Source: Promethearchaeota archaeon (GTDB lineage: Archaea > Asgardarchaeota > Lokiarchaeia > Sigyniarchaeales > SOKP01). From it: a DNA stretch of 64,000 nt. This document shows, piece after piece, positions 1 to 64,000 of this stretch. How positions within the stretch are numbered: the stretch's first letter is position 1; each line of letters begins with the position of its first letter. Position numbers and translations under genes: made by a program. Under the pieces are notes generated by a model. That model worked only from the letters and a program-made list of their open reading frames with translations. It was not told the DNA's origin and did no database searches. The DNA lies in the NCBI GenBank assembly GCA_019058245.1, contig JAHPZJ010000015.1:32001-96000 (forward strand). The letters run 5' to 3'.

Positions 1-47
1 TTATAAATACAGAAGTTAATACCAGAACATTAGAGCTGATATAGAAG

Positions 48-782
48 TTAGAGATGGGTATTATCTTCAGATTTTTTCTTAAAATTTTTAAAAAGTTCGA
101 CAAAATTTATTTTTAACATCAAATATACACTTATAATAATGAAATATAGAGTAAGTATACTGATTAACCAATCTTCTCCTCCCAAAAAAATGCAAATATC
201 AAATAAATTATAAGCAAATATTAGCATTAATCCAAGTTTTCCAAACCATATCCAGAATATTGTCTTTTTTATATCATACTTTATTAAACCTAAAGGTACA
301 GTTATCATATCATCATTTAAGGGAGTAATTCCAAAAAGATATATAAGAAGTGGGGCTATTTTTGGGTGATCTACTAAAAATTGTTGATACTGTTTCAATG
401 TTTCATTTCTTTCAGCTGAAGTAAATTCAGAAGCACCCCTCCCAACTAAATACCCTCCCATCTCTCCAACTAAACAGCCTAATGAAGCTATAAATCCAAC
501 TAATAGTGGAATTAATATATTCATTTCTCGAAATGGTTGAGCGCTAAAACAAACTACGAAAGTATATGGAGTAGGAACGGGAATTAGAGTTCCTATCATA
601 CATACCAAAAAAGTAATAAGAAGTCCAGAACCTAAATCTTGAAATTGAGGATAACTTGAAATATTTTCAATTATTTCTCTATGGGACGCATTTATCAAAA
701 GATCTAATGAAAAAATTGTTAAAATTGTTAATAAAATTATAAAAATTAAGTCAATCCTTTTTAGCTTAATTTTAGGTTTCAC
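48..782 (-). CDS. DedA/VTT (SNARE-associated) family membrane protein
   Basis: Hydrophobic, with IPVPTP, GxLVGEMGGYLVGRG and TPLNDD...VPLGL DedA-type motifs. Confidence 0.75.
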   Translation of the reverse strand: MKPKIKLKRIDLIFIILLTILTIFSLDLLINASHREIIENISSYPQFQDLGSGLLITFLVCMIGTLIPVPTPYTFVVCFSAQPFREMNILIPLLVGFIASLGCLVGEMGGYLVGRGASEFTSAERNETLKQYQQFLVDHPKIAPLLIYLFGITPLNDDMITVPLGLIKYDIKKTIFWIWFGKLGLMLIFAYNLFDICIFLGGEDWLISILTLYFIIISVYLMLKINFVELFKNFKKKSEDNTHL

Positions 783-843
783 TTTTTGTATAGTAATTTA
801 GGTAAAGGATTTAAAGTTAAATAATTAATGCTTCTATTATGTT

Positions 844-996
844 TTAGAACATTGGAGTTAAAATTAGAATGAAACTTATTAGTATACTAACAAAAAAAAT
901 TAAAGTAAGAAAAATACCAAGAATTCTTTTTTTTCTCTGTCCCTTTTTTCTAACAGTTTTTTGCTCTTGAGATGGCTTACGTCTTACATGAGACAT
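844..996 (-). CDS. Small (50 aa) tail-anchored membrane protein, not in ORF track
   Basis: Manual translation MSHVRRKPSQEQKTVRKKGQRKKRILGIFLTLIFFVSILISFILILTPMF*: basic N-terminus and a single C-terminal TM helix; co-oriented with and filling the gap between its neighbours. Confidence 0.6.
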   Translation of the reverse strand: MSHVRRKPSQEQKTVRKKGQRKKRILGIFLTLIFFVSILISFILILTPMF

Positions 997-1023
997 GAGT
1001 TTTTATGTAGAGTAATTTTTAGA

Positions 1024-1707
1024 TTAATTGTTTTTATTATCAACTTTTTTTAAGAGTTCAGTCAAAACTACATTATTGAATGAAAAAAGCATCCTTGGGG
1101 TATAATTTTCCGCTAAATATGGACCATCTTCAACCTCTTCCTTTAATGGAAAAAGCTGTTTCTCTTTTATAACTGTTCCTAAATAATTTCTATCATACTC
1201 TTTATAACCAAAAATTTGATTTTTAACAATAACCATTTTTCTTTCATATCCTTCAGGAACACCCGCTTTTTCTAATAGTAAAAGTATCTTTTCTCTGGAA
1301 AGTGATTCAAGTAATTCTAAATCTTCTTGAGTTCCCTCATAAGCAGGTCCAACTTGTGCTTCAGTATAATCAATTTCCTTTTCAACACCTGTTGCAATTT
1401 TAAATCCCAAAGTCTCATTGCCTTCATCAACCGCAGCAATTTTAAACCCAAAACCATATCTATCTCTAATACTGGGTGCTAATTTAGCTGCTATAAACTT
1501 CATTCTTGTAGTAGTATTACTTCCATGCCATATCCATACTCTATACCTGTTAGGATCAATAAAAAGTAAGATGAAATCAGGATCGAGTAACTCATGTATT
1601 TCAATATCATCTGCAAACTCTAGTTCTTGAAAATCATTTAATTGATCATTATATTGAAATACAATAATTTTTTCTTTATCCAATTCAGGTAAAGTATCAT
1701 CTGACAT
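1024..1707 (-). CDS. Gelsolin-like domain protein with C-terminal extension (Asgard eukaryotic-signature protein)
   Basis: LLDPDFILLFID...VWIWHGSNTTTRMKFIAAKLA...VDEGNET resembles one gelsolin repeat. Confidence 0.65.
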   Translation of the reverse strand: MSDDTLPELDKEKIIVFQYNDQLNDFQELEFADDIEIHELLDPDFILLFIDPNRYRVWIWHGSNTTTRMKFIAAKLAPSIRDRYGFGFKIAAVDEGNETLGFKIATGVEKEIDYTEAQVGPAYEGTQEDLELLESLSREKILLLLEKAGVPEGYERKMVIVKNQIFGYKEYDRNYLGTVIKEKQLFPLKEEVEDGPYLAENYTPRMLFSFNNVVLTELLKKVDNKNN

Positions 1708-1819
1708 AATGGTGGTTAAAATATGTTCAATATATATTACTAAATAATTTTACTAATTTATTATTATTTGTAATTTACATATAAAAGATTCTACTATGAT
1801 TAAAATTCTAGCGGATTAA

Positions 1820-1959
1820 TGCGGGAAGGGAGATTTGAACTCCCGAACTCCTACGAGAATGGGTTCCAGGTTATCAAATAAAACTTTCTGAGCCCATCGC
1901 CTATAATCGGCTTTTGAATACAAATATTTCCACCTTTGACCAAACTTGGCAATTCCCGC
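1820..1959 (-). tRNA. tRNA-Leu(CAG) with two introns (1903-1935 in the D-loop; 1864-1885 in the anticodon arm)
   Basis: Spliced sequence GCGGGAATTGCCAAGTTTGGTCAAAGGCGATGGGCTCAGAACCCATTCTCGTAGGAGTTCGGGAGTTCAAATCTCCCTTCCCGCA folds as a type II tRNA: acceptor GCGGGAA/TTCCCGC, anticodon stem ATGGG/CCCAT, long variable arm, TTCAAAT T-loop, discriminator A. Confidence 0.9.
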
Positions 1960-2093
1960 AAAGTTATTGTATTTTTTCTTAATTCTTTATATATTTAACT
2001 ATTGATTATTCAAAATTGTTAATAATTTTAACGATTTTTACTTATATTCGTAAGGAATTTGATATAAAAACTATCCTACATTCTGATGAAAAA

Positions 2094-2720
2094 ATGGAGT
2101 CATTATTATCTGCTATTAGAGACCTTCAAAGCAGTGAAGTAAGAGAGATAGTAACCAATAGGATTAATGAATTTAAAGAACAGGGGAAAAAATCTATTGA
2201 AAATATATTTAAAGAACTATGTTTCTGTATAACGACCGCTAATTGTAGTGCTGAACGATGTATCGAGTTACAGCAAAATATAGGGGATGGTTTTCTCACT
2301 CTTTCAGAAACAGAGTTACCAGAAAAAATGAAAGTGGAAAAATATAGATTCCCTAATGTCCGCTCCAAATTTATTATTGAAGCCAGAGAAAAAATGAATC
2401 AAATAGAAGATATCATGAAGTCTGAGAGCAATGGAAGAAAACTAAGAGAATGGATTGTAAAAAATATAAAAGGTATTGGATATAAGGAAGCAAGTCATTT
2501 CTTAAGAAATATAGGATATAAGGAGTTTGCAATAGTAGATTTTCACATTGCTGACCTTTTAGCAAAATATAACATTGCAGAAAAACCAAAAAGGATGACA
2601 AAAACCAAGTATCTAGAAATTGAAGAAATCTTGAAAATTATAGGTAATAAAGCAAATTTAAATATGGCTGAATTGGATCTTTATTTATGGTATTTAGAAA
2701 CAGGAAAAATACTTAAATAA
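2094..2720 (+). CDS. ogg: 8-oxoguanine DNA glycosylase/AP lyase (archaeal Ogg2 type)
   Basis: ELCFCITTAN, YRFPN, HhH motif IKGIGYKEASHFLRNIG, C-terminal LDLYLWYLETGKILK; ATG at 2094 preferred over TTG 2016. Confidence 0.92.
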   Translation: MESLLSAIRDLQSSEVREIVTNRINEFKEQGKKSIENIFKELCFCITTANCSAERCIELQQNIGDGFLTLSETELPEKMKVEKYRFPNVRSKFIIEAREKMNQIEDIMKSESNGRKLREWIVKNIKGIGYKEASHFLRNIGYKEFAIVDFHIADLLAKYNIAEKPKRMTKTKYLEIEEILKIIGNKANLNMAELDLYLWYLETGKILK

Positions 2721-2822
2721 GAAAATTAACGCTTTAAGGGAGTGAGGAATTATCTTAAGGTTATTCTCCTTAAGAAACTTTTTTGTTAAAAATTAAAATA
2801 ATGGTAAAAAAAAAGGGTATTT

Positions 2823-3506
2823 TTAGCTTTTTAAATCATATCCACAGCCAGGACAAAATTGAGCTGCAGCATGAGGTATTTTTTCACCACAAGCAGGACA
2901 AAATTTAACTGTGTGAGTTTCCTCAATTGAAATAGGTTGAGAGATTGGTTCACTTACCAGAGGTTCCTCTTTACTAATGGGTTTAATTTCCACTCCTTCT
3001 GTTCCAGTAATTTTATCAATAACAAAAGCTAAGATTGAAATTCCGCCTGTAATGAATGGTGCTATAGTTGCGAAGCTAGGAGTGAAGGTTCCCCAAAATG
3101 TTTGGGGAGATAAATCATGTATTATTCCATAGAACATATATGCCATTTGAGATCCTGCAATATAATAAATTGCAACTCCTATAAGTATAATGCCTAAGGC
3201 TAACCAAGAACCAGGTATTTCTTTCTTTCTATGGGTGAGAGAGGAGATAAACATAACAATTATGCATATTATTATTAGACTTAAAGATATAATTCCAATA
3301 ATCAATAAGATTGGAATTTCAATAAATCCAAATGAGGGTCCCATCATTCCTCCAAAATTTATATACAAACCATCCATATATAGAAATTCAGTTCCCGGTC
3401 CAGAAAGATGAGCAGCTGCAGGGGTAAAAAGACTAATAAATGTAAGTATACTACCAATTAAAGGCAATACCCAGAGATAATTTCTAACTTTTTGCATTTC
3501 ATTCAA
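2823..3506 (-). CDS. Multi-pass membrane protein with C-terminal double zinc ribbon
   Basis: About 4 hydrophobic segments; FCPACG...FCPGCG. Confidence 0.7.
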   Translation of the reverse strand: MNEMQKVRNYLWVLPLIGSILTFISLFTPAAAHLSGPGTEFLYMDGLYINFGGMMGPSFGFIEIPILLIIGIISLSLIIICIIVMFISSLTHRKKEIPGSWLALGIILIGVAIYYIAGSQMAYMFYGIIHDLSPQTFWGTFTPSFATIAPFITGGISILAFVIDKITGTEGVEIKPISKEEPLVSEPISQPISIEETHTVKFCPACGEKIPHAAAQFCPGCGYDLKS

Positions 3507-3741
3507 CTCATTAATTTAATTATTATATATTGGAATAAGATATTATATAAAATTTATGTGCTGATTTATGTTTATCTTGTTTCTTATTTAATATTTTACC
3601 TTCTAATTTAAGATAAGAAATGGATTTATCCTAAGAGATTTCAATTCAACTTGAAGTTTTTAAACACGAGAAAACTTATTAAATGAATATGCAATTTAGA
3701 ATTCCATTGGACAATGTATATTTAAAAATATTAATAGAAAA

Positions 3742-4419
3742 TTGAAAATGAAACCTACGTGCCATAAGTGTAATAGTATTAATTTTTGTACTATAGGAAA
3801 GCCAAATCATAATATAAAAAACTGTCCTATGATAGTATGCTCTGAAATTGAGGAAAAAGCATTTAATCTTTATAAGTCTGATGAGCTAATAAAAAAGACT
3901 ACAAAAGAGGCGTCTATAGTTGAAGCAACAGGGTATATTTTGTGGTCTCGATTAAAAGATACTATAGAATTTGCTAAAAGAATGAATTTTAGAAAAATAG
4001 GTTTAGCTTTTTGTGTTGGATTACAACGAGAGGCAAAAAAAACGGCAGAAATCCTAGAGAAATATGATTTTGAGGTATTTTCAGTGTGCTGCAAAACAGG
4101 GTCAATGAAAAAAATAGAGTTAGGTGTTCCAGAAGAATATACAAACATTTCAAAAACAGGGTATCCTATTGGGGTTGTATCATGCAACCCCGTTGCCCAA
4201 GCACTCCTTTTGAATAATGCCCAGACAGATTTAAACTTAATAATTGGATTGTGTGTTGGACATGATATTACTTTTACACAACTTTCAAATGCTCCAGTCT
4301 CTACTTTAATTGCAAAAGATAGATCAAATCAGCATAATCCAGCATCAGTTTTGTATACACACTATGGAAATTCCTTTTTTACTAAAGATTTATTAATTAA
4401 AAAAAAAGAAGTAAAATGA
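3742..4419 (+). CDS. DUF1847 family Cys-rich metal-binding protein
   Basis: KIGLAFCVGL, SVCCKTG, CNPVAQA, GLCVGHD, KDR...HNP motifs. Confidence 0.85.
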   Translation: MKMKPTCHKCNSINFCTIGKPNHNIKNCPMIVCSEIEEKAFNLYKSDELIKKTTKEASIVEATGYILWSRLKDTIEFAKRMNFRKIGLAFCVGLQREAKKTAEILEKYDFEVFSVCCKTGSMKKIELGVPEEYTNISKTGYPIGVVSCNPVAQALLLNNAQTDLNLIIGLCVGHDITFTQLSNAPVSTLIAKDRSNQHNPASVLYTHYGNSFFTKDLLIKKKEVK

Positions 4420-4738
4420 GGTTTTTTTAAGATATTGAATGACAAATCTGGCAACTTATATAATGTATCAAAAATTATACTCTAAACTAAATTTATTTTA
4501 CAAACAAAGTAAATTTAAATAATTAATTGTGAAATTCATCATTAATGCTCAGAAAATAACAAAGTGATTTAAAATAAGATACCCAAATATTGTAGTAGAA
4601 TTTATTAAACAACTCCCTCAAGACCATTATGGTTTAAAAAAGCTAATTAAAAAAAATTATAAAAGAATAGATTTTGGTAAAATTAAATCTCCTAAGGTAA
4701 ATACTGGAAAAAAAAAAATAGAAAATCTTTATAACCTA

Positions 4739-6430
4739 TTGGTTAGTGAAATTCTCTCTACAAATCCAAAAGCATTAGAAATGCTTAAATATTTGTCTGT
4801 TATAAATACAAAAGTTGAGACCAATATTGATAGAATAGCAGTAGAACAGTCATATGATTCACAGAATTTTAATAATAACTTTAAAATACTATTAGAGACA
4901 GGATTAATAAAAGAGAAAGAGGGAAAAACAGGAATATATGAATTCGCATTTCCATATCTTCAAGAAATGTTAGAACTACAAACTGATAAAAAATCACATG
5001 AGTATGCACTTCGATACTACGAAGTAAAAACTAAAAAATTAAAGATTGATATTCTAGATGATATTGAAATTCTGTTTCATAAAGTTAAAGTAAATCCTAC
5101 CGAGATATTGATAAATGAATTTCTTTCTATAGCAAGTAGTATAGATCAATTTGATCAACGTCATAATAAATTAATTGATATTGGCATAGAATTACTTATA
5201 TTTGAAGATAAATATAAAGCACCCATTTTATTCGTGCTTGGTAATATTCTATCTATTATTGGAAATCCGGAGGACGCTGAGAAGACCTATCTTAATGCTA
5301 TAAAGATTTTCAAAAAGTTAGCAAAAAAGTACTACAGAATTTATTTACCTTATATTGCGACAATTCAAAAAAATCTTGGAACCCTTTATACAGACTTAAA
5401 ACGGTTTGAAGAAGCAGAAAAAATATATAGTAATGCCCTAAATTCATATAAAGAAATAGAAAAGAACTACTATGATGTGTATACCCCTGATTTTGATTCA
5501 AAAGAATATTCTAAAACGGAAGAATCCTATATTGATGATTTAAAGGCATACACTAAGTTATTAGAAAAAAATTACGATATCTATTTACCTGAAGAACCTT
5601 CTCCTACAAGTAATTTAGGAAATGTTTGTATTGATTTAGATTTACTAGAGGATCTTCAAGATGGGTCAATTGATTCTTTTGATAATTATAAAAAATTAGC
5701 ACATATGTGCTATCATATGTATTTAATTGATATTGCGAAAACCCAGAGCAATTTAGGACTTATTTATACTAATTTAGGAAGATATGAAGAAGCCGAAAAG
5801 ATGCATCTAGAAGCGTTAAAAATTAAAAGAAAAATAGCTGAGACTTATCCTGATCAAGTGTTGCCTGAATTAGCGTTCAGTTTTTTAGATCTCGGTGATC
5901 TCTATGCTAGTCTAAATAGATTTGAGGAGGCTGAATCTATGTTTAAGGATGCATTAAAGACTTCAAAAGAGTTAGTAAAAGAAAATCCAGAAGTATATAT
6001 GTATAATACAGCTCTTATACAAAATTCCCTTGGAATTATATATACAAGATTAAAAAATTATGATTTAGCAGAACAGATGTATCTTGATGCCCTTAAAACA
6101 TTTAAAATTTATGCAAAAGAAAATCCTGAACCTTACATTTATAATGTTGCTGATGTCCAGAACAATCTTGGTAATTTATACCTCATTTTAAGAAATCTTG
6201 AAAGAGCCCAATATTATCTTAGTAAGGCTATTAAGAAAGATCCTAATAATACTATAATATTATATAATATTGCGTGTCTTGAAGCACTAAGCAATAATCC
6301 AACTAAAGCATTAGAATTATTATCCAAATTAATTGAAATAGATAATAGTTATATTGAAAGAGCAAAATCAGATCAAAATTTCAATAATATCAGAGATTTA
6401 AAGGAATTTAAAGAAATAATTGGTAATTAA
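4739..6430 (+). CDS. Tetratricopeptide repeat protein (reading frame open upstream to 4568)
   Basis: Repeated NLGxxY...F(Y)EEAE...AL units; C-terminal YNIAC...D.NF.NIR TPR-end motif. Confidence 0.85.
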   Translation: MVSEILSTNPKALEMLKYLSVINTKVETNIDRIAVEQSYDSQNFNNNFKILLETGLIKEKEGKTGIYEFAFPYLQEMLELQTDKKSHEYALRYYEVKTKKLKIDILDDIEILFHKVKVNPTEILINEFLSIASSIDQFDQRHNKLIDIGIELLIFEDKYKAPILFVLGNILSIIGNPEDAEKTYLNAIKIFKKLAKKYYRIYLPYIATIQKNLGTLYTDLKRFEEAEKIYSNALNSYKEIEKNYYDVYTPDFDSKEYSKTEESYIDDLKAYTKLLEKNYDIYLPEEPSPTSNLGNVCIDLDLLEDLQDGSIDSFDNYKKLAHMCYHMYLIDIAKTQSNLGLIYTNLGRYEEAEKMHLEALKIKRKIAETYPDQVLPELAFSFLDLGDLYASLNRFEEAESMFKDALKTSKELVKENPEVYMYNTALIQNSLGIIYTRLKNYDLAEQMYLDALKTFKIYAKENPEPYIYNVADVQNNLGNLYLILRNLERAQYYLSKAIKKDPNNTIILYNIACLEALSNNPTKALELLSKLIEIDNSYIERAKSDQNFNNIRDLKEFKEIIGN

Positions 6431-6629
6431 TATATAAATTACTTATTTAAGTTCTGCTCTTTAGCTCAAATGTGAATAAAAATAATCTATATGATTCCTT
6501 ATAATAGGAAATCTATTTATTCTTACAATAATAAATTTAAATGAATAGTATTTATTCTATCAATCATTAGGATTTAGATATATAATAAATTAAAAAAGTA
6601 ACTTATAAAAATAGAAAAGAGGAGTTTAA

Positions 6630-8234
6630 ATGGGAAATTTAAAAGTTCTCGTTCTTGATAACCTTGATAATGTAGGTATTGAAATCTTTAATCAAGAGGG
6701 AATTCAAACTGACATTAAGGGAAAGCTAACACCAGATGAATTAGCAGCTATTATTGATAATTATGATGGTATCGCTCTCCGAGGAGCTACAAAAGTTACT
6801 GCTGAAGTATTTAAAAATATTTCTCGTTTGAAAGTGATTGGTCGTGCTGGTTCTGGAACCGACAATATTGATACAAAAATTGCCACAAAAAACGGTGTAG
6901 TAGTAATGAATGCTCCAGGGGGTAATACGATAACCACAGCAGAACATGCAATCGCTTTAATGTTTGCTCTAGCACGTCGAGTACCTCAAGCTTCTGCTTC
7001 TATGAAAGAGGGAAAATGGGAGAAGAATAGTTTTATAGGAACCGAACTCACTGATAAAACGCTGGGGATAATAGGAATTGGGAACATCGGAAAAATTGTG
7101 GCTGAGCGTGCTTTAGGTCTCAAAATGATTGTTTTAGGATATGACCCCTTTGTTAATAAAGAAGATATGTTGAAACTAGGCATTGAACCAGTTAAACTCG
7201 ATGAAATTTATGCTCGATCTGACTTTATTAGTTATCATACACCCCTTACTCCAGAAACAAAAGGAATGATCAATGCTCAGACAATTGCTAAGATGAAAAA
7301 GGGAGTTTTTCTTATAAATTGTGCACGGGGAGCTTTAATCAATGAAATTGATCTTCTGAACGCTCTTGAATCTGATCACGTTAAAGGAGTTGCTCTTGAT
7401 GTATTCCCTGTAGAGCCACCCTCCTCAAATACAGGACTATATAAACATCCTAATGTAATTCTAACTCCTCACTTAGGTGCTTCTACGAACGAAGCTCAAA
7501 AAAAAGTTGCGGTTATGATAGCAGAACAAATCTGTGATTTTCTTAAAAATGGTATAATTCGAAATTCAATTAATTTTCCTTCTGTGGCAGCGGAGCTGCT
7601 CCCAATTTTACAACCCTACTTTTCCCTATGTGAAAGATTAGGATCATTTTTAGGACAAATCCTTGAAGATCCCCTAAATGAACTTCGAGTTGAATATTTA
7701 GGAAACGCATCAAATCTTAAGGTTGCTTCACTCACGCTTTTTGTTCTAAAGGGAATTCTTCAACACCAAATTGAAGATGTCAATTTAGTTAATTCACGTA
7801 TGATTGCTGAAGAGCGCGGAATAAAAATTACAGAAGCTAAATCAAATAAAGCAGATAATTATATGAGTTTAATTCGTGTGATTACTATTACTGAAAAGGG
7901 TGAAAAATCAGTATCAGGAACTATCTTCGGGAATGGCCCTAAAATTATACAAATTAATAATTTTCCAATTGAAGCTGAATTATCAGGAGGAATGTTAATG
8001 CTTGAAAATCAAGATGTTCCTGGCGTTGTTGGCAGAGTAGGAACTTTCCTTGGAGAAAAAGCTATCAACATAGCAGGGCTTCAACTTGGTCGAAAAGAGG
8101 CAGGGGGTATTGCTATATCTCTTATAAATGTAGATAATGTTGTACCTGATGATGTACTTGCTCAACTTGCAAAATTACCTCATATAACATCAGCCAGATA
8201 TCTAAGATTCTCTAAAAATTCTCTGCAACAATGA
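6630..8234 (+). CDS. serA: D-3-phosphoglycerate dehydrogenase (long form with ASB and ACT domains)
   Basis: GRAGSGTDNID, GIGNIG, INCARG, TPHLGAST, C-terminal ACT NQDVPGVVG; SD GAGGAG upstream. Confidence 0.95.
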   Translation: MGNLKVLVLDNLDNVGIEIFNQEGIQTDIKGKLTPDELAAIIDNYDGIALRGATKVTAEVFKNISRLKVIGRAGSGTDNIDTKIATKNGVVVMNAPGGNTITTAEHAIALMFALARRVPQASASMKEGKWEKNSFIGTELTDKTLGIIGIGNIGKIVAERALGLKMIVLGYDPFVNKEDMLKLGIEPVKLDEIYARSDFISYHTPLTPETKGMINAQTIAKMKKGVFLINCARGALINEIDLLNALESDHVKGVALDVFPVEPPSSNTGLYKHPNVILTPHLGASTNEAQKKVAVMIAEQICDFLKNGIIRNSINFPSVAAELLPILQPYFSLCERLGSFLGQILEDPLNELRVEYLGNASNLKVASLTLFVLKGILQHQIEDVNLVNSRMIAEERGIKITEAKSNKADNYMSLIRVITITEKGEKSVSGTIFGNGPKIIQINNFPIEAELSGGMLMLENQDVPGVVGRVGTFLGEKAINIAGLQLGRKEAGGIAISLINVDNVVPDDVLAQLAKLPHITSARYLRFSKNSLQQ

Positions 8235-8292
8235 TAAATGAATTTCAATATCCAAAATTTCAGTAAAAAAATTAATTAATAAATTAAAAAAA

Positions 8293-9999
8293 TTAAATCC
8301 TTCTTACTATTTTTCTTACTGAATTCCGTTTCACATAGAGTATAATTATTATTATAACTCCAAGCAATGACCCTGTAAACAAAAAAGTAATTTGAAAGCC
8401 TGGTATTCTATCTTCTTCAAATGTAACTAGTATTGTGGTTTCTTGATCATTACCAGTGGTATCTACAGCTCGAGCTGTGATATTATGAAGTCCCTTACTA
8501 TAATCTGCTGTATTTAAACTATGAATTACTACAGGGTATGGGTAATAATTTGGCATATCTTCTTCTTTCAATAACACTTCATCAAAGTAAATTTGTATTT
8601 TATCAAGTGCTTGGTCATCATCGCCCTCTACTGTAATATTTACGATCCCACTTAAACCTGCCCCCGATTCGGGATTTGTAATTATTATCGTAGGATCAAC
8701 ATTATCTGCTGGAGCAATTCCATCTCCATTAATACTTACTTCAGTGGAAATAATTTGACTACCTCTTCCGTTCACATCTTCAGCAAAAAATGACATTTTA
8801 TAGTTAGAACCAAGTGTTGGAGAATTGATCGATACTCTTCCAGAAAAATTTCCATTCCCATCAGGTGTTAATTTCCATTGATATGCAGGTTCATTCTCAT
8901 CCCAAAGTCCCATTGATTCATTATCATTCGGGTCTGGGGGTGTCCAATCATCAGGTATTACTCTACAAGTCACATTCGCAATAGCCGTTGAACTATCAAC
9001 TCCTATGGTAATTGGAAAAGTTATTCTTTCGGGATTAAATACTACCCAAAATTTTAAAGGAACAAACAGAACTTGCGGATACGGAATCAAAAAAAGAGGA
9101 CATCCCTGACATATATAAGTATTTTTTGCATCGTTTCCATCTCCCGAACTTGGAAGTTGTCCCCAAGCATTTACTATATGTCCAACACCATCATGATTAT
9201 CCTCAATACATGGGTTTTGCACCTCATAACCTAAAGCTTTAATCTCATGATGAGCATCTACGAAAGCATCTCCAATGGAATTTCCTGCCAGAATAGAATT
9301 TAAAAGCCCTTCTCCAAACAACGAAATATGAGGTGGGATCGGACTCCACCATGCGCTATAACCAGGTTCCGTTGAAGTCATAATTATCCTATTGGATTTA
9401 CTTAAATCATCTAACCAAGATCCAGAAGCACATGCCTCATATATAACAATAATCCGATCACATCCAGAAGCTGCCTCAAAATCATCCAGATATTGATCAA
9501 CTTCCCAAGCAGCTAATGAAGTAAAAGGAGCCATTGACATTGCATCGGTTCCTCCATGATCATGTATATAGACCGCTAACACACCATTTGGACCAACCTT
9601 ACTTGGTGCCCATTCAGTAAATGCATATTCTAAATTTGGACGATAAGAAGCCGCATATTCCCGTGTAGTATATGTAACAGAATATAATGGAACTAACATT
9701 AAAATTTCATCAGCAGTATTGCCACATGCTAATGCTTGATCATAGACCCATTCACATGTCAATAATACTAATTCCCATGCTTCATGATCTGATCTATCTC
9801 CTCCAATAATGATCCAAGCATCTATACACTCGTATTGAGCAGTACTAGCTTTAACCGAATTATTGGAATTAGTTATAAATTGATTATCACTTAGATTTCC
9901 ACTAGAATTATTTATAAGTATCATTTGTGTACTTGGTAGAAAAATTACGAGAATTGTTAAAATCATTAAAAACATTATTTTTAAATTGAATTTCTTCAT
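8293..9999 (-). CDS. Secreted clan CD (C13 legumain-like) cysteine peptidase with Ig-like domain and C-terminal PGF-type membrane anchor
   Basis: Signal peptide MKKFNLK..., catalytic DHGG and EACASG, Ig-like domain (GLHNITARAVD), IPGF+TM+basic tail. Confidence 0.7.
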   Translation of the reverse strand: MKKFNLKIMFLMILTILVIFLPSTQMILINNSSGNLSDNQFITNSNNSVKASTAQYECIDAWIIIGGDRSDHEAWELVLLTCEWVYDQALACGNTADEILMLVPLYSVTYTTREYAASYRPNLEYAFTEWAPSKVGPNGVLAVYIHDHGGTDAMSMAPFTSLAAWEVDQYLDDFEAASGCDRIIVIYEACASGSWLDDLSKSNRIIMTSTEPGYSAWWSPIPPHISLFGEGLLNSILAGNSIGDAFVDAHHEIKALGYEVQNPCIEDNHDGVGHIVNAWGQLPSSGDGNDAKNTYICQGCPLFLIPYPQVLFVPLKFWVVFNPERITFPITIGVDSSTAIANVTCRVIPDDWTPPDPNDNESMGLWDENEPAYQWKLTPDGNGNFSGRVSINSPTLGSNYKMSFFAEDVNGRGSQIISTEVSINGDGIAPADNVDPTIIITNPESGAGLSGIVNITVEGDDDQALDKIQIYFDEVLLKEEDMPNYYPYPVVIHSLNTADYSKGLHNITARAVDTTGNDQETTILVTFEEDRIPGFQITFLFTGSLLGVIIIIILYVKRNSVRKIVRRI

Positions 10000-10175
10000 A
10001 ATTATTAAATCACTTATGAATAAATGATGCATAGTAAATGATTATAAGGGACTATTTAAATCTATGGAAGAGTGCTGGAATTCAATATCATATTTTTTAT
10101 TCTTCTCTACTTATAATATTTTTAAAATTTAATGAAAAAAAGAAAATAAAAAGTATAAAAAAAAAGATTTAAATC

Positions 10176-11882
10176 TCATTTATTTTTCCTTACTAAGTTC
10201 CGTTTACTTAAGAGAATGAATATAATAATCACTCCAATCAATGTCCCGCTAAATAGAAAAGAAATTTGAAAGCCTGGAATTCCTTCTTCTTCAAATGTAA
10301 CTAGTATTGTAGTCTCTTGATAATTGCTTGAGTTATCTACTGCTCTAGCTGTTATGTTATGAAGTCCCTTACTGTAATCTGCGGTATTTATACTATGAAT
10401 TACTTCAGGATATGGGTAATAATCTGGCATAGCTTCACTTTTTAATAATAATCCATCAAGATAAAGTTCTATTCTATCAAGTGCTTGATCATCATCTCCT
10501 TCTGCTGTTATGTTAACTATACCACTTAGCCCCGCGTTCGATTCTGGGTTTGTAATTGTTATTGAAGGATCTGTAGTATCTGGGGGTGCTGTTCCATCAT
10601 CATTAACTGTAATTAGAGTTGATTCAGCCTTAGCTACAGTACCATCCAGGTTTTGTACATGGAACACAACTTTATAATCCCCTAAAGAAGCACCTTGTGC
10701 AGATAAACGTCCTAAATAAAGATTGTTTCCATATATTCCATCATTGGCCTTTCCATCTCCATGGTTCCCGTCGTCATATACATAGGTTTGTTTAATATTG
10801 TCTTGAATCATTGGTACAATTCCGTCTCCATCTGGATCTGGAGGTGTTGGAGGTACCCATCCTGGGGGAAGTACTCTCACATACACCTTTTCAATAGGTG
10901 TATGATTGCTTACAACGACCCAAATAGGAGTAGTAGGGGCTTGGACAGATATATATGCTCTTAAAGGGAACTGAAATATAAAGGTTTCTGGAGGACAATT
11001 AGTTCCAGTGCCTATCCAATAATTTAATGCATCTGAGCCGTCTCCTCCGTTTGGTAAATCACCCCATGTATCTACTTCATGACCCAAATCGTCATGATTA
11101 TCATCAATCAAAGGTTTTTCTACACCTCCATACCCACTAGCTATTACATGATCTACAGCATCTTCAAAACATTCTCCGATAGTATTACATGCTACTAGTG
11201 ACGAAAAAAATTCTTCAGAAAAATATGCCCATTCAGAACTTGCAAATGCATTATGAGTAGTGTCCGTTGAGGTAATTACAATTCGATTACTTTTGCTAAT
11301 ATCGTCAATAAATGAACCTGCATGACAAGCTTCGTATATTATAACCATACGATTACAGTCAGTAGCAGTCTCTAATTCATCTAACCAACTACTTAAAGAA
11401 CTAGCTGCTAAGTTTGGACCTGTAATAGACATTGAATTAGTACCTCCATGATCAAACATATATATCCCCAGAGCCTGACTTGGACCTACTCTACTAGCAG
11501 CCCAATTAGTAATCGCATCCTCAATATTTGCAAGATTAGCAACATCATCTTGAAAAAGAGAAATATGATATGCATCAGTAACAGTTGGATCTGGTCCTAA
11601 ATACTTTATGTTACTTGCTGAAACATCTCGACTGACTAATATAAAATAAGCAACATCACATCCCTTTTTTATTTGTGTAACACATGCATGATCGGATTCT
11701 CTATCACCTCCAATTATAATCCATGCTCCAATATTTAAGCGCGCAGCTGCTGATTTTGGATTTGGGACCTCTGAATTAATAGATTGATGATTATTCATAG
11801 TTATTATCTGTGCATTTGGAATAATAGTTGTGAAAATCGCAAAGATCAATAAAAAATATATTTTTTTTTTAAATTTCCTCAT
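10176..11882 (-). CDS. Paralogous secreted C13-like cysteine peptidase with Ig-like domain and PGF-type anchor
   Basis: DHGG and EACHAG dyad, DDGNHGDGKANDGIY motif, IPGF+TM tail; collinear with the adjacent gene. Confidence 0.7.
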   Translation of the reverse strand: MRKFKKKIYFLLIFAIFTTIIPNAQIITMNNHQSINSEVPNPKSAAARLNIGAWIIIGGDRESDHACVTQIKKGCDVAYFILVSRDVSASNIKYLGPDPTVTDAYHISLFQDDVANLANIEDAITNWAASRVGPSQALGIYMFDHGGTNSMSITGPNLAASSLSSWLDELETATDCNRMVIIYEACHAGSFIDDISKSNRIVITSTDTTHNAFASSEWAYFSEEFFSSLVACNTIGECFEDAVDHVIASGYGGVEKPLIDDNHDDLGHEVDTWGDLPNGGDGSDALNYWIGTGTNCPPETFIFQFPLRAYISVQAPTTPIWVVVSNHTPIEKVYVRVLPPGWVPPTPPDPDGDGIVPMIQDNIKQTYVYDDGNHGDGKANDGIYGNNLYLGRLSAQGASLGDYKVVFHVQNLDGTVAKAESTLITVNDDGTAPPDTTDPSITITNPESNAGLSGIVNITAEGDDDQALDRIELYLDGLLLKSEAMPDYYPYPEVIHSINTADYSKGLHNITARAVDNSSNYQETTILVTFEEEGIPGFQISFLFSGTLIGVIIIFILLSKRNLVRKNK

Positions 11883-12114
11883 AATTATAAAATCTCTTTT
11901 AATTAAATGAATTATAGAGATAGATTATAATCCAGTATTTAAATCTATTGCAGAGTAGTGGAGATCAAAGCTGGCTTAAATTAGATAGAAAATCTGTAAT
12001 TAACAGCCTTGATCTTAAAATTAGTGATAATAACAGATACAAATGTATAAACCCTAAATTTTTATTCAATTGAAAAATTATTCTTCACAAAATTTTCATC
12101 GAAATTAGCCTCTT

Positions 12115-12876
12115 TTAATTGTAGAAAGGAAGAGTGCTAAGTCTCTTTTGGATTTCAATAAATGGGTGTATAACCATTTTTTTGGTAAGTTCATATACAT
12201 CTTTTGTACCTGAATAGATATCATGCCATTTTACGGCTTTTCCAAATACATTTTTTAATGTCACCTTCTTGTTAAGTAGAGCGTCTTTTGTAATATCTTT
12301 TGGTATATTCACCATTGTTTCTTTATAGACCTTCTCAATGGCAGTTTTTACATTCATTTTAGGTTTACTCTGTAGTTTAACAACTACTTTATCCATAAAG
12401 TCTTTATATTCACTTAAATAATCAAATGTCTTTTCAGCATATTTAACAACTTTTTGAGCATCAATTCTACCCGCATCAAAACTTTGAATTGTGTCTCTCA
12501 TCCTATCTTTCGCTTTATCTATAAGGCGATCCTTAATTTCTTTAATTAGAACATCTATTGAGCCTTCACCGGATAAGACATCATTAGCTTTCTGATCTAA
12601 ACTTGAAAGTAGACTTTTTTCCACCTCTAATGGTGAAGACTTAGTGTTTTCAAGAATCTCACGCATATTTTCGGTGTATTCTGTTTCATTTTTATTAGTT
12701 ATATACTCTTTTACAATTTCTTGCTGTTTTTGCTGTTCTTGTTGTTCTCCTTCAGCGCAAGAAACACATAGTCCAGTATAAGAATGTATCTCACCTATCC
12801 AGGCTTCAGTACCATATACCTTTTTACACTTCTCACAATGTTTGTATTTTACCATAGACACCACATACCTAATCAT
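12115..12876 (-). CDS. Hypothetical protein, N-terminal CxxC-CxxC zinc finger plus helical domain
   Basis: CEKC...CVSC followed by a Q/E/K-rich helical region. Confidence 0.55.
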   Translation of the reverse strand: MIRYVVSMVKYKHCEKCKKVYGTEAWIGEIHSYTGLCVSCAEGEQQEQQKQQEIVKEYITNKNETEYTENMREILENTKSSPLEVEKSLLSSLDQKANDVLSGEGSIDVLIKEIKDRLIDKAKDRMRDTIQSFDAGRIDAQKVVKYAEKTFDYLSEYKDFMDKVVVKLQSKPKMNVKTAIEKVYKETMVNIPKDITKDALLNKKVTLKNVFGKAVKWHDIYSGTKDVYELTKKMVIHPFIEIQKRLSTLPFYN

Positions 12877-13043
12877 TATGTAAATTAATTTATTATTTTA
12901 ATTTTTCACTTAAGTTCATATTATTCCTCATTATTCTATGAGAATAAAATTTGTCAGTGACCTATAATTAGGTTAAGTTTCATTATATATATTTATCATT
13001 GAGTTTATTGGTTTGGATTAGATTATTCAATGAAAATTTCGTA

Positions 13044-13078
13044 GAATTCAGACTCTGAATTTACTTTTCCATTCCAAT
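13044..13078 (+). repeat. 35-bp direct repeat, copy 1 (copy 2 at 14336-14370)
   Basis: gaattcagactctgaatttacttttccattccaat vs gaactcagactctgaatttaccatttcattccaat, 31/35 identical. Confidence 0.8.
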
Positions 13079-13195
13079 TTCAAAAAAAATTAGGACAAAA
13101 TTTAAAAAGGCTCGAACCGTGTGTTTCTTAAAAAGGTGGATAATACAAATAAGAGAAAAATGCATTAGAAGAAATAAATCATCTATTATAGAAAA

Positions 13196-14302
13196 ATGAG
13201 AGAGAATAAAATAATTACTGATATAGAGCAGTTAACACCAGAATGGTTGACGAGGATCCTCAAAGATAAAGGATACTTTAACCAAGGAAAAGTAATAAAA
13301 ATAATTAAGAAAAGATCGCAAGAGACTGTAACTTCTAATGTACATTTCTTAGAGCTTAACTTTTCAATTGATACTCAAACGGAACCAGCTTCTTCTGAAA
13401 TAGTTGTAAAAATCCCTAAACCTAATGAAGTAGCTAGATCTGTCGGGAAACATGAAGCAAAATTTTATCGTATTCTAGCTGAAATGATGAGCGAGATGCC
13501 AATTCCAATCTGTTATGAGGCAGCGTTTTCTGAAGAAACTGGATTGTCACATATTATCCTTGAAAATTTATCAAAAACACACATAGAAAATTTCGAATAT
13601 CCTCCTTCAAAAATAAATAATGAAAGAGCAGTTGACTGTTTAGCAGAATTACATGCTTTTTGGTGGGATCACCCCAAGCTTAAGGAACTATCGAAAAGTT
13701 CTTACGTTCTTTACACATTTAAAGAAAATTCTTTTAATAAAGAAGAAATTTTTAAATGGTTTAATAGCCAAAAAATGACACTCAAGCCATTTTTAGAATT
13801 CTTAGGAGAAAGAATAGGGAGTAAAAGTAAGGAGTTATTTAAAACCATATTCTCATTATATCCTCAAGTGGTATATGAACGAATCTCAAAAGAGAATATA
13901 ACTGTAATCCATTGTGATGCTCATTTCTGGAATTTTTTCTATCCAAAAGACATAATAGATCAAAAATATAAAACAATATTACCTGATTGGCAAACTTGGA
14001 GTATCGGTGTAGGAGCTCAAGATCTTGCATTTATGATAGGACTCTTTTTCTTTCCTGACTATCGGCATTTGGTAGAAAAAGATCTTATCAAACGTTATCT
14101 TAATAAGCTTTTAAAATCAGGTGTGAAAAATTATAGCTGGGATGAGTGTTGGTATGATTACAAGTTATTTACTATATTAAATATTTACAGAATTGTCTGG
14201 TGGTGGAGTGTTGGTATGCCTTCTATAGTTTGGTTGCCTAAATTAGAAGCTTCCATTAGTACTATAAAAGATCTAAATTGTATGGAGCTTTTAGAAAGCT
14301 AA
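13196..14302 (+). CDS. Aminoglycoside/choline kinase-like phosphotransferase (EcKinase/APH family)
   Basis: VVKIP, HEAKFY, LAELHA, HCDAHFWN, DWQ motifs. Confidence 0.85.
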   Translation: MRENKIITDIEQLTPEWLTRILKDKGYFNQGKVIKIIKKRSQETVTSNVHFLELNFSIDTQTEPASSEIVVKIPKPNEVARSVGKHEAKFYRILAEMMSEMPIPICYEAAFSEETGLSHIILENLSKTHIENFEYPPSKINNERAVDCLAELHAFWWDHPKLKELSKSSYVLYTFKENSFNKEEIFKWFNSQKMTLKPFLEFLGERIGSKSKELFKTIFSLYPQVVYERISKENITVIHCDAHFWNFFYPKDIIDQKYKTILPDWQTWSIGVGAQDLAFMIGLFFFPDYRHLVEKDLIKRYLNKLLKSGVKNYSWDECWYDYKLFTILNIYRIVWWWSVGMPSIVWLPKLEASISTIKDLNCMELLES

Positions 14303-14335
14303 AATACTAATAATTTTTTCAAAGGAATTTTTATT

Positions 14336-14370
14336 GAACTCAGACTCTGAATTTACCATTTCATTCCAAT
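14336..14370 (+). repeat. 35-bp direct repeat, copy 2
   Basis: Matches the copy at 13044-13078. Confidence 0.8.
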
Positions 14371-14448
14371 CTTAAATTCATCAAATGACCAAAACTCAAA
14401 AAACAGGACTGTTTAAAGATAAATTAGAATGATTAAGGAATAAATACA

Positions 14449-16599
14449 CTATTTTAATTCCAGTTTATTTTGGCAATAAGGACAATGAAGAGGTAATTCT
14501 TCATCACAATTCTCTAATTCTTCACTACTTATAATATTCTTCCAACATATTAATTTATCTCCCTTTTGAACCATATCTCTGCCATGGTGCTGTGGTATAA
14601 TATCTTTTGTTTGGCAATTCTCACATATAATAAGTTTAGCTTTACTCTCTAACTTTTCAGTGGAAATTTCTTTGTATAAAAACTTGTACTGGAAAATAGT
14701 TAAACTATTAAGCAGAACTAACAATGACACTCCCATATCACCAATTCCAACCGCTAACCAGAGAGTCATGAAGCCAATAACAGTTAAAATTGCGAATGAG
14801 ACTTTTACGATTATGGAAGTCCATATATTTTGTTTTATTTTTTTATTTGTCTTTTTCGCGATGTCAACATAGGTAAGAATTTTTTTTAGATCATCTCCAA
14901 TTACAATAATGTCTGCAGTTTCTAATGTGATATCGGTGGCAGAAGCACCTATTGCGATTCCTAAATCTGCCAATGCTAAGGCGGGTGCATCATTTATTCC
15001 ATCACCAACCATTGCCACTCCTTTATATTGCTGCTGTAAATTTTGTATTTCTTGAAGTTTTTGGTCAGGTAAATGTTCACCATAAGCTCTATCAATATCC
15101 AGACACGATCCAATTGAATTACATACTCTCTGATTATCCCCAGAAATTAATACTGTCTCATAACCACGTTCTTTTAAACCATTTATTAGAATTGGAGCAG
15201 AAACCCTTAAAACATCTCGAATTGAAATGATGCCTAATAATTGTTTGTGATTTCCTAATAAGATTGGAATTGTTCCTGATGATTCAATACTTTCAATATC
15301 ATTGATTGGAAGCTCATAATTTAATTCTTTCATAAATTTTGGACTCCCTACATAGAACATCTCTCCATTAATCTTACCTTTTATTCCTTTTCCTTTTATC
15401 ACCTCAAAGTCATTAATAGGTTGAAAATCTAACTTCATTTCTTTTGCTTGATTCACTATCGCTTTTCCAATTGGATGTTCTGAAAGAGATTCTAAACTCG
15501 CTGCAATACTAATTATATTTTGTTTGGTAACACCATTGTAAGAAATAATCTCAAAGATTCTCAATCTTCCTTCAGTGAGAGTACCAGTTTTATCAAAAGC
15601 AAAAGTTTCTATATCCTTTAGTTTTTCAATAAATTTATTCCCTTTAACTAATATTCCCTCTCTTGCTTGCTTCGTTAGAGATGCTATATTCGCTAAAGGA
15701 GTAGACAATGTTAAAGCACATGGACAAGAAACTACTAATAAAATTAAACCACGATAAAACCAATCAATAAAATTCAACCCAAATAGAGGTGGAATAACCA
15801 TTACTACAATCGAAGAACATAAGATAATAGGGGTGTAGTACTTTGCAAATTTTTCAATGAATTTTTCATGGTTACTCTTATTTTCTTGCGCAATTTTCAC
15901 ACTTTCAGCAATTTGAGCAACAATAGTGTTAGTACTTTCTCTTGTAACTTCAATATCTATAAAACCATCAGAATTTAAGCTAGCAGCAAATACTTCATCT
16001 CCTTTGTTTTTAAAAATCGGAACTGATTCACCGGTGATCGCACTTTCATCTAAATATGAATTTCCTTTTACAATTATACCATCTAAAGGTACTTTCATTC
16101 CAGGTTTTATTCCAACAATATCCCCAATTTTAATTTCCCTCGATGCTACACTTTTATAACCATTTTCTGTCTTTAAAAGAGCCTCATCAGGAGCAAGTTC
16201 AAGTAATTCTTTAATAGCATTTCTAGACTTATCTGTTGTCATTTCTTCTAGTCTTTCTGCTATAGCATATAATAATAATGCAGTTGCTCCCTCTTGTCCA
16301 TGAAAAATGAAAAATGAAGCAATACCAGCTATCAACATTAAAAGATTTGCTGTAATTTTTTTAGCTTTTATATCTTCTATTGCTTCTTTTACAATTCCAG
16401 GACTCGAAAGAAGAATTGAAGTCACAGCTAAAATCTGAGCAATTAATAGATTTTTAAATCCAAAATCAAAAAATATTGATATTCCGAGTAGAACCCCAGC
16501 CGGAATAATAAAATACCAAAATTTTTTTTCAAAAAAGGATTCTTCCTCAATTTCTTCGACTTCACATATAGATGATGAACATGCAATTGTAGTAATAAT
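14449..16599 (-). CDS. Heavy-metal P1B-type ATPase (Zn/Cd-type), probable ATT start, with C-terminal Cys/His module
   Basis: TGES, CPC, DKTGT, SEHP, GDGINDAP. The frame is open 58 codons beyond the track start (ITTIACSSSICEVEE...FWYFIIPAGVLL), preceded by SD AGGTGA. Confidence 0.9.
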   Translation of the reverse strand: MITTIACSSSICEVEEIEEESFFEKKFWYFIIPAGVLLGISIFFDFGFKNLLIAQILAVTSILLSSPGIVKEAIEDIKAKKITANLLMLIAGIASFFIFHGQEGATALLLYAIAERLEEMTTDKSRNAIKELLELAPDEALLKTENGYKSVASREIKIGDIVGIKPGMKVPLDGIIVKGNSYLDESAITGESVPIFKNKGDEVFAASLNSDGFIDIEVTRESTNTIVAQIAESVKIAQENKSNHEKFIEKFAKYYTPIILCSSIVVMVIPPLFGLNFIDWFYRGLILLVVSCPCALTLSTPLANIASLTKQAREGILVKGNKFIEKLKDIETFAFDKTGTLTEGRLRIFEIISYNGVTKQNIISIAASLESLSEHPIGKAIVNQAKEMKLDFQPINDFEVIKGKGIKGKINGEMFYVGSPKFMKELNYELPINDIESIESSGTIPILLGNHKQLLGIISIRDVLRVSAPILINGLKERGYETVLISGDNQRVCNSIGSCLDIDRAYGEHLPDQKLQEIQNLQQQYKGVAMVGDGINDAPALALADLGIAIGASATDITLETADIIVIGDDLKKILTYVDIAKKTNKKIKQNIWTSIIVKVSFAILTVIGFMTLWLAVGIGDMGVSLLVLLNSLTIFQYKFLYKEISTEKLESKAKLIICENCQTKDIIPQHHGRDMVQKGDKLICWKNIISSEELENCDEELPLHCPYCQNKLELK

Positions 16600-16916
16600 T
16601 TATCACCTATGTAATAATGAGATATAATATAATTAGAATTTTCCATTTATAGATAATAAAATTAAGAGATTGTTAATACACTATGTTAATACCATTTCCA
16701 GATTTTTTTTATTAAATATAAAATGTGGGATGTAATCAATTAATAACTAAAAATTAGAGTTGCTAAAGAAAAAAGATAGGGATAACAAAAATAAAGACTA
16801 TCATATTTACTTTTTTAAAGAAAATAAATCTTTTTCATAAAATCTCTTAGAATTTAGTTGATTTTTATGTTTAAATTAAAATTAGAAAATAAAAAAAGAA
16901 AAAAATTTAAAAATTT

Positions 16917-17723
16917 TTAAAGTGTAGTCTTTTTCTGAAAGATTCTAATGCCTAAAATGATAAATATAGCCGCAAATGCTAATATCATTAAGATTCCACT
17001 CCATATAGGAAAGAAAGTAGCTACAGAGGTGGGAGTAATAATAGTACCACTATACAATAGATCAGAGAATGAATCTCCTACAACAGTTAATTGAAGATAA
17101 ACCTGTTTAACCCAATATTGTGGAGTGAAAAACACGCTCACATTATCTAAAGGAAAAAATGAACCCGAAACAAACATTAAGCACATGTGACTTAACATTG
17201 CAATCCCATTCGCACCTTCAGGAGAATTAAGAAAACTCGCAATAATAAGACCTAATCCAATTGATGCGATACCATAAATTAACGCAATTAAGTATCCTAT
17301 TGGCATCATTGCAAGTTCGAAATGAGCCCCTAAAATCCCATATCCAAATAAGTATATTAAAATAATCTGTAGATTCATAAAAACTCCTTCAGATATAACA
17401 GCTCCTAAAAATACATTTCCACGACTTACAGGCATAGCATCTATACGTTCTAATGTTCCATCCTTTTTACTCATTGAAAACATAACTGCACTTGTCACGC
17501 AGGATATCCCAATTGTATATACAACTATTCCAGGAAACTCCACGTCAAAAGTGGTCAATCCATTTATCAAATAACTACCATCATCCGCACTGAAGGCTAG
17601 TTTATAGACAATTAACATCATAATTGGAAATGCAATAGTCCAGAACATCGAACTATAGTTCTTAAGTTTTTCCTTTATATTCTTCTTAGCTATATACCAT
17701 GCTTTTAAATCAATTGTACTCAT
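16917..17723 (-). CDS. ABC-2 type transporter permease
   Basis: Six-TM pattern, GTLERIDAMPVSR, SGSFFP. Confidence 0.88.
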   Translation of the reverse strand: MSTIDLKAWYIAKKNIKEKLKNYSSMFWTIAFPIMMLIVYKLAFSADDGSYLINGLTTFDVEFPGIVVYTIGISCVTSAVMFSMSKKDGTLERIDAMPVSRGNVFLGAVISEGVFMNLQIILIYLFGYGILGAHFELAMMPIGYLIALIYGIASIGLGLIIASFLNSPEGANGIAMLSHMCLMFVSGSFFPLDNVSVFFTPQYWVKQVYLQLTVVGDSFSDLLYSGTIITPTSVATFFPIWSGILMILAFAAIFIILGIRIFQKKTTL

Positions 17724-18733
17724 TAGTCGCGAAGCCCCCTTCCAGTTAATTTTAAAAATATATCTTCTAGAGAATCTTCTCTAAAGTGTAAAGTTTTAAA
17801 CGATTCTATCTTTCCTAAAATTTCATTCTTAAGTGTCTTAACGCCTCCAGTAAATGAGATAATTAACTTATTATTCTCCATTTCTGTAATATTTTTCACG
17901 TCAGTTATTTGTTCTAACCTGTTTTTTGCTTGAATGAGCTCTTTTCTTGAAGAAAAACTAAACTCAAGAATATTCCCATTATTTGAATTACTTTTTAGTT
18001 CATTTACCGTTCCGAAAGCAATAATTTTACCATGATCCATAATTGCGATATGATCACTTAAAACATCAGCCTCTATCATATCATGAGTAGTAAGGATGAT
18101 TGTCATTCCTGTCTTTTTAAGATCCTTGATAAAATCCCAAACAAGGCGTCTAGCTTGGGGATCTAATCCTGCACTTGGTTCATCAAGAAAAAGAATTTGT
18201 GGTTGATTAATAAGGCTCATTACAATATTTAATCGTCGTTTCATTCCCCCAGAAAAGGATTTTGCAGACTTTTTTCGTCCAGCAATATTCATTTTCTCCA
18301 ATAAGATTTTCGTACGTTCTTTTATATCATCAGTATTCATACCATGCATACGACCAACAAATTCTACATTATCCTCTGCTGTTAAGGCTTCAAAAACAAC
18401 ATTTTCTTGAGGACATACACCAATAAATGGTTTAATTTTATCTTTTTCTTTTATTAGGCTATATTCCGCAATTCTAGCGTCTCCGTTTGAGGGTTTTAAT
18501 ACGGTGGTAAGCATTCTAATTGTTGTAGATTTTCCTGCTCCATTTGGACCTAAAAGAGAGAAAAGTTCACCCTTTCGAACTTTAAGACTAATACCATCAA
18601 CTGCTTTAACACTATTGAATGATTTTTCTAGATTTTGAACTATAATAATATATTCAGTTGAAAGTTTATTCTCATTGAATTGATTATGATCTGAAGATAA
18701 TATTATTGCTTCTTTTTTTGTTGATACATTCAT
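17723..18733 (-). CDS. ABC transporter ATP-binding protein (DrrA-like)
   Basis: GPNGAGKST, FSGGMKRR, LDEP, TTH; ATG at 18733 preferred. Confidence 0.92.
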   Translation of the reverse strand: MNVSTKKEAIILSSDHNQFNENKLSTEYIIIVQNLEKSFNSVKAVDGISLKVRKGELFSLLGPNGAGKSTTIRMLTTVLKPSNGDARIAEYSLIKEKDKIKPFIGVCPQENVVFEALTAEDNVEFVGRMHGMNTDDIKERTKILLEKMNIAGRKKSAKSFSGGMKRRLNIVMSLINQPQILFLDEPSAGLDPQARRLVWDFIKDLKKTGMTIILTTHDMIEADVLSDHIAIMDHGKIIAFGTVNELKSNSNNGNILEFSFSSRKELIQAKNRLEQITDVKNITEMENNKLIISFTGGVKTLKNEILGKIESFKTLHFREDSLEDIFLKLTGRGLRD

Positions 18734-18769
18734 AATTTTAATTATAATTAATTTGAATAAGTTTCTTCC

Positions 18770-18805
18770 ATAGACCAATTTTTAATGTATAGACCAATTT
18801 TTAAT
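18770..18805. promoter_or_regulatory. Tandem 17-bp direct repeat upstream of the ABC exporter (putative operator)
   Basis: atagaccaatttttaat twice, period 19. Confidence 0.5.
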
Positions 18806-19087
18806 ATAATTATAAGAAATTAATTTTTTTAAAACGTGAATATAATATATCCTAGTTTTAATTGACTAGAATTAAAATCTTCAATTAGAAGATGTTGTTT
18901 TTAAATGAAAATAATAGATTTCTGGGAAATTAATATTTCTTTATTAAGGAATTTTAGAGTTTTTTCATATATATAACATTCTTTGTATAGATTAAGTCTG
19001 CTGTGTAATGATCTTCCCGAAAAATTAATAAATGAGTACTCTTGAATACTCAAGATTTCTAACAAAAATCTAAAATAAAAAATGATT

Positions 19088-19981
19088 TCACTTTATAATG
19101 TAAACAAGTTTTTGACCTTCTTGTTCTTCGAGGTCTAGTTCTCGTCTAATTGCATTTCTGATTAAATATCCTCCAACATGCAATATTGAATCTTTAAGAA
19201 TAGAATCTTGATCCATTGAAGCATTACAAGGATAAGCATGATGTGCTTTACTTATTCTTTCATTCAATGAGATATTATTACTTTTACCATTCTTAAAATA
19301 TTTGGATTTTAATTGTTGGCAGATATAATAAGTGCTACCACAAGGAGCGCTTTGAATTACGCAAGTATCTTCAATTGAAGTACCATCCTTGCTTAGTAAG
19401 AATGAAACAATAGGTACTCCAATTTTAAAGTAATTTATAAATTCATGAATAAAATTATATTTTTTTGTTAAATTAAAGCCAACTTTATTATATTCATTTA
19501 GTTCTTTACTTAGCGCACAAAAAGGTTTAGGAAATGCTGCTTGAATCCCATATTTTTCGAATTCTTCTAAAATCATTACTTGCAGTCCTGATGGTACCCA
19601 TTTTGGGTCTTCAATTGGCACTATAACTGCTTTAATCCCTTTATCCTTGAGATAATTAGGAAGATCTAAAAGTAAATCTTGATGAATACCAATAACCAAT
19701 AGAAAGTCAACAGGTGGCAAATTCTTTGGTAGATATTCTGTTGAGTCTTCAATAAATTCAGGAATGTTTTCACCTAGTTTCTCATAAAAATATAATGAAT
19801 TGGCAAAACTCTTTAAATGTTCCCTACATTTATCACATTTCACATTTTGTTCTAAATCCTCGCAAGCTTTACAGAATTCTTCATTATTTATAAGATTGCC
19901 AGCAAATTTTTGAGCAAGCATTTCTGTATCTGGACTAGTCCCATAAAAAATACCTAATTTATAATTATTGTTCCTCAACAT
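19088..19981 (-). CDS. DUF166 family protein
   Basis: IHQDL, FPKPFCAL, SAPCGST, HHAYPCNASM, ILHVGGY. Confidence 0.8.
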   Translation of the reverse strand: MLRNNNYKLGIFYGTSPDTEMLAQKFAGNLINNEEFCKACEDLEQNVKCDKCREHLKSFANSLYFYEKLGENIPEFIEDSTEYLPKNLPPVDFLLVIGIHQDLLLDLPNYLKDKGIKAVIVPIEDPKWVPSGLQVMILEEFEKYGIQAAFPKPFCALSKELNEYNKVGFNLTKKYNFIHEFINYFKIGVPIVSFLLSKDGTSIEDTCVIQSAPCGSTYYICQQLKSKYFKNGKSNNISLNERISKAHHAYPCNASMDQDSILKDSILHVGGYLIRNAIRRELDLEEQEGQKLVYIIK

Positions 19982-20106
19982 TGCAATGGAATAAATCCTA
20001 TTTTTTATTTATATTTTTAATAAATTATAAAAGATTTAATTATTGAGCTGAACATGTTCAATTCTGGGTAATTCCAGGCTAGAATTAAATATCGATTAAC
20101 TTTTTC

Positions 20107-20562
20107 TTATTCCTCAAAAAAAGCCATAGTACTTTTACTTTCTTCTACTTTTACTGATATTTTTTTATTTCTATATATTTCTTTTAATTTTTCATGGATA
20201 TATTTTGCAAGAAGCTCGCTTGTTGTGGCAGGTAAAGGTAAAAAGAAAACATCCTCTCGAGGAAAAACATATCTTTTGTTTGATCCAATAATTTCTATGG
20301 AATCTTTCTCCTCCCGTATTTCTAATTCATCGGATTTTGTCGGTATTAAAACATAATGATCCATAGGTTTAATTATAGAGATTAAATTTTCCTTTAAATC
20401 AATAAAATCTACAACAAAATTATTTTCATTAAGCTTATCACTTATTTCAACAGATACATAATAGTTATGGCCATGCAACCTTGTACATTGAAGTGGTTCT
20501 TTTAAAAAATGACAAGCACTAAATTTAATTTCTGATGATTCGACAAATACTTTGAATCCCAT
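20107..20562 (-). CDS. queD: 6-carboxy-5,6,7,8-tetrahydropterin synthase
   Basis: FSACHF, CTRLHGHNY, DH, TTSELLA, VEES motifs. Confidence 0.85.
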   Translation of the reverse strand: MGFKVFVESSEIKFSACHFLKEPLQCTRLHGHNYYVSVEISDKLNENNFVVDFIDLKENLISIIKPMDHYVLIPTKSDELEIREEKDSIEIIGSNKRYVFPREDVFFLPLPATTSELLAKYIHEKLKEIYRNKKISVKVEESKSTMAFFEE

Positions 20563-20782
20563 AAAAAAATGCCCCCACCGTATTTTTTTTGTTTTTACTA
20601 TTTTTGTATTGTAGAAGCGCTTTGGTATTTTTATATTTTATGCTTAGATACAATAAATATAAAAGAAGATTTCATAAAAATAAGTCATACAAAATAAACT
20701 ATAAAATGTAAAAAAATAAATTATTCTAAGATTCAAATCTAGATGAGTATCATCTTATGAAAAAAATAAAAATGTACTTATA

Positions 20783-22351
20783 ATGAAAAACAAGAAATTA
20801 GCAATTACCGGTGCCAATGGATATTTAGGAAAACATACAATAAAAGCAGCAATTCAAAAAGGATGGGAAGTTGTTGGAATTGTGAGACGAGATGATGCCG
20901 CTAAAGAAGTGGAAAACCTAGGTGCTAAACCAGTGATAATCAAGGATTTTTTAATAGAACCTTTGAAAAATGCGATAACAGGGTGTAAAGCAGTCTTGCA
21001 TTTTAGAGGAGTTGTGTGTGGTTCTAAAGAAACTTTTGAAAGAGTTAATATTCAAGGTATGCGTGTTTTAGTTCAAGCAGCTTTAGAAGCAAAAGTATCT
21101 AGAATAATCTTTCCTTCAGGTTTGGGCGTTGATAAGTATGGAATAGAAGAATGGGCTAATAACGCATATTTCCATTCTAAGAACATGGCTGAACAAGTTC
21201 TTAGAAATGGAAGTGTTCCTTATATAATTTTTAGACCTTCCTATATTTTAGGTCCTGAAGACGAATTAATTCCAGAATTAATTGAACAACTAAGAACAGG
21301 TATAGTTCAAATTGCTGGAAATGGCCAAACACCTATGCAACCGATTTTTGTCAAAGATGCAGTTGAAGCATTTTTAGCAGCTGCAGATGGTATTGGGGAA
21401 AATAATCAAATATTCGATCTTATTGGCTCGAAAATAATAAATATGTTAGAATTAATCGAAATGGTATTAAAGAATATGATTGAATTAGGATTTAATATCC
21501 CTCAACCACGTATCTATAATATAAGATTTGAAAATGCTCCAGAACAATTAGGAATATGCAAAGAAATGATTGATGTAATGAGATGTGATATTACTTCAAA
21601 TGAAAATATTGTTTCTAAAGCTTTAAATTTTAAATTATCAGACCTAGAAAAAGCAATAAAAGCTGCTATAGTCGCAAAAATGTTTCCAAAAGTAAAAGAA
21701 AACAATAAAAGGGGAATTTTATTGTTATCGGGAGGTATTGATTCTGTTGTTGCACTTTATTGGGCACTTCATAATGGTTATGAAATAATAGCACTTTCAT
21801 TCAATTATAATCTCCGACCAGAACAAGAAAAAAAAGCAGTTAAAAAGATAACTGATAACCTGAATATTAAATTAATCGAAGTTCCATTACAGTATATTAA
21901 GGAAGCAATAGATTTACGAATAGAAGGATTTCCCATTCCCTCAGTGATTCAAGCTCCTGAAGGATATATACCATCCCGAAATCTTGTCTATTATTCTATT
22001 GCATCATACTTTGCTGAAATCTATGGTTGTAATTTTATAATCGGTGGACATATCTCAATAGATCCGATTAAATTTCCTGATGCTGATCCAATCTTTTTTA
22101 AATCATTAGAGCAATTAGTCAATAAAGGAAAACATAACAAAGATAAAAGTATCATAAAAATTGTATTACCTCTTTCAAAAATGAATAAAATTGAAGTCAT
22201 TAGCTTAGGGAATGATTTGAATGTTCCTTTCAATTGGACTTGGAGCTGCTATAGTGATGGGGATCAACCATGCGGTAAATGTTCTTCTTGTCGAAATCGA
22301 GACGAGGCTTTTAATAATTTAAATTATTCTCAACCAAAATTTTCTTTATAA
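20783..22351 (+). CDS. queC: Fusion of atypical SDR/NAD-dependent epimerase domain and 7-cyano-7-deazaguanine synthase
   Basis: N-terminal TGANGYLG and YxxSK; C-terminal LSGGIDS, PSRN, TWSCY...CGKCSSC. Confidence 0.85.
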   Translation: MKNKKLAITGANGYLGKHTIKAAIQKGWEVVGIVRRDDAAKEVENLGAKPVIIKDFLIEPLKNAITGCKAVLHFRGVVCGSKETFERVNIQGMRVLVQAALEAKVSRIIFPSGLGVDKYGIEEWANNAYFHSKNMAEQVLRNGSVPYIIFRPSYILGPEDELIPELIEQLRTGIVQIAGNGQTPMQPIFVKDAVEAFLAAADGIGENNQIFDLIGSKIINMLELIEMVLKNMIELGFNIPQPRIYNIRFENAPEQLGICKEMIDVMRCDITSNENIVSKALNFKLSDLEKAIKAAIVAKMFPKVKENNKRGILLLSGGIDSVVALYWALHNGYEIIALSFNYNLRPEQEKKAVKKITDNLNIKLIEVPLQYIKEAIDLRIEGFPIPSVIQAPEGYIPSRNLVYYSIASYFAEIYGCNFIIGGHISIDPIKFPDADPIFFKSLEQLVNKGKHNKDKSIIKIVLPLSKMNKIEVISLGNDLNVPFNWTWSCYSDGDQPCGKCSSCRNRDEAFNNLNYSQPKFSL

Positions 22352-22462
22352 GAATTTTAATGCAAATTATAAATTCTTTTTTCCAATTGATGAAAGATAT
22401 TAAAATCAAGATTAATATCTTATAAATAGAAAATCTAAATAATTCAAAAATATTAATTCTAT

Positions 22463-23119
22463 ATGACTGAAACTGAAGATTTGCCTGATGTAGAGGATTA
22501 TCAAGACATTATTGTAATATGTCCAAAATGTAAAACTAAAAAAGAATTAAAAATCCCTACCAAGATTATTAATCAAGCAAAGCAATTAACAACAGTTTCT
22601 ATCCCTTCAGGAACAGTTTGTGAGCATAGTTTTCAATCTTTCGTAGATAAGAACTTTAAAGTAAGAGGATATCAGACGGTAGATTTTGAATTCTCTCATA
22701 TGGAATTTTATGAAAGTAGAGATATTCAATCATCGGAATCAGATGATGTAATTGCTCAATTAAGTTCTCAGCAATTATTTCAAGATATTATTAAATTATT
22801 GAGAAGTTTTGTGGATGATAAAGAAATTCTCGGAAGTGGTATATTTACGGTGGATGGTCATATTCTCTTTTCATCACTTCCAAGTAATACACTCTTTTCA
22901 ATAATGAAAGAATTCGAAGTGAGGAGCAAGAAGAAATTAAGCAGCTTAAAGAAAATGTACCTTGAGCTTGAGAACGATCAGAAAATTTGTTCTAATTATA
23001 TTGAAATACAAGATATTCAATTAGCAATTGTCTTATTTTTTTCTCAATCTGTAAAACTTGGTATGGGAAATTTGTATCTTAATGACCTAGTAAAGAAAAT
23101 TAGAAAATTGGAAAATTAA
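22463..23119 (+). CDS. Zn-binding N-terminal domain plus roadblock/profilin-like domain protein
   Basis: CPKC...CEH; C-terminal ILGSGIFTVDGHILFSSL...VKLGMGNL resembles roadblock/GAF-like folds. Confidence 0.5.
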   Translation: MTETEDLPDVEDYQDIIVICPKCKTKKELKIPTKIINQAKQLTTVSIPSGTVCEHSFQSFVDKNFKVRGYQTVDFEFSHMEFYESRDIQSSESDDVIAQLSSQQLFQDIIKLLRSFVDDKEILGSGIFTVDGHILFSSLPSNTLFSIMKEFEVRSKKKLSSLKKMYLELENDQKICSNYIEIQDIQLAIVLFFSQSVKLGMGNLYLNDLVKKIRKLEN

Positions 23120-23249
23120 ATGGTTAATCTAATTTCTTAAGGTTATTACTTCTTATATTAAATATATTAAAGTTTGCATAAATAGGTATAAATATAGCTA
23201 TAATTATGTGCTTTATAAGAGCAAAAAGTTAAAGACTATTTACTTAAAA

Positions 23250-24089
23250 ATGGATCTTCAGAAAATCAAAGATAAAATGATTCAGGACTTACACGAGCAG
23301 ATCCCTGAAATAAACGATGAAAATATAAAAAGTTTTTCTGAATTACCAAGTAAAAAAAATTCTGTAATTAGTCTAGCTTTTAATAAAAAACCTTCAACAT
23401 TGCCACAAGAAGTAGTGGTTAAAATATTTAATAATAAGAATTTTGCTAATGAAATAAATATATTAACTAGATTAAAAAATCAAAAATTTCAAGTGCCAAG
23501 TATTTTATTTTTTCAAAAACCCTATTTAATCCTTGAAAAAGTTAAGGGCACTAATTTATGTGATTTTATTAATGATAAATTAAAGGGTGCTCAACAATTG
23601 GAAGATTTGGATCTTGCTGTAAGAAACCAGATTATTAACAGTATAGAAAAACTAGCTGAATTTCTTGCTCAATTCCACGAAAAGAATTTTGTAAGAAAAG
23701 TAATAAAATCAAAAATGAAATTCGTTCTATGTAAAGGAGATACAAGATTGAGAGATTTTATTTATGATTTTACTAATGATGTTATTTATGCTCTTGATTT
23801 TGAAGATGCTTATGAAGGAAATCATATGGACGATTTAGCATGGATTTGTACTGCTCTTCTCGATACTAACCCTGGAATTTTTGAAATGGAAGAACCTAAA
23901 CATAAAGTTGACCTAATCAATAAATTCTTGAGAAAATATTACCGTATAAATCATAACTTTCCTTTTGATTTTAACTACCTAGCAGAAAAAATTATAGAGT
24001 ATTTGAATATTGTCATTGAAAGACGAGATTTACATTATGGCATAATAAGTAAAGAGAAATTAATAAACAATATTTCAAAAGAGATTTAG
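23250..24089 (+). CDS. Protein kinase-like/APH-family phosphotransferase
   Basis: VVKIF, E..IL, LAQFH, KGDTRLRDF (catalytic loop), LDFED, DDL. Confidence 0.7.
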   Translation: MDLQKIKDKMIQDLHEQIPEINDENIKSFSELPSKKNSVISLAFNKKPSTLPQEVVVKIFNNKNFANEINILTRLKNQKFQVPSILFFQKPYLILEKVKGTNLCDFINDKLKGAQQLEDLDLAVRNQIINSIEKLAEFLAQFHEKNFVRKVIKSKMKFVLCKGDTRLRDFIYDFTNDVIYALDFEDAYEGNHMDDLAWICTALLDTNPGIFEMEEPKHKVDLINKFLRKYYRINHNFPFDFNYLAEKIIEYLNIVIERRDLHYGIISKEKLINNISKEI

Positions 24090-24185
24090 TTTTTTTTTCA
24101 TACTTTCTAAAAATCAAAATTTAATAATGCACACACTATTATTTTATAAAAATTTAATAAAACTTTTTTTAAAGGTGTAATAAAT

Positions 24186-24935
24186 TTGAGCACTTTAACA
24201 GATGCTAAATCTAGTCTGAAAAAAATTATGTCAATTATTGAAGAATTAAATGGATTAAATTCCGATTCAATTCCTAAACTTCAAACTCAACCAACTAATC
24301 TGCTCGAACAGATAGGAAACCTTGAAGAAGCTAAAGCTAGTGACCAAAATTCTATTGAAGCTAATGATGATGAAACTAATTCATTAAAAAATAAAATTTC
24401 TCAAAATCAACGAGATATTGCTTCTTTGGAAGAAAATAATACTGAATTGACAACTCAACGTCAAGCACTCCTTGATAAAATTCAAGATACTCAAAATGAA
24501 CTAAATGAAACTCAAACAAAAATTACAGCACGAAGAGAAGAATTAGCAGCTCGTAGCAGCCGATTGGCTGAGTTAGAAAATAGACTTTTAGAATTAAAAG
24601 ATCTTCAAGATAAATTTGATAATAAAATGAAAGAACAAGAAACTCAATTGCAAGAAGAATATAATAAAAAAGAAAACTTCAGTAATTCATATGCTATGCG
24701 AGCAGCTGCAATGAAATCTTTAATTAAGGCAGGATATATTCAATCACCACAACTAAAGGTGATTAACTCATTAGTGCCTCAAACAACTTTAGAAATAAAG
24801 GGTTTAGTTTCAGCTAGTGGTTTAAGAGAAGATGTATTTAGAAATATAATTGTTAAAATGATTCAAAAGAATGGACCACTCGAATTTGATGAGGGAACTG
24901 GGACAGTTACATTAAAGGAGGAGGTAGATTTCTAA
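24186..24935 (+). CDS. Coiled-coil protein with C-terminal winged-helix-like domain (subunit 1)
   Basis: About 150 aa heptad region, C-terminal ...GPLEFDEGTGTVTL wing; SD AAGGTG before TTG. Confidence 0.7.
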   Translation: MSTLTDAKSSLKKIMSIIEELNGLNSDSIPKLQTQPTNLLEQIGNLEEAKASDQNSIEANDDETNSLKNKISQNQRDIASLEENNTELTTQRQALLDKIQDTQNELNETQTKITARREELAARSSRLAELENRLLELKDLQDKFDNKMKEQETQLQEEYNKKENFSNSYAMRAAAMKSLIKAGYIQSPQLKVINSLVPQTTLEIKGLVSASGLREDVFRNIIVKMIQKNGPLEFDEGTGTVTLKEEVDF

Positions 24936-25663
24936 TGGGCTCACAAGAAATTCTAGCGTTAATAGAACAATTTGAAACTGCTTATGATACCTATTGGCAA
25001 GTTCTGCAAAAACGTAATGAAGAAGTTCTCTCTCAATTAAAGGAAGCATGGCGATATATGCAAGCAGAACAAAAAGAAGAAGAGATAACAAAAGAAAAAT
25101 TATCTGCACAAAATTCGGAACTAACAGAATTAAGAACAAAATCAGAAGAATTGGATAAATCAATTGAAGGATTAAAGGCAAAAAAAGATGAATTAAATTC
25201 AAAAATATCTGAATTAACTAATACCTTGGAAACCAGCGTTAACGATTTAAAAAAACCCTCTTTTGAACTTACACAACTTGAGGAAAAACTTGCAGCCGTA
25301 AATGAAAAAATTACCGTGAAAGAAGAAGAAAAAACTGTAATGGATCAAAAGACAGTTGAAAATGAAAACCGAGAAGTAGAATTAAAAAACACCTATCAGA
25401 AAAAGATGGACGAATTAGAAGCAAAAATTGATCAATTGAGGCAAGAAAACTTTTTTACTTCCTTTTTAATCGAAAATTCGGACGAGGAAATTCATGAAGT
25501 TGATATTCTCGCTACAATTATGGAAAAGGGGGAAGCTAAATTAGATGATTTAAAGAAACTTCTTGATGTTCCACCAATAATGGCTGTTCGCACTATAAAA
25601 CAGTTAGCTGTTAAGGGAATTCTCAATCTCGACGAAAATAGTGGGAAAGTAACATTACCTTAA
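24935..25663 (+). CDS. Coiled-coil protein with C-terminal winged-helix domain (subunit 2)
   Basis: Heptad region, then ILATIMEKGEAKLDDLKKLL...IKQLAVKGILNLDENSGKVTL; TAATG overlap, SD GGAGGT. Confidence 0.72.
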   Translation: MGSQEILALIEQFETAYDTYWQVLQKRNEEVLSQLKEAWRYMQAEQKEEEITKEKLSAQNSELTELRTKSEELDKSIEGLKAKKDELNSKISELTNTLETSVNDLKKPSFELTQLEEKLAAVNEKITVKEEEKTVMDQKTVENENREVELKNTYQKKMDELEAKIDQLRQENFFTSFLIENSDEEIHEVDILATIMEKGEAKLDDLKKLLDVPPIMAVRTIKQLAVKGILNLDENSGKVTLP

Positions 25664-25667
25664 ACAG

Positions 25668-25700
25668 TTTTTTTTTATTTGTTTATTTTTATTTTTTTAA
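25668..25700 (+). terminator. Oligo-T archaeal terminator after the coiled-coil pair
   Basis: T-rich tract immediately after the stop codon. Confidence 0.45.
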
Positions 25701-25877
25701 TTTCCTAGTATTTACCAGAATTTTAGAAAAAAATATCTATTAAATATTCTAATTTTTACTTTTGATTATAGTTTCAGAAGGCTTAAAGGAAAATATCAAT
25801 TATTTATTTTAAATTTCAAACTTTTATATAAAATTTTTATGAATCACCACTTAGAAAAACACTACCTGTAATAGCTT

Positions 25878-26972
25878 ATGAAGAGATTAAAAAGTATTGA
25901 TATTTTTCGGGGTTTAGGAATGGTTTATATTATGGTTGGACATATGATAGATTGGTGGGCCATAGAAGATTGGTTATTTTATATATTCGTATCCCTGTTT
26001 TCAGCTTTAGGGGCGGCAGGTTTCGTTTTTATTTCGGGAGTAAGTACAATGATTTCTTATAAAAAAAGAATTGATAGAGTTAAAACAGATGTAAATTATG
26101 GTTATAAAACGGTCAAAAAAGAGTATATTATTAGAGGTTTTTTAATTATGGGCCTTGGATTAATTTATAACTGTGTTGTCGCTATTGAATTTCTTGATCC
26201 TTTGTTAATATGGAAATGGTTTATTATTTTAACAATGGCGGTATCCATTCTCTTAGCCTGGCCATTACTCAGAACTTCAAAAACTATTAGAATTATTTTT
26301 GCTGCTATAATCTGGATTGTTAATCAAGTAGTATTGGCATTTTTAGTGAAATTCGAAGGAGAATTTGATTTTTTTGGGATTATTTTTTATATATTATATA
26401 ATTCTCTTGACCAAAATCCTATCTTAGCCTTCTTTACTTTTTTTATCATAGGTACAGTTATAGGAGATATAATTTATGATTATTCAAATATAGAGATCGA
26501 AGCTGAAAGAAAAAAATTTTTTAAAATGAAAATTATTACCCCTCTTTTAGTATGTGGTGTAATTCTGATTGCAATAAGCTTTTGTTTTTTACTTCCTAAT
26601 TTATTTACTGAAAAAATCCTCACAATTAATACTAATATCTGGTGGTTAATTTATACTTTGGGATTAGATCTAATTATATTTTTAATATTTTTAATCCTTG
26701 AAGACAAAAATATTTTTGACACTAATAAAGACTACAAATTCTTATTTTATTTCTCTTATTACTCTCTGACTTTGTTTCTATTGCAAAATGTGAATTATTT
26801 TTTATTTTTAGGTTTATTAAATAGATTCAATATCTGGTTTTTCATCATAATAACAATAATAATTTATGGTTTTTTTTTAAGATTAATGTACAAAAGATTC
26901 GAAGGTAAATTTTCATTGAAAGTACAAATTGGGAAATTAACCTTATCAATAATGAGAAGATTTAATAATTAA
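25878..26972 (+). CDS. DUF1624/heparan-alpha-glucosaminide N-acetyltransferase-like membrane protein
   Basis: RLKSIDIFRG...H, FVFISGVS, many TM helices. Confidence 0.8.
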   Translation: MKRLKSIDIFRGLGMVYIMVGHMIDWWAIEDWLFYIFVSLFSALGAAGFVFISGVSTMISYKKRIDRVKTDVNYGYKTVKKEYIIRGFLIMGLGLIYNCVVAIEFLDPLLIWKWFIILTMAVSILLAWPLLRTSKTIRIIFAAIIWIVNQVVLAFLVKFEGEFDFFGIIFYILYNSLDQNPILAFFTFFIIGTVIGDIIYDYSNIEIEAERKKFFKMKIITPLLVCGVILIAISFCFLLPNLFTEKILTINTNIWWLIYTLGLDLIIFLIFLILEDKNIFDTNKDYKFLFYFSYYSLTLFLLQNVNYFLFLGLLNRFNIWFFIIITIIIYGFFLRLMYKRFEGKFSLKVQIGKLTLSIMRRFNN

Positions 26973-27404
26973 AAATCATCACAATAAATCTGATTGATAA
27001 AGAATATTACTTATTTAACTAATCAGGTTTTTAATTAAACTAATTCTTTATACTTTTTTCTAAATATTAGCTTCATAGTAGCAACATTTATTTGTCAAGA
27101 AGAACCAAAAAATAATTCAAGGGCCATATTAGAAAAGACATATATATTGATATTTAATTTGTGTTCAGTTAAATAATATATAGTTTAAATAAATTCCGCT
27201 TCAAATTCTACACTTTTAAAGAATTTACATCTTAAATATTCATTATATTCTTTTTAATTGTAATTGTTTAATAATCAAGCTGATGATCTGGTATTTTCTA
27301 TAAGTTTAAAATAATATCTGAATTTAAAGAAATACCATAAAAATTGAAAATATAAATTATTTTCTGAGAAAAAGCTATAAAAAAAGGATTAGAGGTGGAA
27401 TAAA

Positions 27405-28331
27405 ATCTCTGATAAGAAAATGACTATGAAAGATGCGATAAGAAAATTTGTTAATGATGGAGAGATGGTTTTTTTGGGTGGTTTTGCGCATGGTATTCCG
27501 TTTTCTGCGGCTCATGAAATGATTAGATTAAAAAAGCGAAAACTCAAACTTTGTAAAGCCAGTGGAGGGATCCTATTTGATCAACTAATTGGCGCAGGAG
27601 TTACAAATCATATAATTACATCACATTGTTGGAATGGATTCGGTCCACAGCCTACTTGGAATTATAAGCGAGCTATAGAAAAGGGAATACCACATAAAAT
27701 AATCTATAATGAACAGTCATTATTTATGATTAATATGTCTTTTTTTGCGGGTTATATGGGTATTCCATTTGTTCCTATTAGATCATTAGTAGGTACAAGC
27801 ATCATTGAACATCCAAAAGAAGTTGGACTAAAAGCTACTATGGTAAAATGCCCATTTACGGGAGAGAATACTTGTGTTGTTCCTGCTATCAATCCTGATG
27901 TTGGAATAATACATGTACAAAGAGCCGATAGTGAAGGAAATGCTCAAATGTGGGGTTTTATTGGTGAAAATAAATATGGGATTAACGCTTGTAAAAAAAT
28001 TATTGTATCTGCAGAAGAAATAGTAGATAGAAAGGTTATTATGGAATCTCCTGAACGTACAATAGTAAACTCATATAAAGTTGATGCTGTTATTCATGAA
28101 CCATGGGGTGGACATCCTTATAGCATGCAGGGATTTTATTATACCGATTTGAAATATAATTTTAATTATACGAAAGAAACAAAAACAATTGAAGACTGGG
28201 AGGATTGGCTTGAAAAATGGGTTACTGGAGTAAATGATAGACAAGAATATTTAAAAGTTTTAGGTGAGAAAAGGATTAAGAAATTGAAAGCGAAGAATAT
28301 GATACAAGGAGCTGTTGATTATGGGTTCTGA
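27405..28331 (+). CDS. Family I CoA-transferase subunit A (glutaconate CoA-transferase-like); ATC 27405 or ATG 27420 start
   Basis: DQLIGAG, PDVGIIHVQRADSEGN, EEIV, PWGGHP; SD GAGGTG is spaced for ATC. Confidence 0.88.
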   Translation: MSDKKMTMKDAIRKFVNDGEMVFLGGFAHGIPFSAAHEMIRLKKRKLKLCKASGGILFDQLIGAGVTNHIITSHCWNGFGPQPTWNYKRAIEKGIPHKIIYNEQSLFMINMSFFAGYMGIPFVPIRSLVGTSIIEHPKEVGLKATMVKCPFTGENTCVVPAINPDVGIIHVQRADSEGNAQMWGFIGENKYGINACKKIIVSAEEIVDRKVIMESPERTIVNSYKVDAVIHEPWGGHPYSMQGFYYTDLKYNFNYTKETKTIEDWEDWLEKWVTGVNDRQEYLKVLGEKRIKKLKAKNMIQGAVDYGF

Positions 28332-29160
28332 AGAAGAGAAAAAGTATTGTACTGAATACACTGGCTACGAAATGATGCTAATATCAGCGAGTAGGCAAAT
28401 TAAAGCAAATGACATAATATTTAATGCTTTTCATTGGCCATACCTAGCCGTTCACATAGCAAGATTATTACACTTTCCCAATCTCTATACTGTTATTGAA
28501 ATAGGAAACATACAAGACCAACTTATTAAACCAACTAGGATGCCCTATTCTATAAGTGATCCAGTTATTGTTCCAAACTCCCTATTTATAGGAGATTCAG
28601 TGGATGTTTTATCAGTTCTACAGCGAGGAGAAATAACATTAGCCTTTCTAAGTACTTCAATGATAGATAAGTATGGTAATTGCAATACTACTGTAATAGG
28701 ATCATATGATAAACCTATTTATCGATTACCAGGTGGTGGTGGCGCTACAGAGATTGCTGCATTATCAAAAAAGGTGATCTGGCTTTTAGATGAACATACT
28801 AAACGCAAGTTTCAAGATAGATTACAATATATTACCGATCCAGGATATCTAGATGGATATGATAGTAGAATAAAGGCGGGATATCCTCCTGATAGTGGTC
28901 CTGAAGCTATTATTTCTCCTCTATGTATTATGCGGTTTGATTCCAAAACTAAAGAAGCATATCTGGACGCTTTGCACCCAAATATATCCATTGAAGAAGT
29001 AAAAGAAAATACCGGTTGGGATCTAAAGGTTGCGAAAGAATTAAAACAAATTGAACCCCCAACAATTAGAGAAATCGAAGTATGCAGAAAAACTATGAAA
29101 GACGCTATTGAACAGTGTTATATATTAAAACCAGAGTGGATTACCTATTTAGAGAAGTAA
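28321..29160 (+). CDS. Family I CoA-transferase subunit B
   Basis: Catalytic E in VIEIG, IDKYGNCNTT, RLPGGGG, ENTGWDL. Confidence 0.88.
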   Translation: MGSEEEKKYCTEYTGYEMMLISASRQIKANDIIFNAFHWPYLAVHIARLLHFPNLYTVIEIGNIQDQLIKPTRMPYSISDPVIVPNSLFIGDSVDVLSVLQRGEITLAFLSTSMIDKYGNCNTTVIGSYDKPIYRLPGGGGATEIAALSKKVIWLLDEHTKRKFQDRLQYITDPGYLDGYDSRIKAGYPPDSGPEAIISPLCIMRFDSKTKEAYLDALHPNISIEEVKENTGWDLKVAKELKQIEPPTIREIEVCRKTMKDAIEQCYILKPEWITYLEK

Positions 29161-29279
29161 TTTTACATCCTCTATATAACTTTATAATCTGTTTTGTTAA
29201 AACATCTTTATAATTTTCTTTTAATTTTAATTCTTTAAGGGTTTTAGAGAATAAAATTAATATTGCATTTATTCATTGA

Positions 29280-29370
29280 TGACTAATAGTCAATTAGTGA
29301 CCAAAAGTTTAAATATGATTATACTCATTATATAAATAATGACCCTTGGTCAAAATATGAATTATAGTCA
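29280..29370. promoter_or_regulatory. Four TGAC-N5-GTCA-type palindromes (putative TetR operators)
   Basis: tgactaatagtca 29280, tgaccaaaagttt 29298 (degenerate), tgacccttggtca 29340, tgaattatagtca 29358. Confidence 0.65.
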
Positions 29371-29393
29371 GTATCATAAATAGTGAATTTATT

Positions 29394-30080
29394 ATGAATT
29401 CATCAAATCAAGAAAAATTAAGTCCAGCAAGAATCAGAAGAGAAAGAGAAAAAAAACAACGACGCTCAACCATTATTCAGGCAGCAGAAAAACTATTTAT
29501 CTCTCGAGGATTTGAAACAACTACTATGGAACAAATTGCTAATGAATCAGAATATAGCAAGGGAACATTATATAATTATTATAAGTCTAAAGATGAATTA
29601 TTTCTAGCTATTGGGATAAAAGCTTATTCTCTAATAATCAATTATTCCACTGAATTTATAGAAAAAGAAAAGCCCGGATTAAAACAACTAATGGCAGTAG
29701 GATATGCTTATTATGAATTTACAAAAGATAATCCAAATTATGCTTCGATCTTTCATGATATAGGATTGAAATTTCCTGATATTGCATCTAAATCTAAAAA
29801 TGAGCTCTCAAAGATTGAAAAAGAGTATCTTGATTTAAGTAATAAATATAGAGATATTTTTGTTAAAGTAATGAATGATGCTGTAAAAAACAAATCAATT
29901 CGTGCTGATAAAACTCCTTTTATGATAGGTTATGTACTCTCAACTCTCACAAGAGGTTTAGTTGAAGATTTAATGCATTCAAAGGAAATTGCTAAGAAAA
30001 GATTTAATTTAAAACCGGATGAAGTTATAGATTTTGCATTCGATATTATTGGTGAAGGTTTAAAACCAAAGGAAAAATAA
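29394..30080 (+). CDS. TetR/AcrR family transcriptional regulator
   Basis: AAEKLFISRGFETTTMEQIA...SKGTLYNYYKSKDEL. Confidence 0.93.
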   Translation: MNSSNQEKLSPARIRREREKKQRRSTIIQAAEKLFISRGFETTTMEQIANESEYSKGTLYNYYKSKDELFLAIGIKAYSLIINYSTEFIEKEKPGLKQLMAVGYAYYEFTKDNPNYASIFHDIGLKFPDIASKSKNELSKIEKEYLDLSNKYRDIFVKVMNDAVKNKSIRADKTPFMIGYVLSTLTRGLVEDLMHSKEIAKKRFNLKPDEVIDFAFDIIGEGLKPKEK

Positions 30081-30101
30081 AAATAAGGAGGAATAAAAAA
30101 A

Positions 30102-30590
30102 ATGTCGAAAGTATTAATTGTATATTATTCTCTCACAGGTAATACTAAATTAATTGCAGAAGCAATAACAGAGTCAATAAATGCAGATGTTCTTGAATTA
30201 AAACCTGTGAAAGAACTCAATGCTGAAAGTGGGATGAAATACTTTTGGGGCGGTTTCCAAGCAACAATGAAAAGAAAACCCAAATTAAAAGATTTTGATA
30301 TCGATCCACTAATCTATGATTTAATTATTATTGGAACACCCGTATGGGCGTGGACATATTCTCCACCAATTCGTTCTTTCTTGTCAAAATTTGATCTATC
30401 AAGTAAGAAAGTGGCACTCTGGACAAGTAGTGATGGAGATGGTGTAAAAGCAATGAGTAGATTTAAAAATACTCTAAGGAATAGTAATATCATTGGTGAA
30501 ATCAGTTTTATATCTCCAAAAAAGCATGGAGTAGACGAAGCCAAAGAAAAAGCAATAGCTTGGGCAAATGAGATTATTCAGAATATATAA
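30102..30590 (+). CDS. Flavodoxin-like protein
   Basis: YYSLTGNT, GTPVWA. Confidence 0.88.
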   Translation: MSKVLIVYYSLTGNTKLIAEAITESINADVLELKPVKELNAESGMKYFWGGFQATMKRKPKLKDFDIDPLIYDLIIIGTPVWAWTYSPPIRSFLSKFDLSSKKVALWTSSDGDGVKAMSRFKNTLRNSNIIGEISFISPKKHGVDEAKEKAIAWANEIIQNI

Positions 30591-30609
30591 ATTATGAGAG
30601 TGTTATAGA

Positions 30610-31386
30610 ATGGGACAACGCAAGAAATCATTTAAATTCAGAAAACTTTTGATGTTCTTATGGCTAATTGCTTTACCCATCACGTTTAATTGGATGTCGC
30701 CTGTTCTCATTATAATGGGAGGCTTTGAAGGTTATATTACAATAAGCTTCATTGTCTTTGCTACTTGGTTCATTTCATCATTATTTTTCGGTAGAGCTTT
30801 TTGTGCATATGGGTGTCAATGGGGAGCAGTTCAAGAAGTTCTAGGGGATACAATACCAAAGAAATTAGATCCCACTAAAAAAAAGAAAAGAAGGAAGATT
30901 AAATATATTGTCTTTATTGTTTGGATTGCTTTTATTGCTTTAGGACCAATATTAAATTTAGGATATCAATATGGATTTAGTCCATTTTATCCAACTCCCG
31001 AAGATCCTACAGCAATAATTTCATGGAATGAATTTGCAATTGGAATGTTGATTTTCTATTTTGGAATTATTGGATCGGTAGCGATTCTATTTACAATAGT
31101 AGGAGGAAAACGATCTTTTTGTAATTATGCGTGTCCTATGGGAGTTTTAGGAGTTATAGGGACAAAAATCAAAAATGCCTTTAAATACCCTTCCCTCCAC
31201 TTAGAAGTAAATAATGAAAAATGCACTCAGTGTAAGCAATGTTCAAAAACATGTGAGATGGGGCTTGATGTCAATGAATTAGTACAAAAAGGAGATATGT
31301 ATGATCCAGATTGTATTCTATGCGGCAGTTGTATTTCTAATTGCCCTCAGGATGTTATAAATTATGCATTGAAATGGAGAAAGTAA
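30610..31386 (+). CDS. Membrane 4Fe-4S protein (NapH/MauN-like)
   Basis: GRAFCAYGC, FCNYACPMG, two CxxCxxCxxxC motifs. Confidence 0.85.
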   Translation: MGQRKKSFKFRKLLMFLWLIALPITFNWMSPVLIIMGGFEGYITISFIVFATWFISSLFFGRAFCAYGCQWGAVQEVLGDTIPKKLDPTKKKKRRKIKYIVFIVWIAFIALGPILNLGYQYGFSPFYPTPEDPTAIISWNEFAIGMLIFYFGIIGSVAILFTIVGGKRSFCNYACPMGVLGVIGTKIKNAFKYPSLHLEVNNEKCTQCKQCSKTCEMGLDVNELVQKGDMYDPDCILCGSCISNCPQDVINYALKWRK

Positions 31387-31743
31387 AAATCTTTAATAAA
31401 TATCTTTCATTTTTTATTTAAAATTTTTTTTATACAAATGTCAAGAGATAGAGAATATATAGTGCTCTATATTGTATTTTAATTTACATTTTTCACATAG
31501 AATAAAGCAATTACATTGAAAAGCTGTTTTTAGTTATTTTTTATTAAGGGTATATAAAAAATAATAAGATAATGCAAGTACAAGCAGAAATAATTCAACT
31601 CACATGGGTACCTTGCACTAAATGCAAGTGGATTTTTAATGCAAAAATTACAACAGACATCCTTCATCATCCAAGTTTTTATTTTAGATAGATTAAAAAT
31701 ACTTCTTCTTCATAACCTTTTTATTTGAATTTTAATTATCTTT

Positions 31744-31770
31744 ATCGATATGTACAGTCATACATATCAT
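31744..31770. promoter_or_regulatory. ModE-like operator upstream of tupA
   Basis: ATCGATATGTA-cagtca-TACATATCAT: perfect 8-bp arms with 6-nt spacer, similar to the ModE consensus CGNTATATA-N6-TATATANCG. Confidence 0.65.
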
Positions 31771-31819
31771 TAATCTTTAATTTATAAAATAACTAAAACA
31801 AAAAATAGGAAATTATAAA

Positions 31820-32854
31820 ATGTCATCAAGAAGACCATTAAAAGAATTTGTAGGTGATCATAAAACAGCTATTATATTAGCAATTATAATCATTGTGGGA
31901 GGTTCAGTTGGAACATATTTTGTTATTGATTATTTGAATGCTCAAAATCCAGAAAAAATAACATTAGCAACAACAACATCTACATATGATTCAGGACTAT
32001 TAGATTATTTATTACCTAAATTTACTGAACAGACGGGAATTCAAATTAAAGTATTATCAGTAGGGACAGGAACCGCTATTCAATATGGGAAAGATGGGAA
32101 TGTAGATGTAATTTTGGTTCATTCAAGGTCAAGAGAAGATGATTTTGTTAATGCTAGTCTTGGTGTTGGTGGAGTCCCATATGGAATCTATCGTGCATGT
32201 GTTATGTATAACGATTTTATTATAGTAGGACATGAATCTAATCCTGCTAATTTACATCCTGGTGAAAACATAATAACAGTCATGACAAAATTAAGAGATG
32301 CTATAGATAATGGAAATATGACCTTTTATTCTAGAGGAGATGGTTCGGGGACTCATTCAAAAGAACTAGCCTTATGGAACCTAATTGGAGTGGACCCAGA
32401 AACAAGATGGAAAAATCAACCAGATAAGTATTCTGAAACTGGAGAAGGTATGGGAACCACATTATTAATAACATATGAGGATGCTGAAGCCGCACATGAA
32501 GGATATACAATAATTGATAGAGGTACATGGCTTTCTTTATTTGAACAATATACCACCCTAAAGATATTAGCAGAATCTATTGTTGGTGAAAATTATTTAC
32601 TCAATCCTTATGGGGTTATCCCTATTAATCCTATATTATATCCCCACGTTAAATATGTTTCTGTATGTAGATTTGTTGGCTTTCTAACATCTCCGTATGG
32701 TCAGGATCTAATTGATGCGTATAGAAAAAATAATCAAGTTCTATTTCACGCGGATTTTGGAACTTGTGATCATGATACTGCTTGTACTACTACTGCTGAT
32801 GAAATAACTATATGGAAGCCATATCAAATAGAATTTGCAGATTTAACAGTCTAA
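31820..32854 (+). CDS. tupA: Tungstate ABC transporter substrate-binding protein
   Basis: ATTTSTYDSGLL, VGTG, SRGDGSGTH. Confidence 0.92.
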   Translation: MSSRRPLKEFVGDHKTAIILAIIIIVGGSVGTYFVIDYLNAQNPEKITLATTTSTYDSGLLDYLLPKFTEQTGIQIKVLSVGTGTAIQYGKDGNVDVILVHSRSREDDFVNASLGVGGVPYGIYRACVMYNDFIIVGHESNPANLHPGENIITVMTKLRDAIDNGNMTFYSRGDGSGTHSKELALWNLIGVDPETRWKNQPDKYSETGEGMGTTLLITYEDAEAAHEGYTIIDRGTWLSLFEQYTTLKILAESIVGENYLLNPYGVIPINPILYPHVKYVSVCRFVGFLTSPYGQDLIDAYRKNNQVLFHADFGTCDHDTACTTTADEITIWKPYQIEFADLTV

Positions 32855-32926
32855 TGAATTTTAATAAAATTCATTTTTTTTTAATTTTTTAATACAATAG
32901 TTAAATTAAAAAAAGAAGTTAAAATA

Positions 32927-33622
32927 ATGCCGAATGAAATTATAGAGGGAATATTAGAAGCAATACGTTTAATATTTACCTTTGATCCTGAAGTATGGGG
33001 AGTAATTGAAGTTTCGTTCCGAGTTTCCTTAACCTCAACATTTTTAGCAGCTTTAGTTGCTTTACCAATTGGTTCATTTATAGGACTGAGAAAGTTTAAA
33101 GGGAAAAATGAGATTACAAACTTAATTAATACATTTATGGGATTCCCTCCAGTAGTTATGGGATTATTAATATATTTGTTATTATCAAGAAATGGACCAT
33201 TTGGGGAATTAGGATTATTATATTCAACATCAGCTATGATTATAGCCCAATTTCTTTTAGCAATCCCTATTATTATGGGTACTGCTAAAGCGGCAATAGA
33301 AAGTGTTGATCCAATTTTAAAAGAAACAGTCCTTTCTTTAGGGGCTAATGAACGCCAATTATGGTGGGAATTAATTAAACATTCGAAAAAATCTATTATT
33401 GCTGGATTTCTTGTTGCTTTTGGTCAAGCAATTTCTGAAGTAGGAGCTGTTATAATCGTTGGAGGTAATATTAGATGGGAAACTAGAACCTTTACGACGT
33501 CTATTGTTCTTCAGACTCGTATGGGTGAATTTGGGATGGCAATAGCTTTAGGGGTAATTCTTATCTCTATTACTTTTATAGTCAATTACGGACTTACACG
33601 TTTACAAGCTAGAGTTGATTAA
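32927..33622 (+). CDS. tupB: Tungstate ABC transporter permease
   Basis: MGFPPVVMGL, SEVGAVIIVGGNIRWETR. Confidence 0.92.
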   Translation: MPNEIIEGILEAIRLIFTFDPEVWGVIEVSFRVSLTSTFLAALVALPIGSFIGLRKFKGKNEITNLINTFMGFPPVVMGLLIYLLLSRNGPFGELGLLYSTSAMIIAQFLLAIPIIMGTAKAAIESVDPILKETVLSLGANERQLWWELIKHSKKSIIAGFLVAFGQAISEVGAVIIVGGNIRWETRTFTTSIVLQTRMGEFGMAIALGVILISITFIVNYGLTRLQARVD

Positions 33623-33623
33623 A

Positions 33624-34715
33624 ATGAATTTACTAGAGATTAGAAATATTCACAAAGAATACTATAAAGGAGATAAATCAGCAATCATTGTACTTTCTAA
33701 CATTAATTTCTCTGTTAAAAAAGGAGAATGCTTTATTATAATTGGCCCAAATGGAAGTGGTAAAACTACTTTGTTAAAATTAATAGGATTACTTGAATTA
33801 CCAACTTTTGGACAAATTCTTTATAATAATAAAAATTTAATTAACATTTCAAGAAAGGAAAAAGTTAATTACAGGAGAAAATTCTCATTTGTCCGACAAA
33901 AACCTGTCGTACGGAATACGTCGGTCTTTAATAACATAGCATATGGTTTAAAAGTACGTGGAATGAGAAGTATTGATTATCAAGAGGAGGTGAATGAAAT
34001 TATACAATTTTCTGGGTTAAAGGGTATGGAGAAAAAAAATGCAAGATCTTTATCTGGAGGTGAAATGCAAAGAGTCGCAATAGCAATGAATTTCGTTATT
34101 AGCCCTGAGCTCTACTTATTGGATGAAGTTTCAGCAAATTTAGATTCGATGAATTTAAAGTTATTAGATGATTTTATTATGAGAATAAAACAGGATAAGG
34201 AAAAAACTATTATTATGAGTACACATGATCCTCTTGAAGCAATAAAATATGCAGACCGTATTGCTGTACTTAATAATGGTCAAATAACTCAAATAGGAAG
34301 ACCAAATGAAATTTTCACAGCTCCGAAGGATGAATTTACTGCTCTTTTTGTAGGATATGAAAACATTCTTTATGGATTAGCAGAATTAGATAAAGCAACA
34401 GGATTATCTCAAATTAAAATTAATGATTTAATTATTACAGCTGCAAGTCAACAAGAGGGGGAAGTTAAAGTTTGTATTCGACCAGAAAGTATTGGTATTG
34501 CTAAAGAACCCCCTAAGAACACAAGCTATAGAAATACCTTCAAAGGATTTATTGAAAATATCCGAGAACTTGGAAATATTTGTCATTTAATCGTAAGATG
34601 TCAATCAGAGAAATTTTTAATAACCATAACTGAGCTTTCTCGAAAAAATCTAAAGTTAGAAATAGATTCTGAGGTCTTTATCAATTTTAAAGCAACAGAT
34701 GTTAAAATATTATAA
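33624..34715 (+). CDS. tupC: Tungstate ABC transporter ATPase with TOBE domain
   Basis: GPNGSGKT, LSGGEMQR, C-terminal FKATDV. Confidence 0.85.
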   Translation: MNLLEIRNIHKEYYKGDKSAIIVLSNINFSVKKGECFIIIGPNGSGKTTLLKLIGLLELPTFGQILYNNKNLINISRKEKVNYRRKFSFVRQKPVVRNTSVFNNIAYGLKVRGMRSIDYQEEVNEIIQFSGLKGMEKKNARSLSGGEMQRVAIAMNFVISPELYLLDEVSANLDSMNLKLLDDFIMRIKQDKEKTIIMSTHDPLEAIKYADRIAVLNNGQITQIGRPNEIFTAPKDEFTALFVGYENILYGLAELDKATGLSQIKINDLIITAASQQEGEVKVCIRPESIGIAKEPPKNTSYRNTFKGFIENIRELGNICHLIVRCQSEKFLITITELSRKNLKLEIDSEVFINFKATDVKIL

Positions 34716-34751
34716 ATAAATTTTTAAGAAATTTCAATTTAATTTAAATAA

Positions 34752-34775
34752 CGTTATGTTTACAAGAAAATATCG
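34752..34775. promoter_or_regulatory. Second, degenerate ModE-like box upstream of moaC
   Basis: CGTTATGTT-tacaag-AAAATATCG. Confidence 0.45.
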
Positions 34776-34799
34776 AAGATTTTAACATCTTTAACGAAA

Positions 34800-35228
34800 A
34801 TGATCGATATATCTGAAAAAAATACAATTACTAGGATTGCGATAGCGTCTGGCAAGATTAAATTAAAAAAAGAGACAATTGAACGGATTATTAATAAACA
34901 AGTTGAAAAAGGAGATGCATTTACTATTGCGAAAGTCTCTGCTATCAATGCGGTTAAAAAAGTCCCAGAATTAATTCCTTTCTGTCATCCAATCCCTATA
35001 ACAAATGTGAATGTAAATTTTGAAATTAATGGTCAACTAATTAAAGTAATATGCAGAGTTAAAAGTATTGCGAAAACTGGTGTTGAAATGGAAGCACTAA
35101 CGGGAGTTAGTATCGCACTTTTAAATTTGTGGGATATTATCAAAATGTATGAAAAGGATAAAGATGGGCAATATCCATCGACTCAAATCTATGATCTAAA
35201 AGTCGAAGAGAAGATAAAAAGGCAGTGA
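34800..35228 (+). CDS. moaC: Cyclic pyranopterin monophosphate synthase
   Basis: MIDISEK, LIPFCHP, TGVEMEAL. Confidence 0.95.
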   Translation: MIDISEKNTITRIAIASGKIKLKKETIERIINKQVEKGDAFTIAKVSAINAVKKVPELIPFCHPIPITNVNVNFEINGQLIKVICRVKSIAKTGVEMEALTGVSIALLNLWDIIKMYEKDKDGQYPSTQIYDLKVEEKIKRQ

Positions 35229-35237
35229 TTTTAGAAT

Positions 35238-36158
35238 ATGAAAGATAAAAGCAATAGAGAAATTAAACACATCAGATTTTCTATAACATCAAAGTGTAAT
35301 TATAATTGCATTTACTGTGATCAAGAAGGCTTTATACCCAAAACTTCAGAATTGACTGTAGAGGAGATAACAAAGTTATGCAAAATATTAGCCGAAATCT
35401 TAAATGTTACTAGAATAAAATTTACTGGTGGAGAACCTTTATGCCGAGAAGAGATTATACAAATAATTAAGAATGTAGCTGATTTGCATTTATATAAAGA
35501 TATCTCTATTACTACCAATGGATTCTTATTATTTAACAAAGCAGAAGAATTATATAAAGCAGGATTGAATCGAATAAATGTATCACTTTGTTCGCTAATA
35601 CCAGAAGTATATAAAAAGATTTATGGTTCGGATTCATTAAAGGAGGTGCTAAAGGGATTAAAAAAAGCAAAAGAAGTTGGATTTAATTCGATAAAATTAA
35701 ATTTTGTTGTAATGAAAGGGTTAAATGATAATGAATTAGAATCTATGTTAGAATTTTGTAGTAAAAATGGATATATCTTACAATTAATTGAATTACACAA
35801 GGTTTCAGATTCAGTAGGTGGAAATGGTGAATTTTATGAGAAATATCATCTTGATCTTAAACCCATTGTTGAAGATCTTGAATCAAAATCTAAAAAAATA
35901 AAGATAAGAGGCTCTATGCAAAATCGGAAAGTATTAACTTTAGCAAATTCAGCAATAGTTGAAACTATTGTTCCTAGTCATGAATTTTGTATGGGCTGTA
36001 CAAAACTACGTGTGGGGTGTGATGGAAATCTTTTTGGTTGTTTGTATAGATCAGACCTAGGAAAAAATATTAAGGACGCTATTCGAAATCATCATTCATT
36101 ATCTAAATATGAACAAATAGTCAAGCAAGTGGTAGATTCACGAGAGCCTTATTATTAG
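35238..36158 (+). CDS. moaA: GTP 3',8-cyclase (radical SAM)
   Basis: CNYNCIYC, TGGEPL, FCMGC...GCL. Confidence 0.93.
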   Translation: MKDKSNREIKHIRFSITSKCNYNCIYCDQEGFIPKTSELTVEEITKLCKILAEILNVTRIKFTGGEPLCREEIIQIIKNVADLHLYKDISITTNGFLLFNKAEELYKAGLNRINVSLCSLIPEVYKKIYGSDSLKEVLKGLKKAKEVGFNSIKLNFVVMKGLNDNELESMLEFCSKNGYILQLIELHKVSDSVGGNGEFYEKYHLDLKPIVEDLESKSKKIKIRGSMQNRKVLTLANSAIVETIVPSHEFCMGCTKLRVGCDGNLFGCLYRSDLGKNIKDAIRNHHSLSKYEQIVKQVVDSREPYY

Positions 36159-36183
36159 GGATTATTAAAAACTAGGCAAAATT

Positions 36184-36462
36184 ATGATTATAGAAATACT
36201 CTACTTTGCTGAAATTAAGGAGATTACTAAAAAAGAAAGAGAAAGATTTCAAATATCAGAGAGCAATTTAAAGGCATTATTAAATGTTTTATTTGAAAAA
36301 TATGAATTAAAGAATATAATTTGGGATGAAAAGAGTCAAAAAATACATAATCTAATATCTGTCGTAATAAATAACCAAGTAATCCAGAAGAAAGATCCAC
36401 TATTTATTAATTTAAATGACGGAGATACAATTGCTTTCTTATTACCTGTATCAGGAGGTTAA
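36184..36462 (+). CDS. moaD: MoaD/SAMP ubiquitin-like sulfur carrier
   Basis: YFA...C-terminal PVSGG. Confidence 0.9.
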   Translation: MIIEILYFAEIKEITKKERERFQISESNLKALLNVLFEKYELKNIIWDEKSQKIHNLISVVINNQVIQKKDPLFINLNDGDTIAFLLPVSGG

Positions 36463-36468
36463 AACGTT

Positions 36469-36918
36469 ATGAGTATTAATGAAAATTATTCAATTAAATC
36501 AGGAATATACAACAAAGGAGAAATCAATTTAGAAAGAATTATTGAATCGGTAAAAAAAAGTCCTGAAATAAAAAAAGCTGGATCTATTCACACATTTACC
36601 GGAATTGTAAGAGAAAGCTCTGTAAATGGAAAACCTGTAATTAACATGAAAATTGATGCATATAACGAGTTGGCAAATATAAGTATTAATAAGATTTGTG
36701 AAAATTTAAAAAAAGAAAATGGTATAATTGATATTAAAATTATCCATCTAAAAGGAGACTTTAACCTTTCTGAGGATTTAGTTTATGTAGTTGTAGCCTC
36801 AGGTCATAGAAAAGAAGGTTTTAAAGTAATTAGTAAAGCTGTTGATATGTATAAAAAAGAACTTGCTGTATGGAAAAAAGAAATTTTTTCTGATGGAACT
36901 TCAAAGTGGATTCATTAA
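36469..36918 (+). CDS. moaE: Molybdopterin synthase catalytic subunit
   Basis: FTGIVR, SGHRKE, WKKE. Confidence 0.92.
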   Translation: MSINENYSIKSGIYNKGEINLERIIESVKKSPEIKKAGSIHTFTGIVRESSVNGKPVINMKIDAYNELANISINKICENLKKENGIIDIKIIHLKGDFNLSEDLVYVVVASGHRKEGFKVISKAVDMYKKELAVWKKEIFSDGTSKWIH

Positions 36919-36986
36919 AAATGGTATATACAAAATTAACTATTAATTTTTAAAGATATCAAAACTATAAATTGAATGAATATTTA

Positions 36987-38213
36987 ATGAAATTTCTTAA
37001 AACTATTAGTGTAGATGAATTCAAAAACATAATAAATTCAATAGAGAAGTTAACTAAGGATGAAGAGTTCATATCTTTAGAAGAAGCTTTCAATAGGGTT
37101 ACTTCTAAAGATATTACTAGTCCTATAAATGTTCCTCATTTCAGAAAATCACGAATGGATGGATATGCTGTAATAGCAGAGGATACTTTTGGTGCCGAAG
37201 AAGATAATCTTATTGAACTCGAATTGATAGAAATAATTCAAGCAGGAGATGTCCCTCAAAAAGAATTACATAAAGGACAATGTTCTTATGTAGCAACTGG
37301 AGCAGCTATCCCCAAAAATTCAGATGGTATTGTAATGGTTGAGTTCAGTGATAAAAAAGACTCTAAAATCTCAATTTCTACAGCAATAACTCCTGGAACA
37401 CATATCATCGAGATTGGTCATGACGTGAAAAAAGGTGATATTATAGTCAAAAAGGGTAGGTTAATTGACTTAAGTACAATAGGTATCTTGGCATCGTGTG
37501 GTATCAAGAAAGTATCTGTATATAAAAAGCCAATTGTAAGTCTTATTAGCACAGGAAATGAATTAGTAAGTCATGATATAAAAGAATTAGAAATTGGTAA
37601 GATTTATGATATTAATTCTATAGTATTAAAAAAAGCGATTGAAAATACAGGAGTCGAAGTAATTTTTCAGGGTATCATAAAGGATCAATATAATGATTTA
37701 AAAGCAGCTATAAATACTGCTTTAGAGAAGAGTGAAATTGTAATTCTTTCAGGTGGTACCTCTAAAGGTGAAGGTGATTTAGGTCCAAAAGTTTTGGAAG
37801 AATATAATGATATTGAAATTCTAGTTCATGGAGTAAAAATTAAACCAGGAAAACCAATAATTTTTGCAAAATTTAAAAAAAAGATTTTATTTATTTTGCC
37901 AGGATATCCAACTTCGGCACTAAGTTGTTTTTATGTTTTTATTGATAATTTTTTACGGAAAATATCAGGTTTTCCTTTAAGGAATAAATCTTCTAGAATA
38001 ATGGAAACGGGAGAACGGATTTATAGTACAATTGGTCGTCATGAATTTAAAGCTGTCAAAATTCAGAAAGAAAATGGAATTGATAAAATATTTCCCATAA
38101 AAACAGGTTCAGAAGCAATAAGCACTATGTTTTATGCAGATGGATACATAGAAATTGATGAATTAGAATCAATTATAGAAAGAGGAGGTAAAAGAGAAGT
38201 CTTTTTCTTCTAA
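36987..38213 (+). CDS. moeA: Molybdopterin molybdotransferase (copy 1)
   Basis: SRMDGYAV, STGNEL, SGGTS, KPGKP, LPGYP. Confidence 0.92.
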   Translation: MKFLKTISVDEFKNIINSIEKLTKDEEFISLEEAFNRVTSKDITSPINVPHFRKSRMDGYAVIAEDTFGAEEDNLIELELIEIIQAGDVPQKELHKGQCSYVATGAAIPKNSDGIVMVEFSDKKDSKISISTAITPGTHIIEIGHDVKKGDIIVKKGRLIDLSTIGILASCGIKKVSVYKKPIVSLISTGNELVSHDIKELEIGKIYDINSIVLKKAIENTGVEVIFQGIIKDQYNDLKAAINTALEKSEIVILSGGTSKGEGDLGPKVLEEYNDIEILVHGVKIKPGKPIIFAKFKKKILFILPGYPTSALSCFYVFIDNFLRKISGFPLRNKSSRIMETGERIYSTIGRHEFKAVKIQKENGIDKIFPIKTGSEAISTMFYADGYIEIDELESIIERGGKREVFFF

Positions 38214-38248
38214 AAAAGTAATATATAACGAAAAATTATGTGATTCAA

Positions 38249-38809
38249 ATGAAAGATAAGATGTCAGTACCCAAAGAACATAAAGATAAAGCCCCTAAAA
38301 CAATAAATTTAGCTCTCGTAGTAGTTAGTACCAGCAGATTTATTGAAATGAAATCAAAAATAAAAACATCAGATAAAACTATTCCTAAAGTAAAAAAACT
38401 ATTGAATGACAACCCAATCATTTCATTAGAGTATACTGAGATTATACCTGATTCAGAAATCCATATTAACAAGACCTTGACAAAACTAATGAAAAATGAT
38501 AAAGTTGATTCTATTATTTTTAGTGGTGGTACAGGATTATCATCAAAAGACATAACATATGAAACTATAGAACCTCGATTAGAAAAAAAATTTGATGGCT
38601 TTGGAGAACTCTTTAGACATCTTTCTTACAATGAGATTGGTACATCAGCAATGCTATCAAGAGCAACAGCAGGTATTTTAAAAAAAAAAAACCAAAAAAA
38701 AGTTATTTTTTTACTCCCAGGTTCTCCAAATGCGGTAGAGTTAGCATTAAAACAAATTATATTTCCTGAATTAGGGCATATTCTATATTTAATTAATAAG
38801 GAAGAGTGA
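38249..38809 (+). CDS. moaB: Molybdopterin adenylyltransferase MoaB/Mog
   Basis: GGTGLSSKDITYE, GFGELFR, SRATAG, LPGSP. Confidence 0.92.
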   Translation: MKDKMSVPKEHKDKAPKTINLALVVVSTSRFIEMKSKIKTSDKTIPKVKKLLNDNPIISLEYTEIIPDSEIHINKTLTKLMKNDKVDSIIFSGGTGLSSKDITYETIEPRLEKKFDGFGELFRHLSYNEIGTSAMLSRATAGILKKKNQKKVIFLLPGSPNAVELALKQIIFPELGHILYLINKEE

Positions 38810-38815
38810 AATAAT

Positions 38816-40063
38816 TTGGAAAAACTTCATAAAATTGGATTTTCAAAGTTAGCACCTCTAGAAGATACAATTCAAAAATTACTTATGAAGATTAAAGTAA
38901 ATCCACTTGAGGAAATTGAAATTACTAAAGCATTGAACCGAGTTTTAGCTGAGGATATCATTAGTGAAATAGATATTCCCCCTTTTGATAGATCAGCAAT
39001 GGATGGATATGCAATTAAAGCTGAAGATTCATTTGGAGCATCTCTTAAAAATCCAAAAAAGACCAAACTTATAGGAACGATTGAAATCGGAGAATCTTCT
39101 AATCTTAAAATAAATAAAGATGAAGTTGTTAGAATATCTACCGGTGCTCCAATACCCGAAGGATCTGATGCTGTTATTAAAATTGAAGATACAGAAATTG
39201 AAGAAAATATTGTTACTATTTATAATGCTCTAGCCCCAGGAAAAAATGTGTCAAAAAGAGGGGAGGATATAAAGAAAAACGTATTAGCGTTAAATGCAGG
39301 TATCGAATTAAAAGCTGAACACATTGCACTCTTGACTTCCTTAGGATTTAATAAAGTGAAAGTAATTTCTAAACCAAAAATAAGTGTTTTTTCTTCCGGA
39401 GATGAATTAATTGAACCAGGTACACCACTACAATCTGGTAAAATTTATAATTCTAACAAGCCAATGATATCAGCATTAGTAAATCTATATGGTGGAATCG
39501 TCATTCGTGCAGAAAGCATAAAGGATAATAAAGAATCTATCAAAATTAAATTAATTGAATCTGTAGAAGATTCCCATATGATAATTTTTACGGGAGGTAC
39601 TTCTGTCGGTACTAAAGATTATTTACCTGAGATTATTAATGAAATAGGGACTATAATAACACATGGCGTTGCAATGAGACCTGGATCTCCTGTTTTAATT
39701 GGTTTTTTAAATAAATCTTTAATCTTTTGTCTTCCTGGTAGTCCCGGTGCTGCATATATTTCTTTTCTAAAAATTAGTGGACCTGCCATTAGAAAAATGT
39801 TAGGATGTTCTGTGTTAGATCCTAGAATCGAAATAGTGGCTAGGATTGATAAAGATGTTCCTGTTACGGGTTTAGGCATTTTACATTTTTTAAGAGTAAA
39901 ATTAGAAAAACGTGAGAATGAATTTATAGCAATTCCAGTTAAGTTGAAAGGCTCTGGAGTGATTAGTTCTCTTACGGCATCTGATGGAATAATTGAAATC
40001 CCCCCCAATCAAGAAGGATTAAAAAAGGGAGAACAAGTGATTGTCAGACTTTTTCCAAAATAA
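38816..40063 (+). CDS. moeA: Molybdopterin molybdotransferase (copy 2)
   Basis: PPFDRSAMDGYA, SSGDEL, GGTSVG, MRPG, LPGSP. Confidence 0.92.
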   Translation: MEKLHKIGFSKLAPLEDTIQKLLMKIKVNPLEEIEITKALNRVLAEDIISEIDIPPFDRSAMDGYAIKAEDSFGASLKNPKKTKLIGTIEIGESSNLKINKDEVVRISTGAPIPEGSDAVIKIEDTEIEENIVTIYNALAPGKNVSKRGEDIKKNVLALNAGIELKAEHIALLTSLGFNKVKVISKPKISVFSSGDELIEPGTPLQSGKIYNSNKPMISALVNLYGGIVIRAESIKDNKESIKIKLIESVEDSHMIIFTGGTSVGTKDYLPEIINEIGTIITHGVAMRPGSPVLIGFLNKSLIFCLPGSPGAAYISFLKISGPAIRKMLGCSVLDPRIEIVARIDKDVPVTGLGILHFLRVKLEKRENEFIAIPVKLKGSGVISSLTASDGIIEIPPNQEGLKKGEQVIVRLFPK

Positions 40064-40178
40064 TTTAAAATCTATAATTAAAATCCTATTTAATATTCCA
40101 AATATAGAAAAAATTGAATTTTCTTCCCTTAGAACAGTAGATTATATTGATAGAAAAAAAAGAAAGAAAATTATTTTT

Positions 40179-40757
40179 TTAGGGTGTGAAACTCTGAACA
40201 AATAAAGTCATATCTGATACTGTATTTAATGCATTTGTTGACGATACACTTAGGGTTACATTGTGGCTTCCTGCCACCATATTATTTATAAAATGCTGTA
40301 GATTTACTGAAAAATAATCTCTTTGTGAGCCACCATTTAAACTGCCAACAACACTTTTAGGATTTAGAATATTTTCTCCATCTACCTTAAAAAAGAAAAA
40401 TGACCGAGAATACCCCGAAATAGGATAGACTTCTGCAACACCTGTAAAAGAAAGATAAATTGAGGAGGATGAGTTTAACTCGAAGGTTACATTTAAAACT
40501 GATAATTCCAGCACTGTTGTAGCAGGAGAAATTGTGAATACATCTTCATACTCACTATACCACGTTTTATTCGGGCTCGAATAAGTCATATTTTCAAGAT
40601 CTTCTAACTCATCTTGTAATAATGTAATTGTATCCTCAAAATTACCTATTGTTTTTTCCATTGTATTCATTGAGTTCCAAGCTATGAAACCAAAAATTAA
40701 TCCTCCTGCACCAATTATTATTCCTATTAAAGCTAAAACAATTGCGCCTTTTCCCAT
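40179..40757 (-). CDS. Membrane-anchored protein: N-terminal TM, short coiled coil, beta-sandwich domain
   Basis: Hydrophobic N-terminus, heptads, beta-rich C-terminus (AGSHNVTL). Confidence 0.55.
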   Translation of the reverse strand: MGKGAIVLALIGIIIGAGGLIFGFIAWNSMNTMEKTIGNFEDTITLLQDELEDLENMTYSSPNKTWYSEYEDVFTISPATTVLELSVLNVTFELNSSSSIYLSFTGVAEVYPISGYSRSFFFFKVDGENILNPKSVVGSLNGGSQRDYFSVNLQHFINNMVAGSHNVTLSVSSTNALNTVSDMTLFVQSFTP

Positions 40758-40955
40758 AGTTCAAAACCTTTTATTTTATAAATTTTCTCAATAACTTTTA
40801 TTAAATTTATTTAAAATCTATGAAGACAATTTTATTTTAAACATTTATCTTAAATAATAAAATAAAAAAAGAAATTCCAAATACACTAAAATATAAGATG
40901 ATAAGTTCAAATTATTGTTAGGTTATATTTTAAATCTTTTTTATTTCCTACAATT

Positions 40956-41984
40956 TTAAGATTTATTTTCAGAAGCTTCTTTTTCTTTTAATTGTCTTTC
41001 TAATTCTTTTTTTTCTACTTCAAGTTTTTCGATCTTTCTATCCTTTAACTCGATCTTTAAGCCACTAATTGTAATTCCCTGTAAATTAAGTATCTTTTTA
41101 ATAAATATAAATGTAGCAAAGCAAATTCCAATTAAATATAGAACGTCTACAGACCAAAAATACGGATCTATCGTAATCCAAATCTCTTTTACATAAGGAA
41201 AGCTTAAGAAAGGCAAAATTACAGCAATTAACCCAATCCATATCATTCCAATTAGTAGGAATGCTTTTTCCCATAATCTAATTTGTAATCTATAAAAAAT
41301 ATATAAATGTAACCAATACAAGACACAAATAAATGTAATAGGTGTGAATAAAAATGATCCAATCGCTAAAACTAACAATAGATTAACAGCAAATTTATTA
41401 CGCCATAAATCTAAAATATCTTTAATATCCATTTGATCTTGAACTTGTGCTTTTGCATATTCCTTTCTTAATGAAAAATACTCCCTTTTTATTTTTCTAG
41501 CTATTTTTTTTGCACCTTTCTTCCAGAACGAAAACTTACTTATTTCCGCTGCTTTATGAAATTGTTCACTCGCTAGAGGAATGATATAAAGATTCAGTAA
41601 TAACGAAATTATTCCATAAATATATATTATATTATCAAACCATAACCATAAGCCCGTCTGAGTAACTGCTGCAGATTCTGTATAACTTGAAATAATTTTA
41701 TAAATAGCGTAGGCGATTAAAAGCACTGGAATGATAATTTCCAGTACGATCAAAACAATAGTGCCTCTTTTTGCCAATTTATTACTTAATTTATCCATAA
41801 GTAATAAGAAACCGTTTGAGATACTCAAGACCAAGCCAAAACCAGCTAAAAATTTCACAACCCAAAAAAAGATAAGAAATGTGAAGTTTAAAGATACATC
41901 TCCAGTAAAAAGTAACAAAAACATCAGAGCTAAAGTGATGATAATTCCAATTAAGTAAATTATTTTATATGTTTTTTCCTCCAT
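40956..41984 (-). CDS. Hypothetical multi-pass membrane protein with C-terminal coiled coil
   Basis: About 7 hydrophobic segments, charged tail. Confidence 0.6.
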   Translation of the reverse strand: MEEKTYKIIYLIGIIITLALMFLLLFTGDVSLNFTFLIFFWVVKFLAGFGLVLSISNGFLLLMDKLSNKLAKRGTIVLIVLEIIIPVLLIAYAIYKIISSYTESAAVTQTGLWLWFDNIIYIYGIISLLLNLYIIPLASEQFHKAAEISKFSFWKKGAKKIARKIKREYFSLRKEYAKAQVQDQMDIKDILDLWRNKFAVNLLLVLAIGSFLFTPITFICVLYWLHLYIFYRLQIRLWEKAFLLIGMIWIGLIAVILPFLSFPYVKEIWITIDPYFWSVDVLYLIGICFATFIFIKKILNLQGITISGLKIELKDRKIEKLEVEKKELERQLKEKEASENKS

Positions 41985-42133
41985 AAGCTATCATAAAGTT
42001 TAGAGTATATTTAATCTCTAGGCTAATTATTGATATATTAAATCCAGATTTTAAAAGTAAAATCCAAATTTTTTCTTTATAGTTATTTAAATATAATCTA
42101 AAATTATTTTAGAAATAGTTAATTCTCATACAT

Positions 42134-43006
42134 ATGGTTGATATAACCACAGCAGTAAAAGATATACAAGATAAATATAAAGTAATTGGTAGGACTGAAG
42201 AATTAAAGCAAATTGTTTTAGCACATTCAGTAAATAAAAATATTTTAATAGAAGGAGAAGTGGGAGTCGGTAAAACTAGATTAGCGAAAGCCATTGCAGA
42301 ATATTATGACACTAATTTTTATCGAGTCGATTGTAGCGAAGAATTACTACCTCATAACCTTGTTGGATATTTTGAACCACCATTAGTAATTGCAAAAGGA
42401 TATATTGAAGATTCATACAAAAATGGACCATTAGCTTTAGCTATGATGAATGGGGGTTGCTTATTCATAAATGAAATAAACCGGATGCCAGAAAGCACCC
42501 AAAATTCGTTATTAACATCATTAGACGAAGGAATACTTAAAATACCTAAATTAAAAACCATTATAGCTCATAAAGATTTCTTTGTTATCGCAACTCAAAA
42601 TCCGTCTGCGCATGTTGGAGTCACGGTATTAGGCGAAGCCTTAAAAGATCGATTCATTTGGATAAATTTGGATTATCAAAGATCTGAAGAGGAAATACTA
42701 ATTATCAAACAAGAGTCCAATTTGAACAGCGGTAATGCTGATAAAATTGCTGCACTTTCACAACAAGTCATCCAAATAACAAGAGAAAATACTTCTATCC
42801 GGAGAGGGAGTTCAATAAGAGGAGCTATTGATTTAGCTACCTTAATTAATCAATATGGTAATAGTAATAGTACTAAAAATTGGGTTGAAGCTGCTATAAT
42901 GGCACTATATAATAAAATTGAACTTGAAGATGGACTAACTCAATCAAAAAAGGAGATAATTACTAATATTGTACTAGCTGTATTGAATAAATCGGATTTT
43001 CAATAA
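42134..43006 (+). CDS. MoxR family AAA+ ATPase
   Basis: GEVGVGKT, FINEINR, ATQNP, ALKDRF. Confidence 0.9.
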   Translation: MVDITTAVKDIQDKYKVIGRTEELKQIVLAHSVNKNILIEGEVGVGKTRLAKAIAEYYDTNFYRVDCSEELLPHNLVGYFEPPLVIAKGYIEDSYKNGPLALAMMNGGCLFINEINRMPESTQNSLLTSLDEGILKIPKLKTIIAHKDFFVIATQNPSAHVGVTVLGEALKDRFIWINLDYQRSEEEILIIKQESNLNSGNADKIAALSQQVIQITRENTSIRRGSSIRGAIDLATLINQYGNSNSTKNWVEAAIMALYNKIELEDGLTQSKKEIITNIVLAVLNKSDFQ

Positions 43007-44115
43007 TCGATGATTTCTCTGAGGAAGTATCTGAAGAGATTGAGAAAAGACTGCATGTTAGACTAACCGAAAGTAAACCAGATAAAGAAATTTTAGAGTA
43101 TGAAATAATCCGTAAAAAAAGAAAAAAACCAGATTATTATAAACATCTTGCAAACACACTAGATTACAAACAAATCAAAGAATTAACATATCTTGCTATA
43201 AAACATAAAAATCTTGAAGCTCTTATGGGCTTATTAAAAGCGAACGTATATGCTTCAACAGATGCTTTAGACACTGAAGAAGGAGTACAATTTTTTTCAG
43301 AAAAAGCTGCTGAATCAGGTGATTTTATGCCAGAAGTCTATTTTTTTATTAGACGTCCGATATCAGAAAAATATAAATCAGTTTTTAGAAGATTAGCACG
43401 TCAAAGTATTTTAAAATTATCTTTAAAAATTACAAGCAGAGGAATAAGAGGTCAATTTAAAAAGACAGTTCCTTATTATCAAATGGGTATGCCTGAATTT
43501 AGCATGGATGAAACTATTCAACATAATCCGTTAAAAATTTATGAAAGAAATTTAAATTATCAAGATATATATGGAATTGAAAGAAAACGACAAAAAAGAA
43601 AAGTAGTATTGCTATTGGATACAAGTGGTAGTATGTATGGACGTTTGTTGCTTAATGCCGCACTTACAACATCAGTTTTAGCATATAACATGGAAAAAGA
43701 AGACTTTTCTATAGTTTTATTTAATTCAACTGCAATGGTCATGAAAAAAATCAATAAAAAAAGACCTATTATTTCAATAATTGATGATATTTTAGATTCT
43801 GAAGCTGTTGGCTTTACAAATATCTATATAGGATTGGAAAAAGGTCTGAAAGAATTAAGAAAAATAAGAGAAAATAGAAAAAGTCGTTTTGGTATATTAA
43901 TAACAGATGGTATTTACAATCGCGGTGAAGATCCCGTAATCCTAGCAAAAAAATATCCAAAATTACATGTTATAGGAATGCCTGCTGATAATGATGCGGA
44001 TCAAGGTATTGAGAAATGTAAAGAAATCGCTAAGGCAGGTAGGGGTAAGTTTTATGCCGTAAATGATTATAAAGAAATCCCAAGAGCTCTGATAGAACTA
44101 TTATCTCAAACTTAA
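43003..44115 (+). CDS. VWA domain protein (CoxE/ChlD-like); no canonical start before 43225 although the frame is open from 42991
   Basis: MIDAS DTSGSM, T (GFTN), ITDG; 74 extra in-frame codons (IIDDFSEEVSEEIEKR...). Confidence 0.85.
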   Translation: MIDDFSEEVSEEIEKRLHVRLTESKPDKEILEYEIIRKKRKKPDYYKHLANTLDYKQIKELTYLAIKHKNLEALMGLLKANVYASTDALDTEEGVQFFSEKAAESGDFMPEVYFFIRRPISEKYKSVFRRLARQSILKLSLKITSRGIRGQFKKTVPYYQMGMPEFSMDETIQHNPLKIYERNLNYQDIYGIERKRQKRKVVLLLDTSGSMYGRLLLNAALTTSVLAYNMEKEDFSIVLFNSTAMVMKKINKKRPIISIIDDILDSEAVGFTNIYIGLEKGLKELRKIRENRKSRFGILITDGIYNRGEDPVILAKKYPKLHVIGMPADNDADQGIEKCKEIAKAGRGKFYAVNDYKEIPRALIELLSQT

Positions 44116-44295
44116 GTTTGAATTTATAATCATATTTTCCATAAAGATATTCTTTTACACTTTTTAATAATGAAAAAGTCTTTAAAAGTAATAATTTATT
44201 AGATCTATAATTAAAATATATCTTAATTATTTAAGATTATATCACTTTTGAAAATACTCAGATAAATTATCAATATTTTTTATGGTGAACCTTTC

Positions 44296-44877
44296 ATATT
44301 TGAAGAAGATAATGGCTATAAATATATTTTTAAAGTAGTTTTAATCGGAGCAGGTGGAGTTGGAAAAACATGTATTGTTCGAAGATTATGTTATGATACG
44401 TTTACTCTGAATACTCAATTAACTGTTGGAATAGATTTTTATACATATAATTTACCGATAATAGTTGATGGTCAACAATCCAATGTAAGACTTTCAATAT
44501 GGGATTTTGGGGGACAAGCTCACTTTAAGACTCTTTTTGACTATTATATTAAGGGAGCAAATGGAATATTTTTAGTCTTTGATTTATTAAAAATGCAAAG
44601 TCTTCTTGATTTAGACTGGTGGTATGATAAGTTAATAGAAAATGCTATGATCAATCAACCTAAAATTCTTATTGGAACTAAACTTGATCTGGTAAATCAA
44701 GTGGAGCCTGGATTTGTAATTGATGAGTTATTTATTAATGAATTCATTGAAAAACATAACGAGCATGAAATCATTAAAACATCATCTAAAGATAATGTTA
44801 ACATTCGAAAAATTTTTAAAGAGATGGTTAAAAAACTATTAGATTTTCAAGAGTTTGACTATGAAAGATTACTTTAA
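44296..44877 (+). CDS. Rab-like small GTPase (copy 1), no canonical start codon
   Basis: In-frame upstream of the track ORF: YKYIFKVVLIGAGGVGKT...TVGIDF...WDFGGQ...GTKLD...TSSK; frame open from 44266, start position is a guess. Confidence 0.85.
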   Translation: MFEEDNGYKYIFKVVLIGAGGVGKTCIVRRLCYDTFTLNTQLTVGIDFYTYNLPIIVDGQQSNVRLSIWDFGGQAHFKTLFDYYIKGANGIFLVFDLLKMQSLLDLDWWYDKLIENAMINQPKILIGTKLDLVNQVEPGFVIDELFINEFIEKHNEHEIIKTSSKDNVNIRKIFKEMVKKLLDFQEFDYERLL

Positions 44878-45057
44878 TTAAATCTGTAGATCTTCAATTT
44901 GTATCAAATATCTTTATAAAATTAGATTATTATATTTTTTATAACACAATATTACTTATAGATAAAATTCTCAAAATATTAATAAATCAAATACTTTCGA
45001 GATTCATAATAAAAGTGAGGCATAATAAGTATATAAAGCTGAGAGATTGACCCAATC

Positions 45058-45642
45058 ATGATAACAAATAATAGGATAGACGATGATCCACGCTATATTT
45101 TCAAGATTTGCCTCATCGGAGATGGGGGCGTCGGAAAAACTTGCATAGCAAGAAGATTATGTTTTAATACTTTTAGTGTACATACCCAATTAACCGTAGG
45201 AATTGATTTTTATACTTATGATATCCCGATTTTCATTAGAGGAGAAGAAACTTTTTTAAGACTCTCGATATGGGATTTTGGAGGACAAGAACAATTCCGA
45301 ACACTATTCAAATATTATATCAATGGAGCAAATGGGATTTTTTTAGTTTTTGATTTAGTGAGAATGGAATCACTTGTAAAACTGGATTGGTGGTATGATA
45401 AGATAATCCAGCATGGTCTTCAATATAGTCCAAAGATTCTTGTTGGTACAAAACTCGACTTAGCTCAAGATGAAAAGCAATATAAGGTAGATAGAATTAT
45501 TGTTGAACAATTCCTTAAAAAACATGATGAAAGAGATTATGTAGAAACTTCCTCTAAAGATAACGTGAATATTCGAGATAGTTTTATAAAGATTGTTAAA
45601 ATAATTCTAAATTCTCATAGTTTTGAATATGATGAATTATGA
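45058..45642 (+). CDS. Rab-like small GTPase (copy 2)
   Basis: GDGGVGKT, TVGIDF, WDFGGQE, GTKLD, ETSSK. Confidence 0.92.
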   Translation: MITNNRIDDDPRYIFKICLIGDGGVGKTCIARRLCFNTFSVHTQLTVGIDFYTYDIPIFIRGEETFLRLSIWDFGGQEQFRTLFKYYINGANGIFLVFDLVRMESLVKLDWWYDKIIQHGLQYSPKILVGTKLDLAQDEKQYKVDRIIVEQFLKKHDERDYVETSSKDNVNIRDSFIKIVKIILNSHSFEYDEL

Positions 45643-45682
45643 TTAGAATCATATTATAAAAATAGTTGATTCAATTATATTA

Positions 45683-46225
45683 TTAAAATATTATGAACTC
45701 CTCAGGAATTTTTTGTCCATATCCCGCCTTTTTAAATTTTTGACCATTTTCAACATATAAATTCGCACCAACTTCATCTAATTTTCTTTCAGGATATTGT
45801 TTTTTTTTAATTGCTGGTATGCCAGCATAAAGACAGAAATCTTCTGTTTCATCTTTTAAAACAGAACCAGCTGCTAAAATACTACCCTTTCCTAATTTTC
45901 CTCCCTGAATAACAGAAGCATTAATTCCGACTAAGGAATTATCTCCAATTGAACAGGGACCGTGACACATACATTTGTGCCCTAATGTAGCATTTCTCCC
46001 AATTCTACATACTCCATTTACAGTTGTATGTAATACCGCATTCTCTTGAATGCTTACATTTTTATTGATAATAATCTTTCCCCAATCCCCACGAATTTTA
46101 GCTCCAAACCATATATTTGAATAAGGGCCAATTTCTACATCACCAATTATTATAACACCAGAAGCAATAAAAGCAGTATGGTGAATCCTAGGAACTTTTC
46201 CATTGAACGGACTTTTAATTATCAT
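45683..46225 (-). CDS. Gamma-carbonic anhydrase family hexapeptide-repeat protein
   Basis: IGDVEIG, IRGD, IQENAVLH, GH...H. Confidence 0.88.
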   Translation of the reverse strand: MIIKSPFNGKVPRIHHTAFIASGVIIIGDVEIGPYSNIWFGAKIRGDWGKIIINKNVSIQENAVLHTTVNGVCRIGRNATLGHKCMCHGPCSIGDNSLVGINASVIQGGKLGKGSILAAGSVLKDETEDFCLYAGIPAIKKKQYPERKLDEVGANLYVENGQKFKKAGYGQKIPEEFIIF

Positions 46226-46571
46226 CGTTTATCCATTCTAAATTAGAATATCTAAAAGTTATTACGTATTGTAGATAAACATTATGATAAGTTGATTTTC
46301 TGAAAAATTTCCTTGAAGTTAATACTTAATATCTATTTTTATATACAAACCAATTAGAGTACTCAATTATATCGTTTCTATAAATTTTATTTCCAGAATC
46401 GAAGATTTAGAGGAAAATTTATTTAGATCACATAGTCAAGCTCTTATTAAAACAAATAGATTAAGTAAATAATTTTTTTAAAAAGCATCAATATAGTATT
46501 AAATTTATAAGCTTGAATTATTATAATCACAAATTCCTCACTTTTATATTGTTATTAGATTTTGATATTTT

Positions 46572-47582
46572 ATGGTAGATAAACAAAACCATTCACAAAA
46601 TTTACATTCGATTAATAAAATAACTCAAAGATTTTATCCTAATAGGCGTATTGGGATTAAATTATCTTTTATATCATTAATCCTACTCGGAATATTACCC
46701 ATTATTTCAAATAGTCGCCCTTCAACATTGAATGCATTAAACTTTGCTTTTTATCTCTCTTTTTGGGAACTAATATGCTCTTTACCGTTATTCTTCTATG
46801 AATTGCCTCAATCTAGTGTTGGAATATTTCAAAAATCAATAGATTCAAAAATTCAAAATAAAACTCTCCTAATAATGGGAATTACAGGTATAATTTTTTC
46901 TATAGCAACATTTTTTTATGTTCTTTCTTTTGAGAAAGCTGGTACCGTCAATGCTGCAATTGCAATTCAAACTTATCCCTTATTTTCAATTTTAATGGAA
47001 TTTGTTTTATTTAAGAAAAAAAAAAGATTAAATGAGCTTATTTTCACATTAGTTTTGATGGTAGGTATTTATTATCTTGGCACAGAAGGTACTTGGTTAA
47101 TTAGTGGTTTTTCTCCTTGGCTAGCATTAGCGTTGATTGTACCTATTCTATGGAGTATAGCACATGTAATTATTAAACACACTCTTGATACCTCTCCAAT
47201 TACTCCAAATCAAGTTACTTTCATTCGGGTGCTTTTATCATCATTAATTCTTTTTGGAATATCCTCTCTTGTAAATGGTATCAATGTTGTTTTTGATGGG
47301 TTAATAAATCTTGAATTTCAAATTTTTGGATTCCTTATGGGAATTGTATATTACTTAGAACTTGTTAATTGGTTTTATGCTGTGAAGCATGTAGATGTGT
47401 CTGTAGCAAGCAGTATTACAACACCTAATCCTGTTATTACTATGATATTTGCCTTATTTATTTTAAAAGAACCTATTGAGATATATCAATTAGTTGCGAT
47501 GATAATTATATTTACCAGTCTATATGGTTTACTTTGGTTAGGAAGAGTAAATAATCATAAAAATAATAATTATAAAATATAA
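46572..47582 (+). CDS. EamA/DMT family transporter
   Basis: Ten TM segments in two repeats, PVITMIFALFILKE. Confidence 0.85.
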   Translation: MVDKQNHSQNLHSINKITQRFYPNRRIGIKLSFISLILLGILPIISNSRPSTLNALNFAFYLSFWELICSLPLFFYELPQSSVGIFQKSIDSKIQNKTLLIMGITGIIFSIATFFYVLSFEKAGTVNAAIAIQTYPLFSILMEFVLFKKKKRLNELIFTLVLMVGIYYLGTEGTWLISGFSPWLALALIVPILWSIAHVIIKHTLDTSPITPNQVTFIRVLLSSLILFGISSLVNGINVVFDGLINLEFQIFGFLMGIVYYLELVNWFYAVKHVDVSVASSITTPNPVITMIFALFILKEPIEIYQLVAMIIIFTSLYGLLWLGRVNNHKNNNYKI

Positions 47583-47744
47583 CAAACCATAAAAAAATCT
47601 AATTTCATTATCCGTTTTATAAATAAATTAGATTAATATTAAAATTCAGATAAATTGATTCAAAATAATTTATAATTATAGAAAATAAGAGATATCTTTT
47701 TTTAAAATTTTCAATTTATTAAATTATAGCAAGATACTGGTATT

Positions 47745-48689
47745 ATGGATATTTTCACTCATTCTGTTTTTGGAGCTCTATTGTATATACTTTTTTTAAA
47801 GAAAGTAACCTTTGATTTTTTCCCTATAGCAATTTTATTTTCATTCTTACCTGATTTAGATATTTTTTTAGCACCATTGAAACGAATATTCAAATCAAAT
47901 TATCTTGAACATCGTGGAGGATCTCATTCATATATAATAGGGATAATATTATCTGCTATTTTAAGCATTTTTTTCTCTGTTTTTGGAAATAAATCATTTC
48001 TTATATCTTGGTTAATAGGATCTACTTTTTATGGATTACACGTGTCAATGGATCTCCTTACTACTACAAAAATTCCATACTTATATCCTCTTTCTAAAAA
48101 AGAATATAGCTTTTATGTCGAAAAAGCAGGAAGTTCATTTACTTTTATAAATTCATTGGTTTTTCTTGTAATACTTCTAGTAATGTATCATAGTTCAGTA
48201 GGATTATCCCTATTTATGAATGTTATTAACGTTTATACATATTTTTTTCTATTCTATTATTTATATAGAATTTCATCAAAAATTTGGATAAGTTTTCATC
48301 TTAAGGATCATCAAAAATACTTTCCGGGAGTTTTACCATTTTATTTCACTATTTTTGATAAGCAAATTACTGATGAGGGATTATCATTATGTATTGAAAA
48401 AAAATCACACTTTTTATCATCCAAGGTAATATATAAAAATAAATCTGTTCTAGAATCAGAGGAAATGGAATTTTATAAAAAAGCAATTGAATTATGCAAT
48501 AAACATTATTATTTTGCGAAATGGACAGTTTTACCAATATTCTTTAGGGAGAATGGCTTATTTTCTGTGAGATTTTTCTTTTTAGAGACGATGGTGCATG
48601 GGAGGACTCATTATATACAATATAATTTTGATACATTTACTCAGCAAATAGTTAATTATAAGCAGGGTTATGGACATATTCAAAATTAA
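47745..48689 (+). CDS. Membrane metal-dependent hydrolase (YdjM/DUF457-like)
   Basis: MDIFTH, LPDLD, HRGGSHS, HVSMD. Confidence 0.85.
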   Translation: MDIFTHSVFGALLYILFLKKVTFDFFPIAILFSFLPDLDIFLAPLKRIFKSNYLEHRGGSHSYIIGIILSAILSIFFSVFGNKSFLISWLIGSTFYGLHVSMDLLTTTKIPYLYPLSKKEYSFYVEKAGSSFTFINSLVFLVILLVMYHSSVGLSLFMNVINVYTYFFLFYYLYRISSKIWISFHLKDHQKYFPGVLPFYFTIFDKQITDEGLSLCIEKKSHFLSSKVIYKNKSVLESEEMEFYKKAIELCNKHYYFAKWTVLPIFFRENGLFSVRFFFLETMVHGRTHYIQYNFDTFTQQIVNYKQGYGHIQN

Positions 48690-48702
48690 GATTTCATTAA
48701 AA

Positions 48703-50565
48703 TTAGCTTAAATGATAATTATCTAATAATTCTCGCTTTCTTGTCTTAATATCATCAAAAGTAATTTGTTGTTCAAAGAAGAAATCGAAAGGATCTTTAA
48801 GGTCTTCTAATAATTCTTTAGAGTAAAAGTGTTTATAAAGATATTTACCTTTTTCAGTTATTTTTAGAATTTTATCATTTGATTGGGATATTAAATTTTC
48901 TTCAATTAATTCTTTGATTACAGATACGATCCCTTTTTCCTTAAATAGATATAAACCAAAAGAAGCAAACTCTGTATAGACTTCTTCACCCTTCATCAAA
49001 GATTTTTGAAAATTCTCATCTAATTGTTTAACTGTAATTTCCAAATCATAATTATCAAAGTAAACAGCTAATATCCATTTAATTATGAATTCTCTAAAAT
49101 TTTCTTCATATTTCATTTGAAATTTCTCATACTCAATTTCTTCATTATGGAAAACAATTATTTCAATAAATATTTCTATCACTTCTTTAAATATCAAGAG
49201 ACATACGAATATTGCAATAATTGGATCAAAATAATAAAAAAATGGTATTCCTATTGCCGTTCCAAAACTCGATAACAGAGCACCTAACATAATACTGATA
49301 GATAAGATGATATTTATCTTAGAATCTATTGCACTTGCAATCAGAGAGGAATTTCTATTTTTTTTTCCAATGAAATTTTTCAAAATTCTTAGATATGTAT
49401 TCAAAAAAATTGAAATAATTGCTATAGTTATAATGAATATTATATTAGACTCAGGTTCAGGACCTATGATTAAAGATTGAATTGAATTAATTAGAATAGA
49501 AATAGCAGTGAATCCCATTAAGCATATTAAGATAATATTTATTAATTTTTCTTTTTTAAATCTAATGCCAATTCCAATTAAAACTACTGCTACACAGTCA
49601 AGAAAATTCTCAAAACCTTCTGCTAATAAAGACTCTGAATTAAATAATCCAATAAAAATTTTTAGAAGACTCAGAGAAAATAATCCTAGAAAGGATTTTA
49701 TCAATACGCTATTACTATTTAATATTTTTTCGTATTTTTTCGTTTGAAAATTTAATGCATTTGTCCAGATTTTTTCTTGCCGTTGACCACTTTCGTTAAG
49801 TGAGACAATATCATTTTTAATATCGGCAAAACCAAGAGCACATAGATAATAAACGCTAGATTTTGCCGTTTGATCATCAAAATAAACATTCGGTATAAAT
49901 ATATTAAACATACCATTGATTAGTTCTTTTAAATTCAGAAAACTAAGACTATTAGAATTAGTTTTCTTTAGATAATACAAAGCAGCATATTCTATTCTAT
50001 TAATAGGGAACAACTCATACTTCCTTCTATGGAAAGCAACAACTATTATTCTAATGAGAGAATTTATTGTAAGCAAAATCATAGCGATTAAAGAAAGATA
50101 AAAAAAATAAACAAATTCATCAATGATAAATGGATGTTCAGAAGTTTGAACAAAGATATATATTAAGATGAAAAAGTATACGAATGTCAAATAAAAACTA
50201 ATTAAACCTCTATATAAGCCTTTTATGTGAAACTGCTTAAAGATAATATTAAACGCATGAGTTAAGTAATGCCCTACAAAGAAAAGTGACATACAAGTTA
50301 AAGTAAAACTCCAAAGAAAACTCCCTGTCAATGAAAATTCTATTATTATTAATGATGTTGAGAGTATAAAGTATATAGGAACTAATTTTTTCGGATCTAA
50401 CTCCCAATTGAACTTATGTGTTAGAAAATGAGCAATATTTAATGCTACTGCTATTACAATTAAGAAACTCAAATAAATTGTATTATATATAATAAACTCT
50501 ATTAAAAATAGAGTGATAGATAACAAAATAAATCCAATTATGATTGCTATATACTGCCACTTCAT
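48703..50565 (-). CDS. Cation diffusion facilitator-like membrane protein with extra TM and winged-helix-like domains
   Basis: SESLLAEGFENFLD, SLIASAIDS, DPIIA CDF-like segments; LNESG and ITEKG wings. Confidence 0.6.
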   Translation of the reverse strand: MKWQYIAIIIGFILLSITLFLIEFIIYNTIYLSFLIVIAVALNIAHFLTHKFNWELDPKKLVPIYFILSTSLIIIEFSLTGSFLWSFTLTCMSLFFVGHYLTHAFNIIFKQFHIKGLYRGLISFYLTFVYFFILIYIFVQTSEHPFIIDEFVYFFYLSLIAMILLTINSLIRIIVVAFHRRKYELFPINRIEYAALYYLKKTNSNSLSFLNLKELINGMFNIFIPNVYFDDQTAKSSVYYLCALGFADIKNDIVSLNESGQRQEKIWTNALNFQTKKYEKILNSNSVLIKSFLGLFSLSLLKIFIGLFNSESLLAEGFENFLDCVAVVLIGIGIRFKKEKLINIILICLMGFTAISILINSIQSLIIGPEPESNIIFIITIAIISIFLNTYLRILKNFIGKKNRNSSLIASAIDSKINIILSISIMLGALLSSFGTAIGIPFFYYFDPIIAIFVCLLIFKEVIEIFIEIIVFHNEEIEYEKFQMKYEENFREFIIKWILAVYFDNYDLEITVKQLDENFQKSLMKGEEVYTEFASFGLYLFKEKGIVSVIKELIEENLISQSNDKILKITEKGKYLYKHFYSKELLEDLKDPFDFFFEQQITFDDIKTRKRELLDNYHLS

Positions 50566-50861
50566 ATTTTTCTGCGAAGGTAAATTTAATCTATTTTAGA
50601 TTCTATTATTGGATTATAAAATTCTTTATATTTGAAAGGATTTTTTCTTGTTCTATAAATTATATTAGTTCTAAATATAAATATTAAAAATTTAAACTCT
50701 TCTGCCTTTTTTATAATAAAAGAAACTCATTTGTTTTATTGAAGAATCTGATTTTTAGAGAGAAAATAAATTGGTAGGATCCTTAAAAAAAGATACATCT
50801 CTCTTAATTGTAAGGTTGCATGATTATCAAGAGAGAAAAACCATCTAGTTATGCTTAATAT

Positions 50862-51581
50862 TTATTTAGTCAAAAAGGAACTCATACAGTAAAAAAGATA
50901 AAATCCTAGTAATGTTACCCAAGGTAAAGCGATGAGAAACATTGTATTTGACGATAGGTAATGACACCATTTTAGAATGAAAAACTCATGCAATACTATA
51001 AAAACATGGTATATTCCATAAAATAAGGGAAATGAGGTCCATATCTCAAAAAATCGAGAATTTTTCGATATTTTAACATTTTTTATTTGCATAATATTCG
51101 TCAAAAAATCAAGTTCTGAATGCATCCTTGGAATTAATAGTGAGATAATAATAATTAGAACCTCAATTAATGGAAAAATGCTGGCGGCGATTATAAAGAA
51201 TTTATCTAAAGGCGTGTATGGAATATGATCATAAAAACACACAATCGAGAACGTATTATAATATATTAGAATCCAGAACTCAATGGAAATTCCCAAAGCA
51301 AAAAAAAACACAAGAAATTTTGAAAACAAGTCAATAGAAAGAAAATTCTTAAAAAGGAAGCAGAGTGAAATAAGCCAAAAACACAAATAAAAAAACTCAA
51401 GATAATATAGATAAACGGGTTCAAATTCATTAAAAAAAACCTTATATCCGTCAAGCCATACAAAAAAACCAACAAAAATAGCCATAAGTGGAACTGAGGC
51501 TTTCAAGATAAGAGAAAAAGAATTAAAAAATGAATGAATCTTATCTTTTTTTTTAGCTAGTTTGGTATGGATAACCTTCAC
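50862..51581 (-). CDS. Hypothetical membrane protein
   Basis: Phe-rich hydrophobic ORF. Confidence 0.4.
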   Translation of the reverse strand: MKVIHTKLAKKKDKIHSFFNSFSLILKASVPLMAIFVGFFVWLDGYKVFFNEFEPVYLYYLEFFYLCFWLISLCFLFKNFLSIDLFSKFLVFFFALGISIEFWILIYYNTFSIVCFYDHIPYTPLDKFFIIAASIFPLIEVLIIIISLLIPRMHSELDFLTNIMQIKNVKISKNSRFFEIWTSFPLFYGIYHVFIVLHEFFILKWCHYLSSNTMFLIALPWVTLLGFYLFYCMSSFLTK

Positions 51582-51825
51582 AATATATTCTAAGAAGTGT
51601 TTCTATATAAAAACAATATACACAAATTATGTAATATTCTTCAGCTATCCAAACAATACAAGTTAAATTTCTTATATCTCAAAGAGTTTGAATAATATTA
51701 TGCATTTATAACTTATTTAGTGCATGTTTGGTTTATTAATAATAATAAAAATTTATGGTCTTTAATCTTTTTAATAACTAAAAATCTTACTTTAATTATA
51801 TAAACATATTTTTGAGAAGAAAAAG

Positions 51826-53157
51826 TTGGTACGTCCACAAGTAGAAAAAAATATTTGTCTTCGGTGTAAAGGTGCACGGTTATTATGTGGAAAAAAAACA
51901 TGTCCAATTTTATTAAAAAAATCCGTAATGAAGTCCTTAGTCCCCTTTGAATTAGATAAGATGAGAAGAGATGTGGAGATTTTTGGATCCAGTCCACCTG
52001 GATTTTTCGTTGGGCGTTTTAATTATCCAAATGTATATATAGGGCCATTAGTGCCATTTCAAGAATTTGAGACGGGGCTTGATATTTCAGATTATCATAT
52101 TTTAGATGCTCCTGAACTCTGGTTTGGTAAAGAAATGGTAGATGTTATTCGCTACAGGAGTAGTTTAGTAAGGAGTAATTTTAAAACAAATGTTTTCATT
52201 GGACGAAAGTCAAGAAAAAGTACTCCTTCATTAAAGACTCAAAGACTCTTAGAAACATCACAGGAATTGTCGATGGCTGCGAGACCAGTAGATACTGAAA
52301 CTAAACTTGAGCGTATGAATCTAAGAATGATGATGGATAACCATGCCTTACCAATGGGACCTTCTGGAATAACTGAAAGAATTCAAATTGCTGAAAATAC
52401 AAAAATTCATCCTCAAGTGGAATATTGTGTTTCAGATACTGATTTACCTGCAGCAGAAGCTGTTTCAGAAAACTTATATTTTAAAGGACATGTTCCTGAA
52501 TCAACAATTAAAAGAGTCTTTTCAGCAGGATTATTAGGTGAGAAAAATAGACGCAGAATTGTTCCTACTAGATGGACTATAACTGCTGTTGATGATATAA
52601 TATCTAAAGCTTTAATTAAAGAAATCAAAAAATTTCCAGAAATAAATGATTACAGGATCTTCGAAGCAACCTATCTCGATAATCATTTTAAGATTTTATT
52701 ATTTCCAGGAAAATTTATTTATGAGATGAATGAAGTTTGGGCACCTAATACATTATGGAATATTTCTCTTGATGGTAATAATCGTAATTTAAAACCACAG
52801 ATAATGACTGATTTCGAATTTTATAGTGGAAGAAAATCATATGCCAGCAATATAACTGGAGCCTATTATGCAGCAAGGAAGTCAGTTTGTGAATATCTTT
52901 ATAAAATAAGAAGACAAGCGAGAGTTTTAATTTTTCGAGAGGTTTCTGGAGGTTATGTTGTTCCACTTGGAGTATGGGTTATTAGATCGACTGTTGAGAA
53001 TGCTATGTTCACACAAGATCCTGTTATCTTAGATAATTTCAACGATTCGTTAAAAAAAATGGCAGAGGGCTTCATGGTTGATTATAAATACTGGAAAAAA
53101 AGTAGTAAATTAATTAATTTCATAAAAACTCAAGACACTTTAGATAGATTCTTATAG
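51826..53157 (+). CDS. nreA: Nre family archaeal DNA repair protein
   Basis: N-terminal CLRCKG...CG..CP, VPTRWTITAVDD, GAYYAAR, C-terminal PIP box QDTLDRF. Confidence 0.92.
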   Translation: MVRPQVEKNICLRCKGARLLCGKKTCPILLKKSVMKSLVPFELDKMRRDVEIFGSSPPGFFVGRFNYPNVYIGPLVPFQEFETGLDISDYHILDAPELWFGKEMVDVIRYRSSLVRSNFKTNVFIGRKSRKSTPSLKTQRLLETSQELSMAARPVDTETKLERMNLRMMMDNHALPMGPSGITERIQIAENTKIHPQVEYCVSDTDLPAAEAVSENLYFKGHVPESTIKRVFSAGLLGEKNRRRIVPTRWTITAVDDIISKALIKEIKKFPEINDYRIFEATYLDNHFKILLFPGKFIYEMNEVWAPNTLWNISLDGNNRNLKPQIMTDFEFYSGRKSYASNITGAYYAARKSVCEYLYKIRRQARVLIFREVSGGYVVPLGVWVIRSTVENAMFTQDPVILDNFNDSLKKMAEGFMVDYKYWKKSSKLINFIKTQDTLDRFL

Positions 53158-53482
53158 CTTTCTCAATTAAATTATGGAAATAATTCCATGATTATTGATA
53201 TACTTATTTATCCTTTTTCTAAAATAGGTAATTGAAACAATATATATTAGATACCAAACGCTATTAAAATATTAAAAATGCCATATAATTTTTCAACCTT
53301 AAGAGTTTCATATTTTTAATATTTTTTTTTAATTCTTCTATTTTATTCATCTTTTTCTTTTATTTTCAATAGCCGATTAGTTTAAAAATTATCTACACTA
53401 TTTTTAATCAATTAATTTGATTTTAGAAAAGAACTATCTTAGATTTCTGAAAAATATATATAAAATAAAATAGAAAATAATT

Positions 53483-54685
53483 ATGTCATCTAAACCTATA
53501 GTGTATTGGGCATCTCCAATTGAGGTAGCTGCTATGCCTAATACATCAAAAAATATGGTTACTAATAATCTAGTGAAGACAAGACTTATCTTAGATAAAA
53601 TCTTAGACCATATTAGACCTGGTGATAAAGTAGGAGTAAAAGTTCATGTTGGGGAAGCTCAAAATACACGCTATTTACGTCCAGATTATGTTCGTGAAGT
53701 AGTAACTGCTATTAAAGCCAAACAAGGAAAACCAACACTTATTGAAACTCAAGGTCTTGGAAATAATATTGAAAATATTGGAATATGTGAAGATTATTCT
53801 ATATGTGTTGGTCATCGGAAAAACGTTGAAGATCATAAAAAAATAGCTGAACTCCATGGATATTCAGATGCCATCACAGGAGCATCTCTTTACTTCATTG
53901 ACGGAGATGAAGGAATCGATAGGAAAGTTATTCAGATAGAAGGAATTCATTTCAAAGAGGTTTCCGTAGCAAAAAAATTATTTGAATTTGATAAACTTGT
54001 AATAATTTCTCATTTTAAAGGACATCCCCAAGCGGGATTCGGGGGTGCTCTAAAAAATTTGGGGATTGGATGTGTATCTAAAAGAAATAAGTATTTAGCT
54101 CATTTAGATGGGCTACTCAAAATAAATATAGAAAAATGTGATCTTACATTATGTCAGCAAGAGTGTGTAAACTCATGCCCAGTGAGTGCTATTAAAGTTG
54201 ATGGTGAACATGCTATAATTGATGCTTCTGTCTGCTATGGATGTTCTCATTGTATGCGAAAATGTCCTGTTGAAGAAGCAATAATAGGACCAGAAATGAG
54301 AAAAGTTCCTGATTTTGTCGAGAGATTTATAGATAATGTTTTGGCTGTTCTAAGTTTTGGACCTAAAAAAATTCGCTATATTAATTTTGCAATTGATATT
54401 CCAGCTATGTGTGATTGTGTTCCAAATGCTAGTGTACCAGTAGTACCAGATCTCGGGATTTATGGATCAACTGATCCTATAGCTATTGATAAAGCTTGTA
54501 TTGATGCGGAAACAAATGCTCCAGGCCTTCCTTTCTTAAATAAGGATGGAGAATGGACCAAACCACTTGAAGTGGGGATTGAAAAATTTAAAACTCTAAA
54601 TCCTATGGTAAATCCAGCATATCAATTCAATGCTGCTATTAAGAATAAACTTGGTTCCATAGACTATGAACTAGTAAAGATATAA
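53483..54685 (+). CDS. DUF362 family Fe-S protein
   Basis: VKVHVGE, SHFKGH..AGFGGALKNLGIGC, ferredoxin Cys motifs, CDC, DPIAIDKAC. Confidence 0.88.
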   Translation: MSSKPIVYWASPIEVAAMPNTSKNMVTNNLVKTRLILDKILDHIRPGDKVGVKVHVGEAQNTRYLRPDYVREVVTAIKAKQGKPTLIETQGLGNNIENIGICEDYSICVGHRKNVEDHKKIAELHGYSDAITGASLYFIDGDEGIDRKVIQIEGIHFKEVSVAKKLFEFDKLVIISHFKGHPQAGFGGALKNLGIGCVSKRNKYLAHLDGLLKINIEKCDLTLCQQECVNSCPVSAIKVDGEHAIIDASVCYGCSHCMRKCPVEEAIIGPEMRKVPDFVERFIDNVLAVLSFGPKKIRYINFAIDIPAMCDCVPNASVPVVPDLGIYGSTDPIAIDKACIDAETNAPGLPFLNKDGEWTKPLEVGIEKFKTLNPMVNPAYQFNAAIKNKLGSIDYELVKI

Positions 54686-54709
54686 AAATTATTTATTTTT
54701 ATTTTTAAC

Positions 54710-55069
54710 TTATTCATCTATAATATTACTAAATAAATTTCCAAAAAGATTTATTTGTCCACTAACAATACCTCTTGAGATATACATAAACGGAGTATCT
54801 ACAACACAAAAAAACCATTTAGTTAAAATTTGCCCTCAAAGAATTGACCAAATAGGTATCAAAACACTAGAAGCAATATTTACAAAAATAATACTACCCA
54901 GCGTAAGTGTAGGGATATCAATAAATACATTTCTTAACCATAGTTTTTTATCTTTTGTCACCCTTTTATACTTGGCAAATAAAAGCGCATCAATGTTTTC
55001 GGTTATTAAGAAAGCAATCCAAAAAGCTGCTGTTATTCTTAGTGTCGATTTTTTAAAAAATTGTTGTAT
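54710..55069 (-). pseudogene. Truncated queuosine-precursor transporter (YhhQ/VUT family) remnant with internal TGA
   Basis: RITAAFWIAFLITENID...KKLWLRN...IL*GQILTKW...DTPFMY; N-terminal half absent; TGA at 54836-54838. Confidence 0.7.
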
Positions 55070-55070
55070 T

Positions 55071-55592
55071 TTAAATATCTAATCTAATTTTTATAATATC
55101 AAAAATTAATATTCCGATTGTTGCTAGAATTACCTCAGCTATTAATACTTGAATAAAACTCAACCAGATAGGCAATCCAAAAGCATAATTAAGTGCAATC
55201 GCAACATAAATCGAAATTATAATCGCGTACAAAATCCCACCCAAATATTTCAGAAGTTTTTTTTCTCTAAAGATTATAATACAATAAAGCGCTGGCACGT
55301 TCACGATACAACTAATTAAGTCAATCGCTCCTAAGGGTGAGTTCAGATTTACAAAGAATACTCCAATAACTTTTCCAATCAATCCTTCCCGAGGAAATAA
55401 AATACACATCCCTACAATTAGTTCAGCTACCCTGAATTGTAATCCAAGATAGCTTATCGGTTGGAAAATATATCCTAGGGCGATATAGAGAGCAGCAGTA
55501 ATAGCAGTCAATGCTACTTGGAGACTTTTATCTCTTTCTTTTAATTTTTCAAATTTATTATCCTGTGATTTACTTATACTTTCCGATTCCAT
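55071..55592 (-). CDS. queT: QueT family transporter
   Basis: AALYIAL...PISYLGLQFRVAE, NLNSPLGAID. Confidence 0.8.
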   Translation of the reverse strand: MESESISKSQDNKFEKLKERDKSLQVALTAITAALYIALGYIFQPISYLGLQFRVAELIVGMCILFPREGLIGKVIGVFFVNLNSPLGAIDLISCIVNVPALYCIIIFREKKLLKYLGGILYAIIISIYVAIALNYAFGLPIWLSFIQVLIAEVILATIGILIFDIIKIRLDI

Positions 55593-55914
55593 ATTTTACA
55601 CCTTTGATTTTCTATGATAATTCAATATTTCTATTTACAGTCCCATCCTAAAGGAACTTCAAAACATATTATTATAATGTGTTGAATATTAGAAAAATTA
55701 TAAAGTTTATTTTCTAAATATTTGTAAATTAGAATAATTTTTTTCAAGAAATAAATCGATTTTGTAGAATAATTTTATTCAAATAGATTCACAATAGAAC
55801 ACCAATGAATATATATTCTATTGTAATAGAAACCTTAGTTTTAAAAATGTGTTATTTCTTATTTAGATTAATTTCAGTTTTTTTAAAAACTAGCTTTAGA
55901 AAAGGTTGATTTAA

Positions 55915-58900
55915 ATGAATATTCCCCAGAAGAAAAAGTCAATTTCTATAATAATCGCGATAAATTGTATTATTTTATTTTCAAATATTATTAATATATC
56001 TATTTTTAATCTGTCTTCCAACGAAGGTGGTTCAGATGAGGATCTTGAGGTTAAAATTCCCGATAATATCAAACTTGCTAATAATAATGATCCAGAAATA
56101 GAAATTGGATCTATTGAAAATCGAGAAGGAAAAATTTTTTGTGATATAAGTACTTCAGATACTGATTTATATGTTAATCGATATCAACCAGGATTAAGTA
56201 TTCAACCCGAATTGTTTCTTCAAAATTGGAATATAACACACGCTAGAATGCAATTTGAGAATATTTATGCCTTAAATTACACAAAAAATATTGAAACAGA
56301 ATATTCAGAATATATTGTGAGTTCTGAAAAAGGGCCTAAATACATTTATCAGATGTTTTCTGTAGAATTGAGTCAATATGTTAATAATGTGAGTATTTTT
56401 ATTTTAGACGTCTTTAATCCTGCAAATTATACAGATTGGGAAATTGCTATTGTAAATTGTTCTAATAGTGGGACACCTAATCAATTTGAGACACTGGGAA
56501 AATTGAGGAAATCAGTACCAATTGGAATGAATGCAAAGCCTCATTGGGAAACCTTTGATTTTAAAAATTCTGATGGTTCTATTTATTTAAATAAATCTAA
56601 TACATATAGAACAGTAGAAAATGAAATAAATAAATATTGGTTTGCAATAAGGGTAGAGATACCTTGTGGAAATCCTGCTCAAAACCTAAAATTTCTATAT
56701 TTCAACCCAGATGGAGATACTTATTCCGATATAGGAGAAGGAGAAACATTTGCCCAATCCCCAGAATTTACTTTTGATAATTATACTTTAAACTATGTTA
56801 AAGAAAATCGTACTATAAATGGAACAATTATTAAAGGAGGAATAGAATCTTTTAAAAATTGGACTGATGATAATAGATATATAGTAGAAAATGAATCACG
56901 ATTTGTTAATATAACAACTAGATTTGAGTTAGAAGAATTAAAAAACTCCAGATTGAATTGGTCTCAATTAAATAAAACCCTTTTATGGGGTATTAAGCAT
57001 AATGATCTTAATTGGTGGATTAGAGATCATTATAAATATGTTTATAGTATTGACTTAAATCTTGCAATAAATGTAAGTAATAAGGATGGGATTAAAAATG
57101 CTAATTTAACTTTTTTTAATTGGATAGATAAAGTTTGGAATACATCTTATGTTATCTCTTTTGAAAATTTAACACAAACAGATGAAATGTTAATAAATTA
57201 TAGAATAAAAGATCCAATTACTAAAGCAATTTACATAGTAGCAGGTATTAATAGTAAAGAAAATCAAAATAATTCTCTTAAATTTAAATTTGAATATGAA
57301 AGCAATGGAACAAGTGATTTTAATGTTTCAATTAATCAATTTACTGTGGAGATTGGAGAATTAGAAGAACTTACAACAATCCAACCACATGACCCCCAAA
57401 TACAAAAGCTCTATTATTGTAATAATGTTACTCAATCAAATGGGACAATGGATTTTGAATCAGACGGAACTATTGAAGCTTTGAAATTTAATAATGATGA
57501 TAAAAGAATTCAAAATAGAGCAGAAACAAACAATATTTCAATCGAATTTACCTTTGATGTTTTAACTGAGCTAAACAATTCACTATGGGATGTAGACTTC
57601 TATGATTGGATAACAGTTAATCCATATCCTATAATTCCTATAACGGAAATTAGGGTACAATCGAATGTTAGCATCAGTCATAAAAATAACATCACCTTAG
57701 CAGTTTTAGAATTCTTTAAAGGAAACAATACGAGCGAATTTCTTTCAGATGAGCAAAATGATGCGTCTTGGATTCGTGTTAGTGAAACTAATAGAACTTT
57801 TGCTTTTACCGAAGAACAAACAGAACTGGTATATCTAGATGCCGGTTTTACATGGATTTTCTTACAATTTCTAAATAGGAGCAATAATAATACTATTAAA
57901 ATGCGGTTAAGATATCAAACTAATGTGTCTGATGGAGACCCTGACTGGGCATTTAATGTATCAATAAATCATGTGAGCATTAATTTTTATATACAAAATG
58001 CTTATTCTTCTGATATAGCTTCGAAAATAGGTTTAGGTTTGAAAAGTGCAACTTTATCTCCAAGTCTTATTAAGATGCAAAATTTAGGTTTAAATATCAC
58101 CGATAATGGTTATCAAAGAGGAATTTGGGAAGCCGATATAAGTGATGGATCTCCAACTGAAGCTTTTTTCAATTTTAATGTGACATCTATTTGGCCAGAA
58201 ATTATTTTTGATGTTAGTGGAATTTATACAATAGAACATTCTCAGAGTTATATTTGGGAATATAAGTTAGATGATTCTGTACAAAAGGTTCTATGGAATG
58301 TAAGTTCAGATATTTCCTACTATGATTATATTGATTATACTACTTTGCAGAATAGTCAGGGTTTACAAATTATTGTTCCATCAGATTGGGAATTAATGGA
58401 AATTTATGATTGTTCTGTTTCCCCGCCCAATCCCAATGGAGGGTGGTTTTCAACCAGTCAATCTGCTGGTCATTTTAACACAATAACAGTATATAATATA
58501 TATGATGGTTCTTGGAAGATAAGCTTGAATTCATCAAAAAGTACACTCTTATTGAACGTAAATTCAACCAGTACATACATTGATAAAATGATAAAAACAG
58601 ACATCGATATTAAAGAAAATTATGGGGGGAATATATATTTAAAAATTTATAACTCTAGCTCAGCCCTTATTTTTAGTCAAATTACTACACTAAATGAAAG
58701 TAGCTTAGAACATTCAGCTTCTTATTATTGGGATATTTTTTCAACAACAACATCAGGGGGAACTTATTACTTAAAAGCTTTTTGGATTTTATATAATGAA
58801 ACACATACGTTTCTGGCGTTAAATATAACAGAAATTGTGGTATCTAAATATAAAGTTGCTCTAGAAATACTAAATAATCAAGAATTATCTAAAACCCATA

Positions 58901-59958
58901 TTTTTGGAGACAATATCCTAATCAAAGGAAAATTAACTAATAATGAAACAGGAGCGGACATTGATGGGGAACTGGTTATAGGTAAGGTTTATGATAAAGA
59001 TCAAAATTTGATAGATAATTCTTTACGTGATATTACCAATAACGAAGGAATAATCCATATTGAATATCATTTGCCAAGTGAAGTTCGCTCCATCTCTATT
59101 GAATTAGTGTATAATACATCAGGTACATATTATTCTGCTGGACAAAACTTGCAAACTCTCAAAATAAATCAAATATCTCAACTAGAAAATGATCTCAAGG
59201 AATTCCTTAAATATTTACCATATATAGTAGCTATTTTAGTAATTGCTCTAGCTACCGTAGTGGGGTTGAGATATAGAAAAATCAAATTAAGAAGAATTTG
59301 GGCAGGAGAAGCTATGATTTTAGATGATTTACTAAAAATATCCCATGTTATGATTATTCATAAAGATGTGGGTGTTTCGATATATGATAAACAATTTTCA
59401 TTAGAGGATATTGATGCTGATCTAATTTCTGGCTTCCTTCATGCAATCTCACAATTCAGAAGTGAGATTAAGAAAGGAACTAGCCCTGATGAGGGCAAGG
59501 GATTTGAAATGGATTATGGAGATTTTAAAATTGTGCTTAGCGATGGAAATTATATTAGGACGGCATTAATTCTTGATGGAATACCTTCAGAAAAACTTAA
59601 AGAAAATCAACTATTATTCACAGAAGAATTTGAGAAGACATTTGAAACTCTATTGAAAGAATTTGATGGTGATGTAACAGAATTTAGAAAATCAGACGCG
59701 CTAATTGAGAAGTATTTCAATATAAGTTTAACTTACCCACTTCAATTAGCAAAACATTATGAACTTATTAAGGTTAAAGGATTAGATAAAGCTCTTGTTG
59801 AAGTTGCTGACCAAATTCAAAAAGAAAAAAAGTTCTTCTTTACTTCGAACCTTTTAAATTATGCTTTAGCGGGAAGAAAAGCCTCTCGCGATGAAATAGT
59901 AAGTATTATAATTGATTTAAAAAGAAGAGGAGTAATAATTCCCGCATTAGAGGAATAA
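55915..59958 (+). CDS. Large single-pass surface protein with cytoplasmic longin-like domain
   Basis: Signal/TM at N-terminus, about 1050 aa rich in N-x-S/T, TM YIVAILVIALATVVGL, then DADLISGFLHAISQFRSEI longin-type helix. Confidence 0.7.
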   Translation: MNIPQKKKSISIIIAINCIILFSNIINISIFNLSSNEGGSDEDLEVKIPDNIKLANNNDPEIEIGSIENREGKIFCDISTSDTDLYVNRYQPGLSIQPELFLQNWNITHARMQFENIYALNYTKNIETEYSEYIVSSEKGPKYIYQMFSVELSQYVNNVSIFILDVFNPANYTDWEIAIVNCSNSGTPNQFETLGKLRKSVPIGMNAKPHWETFDFKNSDGSIYLNKSNTYRTVENEINKYWFAIRVEIPCGNPAQNLKFLYFNPDGDTYSDIGEGETFAQSPEFTFDNYTLNYVKENRTINGTIIKGGIESFKNWTDDNRYIVENESRFVNITTRFELEELKNSRLNWSQLNKTLLWGIKHNDLNWWIRDHYKYVYSIDLNLAINVSNKDGIKNANLTFFNWIDKVWNTSYVISFENLTQTDEMLINYRIKDPITKAIYIVAGINSKENQNNSLKFKFEYESNGTSDFNVSINQFTVEIGELEELTTIQPHDPQIQKLYYCNNVTQSNGTMDFESDGTIEALKFNNDDKRIQNRAETNNISIEFTFDVLTELNNSLWDVDFYDWITVNPYPIIPITEIRVQSNVSISHKNNITLAVLEFFKGNNTSEFLSDEQNDASWIRVSETNRTFAFTEEQTELVYLDAGFTWIFLQFLNRSNNNTIKMRLRYQTNVSDGDPDWAFNVSINHVSINFYIQNAYSSDIASKIGLGLKSATLSPSLIKMQNLGLNITDNGYQRGIWEADISDGSPTEAFFNFNVTSIWPEIIFDVSGIYTIEHSQSYIWEYKLDDSVQKVLWNVSSDISYYDYIDYTTLQNSQGLQIIVPSDWELMEIYDCSVSPPNPNGGWFSTSQSAGHFNTITVYNIYDGSWKISLNSSKSTLLLNVNSTSTYIDKMIKTDIDIKENYGGNIYLKIYNSSSALIFSQITTLNESSLEHSASYYWDIFSTTTSGGTYYLKAFWILYNETHTFLALNITEIVVSKYKVALEILNNQELSKTHIFGDNILIKGKLTNNETGADIDGELVIGKVYDKDQNLIDNSLRDITNNEGIIHIEYHLPSEVRSISIELVYNTSGTYYSAGQNLQTLKINQISQLENDLKEFLKYLPYIVAILVIALATVVGLRYRKIKLRRIWAGEAMILDDLLKISHVMIIHKDVGVSIYDKQFSLEDIDADLISGFLHAISQFRSEIKKGTSPDEGKGFEMDYGDFKIVLSDGNYIRTALILDGIPSEKLKENQLLFTEEFEKTFETLLKEFDGDVTEFRKSDALIEKYFNISLTYPLQLAKHYELIKVKGLDKALVEVADQIQKEKKFFFTSNLLNYALAGRKASRDEIVSIIIDLKRRGVIIPALEE

Positions 59959-60066
59959 AAATCAAAAAGAATTTTTTTAATCCTTAAATTATATCATTTT
60001 ATTTCATATCATTATCAATAAAGGGAATGTAAAATAAAGCAGACTGAGATTGAGACTACATTAAAA

Positions 60067-61329
60067 TTGATTTTAAAGTTTATCAATGGAGAAACTCGTT
60101 CATTACCATTAAAAATACGTAAAAATCCTGAAATTATTCACTACTATAATGAAATAATACGTTTTTGGAATAAATTAAACTTTATTATTAAAAGTTCACT
60201 CAAATATTCTAAACCTTTAGAAATTGATCAATATCCTAAGTATCTCTATGCTGCTTTCAAAATATTATGGGAACACACATCTGAGAAGAATATTCTAATT
60301 GAATTAAAAGATATAGATAGAAAATTCTTAAAAAAAGTTAGGACTTTTTCTTGGGATAAAGCTTTAAAACACAAAAATCAAAGAGAAAAACTCAGTATTT
60401 TAACCGCGACACCCAGTTTTATGATTGAACATCTCCTTACGGTAATGAATCTAGAATTCCTGAAGACTAATATTGAATTTATGAATGGATTAAATAATAT
60501 TGAAATAACTGTAAGAATTAATAATCTTCTTGAAAAATCTAATTTACAGAATTTAATACCACATATTAAGGAAAGTCTTAAACAGGATAAAATTGAATTT
60601 ATTGAAGATCTCAATGTTCCCGAATTACTATGGATACCAATCTCTCAGAAGAATAAAGTAATTAAAAATCAACTCTACCAAAAAGGGAATTTAATTTTCC
60701 AAGATAAAGCTTCCGCAGCAGTTATTCAAGTCTTATCACCAAAAAAAGAAGAAAAAGTATGTGATATGTGTGCTGCTCCAGGAATTAAGACAAGTTTAAT
60801 AGCACAATATATGAATAATAAGGGGTATATAATAGCGGGAGAATTTCTTCCTGAAAGAGCAGAAATTATGAGATTATTACTCAATAAATTAAATGTTTCA
60901 AATGTATACATTTTAAATACTGATAGTATAGTTTTTCCCATTCGATTTCAAGAATATTTTGATTGTGTTTTATTAGATGCTCCTTGCACAGGATCAGGTG
61001 CCCTTTTAGCGACTCCTGAGTTAAAGTGGCGACAAAACAGAGGATTCTTGCAACAAAATATTATCTTACAGAAAAAATTACTTGAAAATGCTCTTAACCT
61101 CTTGAAACCTGATGGTGTTTTAGTATATTCTACTTGTAGTCTTTATCCAGAGGAGGGTGAATATCAAATATTAGAATTTGTAGATCATCTTAAACCATTG
61201 GATTTACCTAATTGGTTCTCTCCAAGTTATAAAATTAATGATAAATTCATTCAGGGAACAGGAAGGTTATTTCCTTCAATTCATCATACTCAAGGTTTTT
61301 TCATAGGAAAATTCAAAAAAAAAGTATAA
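60067..61329 (+). CDS. RsmB/NOP2/Sun family RNA m5C methyltransferase
   Basis: QDKAS, DMCAAPGIKT, DAPCTG, YSTCS. Confidence 0.92.
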   Translation: MILKFINGETRSLPLKIRKNPEIIHYYNEIIRFWNKLNFIIKSSLKYSKPLEIDQYPKYLYAAFKILWEHTSEKNILIELKDIDRKFLKKVRTFSWDKALKHKNQREKLSILTATPSFMIEHLLTVMNLEFLKTNIEFMNGLNNIEITVRINNLLEKSNLQNLIPHIKESLKQDKIEFIEDLNVPELLWIPISQKNKVIKNQLYQKGNLIFQDKASAAVIQVLSPKKEEKVCDMCAAPGIKTSLIAQYMNNKGYIIAGEFLPERAEIMRLLLNKLNVSNVYILNTDSIVFPIRFQEYFDCVLLDAPCTGSGALLATPELKWRQNRGFLQQNIILQKKLLENALNLLKPDGVLVYSTCSLYPEEGEYQILEFVDHLKPLDLPNWFSPSYKINDKFIQGTGRLFPSIHHTQGFFIGKFKKKV

Positions 61330-61340
61330 TTAAATCCATC

Positions 61341-62147
61341 ATGTCAAAAAGAAAATTTTGGACAGTAGGTCAGATTGATGCAACTGGTGTACGAGGTCCT
61401 CATGAGAAAGAGCTTGAAGATATAAGCAACGCAAAATACGAGCTCTTTGTAGATCTGGATCTTACTATTCTAAAGGAAATAGTGAATAATGAATTAGGAG
61501 GTAAAATTGAAAATATTGGATTTAATGAGGACTGGACAATTACTATTGAAATGTTTCCAGAAGTCAATATCCATATTGCTTATTCATATTTTGGAGATGA
61601 GTTTGGGGATGGTATTGAGGCTGAATTTAAGTATTATTTCTCAGGTGAGCATGTTACTTGGGTTCCTGGTGAAGATAGTGCGACTTTTATTGATATTACT
61701 ATGGACTTTATTGAAAGACTATTAAAAAAAGAAGAACCTTTCGAAAAAAATTATGATAAAAAAACAGAATTGATGGAAAAAGTTTTAGTACAGAGAAATG
61801 AGCCATTCTCCTTTCTAAGAGAGGAAAAAAAAAATGAATTAGCTGAATTTATAGGAGGAAAGGTGTGGAAAACCACAGAAGGTTGGCGAATGAAACGCGA
61901 AATCTTTCCTCAAATATTTATAGAACTCATGTGGGATAAAGAAAAAGGGCTTGGTATTTCCTTTTCAGGAGAAAAATTAACCAATATAGGTAGCTATCAT
62001 TTGGAACTTATTGGAATTTTCCTGATCAATCACATTCTTCGATTTATTACCATAAAGAATGAAAATCAAAAACTTCCTGACATATGCTATGTTATGTTTT
62101 CAAGAATGTATACAAAAGAAAAAGGATGGGAACATAGAAAAAGATAA
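61341..62147 (+). CDS. Hypothetical protein with internal duplication (DUF3786-like)
   Basis: Two GGK...W...E(M/I)FP...FSGE repeats. Confidence 0.5.
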   Translation: MSKRKFWTVGQIDATGVRGPHEKELEDISNAKYELFVDLDLTILKEIVNNELGGKIENIGFNEDWTITIEMFPEVNIHIAYSYFGDEFGDGIEAEFKYYFSGEHVTWVPGEDSATFIDITMDFIERLLKKEEPFEKNYDKKTELMEKVLVQRNEPFSFLREEKKNELAEFIGGKVWKTTEGWRMKREIFPQIFIELMWDKEKGLGISFSGEKLTNIGSYHLELIGIFLINHILRFITIKNENQKLPDICYVMFSRMYTKEKGWEHRKR

Positions 62148-62150
62148 AAA

Positions 62151-62945
62151 TTAATTTTTAATGGTTTTTCGTCTTATTGATATTACACTAATTAGAATTC
62201 CTATAAGGGTTAGTATTATATAACTATTACCAAATGGAATTCCATTTTCAGTATCACCACCATTATTATTACCATCATCACTCCCATCATCATTGCTACC
62301 ATTACCATCATCATCTCCACCATCGTCAACGCCATTATCAGGTAGATCAGAATCCATTATCATTTCAAGAATTACTGTACTAAAAATCGAAGATACCCAA
62401 CTAAATTTTGTTAGAACTCCGTTTTCATTATAGGTATATATATATTTAAAATAATAAGTACTAGAATCTAATGTTAAAGTTGTATCTGATATAGTCATGC
62501 TATCAATAACACTCCCCGAAGTTGAAATAAAATATTCCCCAATCAGAGTAAGATTTAATGGTGTAGGAATCACAAAAATCCAACCATATAGAAAAAATAT
62601 TCCAATTTGATATTGTATTTCATCAAGAGTTTCATTAAAAGTTAAAAATAACCCATTAATACGTGTTGACCAAGTATCTCCTGTACTATTATAATAATCT
62701 AATCTAACATCCATATTTAGATATCCTCCAGCTCCATAAATATTTTGAACTGATAAATTATATTTATCACCTGTTGTAAAAGGCGACCCCGCTGAATGTT
62801 TAGTCACTATCCAATAATATTTATCATTAATATCTACTGATACAGTTGAATCGCCTATGGTAACAGATCTAGTTATTTTAGAAAATATCAATAAAGCCAT
62901 AATGATAACAGTAATACTACTTAAGATTTTTTTATATCTCATCAT
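62151..62945 (-). CDS. Surface protein with Asp/Gly/Asn-rich linker and C-terminal IPFG+TM sorting signal
   Basis: Signal peptide, DDGGDDDGNGSNDDG linker, IPFG..TM..RRK. Confidence 0.7.
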   Translation of the reverse strand: MMRYKKILSSITVIIMALLIFSKITRSVTIGDSTVSVDINDKYYWIVTKHSAGSPFTTGDKYNLSVQNIYGAGGYLNMDVRLDYYNSTGDTWSTRINGLFLTFNETLDEIQYQIGIFFLYGWIFVIPTPLNLTLIGEYFISTSGSVIDSMTISDTTLTLDSSTYYFKYIYTYNENGVLTKFSWVSSIFSTVILEMIMDSDLPDNGVDDGGDDDGNGSNDDGSDDGNNNGGDTENGIPFGNSYIILTLIGILISVISIRRKTIKN

Positions 62946-63040
62946 TATCGACTATATATAGATTGTATTTAAATAATTATTATTTCAGAATTCTATATAA
63001 GTTTATTTTTCAATTTTGAAAAATTGGTAAAAAAAAGTGG

Positions 63041-63601
63041 TTAAGATGCTGTCCAGAGTATAGACCTTCCCTTTTTATCAGACCGTTTAATTTTCCTTTC
63101 ATTCTCTAAATCTGACATAATTTTCCAAATTTGAGAATTACTTAATTTGAAGTATTTTCTCAATTCTGGAGTGGTCATCTTGGTATCATTTAATAAATTC
63201 GGGATTAGTCTTTTAATTTCTTCAATGGTATTTTCATCAGAGTCATCAGCATCTTTATCATCTGGATCGTCAACTTCCATTTCTGTTATGATTCTGGATG
63301 CGATCTTATTTAATTGATTAATATTATTTTCAATGGCATTCTTAGGTTTCATAAAAAGACAGCATAGTTCTAAATCTTTAGGAAATGCAACAATATAGAA
63401 TTTATCATATAATATTGCTCTAGGTTTTTTAACTGATTCATTTCCACCTCGAAATGCTAAATAAAAATTCATCGCAAAGTCGTCTAAATTTACACCATTA
63501 TTCGTATGTGAAAACTCTTTTTTCCATTTAAGAAATGGACCATCAATCATATCAAACCCAATTAATGCCGCTCCAAACATTTCATTTTCAGTAAAATTCA
63601 T
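63041..63601 (-). CDS. Longin/uDENN-like N-terminal domain fused to winged helix-turn-helix
   Basis: LIGFDMIDGP motif; C-terminal MTTPELRKYFKLSNSQIWKIMSDLENERKI..KKGRSILW. Confidence 0.55.
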   Translation of the reverse strand: MNFTENEMFGAALIGFDMIDGPFLKWKKEFSHTNNGVNLDDFAMNFYLAFRGGNESVKKPRAILYDKFYIVAFPKDLELCCLFMKPKNAIENNINQLNKIASRIITEMEVDDPDDKDADDSDENTIEEIKRLIPNLLNDTKMTTPELRKYFKLSNSQIWKIMSDLENERKIKRSDKKGRSILWTAS

Positions 63602-64000
63602 TTATTTCTTCTCCTCCTGATTGCTATTTTATCTAATTCTTTTGTAATAATATTCATCATTTTTAATCGTTCTGAAGGATTAATAGCAGTTAATCCATAA
63701 GTTTTAATGTGAAGTATATCTTCAACTCTTTTATAATCCATTCGCCCTTCACTTTTCACCAAATCTTGCTTATTTGCGATTGCAATGATAGGACAATCTT
63801 TTCCCACAAAATGACACGCATAATTAATGAGGTCTCTTGAACTTAAAACATTTCTAGGAGTTGAGTCAGTAACAATAAAAATAATATCAGAACCTAAGAG
63901 ATAATCTCTAGAATAAGTTTTAAGATAACTCTGTTGACCCCCTAAATCCCATAATCTCAAGACATAATCATCCAGCTTAATAGTTTTCAAATCCAGACCA
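63598..64000 (-). CDS. Small GTPase (Arf/Ras superfamily), N-terminus outside window
   Basis: WDLGGQ, ANKQD, TA; ATGA overlap with the downstream gene. Confidence 0.88.
   Translation of the reverse strand, partial: GLDLKTIKLDDYVLRLWDLGGQQSYLKTYSRDYLLGSDIIFIVTDSTPRNVLSSRDLINYACHFVGKDCPIIAIANKQDLVKSEGRMDYKRVEDILHIKTYGLTAINPSERLKMMNIITKELDKIAIRRRRNK

Follow-up and report, generated by a model that had tools for sequence, protein, structure and literature searches.

A paired coiled-coil and winged-helix protein family of Asgard archaea predicted to form a heterodimeric two-headed rod

Introduction

What is made by two adjacent archaeal genes whose products, nearly equal in length, each combine a long coiled coil with a winged helix (wH)? 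This question is raised by a locus of a Promethearchaeota archaeon (contig JAHPZJ010000015.1), analysed here within a window of 64,000 nucleotides, in which the two genes, named A and B, follow a kinase-like gene. The original prediction for this locus held that A and B arose by an ancient duplication and form a 1:1 parallel heterodimer with paired heads, possibly phospho-regulated, and Hop2-Mnd1, Ska1 and CdvB were named for comparison. Two-headed coiled-coil rods that are obligate heterodimers are characteristic of the eukaryotic machines for chromosomes, recombination and trafficking, and to our knowledge they are rarely documented in prokaryotes.

Results

Organization of the locus and architecture of the proteins

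The stop codon of A shares its last base with the start codon of B, as had been described, and the two genes are probably translationally coupled (Table 1). The same -1 overlap was found at most loci of the family to which the window belongs and in a closed genome of 4,324,194 bp. The statement that both genes have strong Shine-Dalgarno sequences was correct for B (GGAGGT) and slightly overstated for A, where the motif (AAGGTG) is moderate. A T9 tract behind the B stop codon is consistent with a terminator shared by A and B, and a second one right after the kinase gene, together with the TTTTATAA box upstream of A, suggests that A-B is transcribed separately from the kinase gene. The box is retained in two congeneric genomes (L002 and L010), which is a weak indication because the region is AT-rich.

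Table 1. Positions in the window of the genes and candidate signals of the A-B locus.
Feature	Position	Strand	Description
Kinase-fold gene	23250-24089	+	ATG start, 279 aa; APH/Kdo/RIO-like, with KGD for HxD and DFE for DFG; lineage-specific neighbour
T9 tract right after kinase stop	24090-24098	+	Candidate terminator between kinase and A-B
TATA-like box TTTTATAA 5' of A	24142-24149	+	Candidate promoter of A-B's own
Shine-Dalgarno of A, moderate	24172-24177	+	AAGGTG, 8 nt spacer
Gene A	24186-24935	+	TTG start, 249 aa; N-terminal helix, ~150-residue heptad rod, basic neck helix, C-terminal wH
Shine-Dalgarno of B, strong	24916-24925	+	GGAGGT at 24920-24925, 9 nt before ATG, within the last codons of A
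TAATG stop/start overlap of A and B	24933-24937	+	A stop TAA at 24933-24935, its last base being the first of the B ATG
Gene B	24935-25663	+	242 aa; ~170-residue helix, acidic neck, C-terminal wH
T9 tract after B stop	25668-25676	+	Candidate archaeal terminator of the A-B transcript

AlphaFold2 models agreed with the proposed architecture of two similar-length proteins, each with a long helix and a C-terminal wH. The A model (mean pLDDT 87.7) comprises helices of residues 2-23 and 29-181 and a wH of residues 188-243, and the B model (mean pLDDT 83.9, with just 57-70 in the head) a helix of residues 3-171, a neck helix of residues 173-180 and a wH of residues 186-240. Both heads consist of three helices and a C-terminal beta-hairpin and are superposable on solved wH domains, which confirmed them as winged helices, and their C-terminal motifs (DEGTGTVTL in A, DENSGKVTL in B) are present as originally quoted.

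Pairing of the two chains

Chain pairing was assessed from the charges at g and e' positions in 16 lineages (14 families and two paralogous pairs), with heptad frames assigned from hydrophobicity alone. The mean charge product of cognate A-B partners was -6.4, compared to 0.02 ± 0.93 for permuted partners (p = 5e-5), +0.25 for AA and -1.1 for BB, while shifts of 7 and 14 residues gave -1.4 to +0.4 and the best antiparallel register -1.8. Among 133 position pairs, only A-g/B+5 and A-e/B-5 stood out (-3.5 each; the next, -1.2), which is the signature of a parallel, in-register coiled coil. The window's own pair scored -12 for AB, +2 for AA and -6 for BB. The result was repeated more weakly in 12 further A-B pairs, with -3.25 in register against -1.5 to +0.1 when shifted, and the signal was missing in three of the 12. 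In addition, the ungapped hydrophobic profiles of A and B correlated best at offset 0 (r = 0.75), with a period of 3.5.

Rod length, taken from the chain start to the conserved Pro before the head, averaged 185.9 ± 1.3 residues for A and 185.7 ± 1.7 for B at a mean pairwise identity of 24-26%. Where the length differed, it had usually changed in both chains (221/228, 254/261, 167/160, and 178/177 residues), and the matching was broken in two pairs, 190/171 and 187/141, the latter a degenerate paralogue. The fixed length was not taken as a "molecular ruler", since changing the length of a heterodimer needs two matched indels, and this alone could freeze it. The neck is basic in A (+2.4) and acidic in B (-4.1).

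Complex prediction lent the heterodimer weak support, with a score of 0.58 for A-B and 0.00 for the best control, contacts agreeing by at least 98% between runs and a partner pLDDT of at least 85. The mark used was reached by 58 of 80 solved pairs and by 2 of 110 mismatched ones, and scores up to 0.60 at the mark came from only seven of the 80 solved pairs and from both mismatches. Judged by the co-variation, A and B very probably form a parallel, in-register heterodimeric coiled-coil rod. The parallel heterodimer of the original prediction was thus supported; besides the strict 1:1 composition predicted with it, the g-e' pairing also fits A2B2.

Paralogy and related families

The sequences also support A and B as paralogues from an ancient duplication, as had been proposed. 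Pairwise BLAST being weak (E = 0.002, in the rod only), the paralogy is based on profiles and a tree. Comparison of the A and B profiles by hhalign gave 99.8% over 246 columns and 98.2% for the heads alone, so that the likeness goes beyond mere heptads. In the head tree (79 columns, midpoint root), A formed one group (99/91), and A and B together were split from two families named C and D (99/95).

These undescribed families are the nearest relatives of A and B, having the same neck-Pro-wH head and an hhalign value of 96% to both. Family C (G000:C16:13000-13689; L071:1000-1689) is a single gene for a coiled coil and a wH, with a highly conserved head and no Pfam or NCBIfam match, and was detected in 93 of 121 Asgard genomes, among them genomes without the A-B pair. 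It is more universal than the pair and apparently undescribed, and probably forms a homodimer. Its rod length varies freely (109-276 residues), whereas the A and B rods are nearly fixed, and it provided the best A-head match in three of five genomes without the pair. Family D (G000:C20:97435-98430; L072:935-1930), also a single gene, encodes proteins of 225-660 aa with a coiled coil and a C-terminal wH across Asgard; a DDRGK motif in its wing was dropped from consideration, being present in G000 only and unconserved. That a homodimeric ancestor duplicated and then turned asymmetric to give A and B is reasonable but unproven.

Several variants of this architecture were recorded. A protein of 210 aa (G000:C31:22280-22909; L073:780-1409) has a longin-like N-terminus, a short helix and a C-terminal wH, which presumably recalls the layout of NPRL2/3. 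In some Lokiarchaeia (L063, L064, and L212), a second A-B pair with longer chains (284/289 and 313/322 aa) follows an ORC-CDC6-like AAA+ gene (PF24389 in L063 and L064) and lies between longin-type genes. A B paralogue at L065:5970-7436 has a shortened rod, an acidic linker and a C-terminal helical domain of ~80 aa without a Pfam match, and this domain recurs in four proteins of G000 (C29:687, with repeats; C24:75836; C29:41153; C17:109210). Tandem A-B-A-B arrays occur in family f14 (L048 and L079), and two separate A-B pairs in each Atabeyarchaeia genome (L041-L044). An in-frame A-B fusion of 491 aa without the last strand of A (L239:74-1549; P0420) lies on a single 2-kb metagenome contig and is possibly an assembly artefact.

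Distribution among Asgard archaea

The B-head profile had matches in 156 of 301 Asgard genomes, including 47 of the 90 good ones, and in 15 of 30 families. In 14 families A lies directly upstream of B, always in the same order and with gaps of -11 to +29 nt, a recurrence that is beyond chance and shows the pair to be syntenic across Asgard. This arrangement was found at every locus where the contig permitted inspection, and A also adjoins the most divergent B matches from a profile search of 1.84 billion proteins. The full-length matches of that search were all A- or B-like; most were nameless and all the named ones belonged to Asgard, and phage records and IMG/VR contained no A-B match. As far as tested, the family is Asgard-specific. 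No eukaryotic descendant was found, and no description of the family was found in the literature, of which coverage was incomplete.

Carriers of the pair include Odinarchaeum yellowstonii (WEU40272.1), Baldrarchaeia, Gerdarchaeota, Hodarchaeales, Kariarchaeaceae, Heimdallarchaea and both Atabeyarchaeia. The closed genome of 4,324,194 bp, which has the pair and no kinase, matches in size Promethearchaeum syntrophicum MK-D1, with a reported genome of 4.32 Mb (PMC11316595). No pair was detected in Lokiarchaeum ossiferum (closed genome of 6,035,313 bp; PMC9834061), Freyarchaeia (also a closed genome), Jordarchaeales, Borrarchaeum or Asgardarchaeum, nor in any of the 76 genomes of one further family (f9), which is probably Thorarchaeia, judging from its size and its lack of Vps28. 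Where single genomes of pair-bearing families had no pair (G132, G156, G153, and G013), its neighbours were missing too or the contig ended there, so several of these absences are probably assembly gaps. The occurrence of the pair on the two main branches of Asgard and its several losses suggest that the A-B complex is ancestral in Asgard and dispensable.

Genomic neighbourhood

The kinase-like protein, whose homologues are 278-279 aa long, matched APH/Kdo/RIO profiles weakly (APH, E = 6e-5), the nearest profiles being those of small-molecule kinases. The gene is directly upstream of A on the same strand only in three genera of the window's family (g1, g2, and g4), and was not adjacent to the pair in g3, g6, family f2 or any other family. 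Homologues were detected in the window's family and in f14, there on contigs other than those of the pair, and none was found in families f5, f7, f15, f16, f17, f23 and f24, all of which carry the pair. One genome (G113, 100% complete) is without the A-B pair and has kept the kinase, downstream of which lies a different gene. The kinase is a neighbour and not a component of the module, contrary to what had been suggested.

Upstream of the kinase, the window contains a gene for 218 aa (22463-23119) with an N-terminal Zn-ribbon (weak CpXC match) and a C-terminal part that is roadblock/profilin-like by eye; among the loci read, it adjoins the kinase solely in the window's genus. At 20107-22351, an NAD-dependent epimerase-like domain and a QueC-like domain are joined in one fusion, which is divergent from a QueD/PTPS-like gene, and by their motifs these genes probably belong to the preQ0 (archaeosine) pathway.

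Clustering of neighbours at 40 loci revealed nothing common across families except generic transporters and enzymes, and no DNA-metabolism neighbour. Archaellin (3 of 80 genomes) did not track the pair, and Vps28 (66 of 80) was present irrespective of it. ScpB occurred in 56 of 76 genomes, with pair-positive families lacking it and pair-negative ones having it. DprA, detected in 11 of 76 genomes, did not track the pair either; its counts were 9 of 35 among the pair-negative genomes and 2 of 41 among the pair-positive ones, in one of four families tried and among kin that are not independent. With no conserved neighbours and no co-occurrence with ScpB, Vps28, DprA or archaellin, the predicted role in segregation, recombination or division is a guess.

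Discussion

As A and B are without catalytic or membrane motifs, a passive tether or spacer is the most likely function, and a spacer of ~26 nm would be the simplest role of the complex. We propose, with a rough probability of 0.42 for the whole, a heterodimeric rod acting as a passive tether with a DNA-binding B head. The co-translated chains would zip into an obligate parallel, in-register coiled coil ~26 nm long (170-180 helical residues × 0.148 nm), with g-e' salt bridges along the rod, and the basic neck of A facing the acidic neck of B, governing partner choice. Neck pairing would juxtapose both wH heads at one rod end, where they, chiefly that of B, may bind DNA, and the conserved N-terminal helices may attach to a partner or to another rod. 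The outcome would be a chromosome-tethering or DNA-bridging factor resembling Hop2-Mnd1 in action and opposite to it in polarity. The complex would be accessory, since whole lineages and one cultured species are without it.

A DNA ligand is favoured by basic residues on the helix-turn-helix and by weak matches to regulator profiles. The B head conserves E188 (invariant), K207, K208, P213-P214, R219, K222 and K227, the five basic residues being kept in 70-93% of rows, and the MarR profile weakly matched 27 of 40 B heads (17-20 bits; cut-off 24.6) and TrmB 20 of 40 (14-16 bits; cut-off 25.6), with no match for A. Against this step stand the acidic rods, the single conserved basic position of the A head, which conserves little outside its core, and the lack of DNA-metabolism neighbours and of ScpB or DprA co-occurrence. 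The net-neutral heads (A -0.2, B -0.5), the conserved acids of the wings and the Pro-Pro with which the B recognition helix begins also count against it, and favour a protein ligand. It is possible, if unlikely, that the heads of the same heterodimeric rod bind protein, as an adaptor keeping a protein complex, filament or membrane system at a distance. Winged helices that bind protein are found in CdvB, ESCRT-II, RPA32C, PCI subunits and cullins. Among PDB sequences, the A head best matched the cullin-2 wH (E = 1e-4), shape matches included PCI-domain clusters (TM 0.25-0.26), and the long-rod paralogues are flanked by longin-domain genes and an AAA+ gene. Foldseek gave no match at E ≤ 0.001 for either model, and full-length PDB profile searches with A and B returned coiled-coil noise alone.

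The heterodimer may also be the unit of a larger structural assembly, either an A2B2 dumbbell of ~50 nm joined through the N-terminal helices or an intermediate-filament-like polymer, which we consider improbable. Over the first 45 residues the hydrophobic pattern is dense and conserved and the heptad frame is shifted, the A model breaks after helix 2-23, and the rod is of fixed length and acidic on its outside, all of which would suit such an assembly. However, no rod-end motifs or linkers of intermediate-filament type were seen, matches to crescentin, vimentin and myosin were generic coiled-coil noise, and the rods have no tropomyosin-like charge period of 19.7 or 39.5.

Hop2-Mnd1 (PDB 4y66) is built like A-B from two paralogous chains, similar in length to A and B, that pair in parallel as a coiled coil and have both wH domains at the same end, and sequence co-variation indicates a parallel paralogous heterodimer for A-B as well. 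The Hop2-Mnd1 chains, 20% identical, have N-terminal wH domains, three kinked leucine zippers and a capping bundle, and their juxtaposed wH pair, with an eleven-residue basic patch, binds DNA (PMC4402518); in A-B, by contrast, the wH forms the last 60 residues in both models, the rod is modelled as single, continuous and unkinked, and the net-neutral heads have five conserved basic sites on B and one on A. The Pfam profiles Mnd1 (PF03962) and TBPIP (PF07106) gave no match at the A-B locus at E ≤ 1 and were outside the top 25 families for 80 A/B head sequences. With the polarity reversed and the family profiles unmatched, A-B was rejected as a member of Hop2-Mnd1. It is likewise very improbable that A and B are distant homologues, or forerunners, of Hop2-Mnd1 that act with RadA in strand exchange. 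The juxtaposed wH pair, the occurrence of A-B in Hodarchaeales, Kari-, Gerd- and Heimdallarchaea, a faint A-head match to Mnd1 (E = 0.079) and the DprA counts would favour this descent, but Mnd1 ranked after cullin, MarR and Lrp, and the DprA pattern carries the restrictions given above.

Spc24-Spc25 and similar kinetochore heterodimers are paralogous parallel rods with paired C-terminal heads and possible N-terminal tetramerisation. The heads of Spc24-Spc25 are RWD domains, whereas those of A-B are winged helices, and no sequence link was seen. CdvB (PDB 2xvc) resembles A-B in that a wH, potentially a protein-binding one, follows the helical body at the C-terminus, but its five-helix ESCRT-III fold with a linker (PMC12818579) differs from the single continuous helix of A and B, which extends over 150-170 residues with no break in the heptads, and the wH match reached only E = 0.16. 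An assignment of A-B to CdvB/ESCRT-III was rejected on the grounds of no Snf7 family match, no ESCRT gene neighbourhood and the independence of Vps28 from the pair. The Ska1 family was absent among the listed Pfam matches and the top fold matches of the A/B heads. A relation to Hop2-Mnd1, Ska1 or CdvB, raised by the original prediction, is not supported beyond the generic wH fold. With SMC, Rad50 and myosin coiled coils (28-31 bits against cut-offs of 567-729), from which the database label "chromosome segregation ATPase" stems, A-B shares heptad composition alone; no Walker A/B motif, hinge or hook is present in A or B (242-249 aa), and the label is wrong.

It is highly improbable that A and B form homodimers independently of each other, or that they are ordinary regulators of the MarR/TrmB kind with long dimerisation helices. 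The weak profile matches of the B heads and the single-gene family C, itself probably a homodimer, would agree with this, but the charge code is specific to cognate AB partners, with AA and BB near zero, and A was directly 5' of B wherever it could be looked for. A-B was rejected as a MarR/TrmB regulator because the profile scores are beneath the curated cut-offs, as they are for ArsR, IclR and Z-alpha, and A-B differs from all these families in its 186-residue rod, its heterodimer and its short acidic wing. A single phospho-regulated module of kinase, A and B is hardly credible, since the same-strand adjacency in three genera is set against the pair-bearing families without an adjacent or detectable kinase, the kinase without the pair in G113, the T9 tract between the genes and the likeness to small-molecule kinases.

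On the available sequences, A-B is well supported as an ancient and, as far as tested, Asgard-specific heterodimeric two-headed rod and a candidate tether, with homology to eukaryotic systems unsupported. A further reading, which we regard as doubtful, is that a two-headed 26-nm tether, probably ancestral in Asgard and kept in Heimdallarchaeia and Hodarchaeales, the lineage closest to eukaryotes, would link the ligand of its heads, DNA or other, to a cytoskeletal or recombination machine, and would serve in prokaryotes as the functional equivalent of eukaryotic two-headed rods such as Hop2-Mnd1 or Spc24-Spc25. Besides the correction of the database label, the pair offers a small and soluble target of just two proteins, and two cultured Lokiarchaeia, Promethearchaeum syntrophicum, which probably has it, and Lokiarchaeum ossiferum, which is without it, provide a natural contrast. 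For the Asgard archaea, the finding points to an obligate heterodimeric rod that would have been built early through duplication within a wider coiled-coil and wH superfamily, and whose register and length have been kept at ~25% identity.

Follow-up and report, generated by a model that had tools for sequence, protein, structure and literature searches.

Two overlapping reading frames lie on the forward strand of the window, the 64,000-nucleotide stretch of DNA analysed here, which comes from a Loki-type Asgard archaeon. The first encodes a MoxR-class AAA+ ATPase and the second, displaced by -1, a protein that ends in a VWA domain. The features of the locus, in window coordinates, are as follows.

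42134..43006, + strand: AAA+ ATPase ORF in the zero frame, 290 aa, MoxR class (AAA_5/AAA_3); proposed short product
42991..44115, + strand: -1 frame encoding linker, helical domain and VWA; 374 codons, from the TAA at 42988-42990 to a TAA stop, with no ATG, GTG or TTG before 43225
42994..43000, + strand: slippery heptamer G_GAU_UUU, the proposed -1 shift site; in phase, with tRNA-Phe re-pairing from UUU to UUU
43001..43008, + strand: 8-nt spacer CAAUAAUC, from the heptamer to the first conserved GA
43004..43006, + strand: zero-frame stop TAA, one codon past the heptamer
43007..43045, + strand: RNA element, a candidate stimulator, comprising UC-GAUGA-UU, a 5-bp helix UCUCU/AGAGA, a GA/GA internal loop, a 3-bp helix with tetraloop, and UUGAGA
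42997..43068, + strand: acidic variable linker, the first 24 residues past the shift, with the RNA element lying within the linker codons
43081..43425, + strand: conserved alpha-helical domain (model residues 29-143), starting 48 codons upstream of the first ATG
43225..43227, + strand: first in-frame ATG of the -1 frame (codon 79), judged not to be a real start
43564..44112, + strand: VWA (MIDAS) domain, with the DxSGS motif at 43618-43632

The pairing of a MoxR AAA+ ATPase with a VWA partner, proposed in a preliminary description of this DNA, is borne out by the domain searches. The ATPase ORF matches Pfam AAA_3 (9.7e-21) and AAA_5 (3.9e-20), and Pfam VWA spans residues 205-364 of the second ORF, where VWA_2 is also matched; an AAA_3/AAA_5 ATPase is thus followed on the same strand by a C-terminal VWA domain with an intact MIDAS motif. 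The top NCBIfam model for the ATPase is GvpN (77.8 bits, under that model's cut-off), and its sequence matches in the PDB are the AAA domains of midasin (top, E 1.7e-37), MoxR-like 2r44, NorQ and CbbQ. A special kinship with midasin was rejected because the 132-bit score sums two AAA stretches and is, per domain, about that of bacterial MoxR-like 2r44 (65 bits). Membership of the ChlI/ChlD chelatase family was rejected as well: TIGR02031 (BchD-ChlD) gives 22 bits against a cut-off of 499.55 and TIGR02442 24 bits against 779.45, both far below the GvpN score, and Pfam Mg_chelatase reaches 2.1e-06 with no single stretch passing alone. For the VWA model, the nearest structures found by Foldseek are BatB, NorD (chain 9qhd_G of the NorQD complex) and the MIDAS domain of Rea1/MDN1. 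The genes beside the locus in the window are a MoeA-like gene, membrane proteins and small GTPases. Across families, no conserved neighbour was found in the flanks (1.5 kb for most loci), be it a partner or client gene or a chelatase large subunit (ChlH/CobN).

The last ATPase codons are AAA TCG GAT TTT CAA TAA, with the stop at 43004-43006, and directly past the slip site the -1 frame encodes the acidic SIIDDFSEEVSEEIEKR. The layout given in the preliminary description, namely the TCG GAT TTT CAA TAA end, a -1 VWA frame from 42991 and 78 codons without a start, was confirmed in the sequence. In an AT-rich genome, 78 start-free codons in a row would by themselves be no great surprise; the run exceeds chance because it is conserved in relatives. 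An ortholog is present in 256 of 400 genomes of the phylum, with an open frame of at most 397 aa among the matches listed, and in same-genus genomes the orthologous match spans residues 1-374. No start codon is conserved among these orthologs, as the first ATG, GTG or TTG of the -1 frame falls anywhere from codon 1 to codon 218 (codon 113 in L014 and L047, codon 218 in L050).

Several lines of evidence, from the sequences and from the AlphaFold2 model, indicate that the start-less N-terminal part is coding. Within the genus, diversity at codon positions 1/2/3 is 0.132/0.049/0.373 for codons 8-78, equal to that in the remainder of the protein (0.114/0.066/0.398), and the codon periodicity of the zero frame gives way to that of the -1 frame exactly at the heptamer. 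Residues I37, N72 and A75, invariant in alignment A2, all lie upstream of the window's Met77, and the helices predicted in residues 29-143 are confident (block pLDDT 86-94). The linker (residues 1-24) has a pLDDT below 50 and is unconserved as protein across families in alignment A2; D208, S210, G211 and S212 of the DxSGS motif are invariant there. The -1 frame is therefore open from the slippery site, apparently coding, and devoid of a conserved start of its own.

This bears directly on the reading of the locus as two ordinary genes, with a VWA protein of 296 aa starting at ATG 43225 and an upstream frame that is non-coding, a decaying remnant, a pseudogene or an assembly error. Gene callers do read it in this way, and the internal starts assigned to public ortholog proteins differ from one to another (P0002, 289 aa, and MHA1727990.1, 358 aa, are examples). 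However, purifying selection on codons 8-78 matches that on the remaining protein, and the layout recurs in about 90 independent assemblies, complete chromosomes among them. Initiation at 43225 would delete the invariant residues and four confidently predicted helices, and the first start wanders widely among orthologs, which argues that this ATG is not the real start. We regard two ordinary genes as hardly credible.

The relative phase of the two frames was compared across Asgard archaea. The VWA frame is -1 in 88 of 96 orthologous junctions, the 88 coming from 20 sampled families, and a slippery site with A-site re-pairing is present in all 88, with the ATPase stop 0-2 codons beyond it (5 in one locus). 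Conservation of both the heptamer and the -1 phase, which the preliminary description had singled out as the pattern to look for, is therefore seen in 88 of the 96. The site in the window's family is G_GAT_TTT or A_GAT_TTT in 44 of 44 loci. Other families carry A_AAT_TTT, T_TTT_TTA/C/T, G_GGT_TTT, A_AAT_TTC or A_AAC_CCT at the same position, and a canonical X_XXY_YYZ heptamer occupies the site in 27 of the 41 loci outside the window's family. The codon preceding TTT encodes D, N, H, L, G or R, yet its third base is invariably T. L057 is the sole locus without a TTT codon, and it is here that A_AAC_CCT stands at the site. The window's own heptamer, confirmed at 42994-43000 as previously described and in the correct phase for -1 re-pairing, is non-canonical in the P site.

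The remaining eight loci, in four distant families, are in +1 phase or fused. The six in +1 phase, spread over all four families, do not have the -1 cassette; three of them, all from family f18, begin with TTG, and in L073 an ATG stands 9 nt past the stop. A variable phase, or a start near the overlap, had been named at the outset as the pattern that would speak against frameshifting. It does occur in these six loci. A +1 frameshift at the TTT TTT CGN of the same six loci was considered and rejected: CGN is not rare there, and the motif is taken to be a protein feature because the fused L075 keeps the same TTT TTT CGT (peptide FFR).

Slippage by RNA polymerase would yield the same two products, since adding or dropping a U in a T-run would let a share of the mRNAs encode the fusion in one frame, and T6-T8 runs do occur in some lineages. 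However, the window's family has T4 only, far short of the lengths at which slippage is known (A > 7, T > 8; PMC3711429), and L057 has no T-run. The phase of the heptamer and the 8-nt spacing to a downstream hairpin, described below, fit slippage by the ribosome, and transcriptional slippage seems very unlikely.

Downstream of the slippery site, the covarying hairpins of other families (18 loci) are flanked by GA...GAUGA and have stems of 5-10 bp, with pair types that vary across lineages; their first base pair lies 10 nt past the heptamer. Of 31 GATGA motifs at the junctions of these families, 18 close a GA plus a hairpin of at least 5 bp; of 203 control GATGA motifs taken from the same genes, 10 do so (Fisher p = 4e-12, a value that overstates the evidence because the lineages compared are related and not independent). 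Exactly 8 nt separate the end of the heptamer from GA in every one of the 18 hairpin-bearing loci outside the window's family, and in 42 of the 44 loci within it. This spacing is constant (18/18) while the distance from stop to GA is -1, 2 or 5. The ATG within the conserved GATGA was rejected as a start, as it is in frame with the ATPase and the ORFs that it opens are all short (2-63 codons) and unconserved.

For the window itself, a strong hairpin was rejected: the 60 nt past the heptamer fold at -8.6 kcal/mol, no better than shuffles (z = +0.37). The earlier remark that no strong 3' stimulatory structure is visible therefore holds for the window sequence alone. More generally, the junction (one fixed window) is in the lowest 5% of own-gene windows at 34% of loci, with a mean z of about -1.5. 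The element of the window's family is conserved at synonymous sites, those of ATC GAT GAT TTC and of both GAG codons being unvarying among 40 distinct sequences. Diversity at third positions falls to 0.0 at the junction and stays at 0.16-0.27 over about 20 codons, compared with 0.37-0.5 elsewhere. In the structure proposed for this family, 95% of cells are paired and three pairs show compensatory change; the covariation is modest, 13 of 500 shuffles matching its score. A search of Rfam for a known family gave only two chance-level matches (E about 0.5). The synonymous trough and the junction hairpins point to an RNA-level constraint at the junction: a clear hairpin at fixed spacing in other families and, in the window's family, a weakly folding and modestly covarying element conserved at synonymous sites.

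The same measurements weigh on termination-reinitiation, or coupled initiation, by which ribosomes would restart at the non-canonical ATA (43003) or ATC (43006) after the TAA and make separate proteins. The preliminary description had raised restart at ATA as its alternative. A stop does lie within 0-2 codons of where -1 reading begins, ATA is unvarying in the window's family, and a neighbouring GTPase frame likewise has no canonical start. Possible coupled starts also exist: TTT TGA, present at seven loci, becomes TTG-A when read in the -1 frame, and to these may be added the TTG of the three f18 loci and the ATG of L073. However, the overlapping stop forces ATA, so its conservation is uninformative. 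ATA is found solely where the stop forces it, and the TTGA overlap solely in the seven TTT TGA loci. The proposal fails outside the window's family, where the homologous codon is CTA or TTA, two changes from ATG. Reinitiation also leaves unexplained the conserved heptamers, the A_AAC_CCT that substitutes in L057 and the T that always precedes TTT, and the 8-nt spacing is set from the heptamer and not from the stop. It appears improbable.

A further point against separate proteins is that natural fusions show a covalent product to be viable. Naturally fused orthologs, suggested earlier as something to look for, were found. P0027 is a single-ORF fusion of 621 aa whose ATPase part is 49% identical to that of the window (E 2e-88) and whose VWA part is 37% identical; P0114, labelled Candidatus Borrarchaeum, is a single-ORF fusion of 636 aa; and L075 and L076 are fused at the DNA level. 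ORFs of 833-880 aa in the same genomes were examined as fused paralogues and rejected, as they belong to ordinary two-gene pairs, an ATPase of 313-325 aa with a VWA protein that has its own TTG start.

The comparison shows a recoding layout that is conserved and under selection. The phase, the heptamer, the missing start and the fusions all support the -1 frameshift reading of the preliminary description, and it is highly probable that the AAA+ and VWA ORFs are one gene recoded by programmed -1 frameshifting. Most ribosomes would read 42134-43006 and end at the TAA, yielding the 290-aa MoxR-class ATPase. Some would slip back one base on G_GAU_UUU, where the A-site tRNA-Phe could re-pair from UUU to UUU and the P-site tRNA-Asp would re-pair poorly, and would then read the -1 frame to 44112. 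The predicted product, 289 + 371 = 660 aa, would consist of ATPase, acidic linker, helical domain and VWA/MIDAS domain; its size and junction (...NKSDF-SIIDDFSEE...; trans-frame junction peptide ...SDFSIIDDFSEE...) reproduce the fusion of about 660 aa predicted before. The signal would comprise the heptamer, the stop 0-2 codons behind it, the 8-nt spacer and the RNA element inside the linker codons. We infer that both products are made, and at a given ratio. A low frameshift rate could place about one VWA-bearing subunit in each ATPase ring, a purpose that we propose because each VWA chain in the solved NorQ-NorD complexes is accompanied by six ATPase chains (24 NorQ chains in four entries, NorD being chain G).

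The closest precedent is the frameshifted chlD gene of Mg/Co chelatases (fs-chlD), which the preliminary description had invoked for making a short AAA subunit and an AAA-linker-VWA subunit and which is indeed documented (PMC3711429, Antonov et al. 2013; PMC9227772, Kuznetsov et al. 2022; review PMC5009743), with 10-63% frameshifting in reporters. Like fs-chlD, which occurs in archaea too (Methanocaldococcus, Methanococcus), the Asgard locus would encode a short AAA+ protein and a long AAA+-linker-VWA protein by a frameshift at the end of the AAA+ part; both are annotated as two genes, and both have single-ORF fused relatives. The Asgard architecture (AAA+, acidic linker and VWA joined by a predicted frameshift) thus resembles that of fs-chlD. 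The differences are that: the Asgard ATPase is of the MoxR/AAA_5 class (GvpN, NorQ and CbbQ nearest) and that of fs-chlD of the chelatase class; the shift site is N_NNU_UUY as against A_AAA_AAR; the candidate stimulator, a GA...GAUGA-flanked hairpin at a fixed 8 nt, is unlike that of fs-chlD; the host group is the Asgard archaea; and the Asgard flanks hold neither a chelatase large subunit nor any other conserved neighbour.

The earlier statement that G_GAU_UUU is a functional slippery site in a plant virus proved correct as well: the -1 site of Pea enation mosaic virus 2, an umbravirus, is G_GAU_UUU_UGG_UAG (PMC4737148; PMC5009743). The window has the identical heptamer, one sense codon and a stop. 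In Pea enation mosaic virus the stop contributes, and changing it to a sense codon drastically affects frameshifting (PMC5009743). This is a resemblance of signals and not homology, as the virus is a plant RNA virus that uses eukaryotic ribosomes and long-range and multi-hairpin stimulators.

NorQ-NorD and CbbQ-CbbO (PDB 9qhd, 9qh6, 6l1q; PMC9976466) pair the same ATPase class with a VWA/MIDAS partner. However, their genes are separately initiated, as are the paralogous pairs in the same Asgard genomes, and NorD/CbbO-type VWA proteins are much larger N-terminally than the Asgard one. Midasin/Rea1 shares the order of parts with the Asgard fusion (AAA_5-type ATPase, acidic linker, MIDAS domain) but has six AAA domains per chain and is not frameshifted.

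Few conserved -1 frameshifts of archaeal cellular genes are documented, the review PMC5009743 giving the chelatase, virus tail genes and a possible Sulfolobus case. The ATPase-VWA frameshift would be one kept across most sampled Asgard families, and would extend the logic of a short AAA+ and a long AAA+-VWA protein from one gene beyond chelatases to the MoxR/NorQ class, pointing to a general way to set ring-to-adaptor stoichiometry. Asgard archaea are the closest prokaryotic relatives of eukaryotes, and their junction heptamers are of the kind found in eukaryotic viruses (U_UUU_UUA; G_GAU_UUU followed by a stop). In public annotations of hundreds of Asgard genomes, the VWA gene has been given arbitrary truncated starts and should be merged with the ATPase gene as one recoded gene. 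The putative cassette is short and defined, which opens archaeal frameshifting to direct reporter testing.

The flanks of the hairpin recall a kink-turn. A canonical kink-turn has a stem, a 3-nt bulge, tandem sheared G.A/A.G pairs and a non-canonical stem, and its canonical stem is closed by a C-G pair; a hairpin flanked by GA and GAU-GA has the arrangement to which the archaeal protein L7Ae binds. Eighteen loci conform to NC-GA-[hairpin]-GAU-GA-NC; among 17 distinct hairpins, 11 are closed by a G-C pair. An outer helix of at least three pairs is present in about 9 of the 18 loci (including L052, L060-L063, L065 and L071) and absent in L050, L051 and L048. GAU also accounts for 74% of the Asp codons in these genes. 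We consider it rather doubtful that the frameshift stimulator is a kink-turn. The window's family has GAUGA on the 5' strand, a topology unlike that of the other families, and its element at 43007..43045 is possibly a kink-turn. If the stimulator were a kink-turn and L7Ae, or a paralogue, had to bind before the ribosome could slip, the cell would have a -1 frameshift signal that depends on a protein, and the balance between ATPase and ATPase-VWA fusion would then depend on free L7Ae. No report of such a signal was found in the literature searched. The short outer helix of the hairpin often overlaps the stop codon, in many Asgard lineages.

Re-reading of the window, which comes from an Asgard archaeon, bore out the preliminary description in its coordinates, heptamer (G_GAU_UUU, 42994-43000), phase, missing start and predicted junction peptide. 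The first open reading frame matches the Pfam models AAA_3/AAA_5 (MoxR class) and the second matches VWA/VWA_2, arranged as follows:

42134..43006, + strand: AAA+ ORF (ATPase), with the 3' end AAA TCG GAT TTT CAA TAA
42991-44115, + strand: VWA frame, -1 relative to the AAA+ ORF, open for 374 codons and preceded by TAA at 42988-42990

The first ATG, GTG or TTG of the -1 frame is codon 79 (ATG 43225).

When all six frames were searched with the entire -1 read, 40 of 41 relatives yielded an ortholog. Residues 1-374 of this read were covered by a match in 23 same-genus genomes, and 256 of 400 genomes of the phylum had a match at E <= 1e-25, and among the phylum-level matches listed no open frame exceeds 397 aa. 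Public proteins of the family carry the labels Hod-, Odin-, Njord- and Borrarchaeia as well as "Asgard group". Both ORFs were placed by tblastn in 97 fetched loci, of which one had no ATPase because of a contig end, leaving 96 for comparison. The VWA frame lies at -1 in 88 of these, across 20 of the numbered families sampled, although the lineages are related, so that counts and p-values overstate independence. One in-frame TGA was seen within the VWA match in two same-family genomes (G186:C95 and G188:C68); it could be due to sequencing error, a pseudogene or recoding.

The expectation that the slippery site would recur at orthologous junctions held, as the ATPase end in each of the 88 loci carries a site permitting the A-site tRNA to slip back by one base and pair again. 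Between this site and the zero-frame stop there are 0-2 codons (5 codons in one locus). The 44 loci of the window's family carry G_GAT_TTT or A_GAT_TTT, and the other families use A_AAT_TTT (9), G_GAT_TTT (9), T_TTT_TTA (6), T_TTT_TTC (4), more rarely T_TTT_TTT, G_GGT_TTT and A_AAT_TTC (2 each), plus a few others. In the sole -1 locus without a TTT codon, L057, this position is taken by the canonical A_AAC_CCT. The amino acid encoded just ahead of TTT varies (D, N, H, L, G or R), but the third base of that codon is T every time, which places the constraint at the nucleotide level rather than in the peptide. In Pea enation mosaic virus 2 the shift has been mapped to GGAUUUU (PMC4737148; PMC5009743).

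The lack of a start at the head of the VWA frame is also borne out among orthologs, in which the first canonical start of the -1 frame has no fixed position (codon 1 to 218). To judge from sequence comparison, the start-less part of the -1 frame is very probably translated. In 37 species of the genus, nucleotide diversity at positions 1/2/3 is 0.132/0.049/0.373 for codons 8-78 and 0.114/0.066/0.398 for the remainder of the VWA protein. It is precisely at the heptamer that the codon position of high diversity changes over from the zero to the -1 frame. Three residues (I37, N72 and A75) are invariant among 49 aligned proteins drawn from different families, all preceding the window's first Met (residue 77 in alignment numbering). 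In the AlphaFold2 model of the VWA read (mean pLDDT 84.8), residues 1-24 are disordered and a helical domain at residues 29-143 is followed by a VWA domain bearing the DxSGS motif; a protein begun at ATG 43225 would thus lack four helices.

Within the genus, third-position diversity falls to 0.0 over the 8 junction codons and is 0.16-0.27 for about 20 codons past the junction, compared to 0.37-0.5 elsewhere; the synonymous sites of ATC GAT GAT TTC and of two GAG codons are invariant among 40 distinct sequences. The structure proposed for the window's family consists of a helix UCUCU/AGAGA, a GA/GA loop, a 3-bp helix and the pairs C43008-G43044 and U43007-A43045. Pairing within it reaches 95%, three of the pairs are compensatory, and its covariation score was attained by 13 of 500 shuffles. 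As it folds no better than shuffled sequence, the earlier remark that no strong 3' structure is present stands for this family. In the other families the RNA signal stands out clearly: of 31 GATGA motifs just past the stop, 18 close a hairpin of at least 5 bp that opens with GA, compared to only 10 of 203 control GATGA occurrences elsewhere in the same genes (Fisher p = 4e-12, overstated since the lineages are related). The stems are 5-10 bp long with a purine-rich 5' strand; their sequence and pair types vary between lineages, and the encoded peptides are completely different. From the heptamer end to GA there are 8 nt in all 18 hairpin loci, although the position of the stop relative to GA varies (-1, +2 or +5), indicating that hairpin spacing is fixed with respect to the heptamer rather than the stop. 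GA is likewise at +8 in 42 of the 44 loci of the window's family. With a fixed 45-nt window, the junction ranked within the lowest 5% of windows from its own gene at 34% of the loci (mean z about -1.5).

A speculative and rather improbable reading is that the hairpin and its flanks in the other families might form a kink-turn. The order outer helix - GA - hairpin - GAU - GA - outer helix fits the kink-turn consensus, and the closing pair is most often G-C (11 of 17 distinct hairpins). About half of the 18 loci, including L060-L063, have an outer helix of three or more pairs, and some others have none. These genes in any case favour GAU for Asp (74%), and in the window's family GAUGA is on the 5' strand, a topology unlike the other families' hairpin.

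Naturally fused relatives, suggested earlier as a check on the frameshift, do exist as single ORFs. An exhaustive profile-free search gave many relatives of 560-710 aa with a VWA-read match in the C-terminal half, and all 8 that were scanned have AAA_5/AAA_3 N-terminally and VWA C-terminally. P0027 (621 aa) shares 49% identity with the ATPase of the window across residues 4-285 (E 2e-88) and runs on in frame past the ATPase part (...VLK DY SKRS...); P0114 is a 636-aa fusion labelled Candidatus Borrarchaeum. Two loci are fused at the DNA level, L075 (genome G290, 732-aa open frame) and L076 (G159, 588-aa open frame). In families f24 and f21, single-ORF fusions occur alongside +1-phase split versions, which suggests that the locus has changed more than once between a fused and a split or recoded state.

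A variable phase or a start near the overlap had been named as evidence against frameshifting, and six loci of four distant families do show it, with the VWA frame at +1: L085, L086 and L089 (f18), L077 (f21), L074 (f24) and L073 (f32). In the three f18 loci the VWA frame opens with TTG directly behind a stop, and in L073 an ATG lies 9 nt past the ATPase stop. All six have TTT TTT CGN near the ATPase end; a +1 shift there was not supported. They are without the -1 cassette and have no bearing on the window. They show that the arrangement was resolved in other ways at the edges of the family.

The closest known case is frameshifted chlD, which yields products by the same logic, likewise has fused relatives and also occurs in archaea (PMC3711429; PMC9227772); its frameshifting reached 10-63% in reporters (PMC3711429). 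The window locus fails chelatase membership on ATPase family and genomic context, its type of shift site is U-rich whereas that of chlD is A-rich, and the stimulators differ. With NCBIfam models the ATPase is nearest to GvpN (77.8 bits, below the cut-off), chelatase models giving just 22-24 bits. It also matches midasin AAA domains, a MoxR-like protein, NorQ and CbbQ. Its best PDB sequence match (42134-43003) is to eukaryotic midasin AAA domains (E 1.7e-37, the sum of two stretches), and the Asgard read mirrors midasin's order of AAA, acidic linker and MIDAS. A special midasin ancestry was not supported, per-domain scores being no better than those of a bacterial MoxR-like protein. The structural model of the VWA read matches BatB, NorD as found in NorQD, and the MIDAS domain of Rea1/MDN1. 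Solved NorQD entries contain six NorQ chains per NorD chain; a modest frameshift rate might similarly supply about one VWA-bearing subunit per ATPase ring. Full-text literature searches (Asgard with ribosomal frameshifting; MoxR and VWA with frameshifting) returned no description of the junction.

MoxR-type ATPase paralogues of 313-325 aa also occur, one or two in the same genomes (L031 82-3516, L032 39-3673). Behind each lies a gene for a large VWA protein of 829-873 aa that has a TTG start of its own; these are ordinary NorQ/NorD- or CbbQ/CbbO-like two-gene pairs. Within the flanks compared (1.5 kb for most loci), no neighbour gene of the locus is common to different families. In the window, an ORF for a MoeA-like molybdopterin molybdenumtransferase (38816-40063, 415 aa, TTG start) lies upstream of the ATPase, with two membrane proteins in divergent orientation (40179-40757 and 40956-41984) between them. 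Another frame, 44266-44877, encodes a Rab-like small GTPase with an intact P-loop (GAGGVGKT) and has no ATG, GTG or TTG ahead of it; the first ATG is at 44593 and an out-of-frame ATG at 44282. As its resemblance to the paralogue at 45058-45642 also extends upstream (EEDNGYKYIFKVVLIG vs DDDPRYIFKICLIG), the start of this GTPase is either non-canonical or lost.
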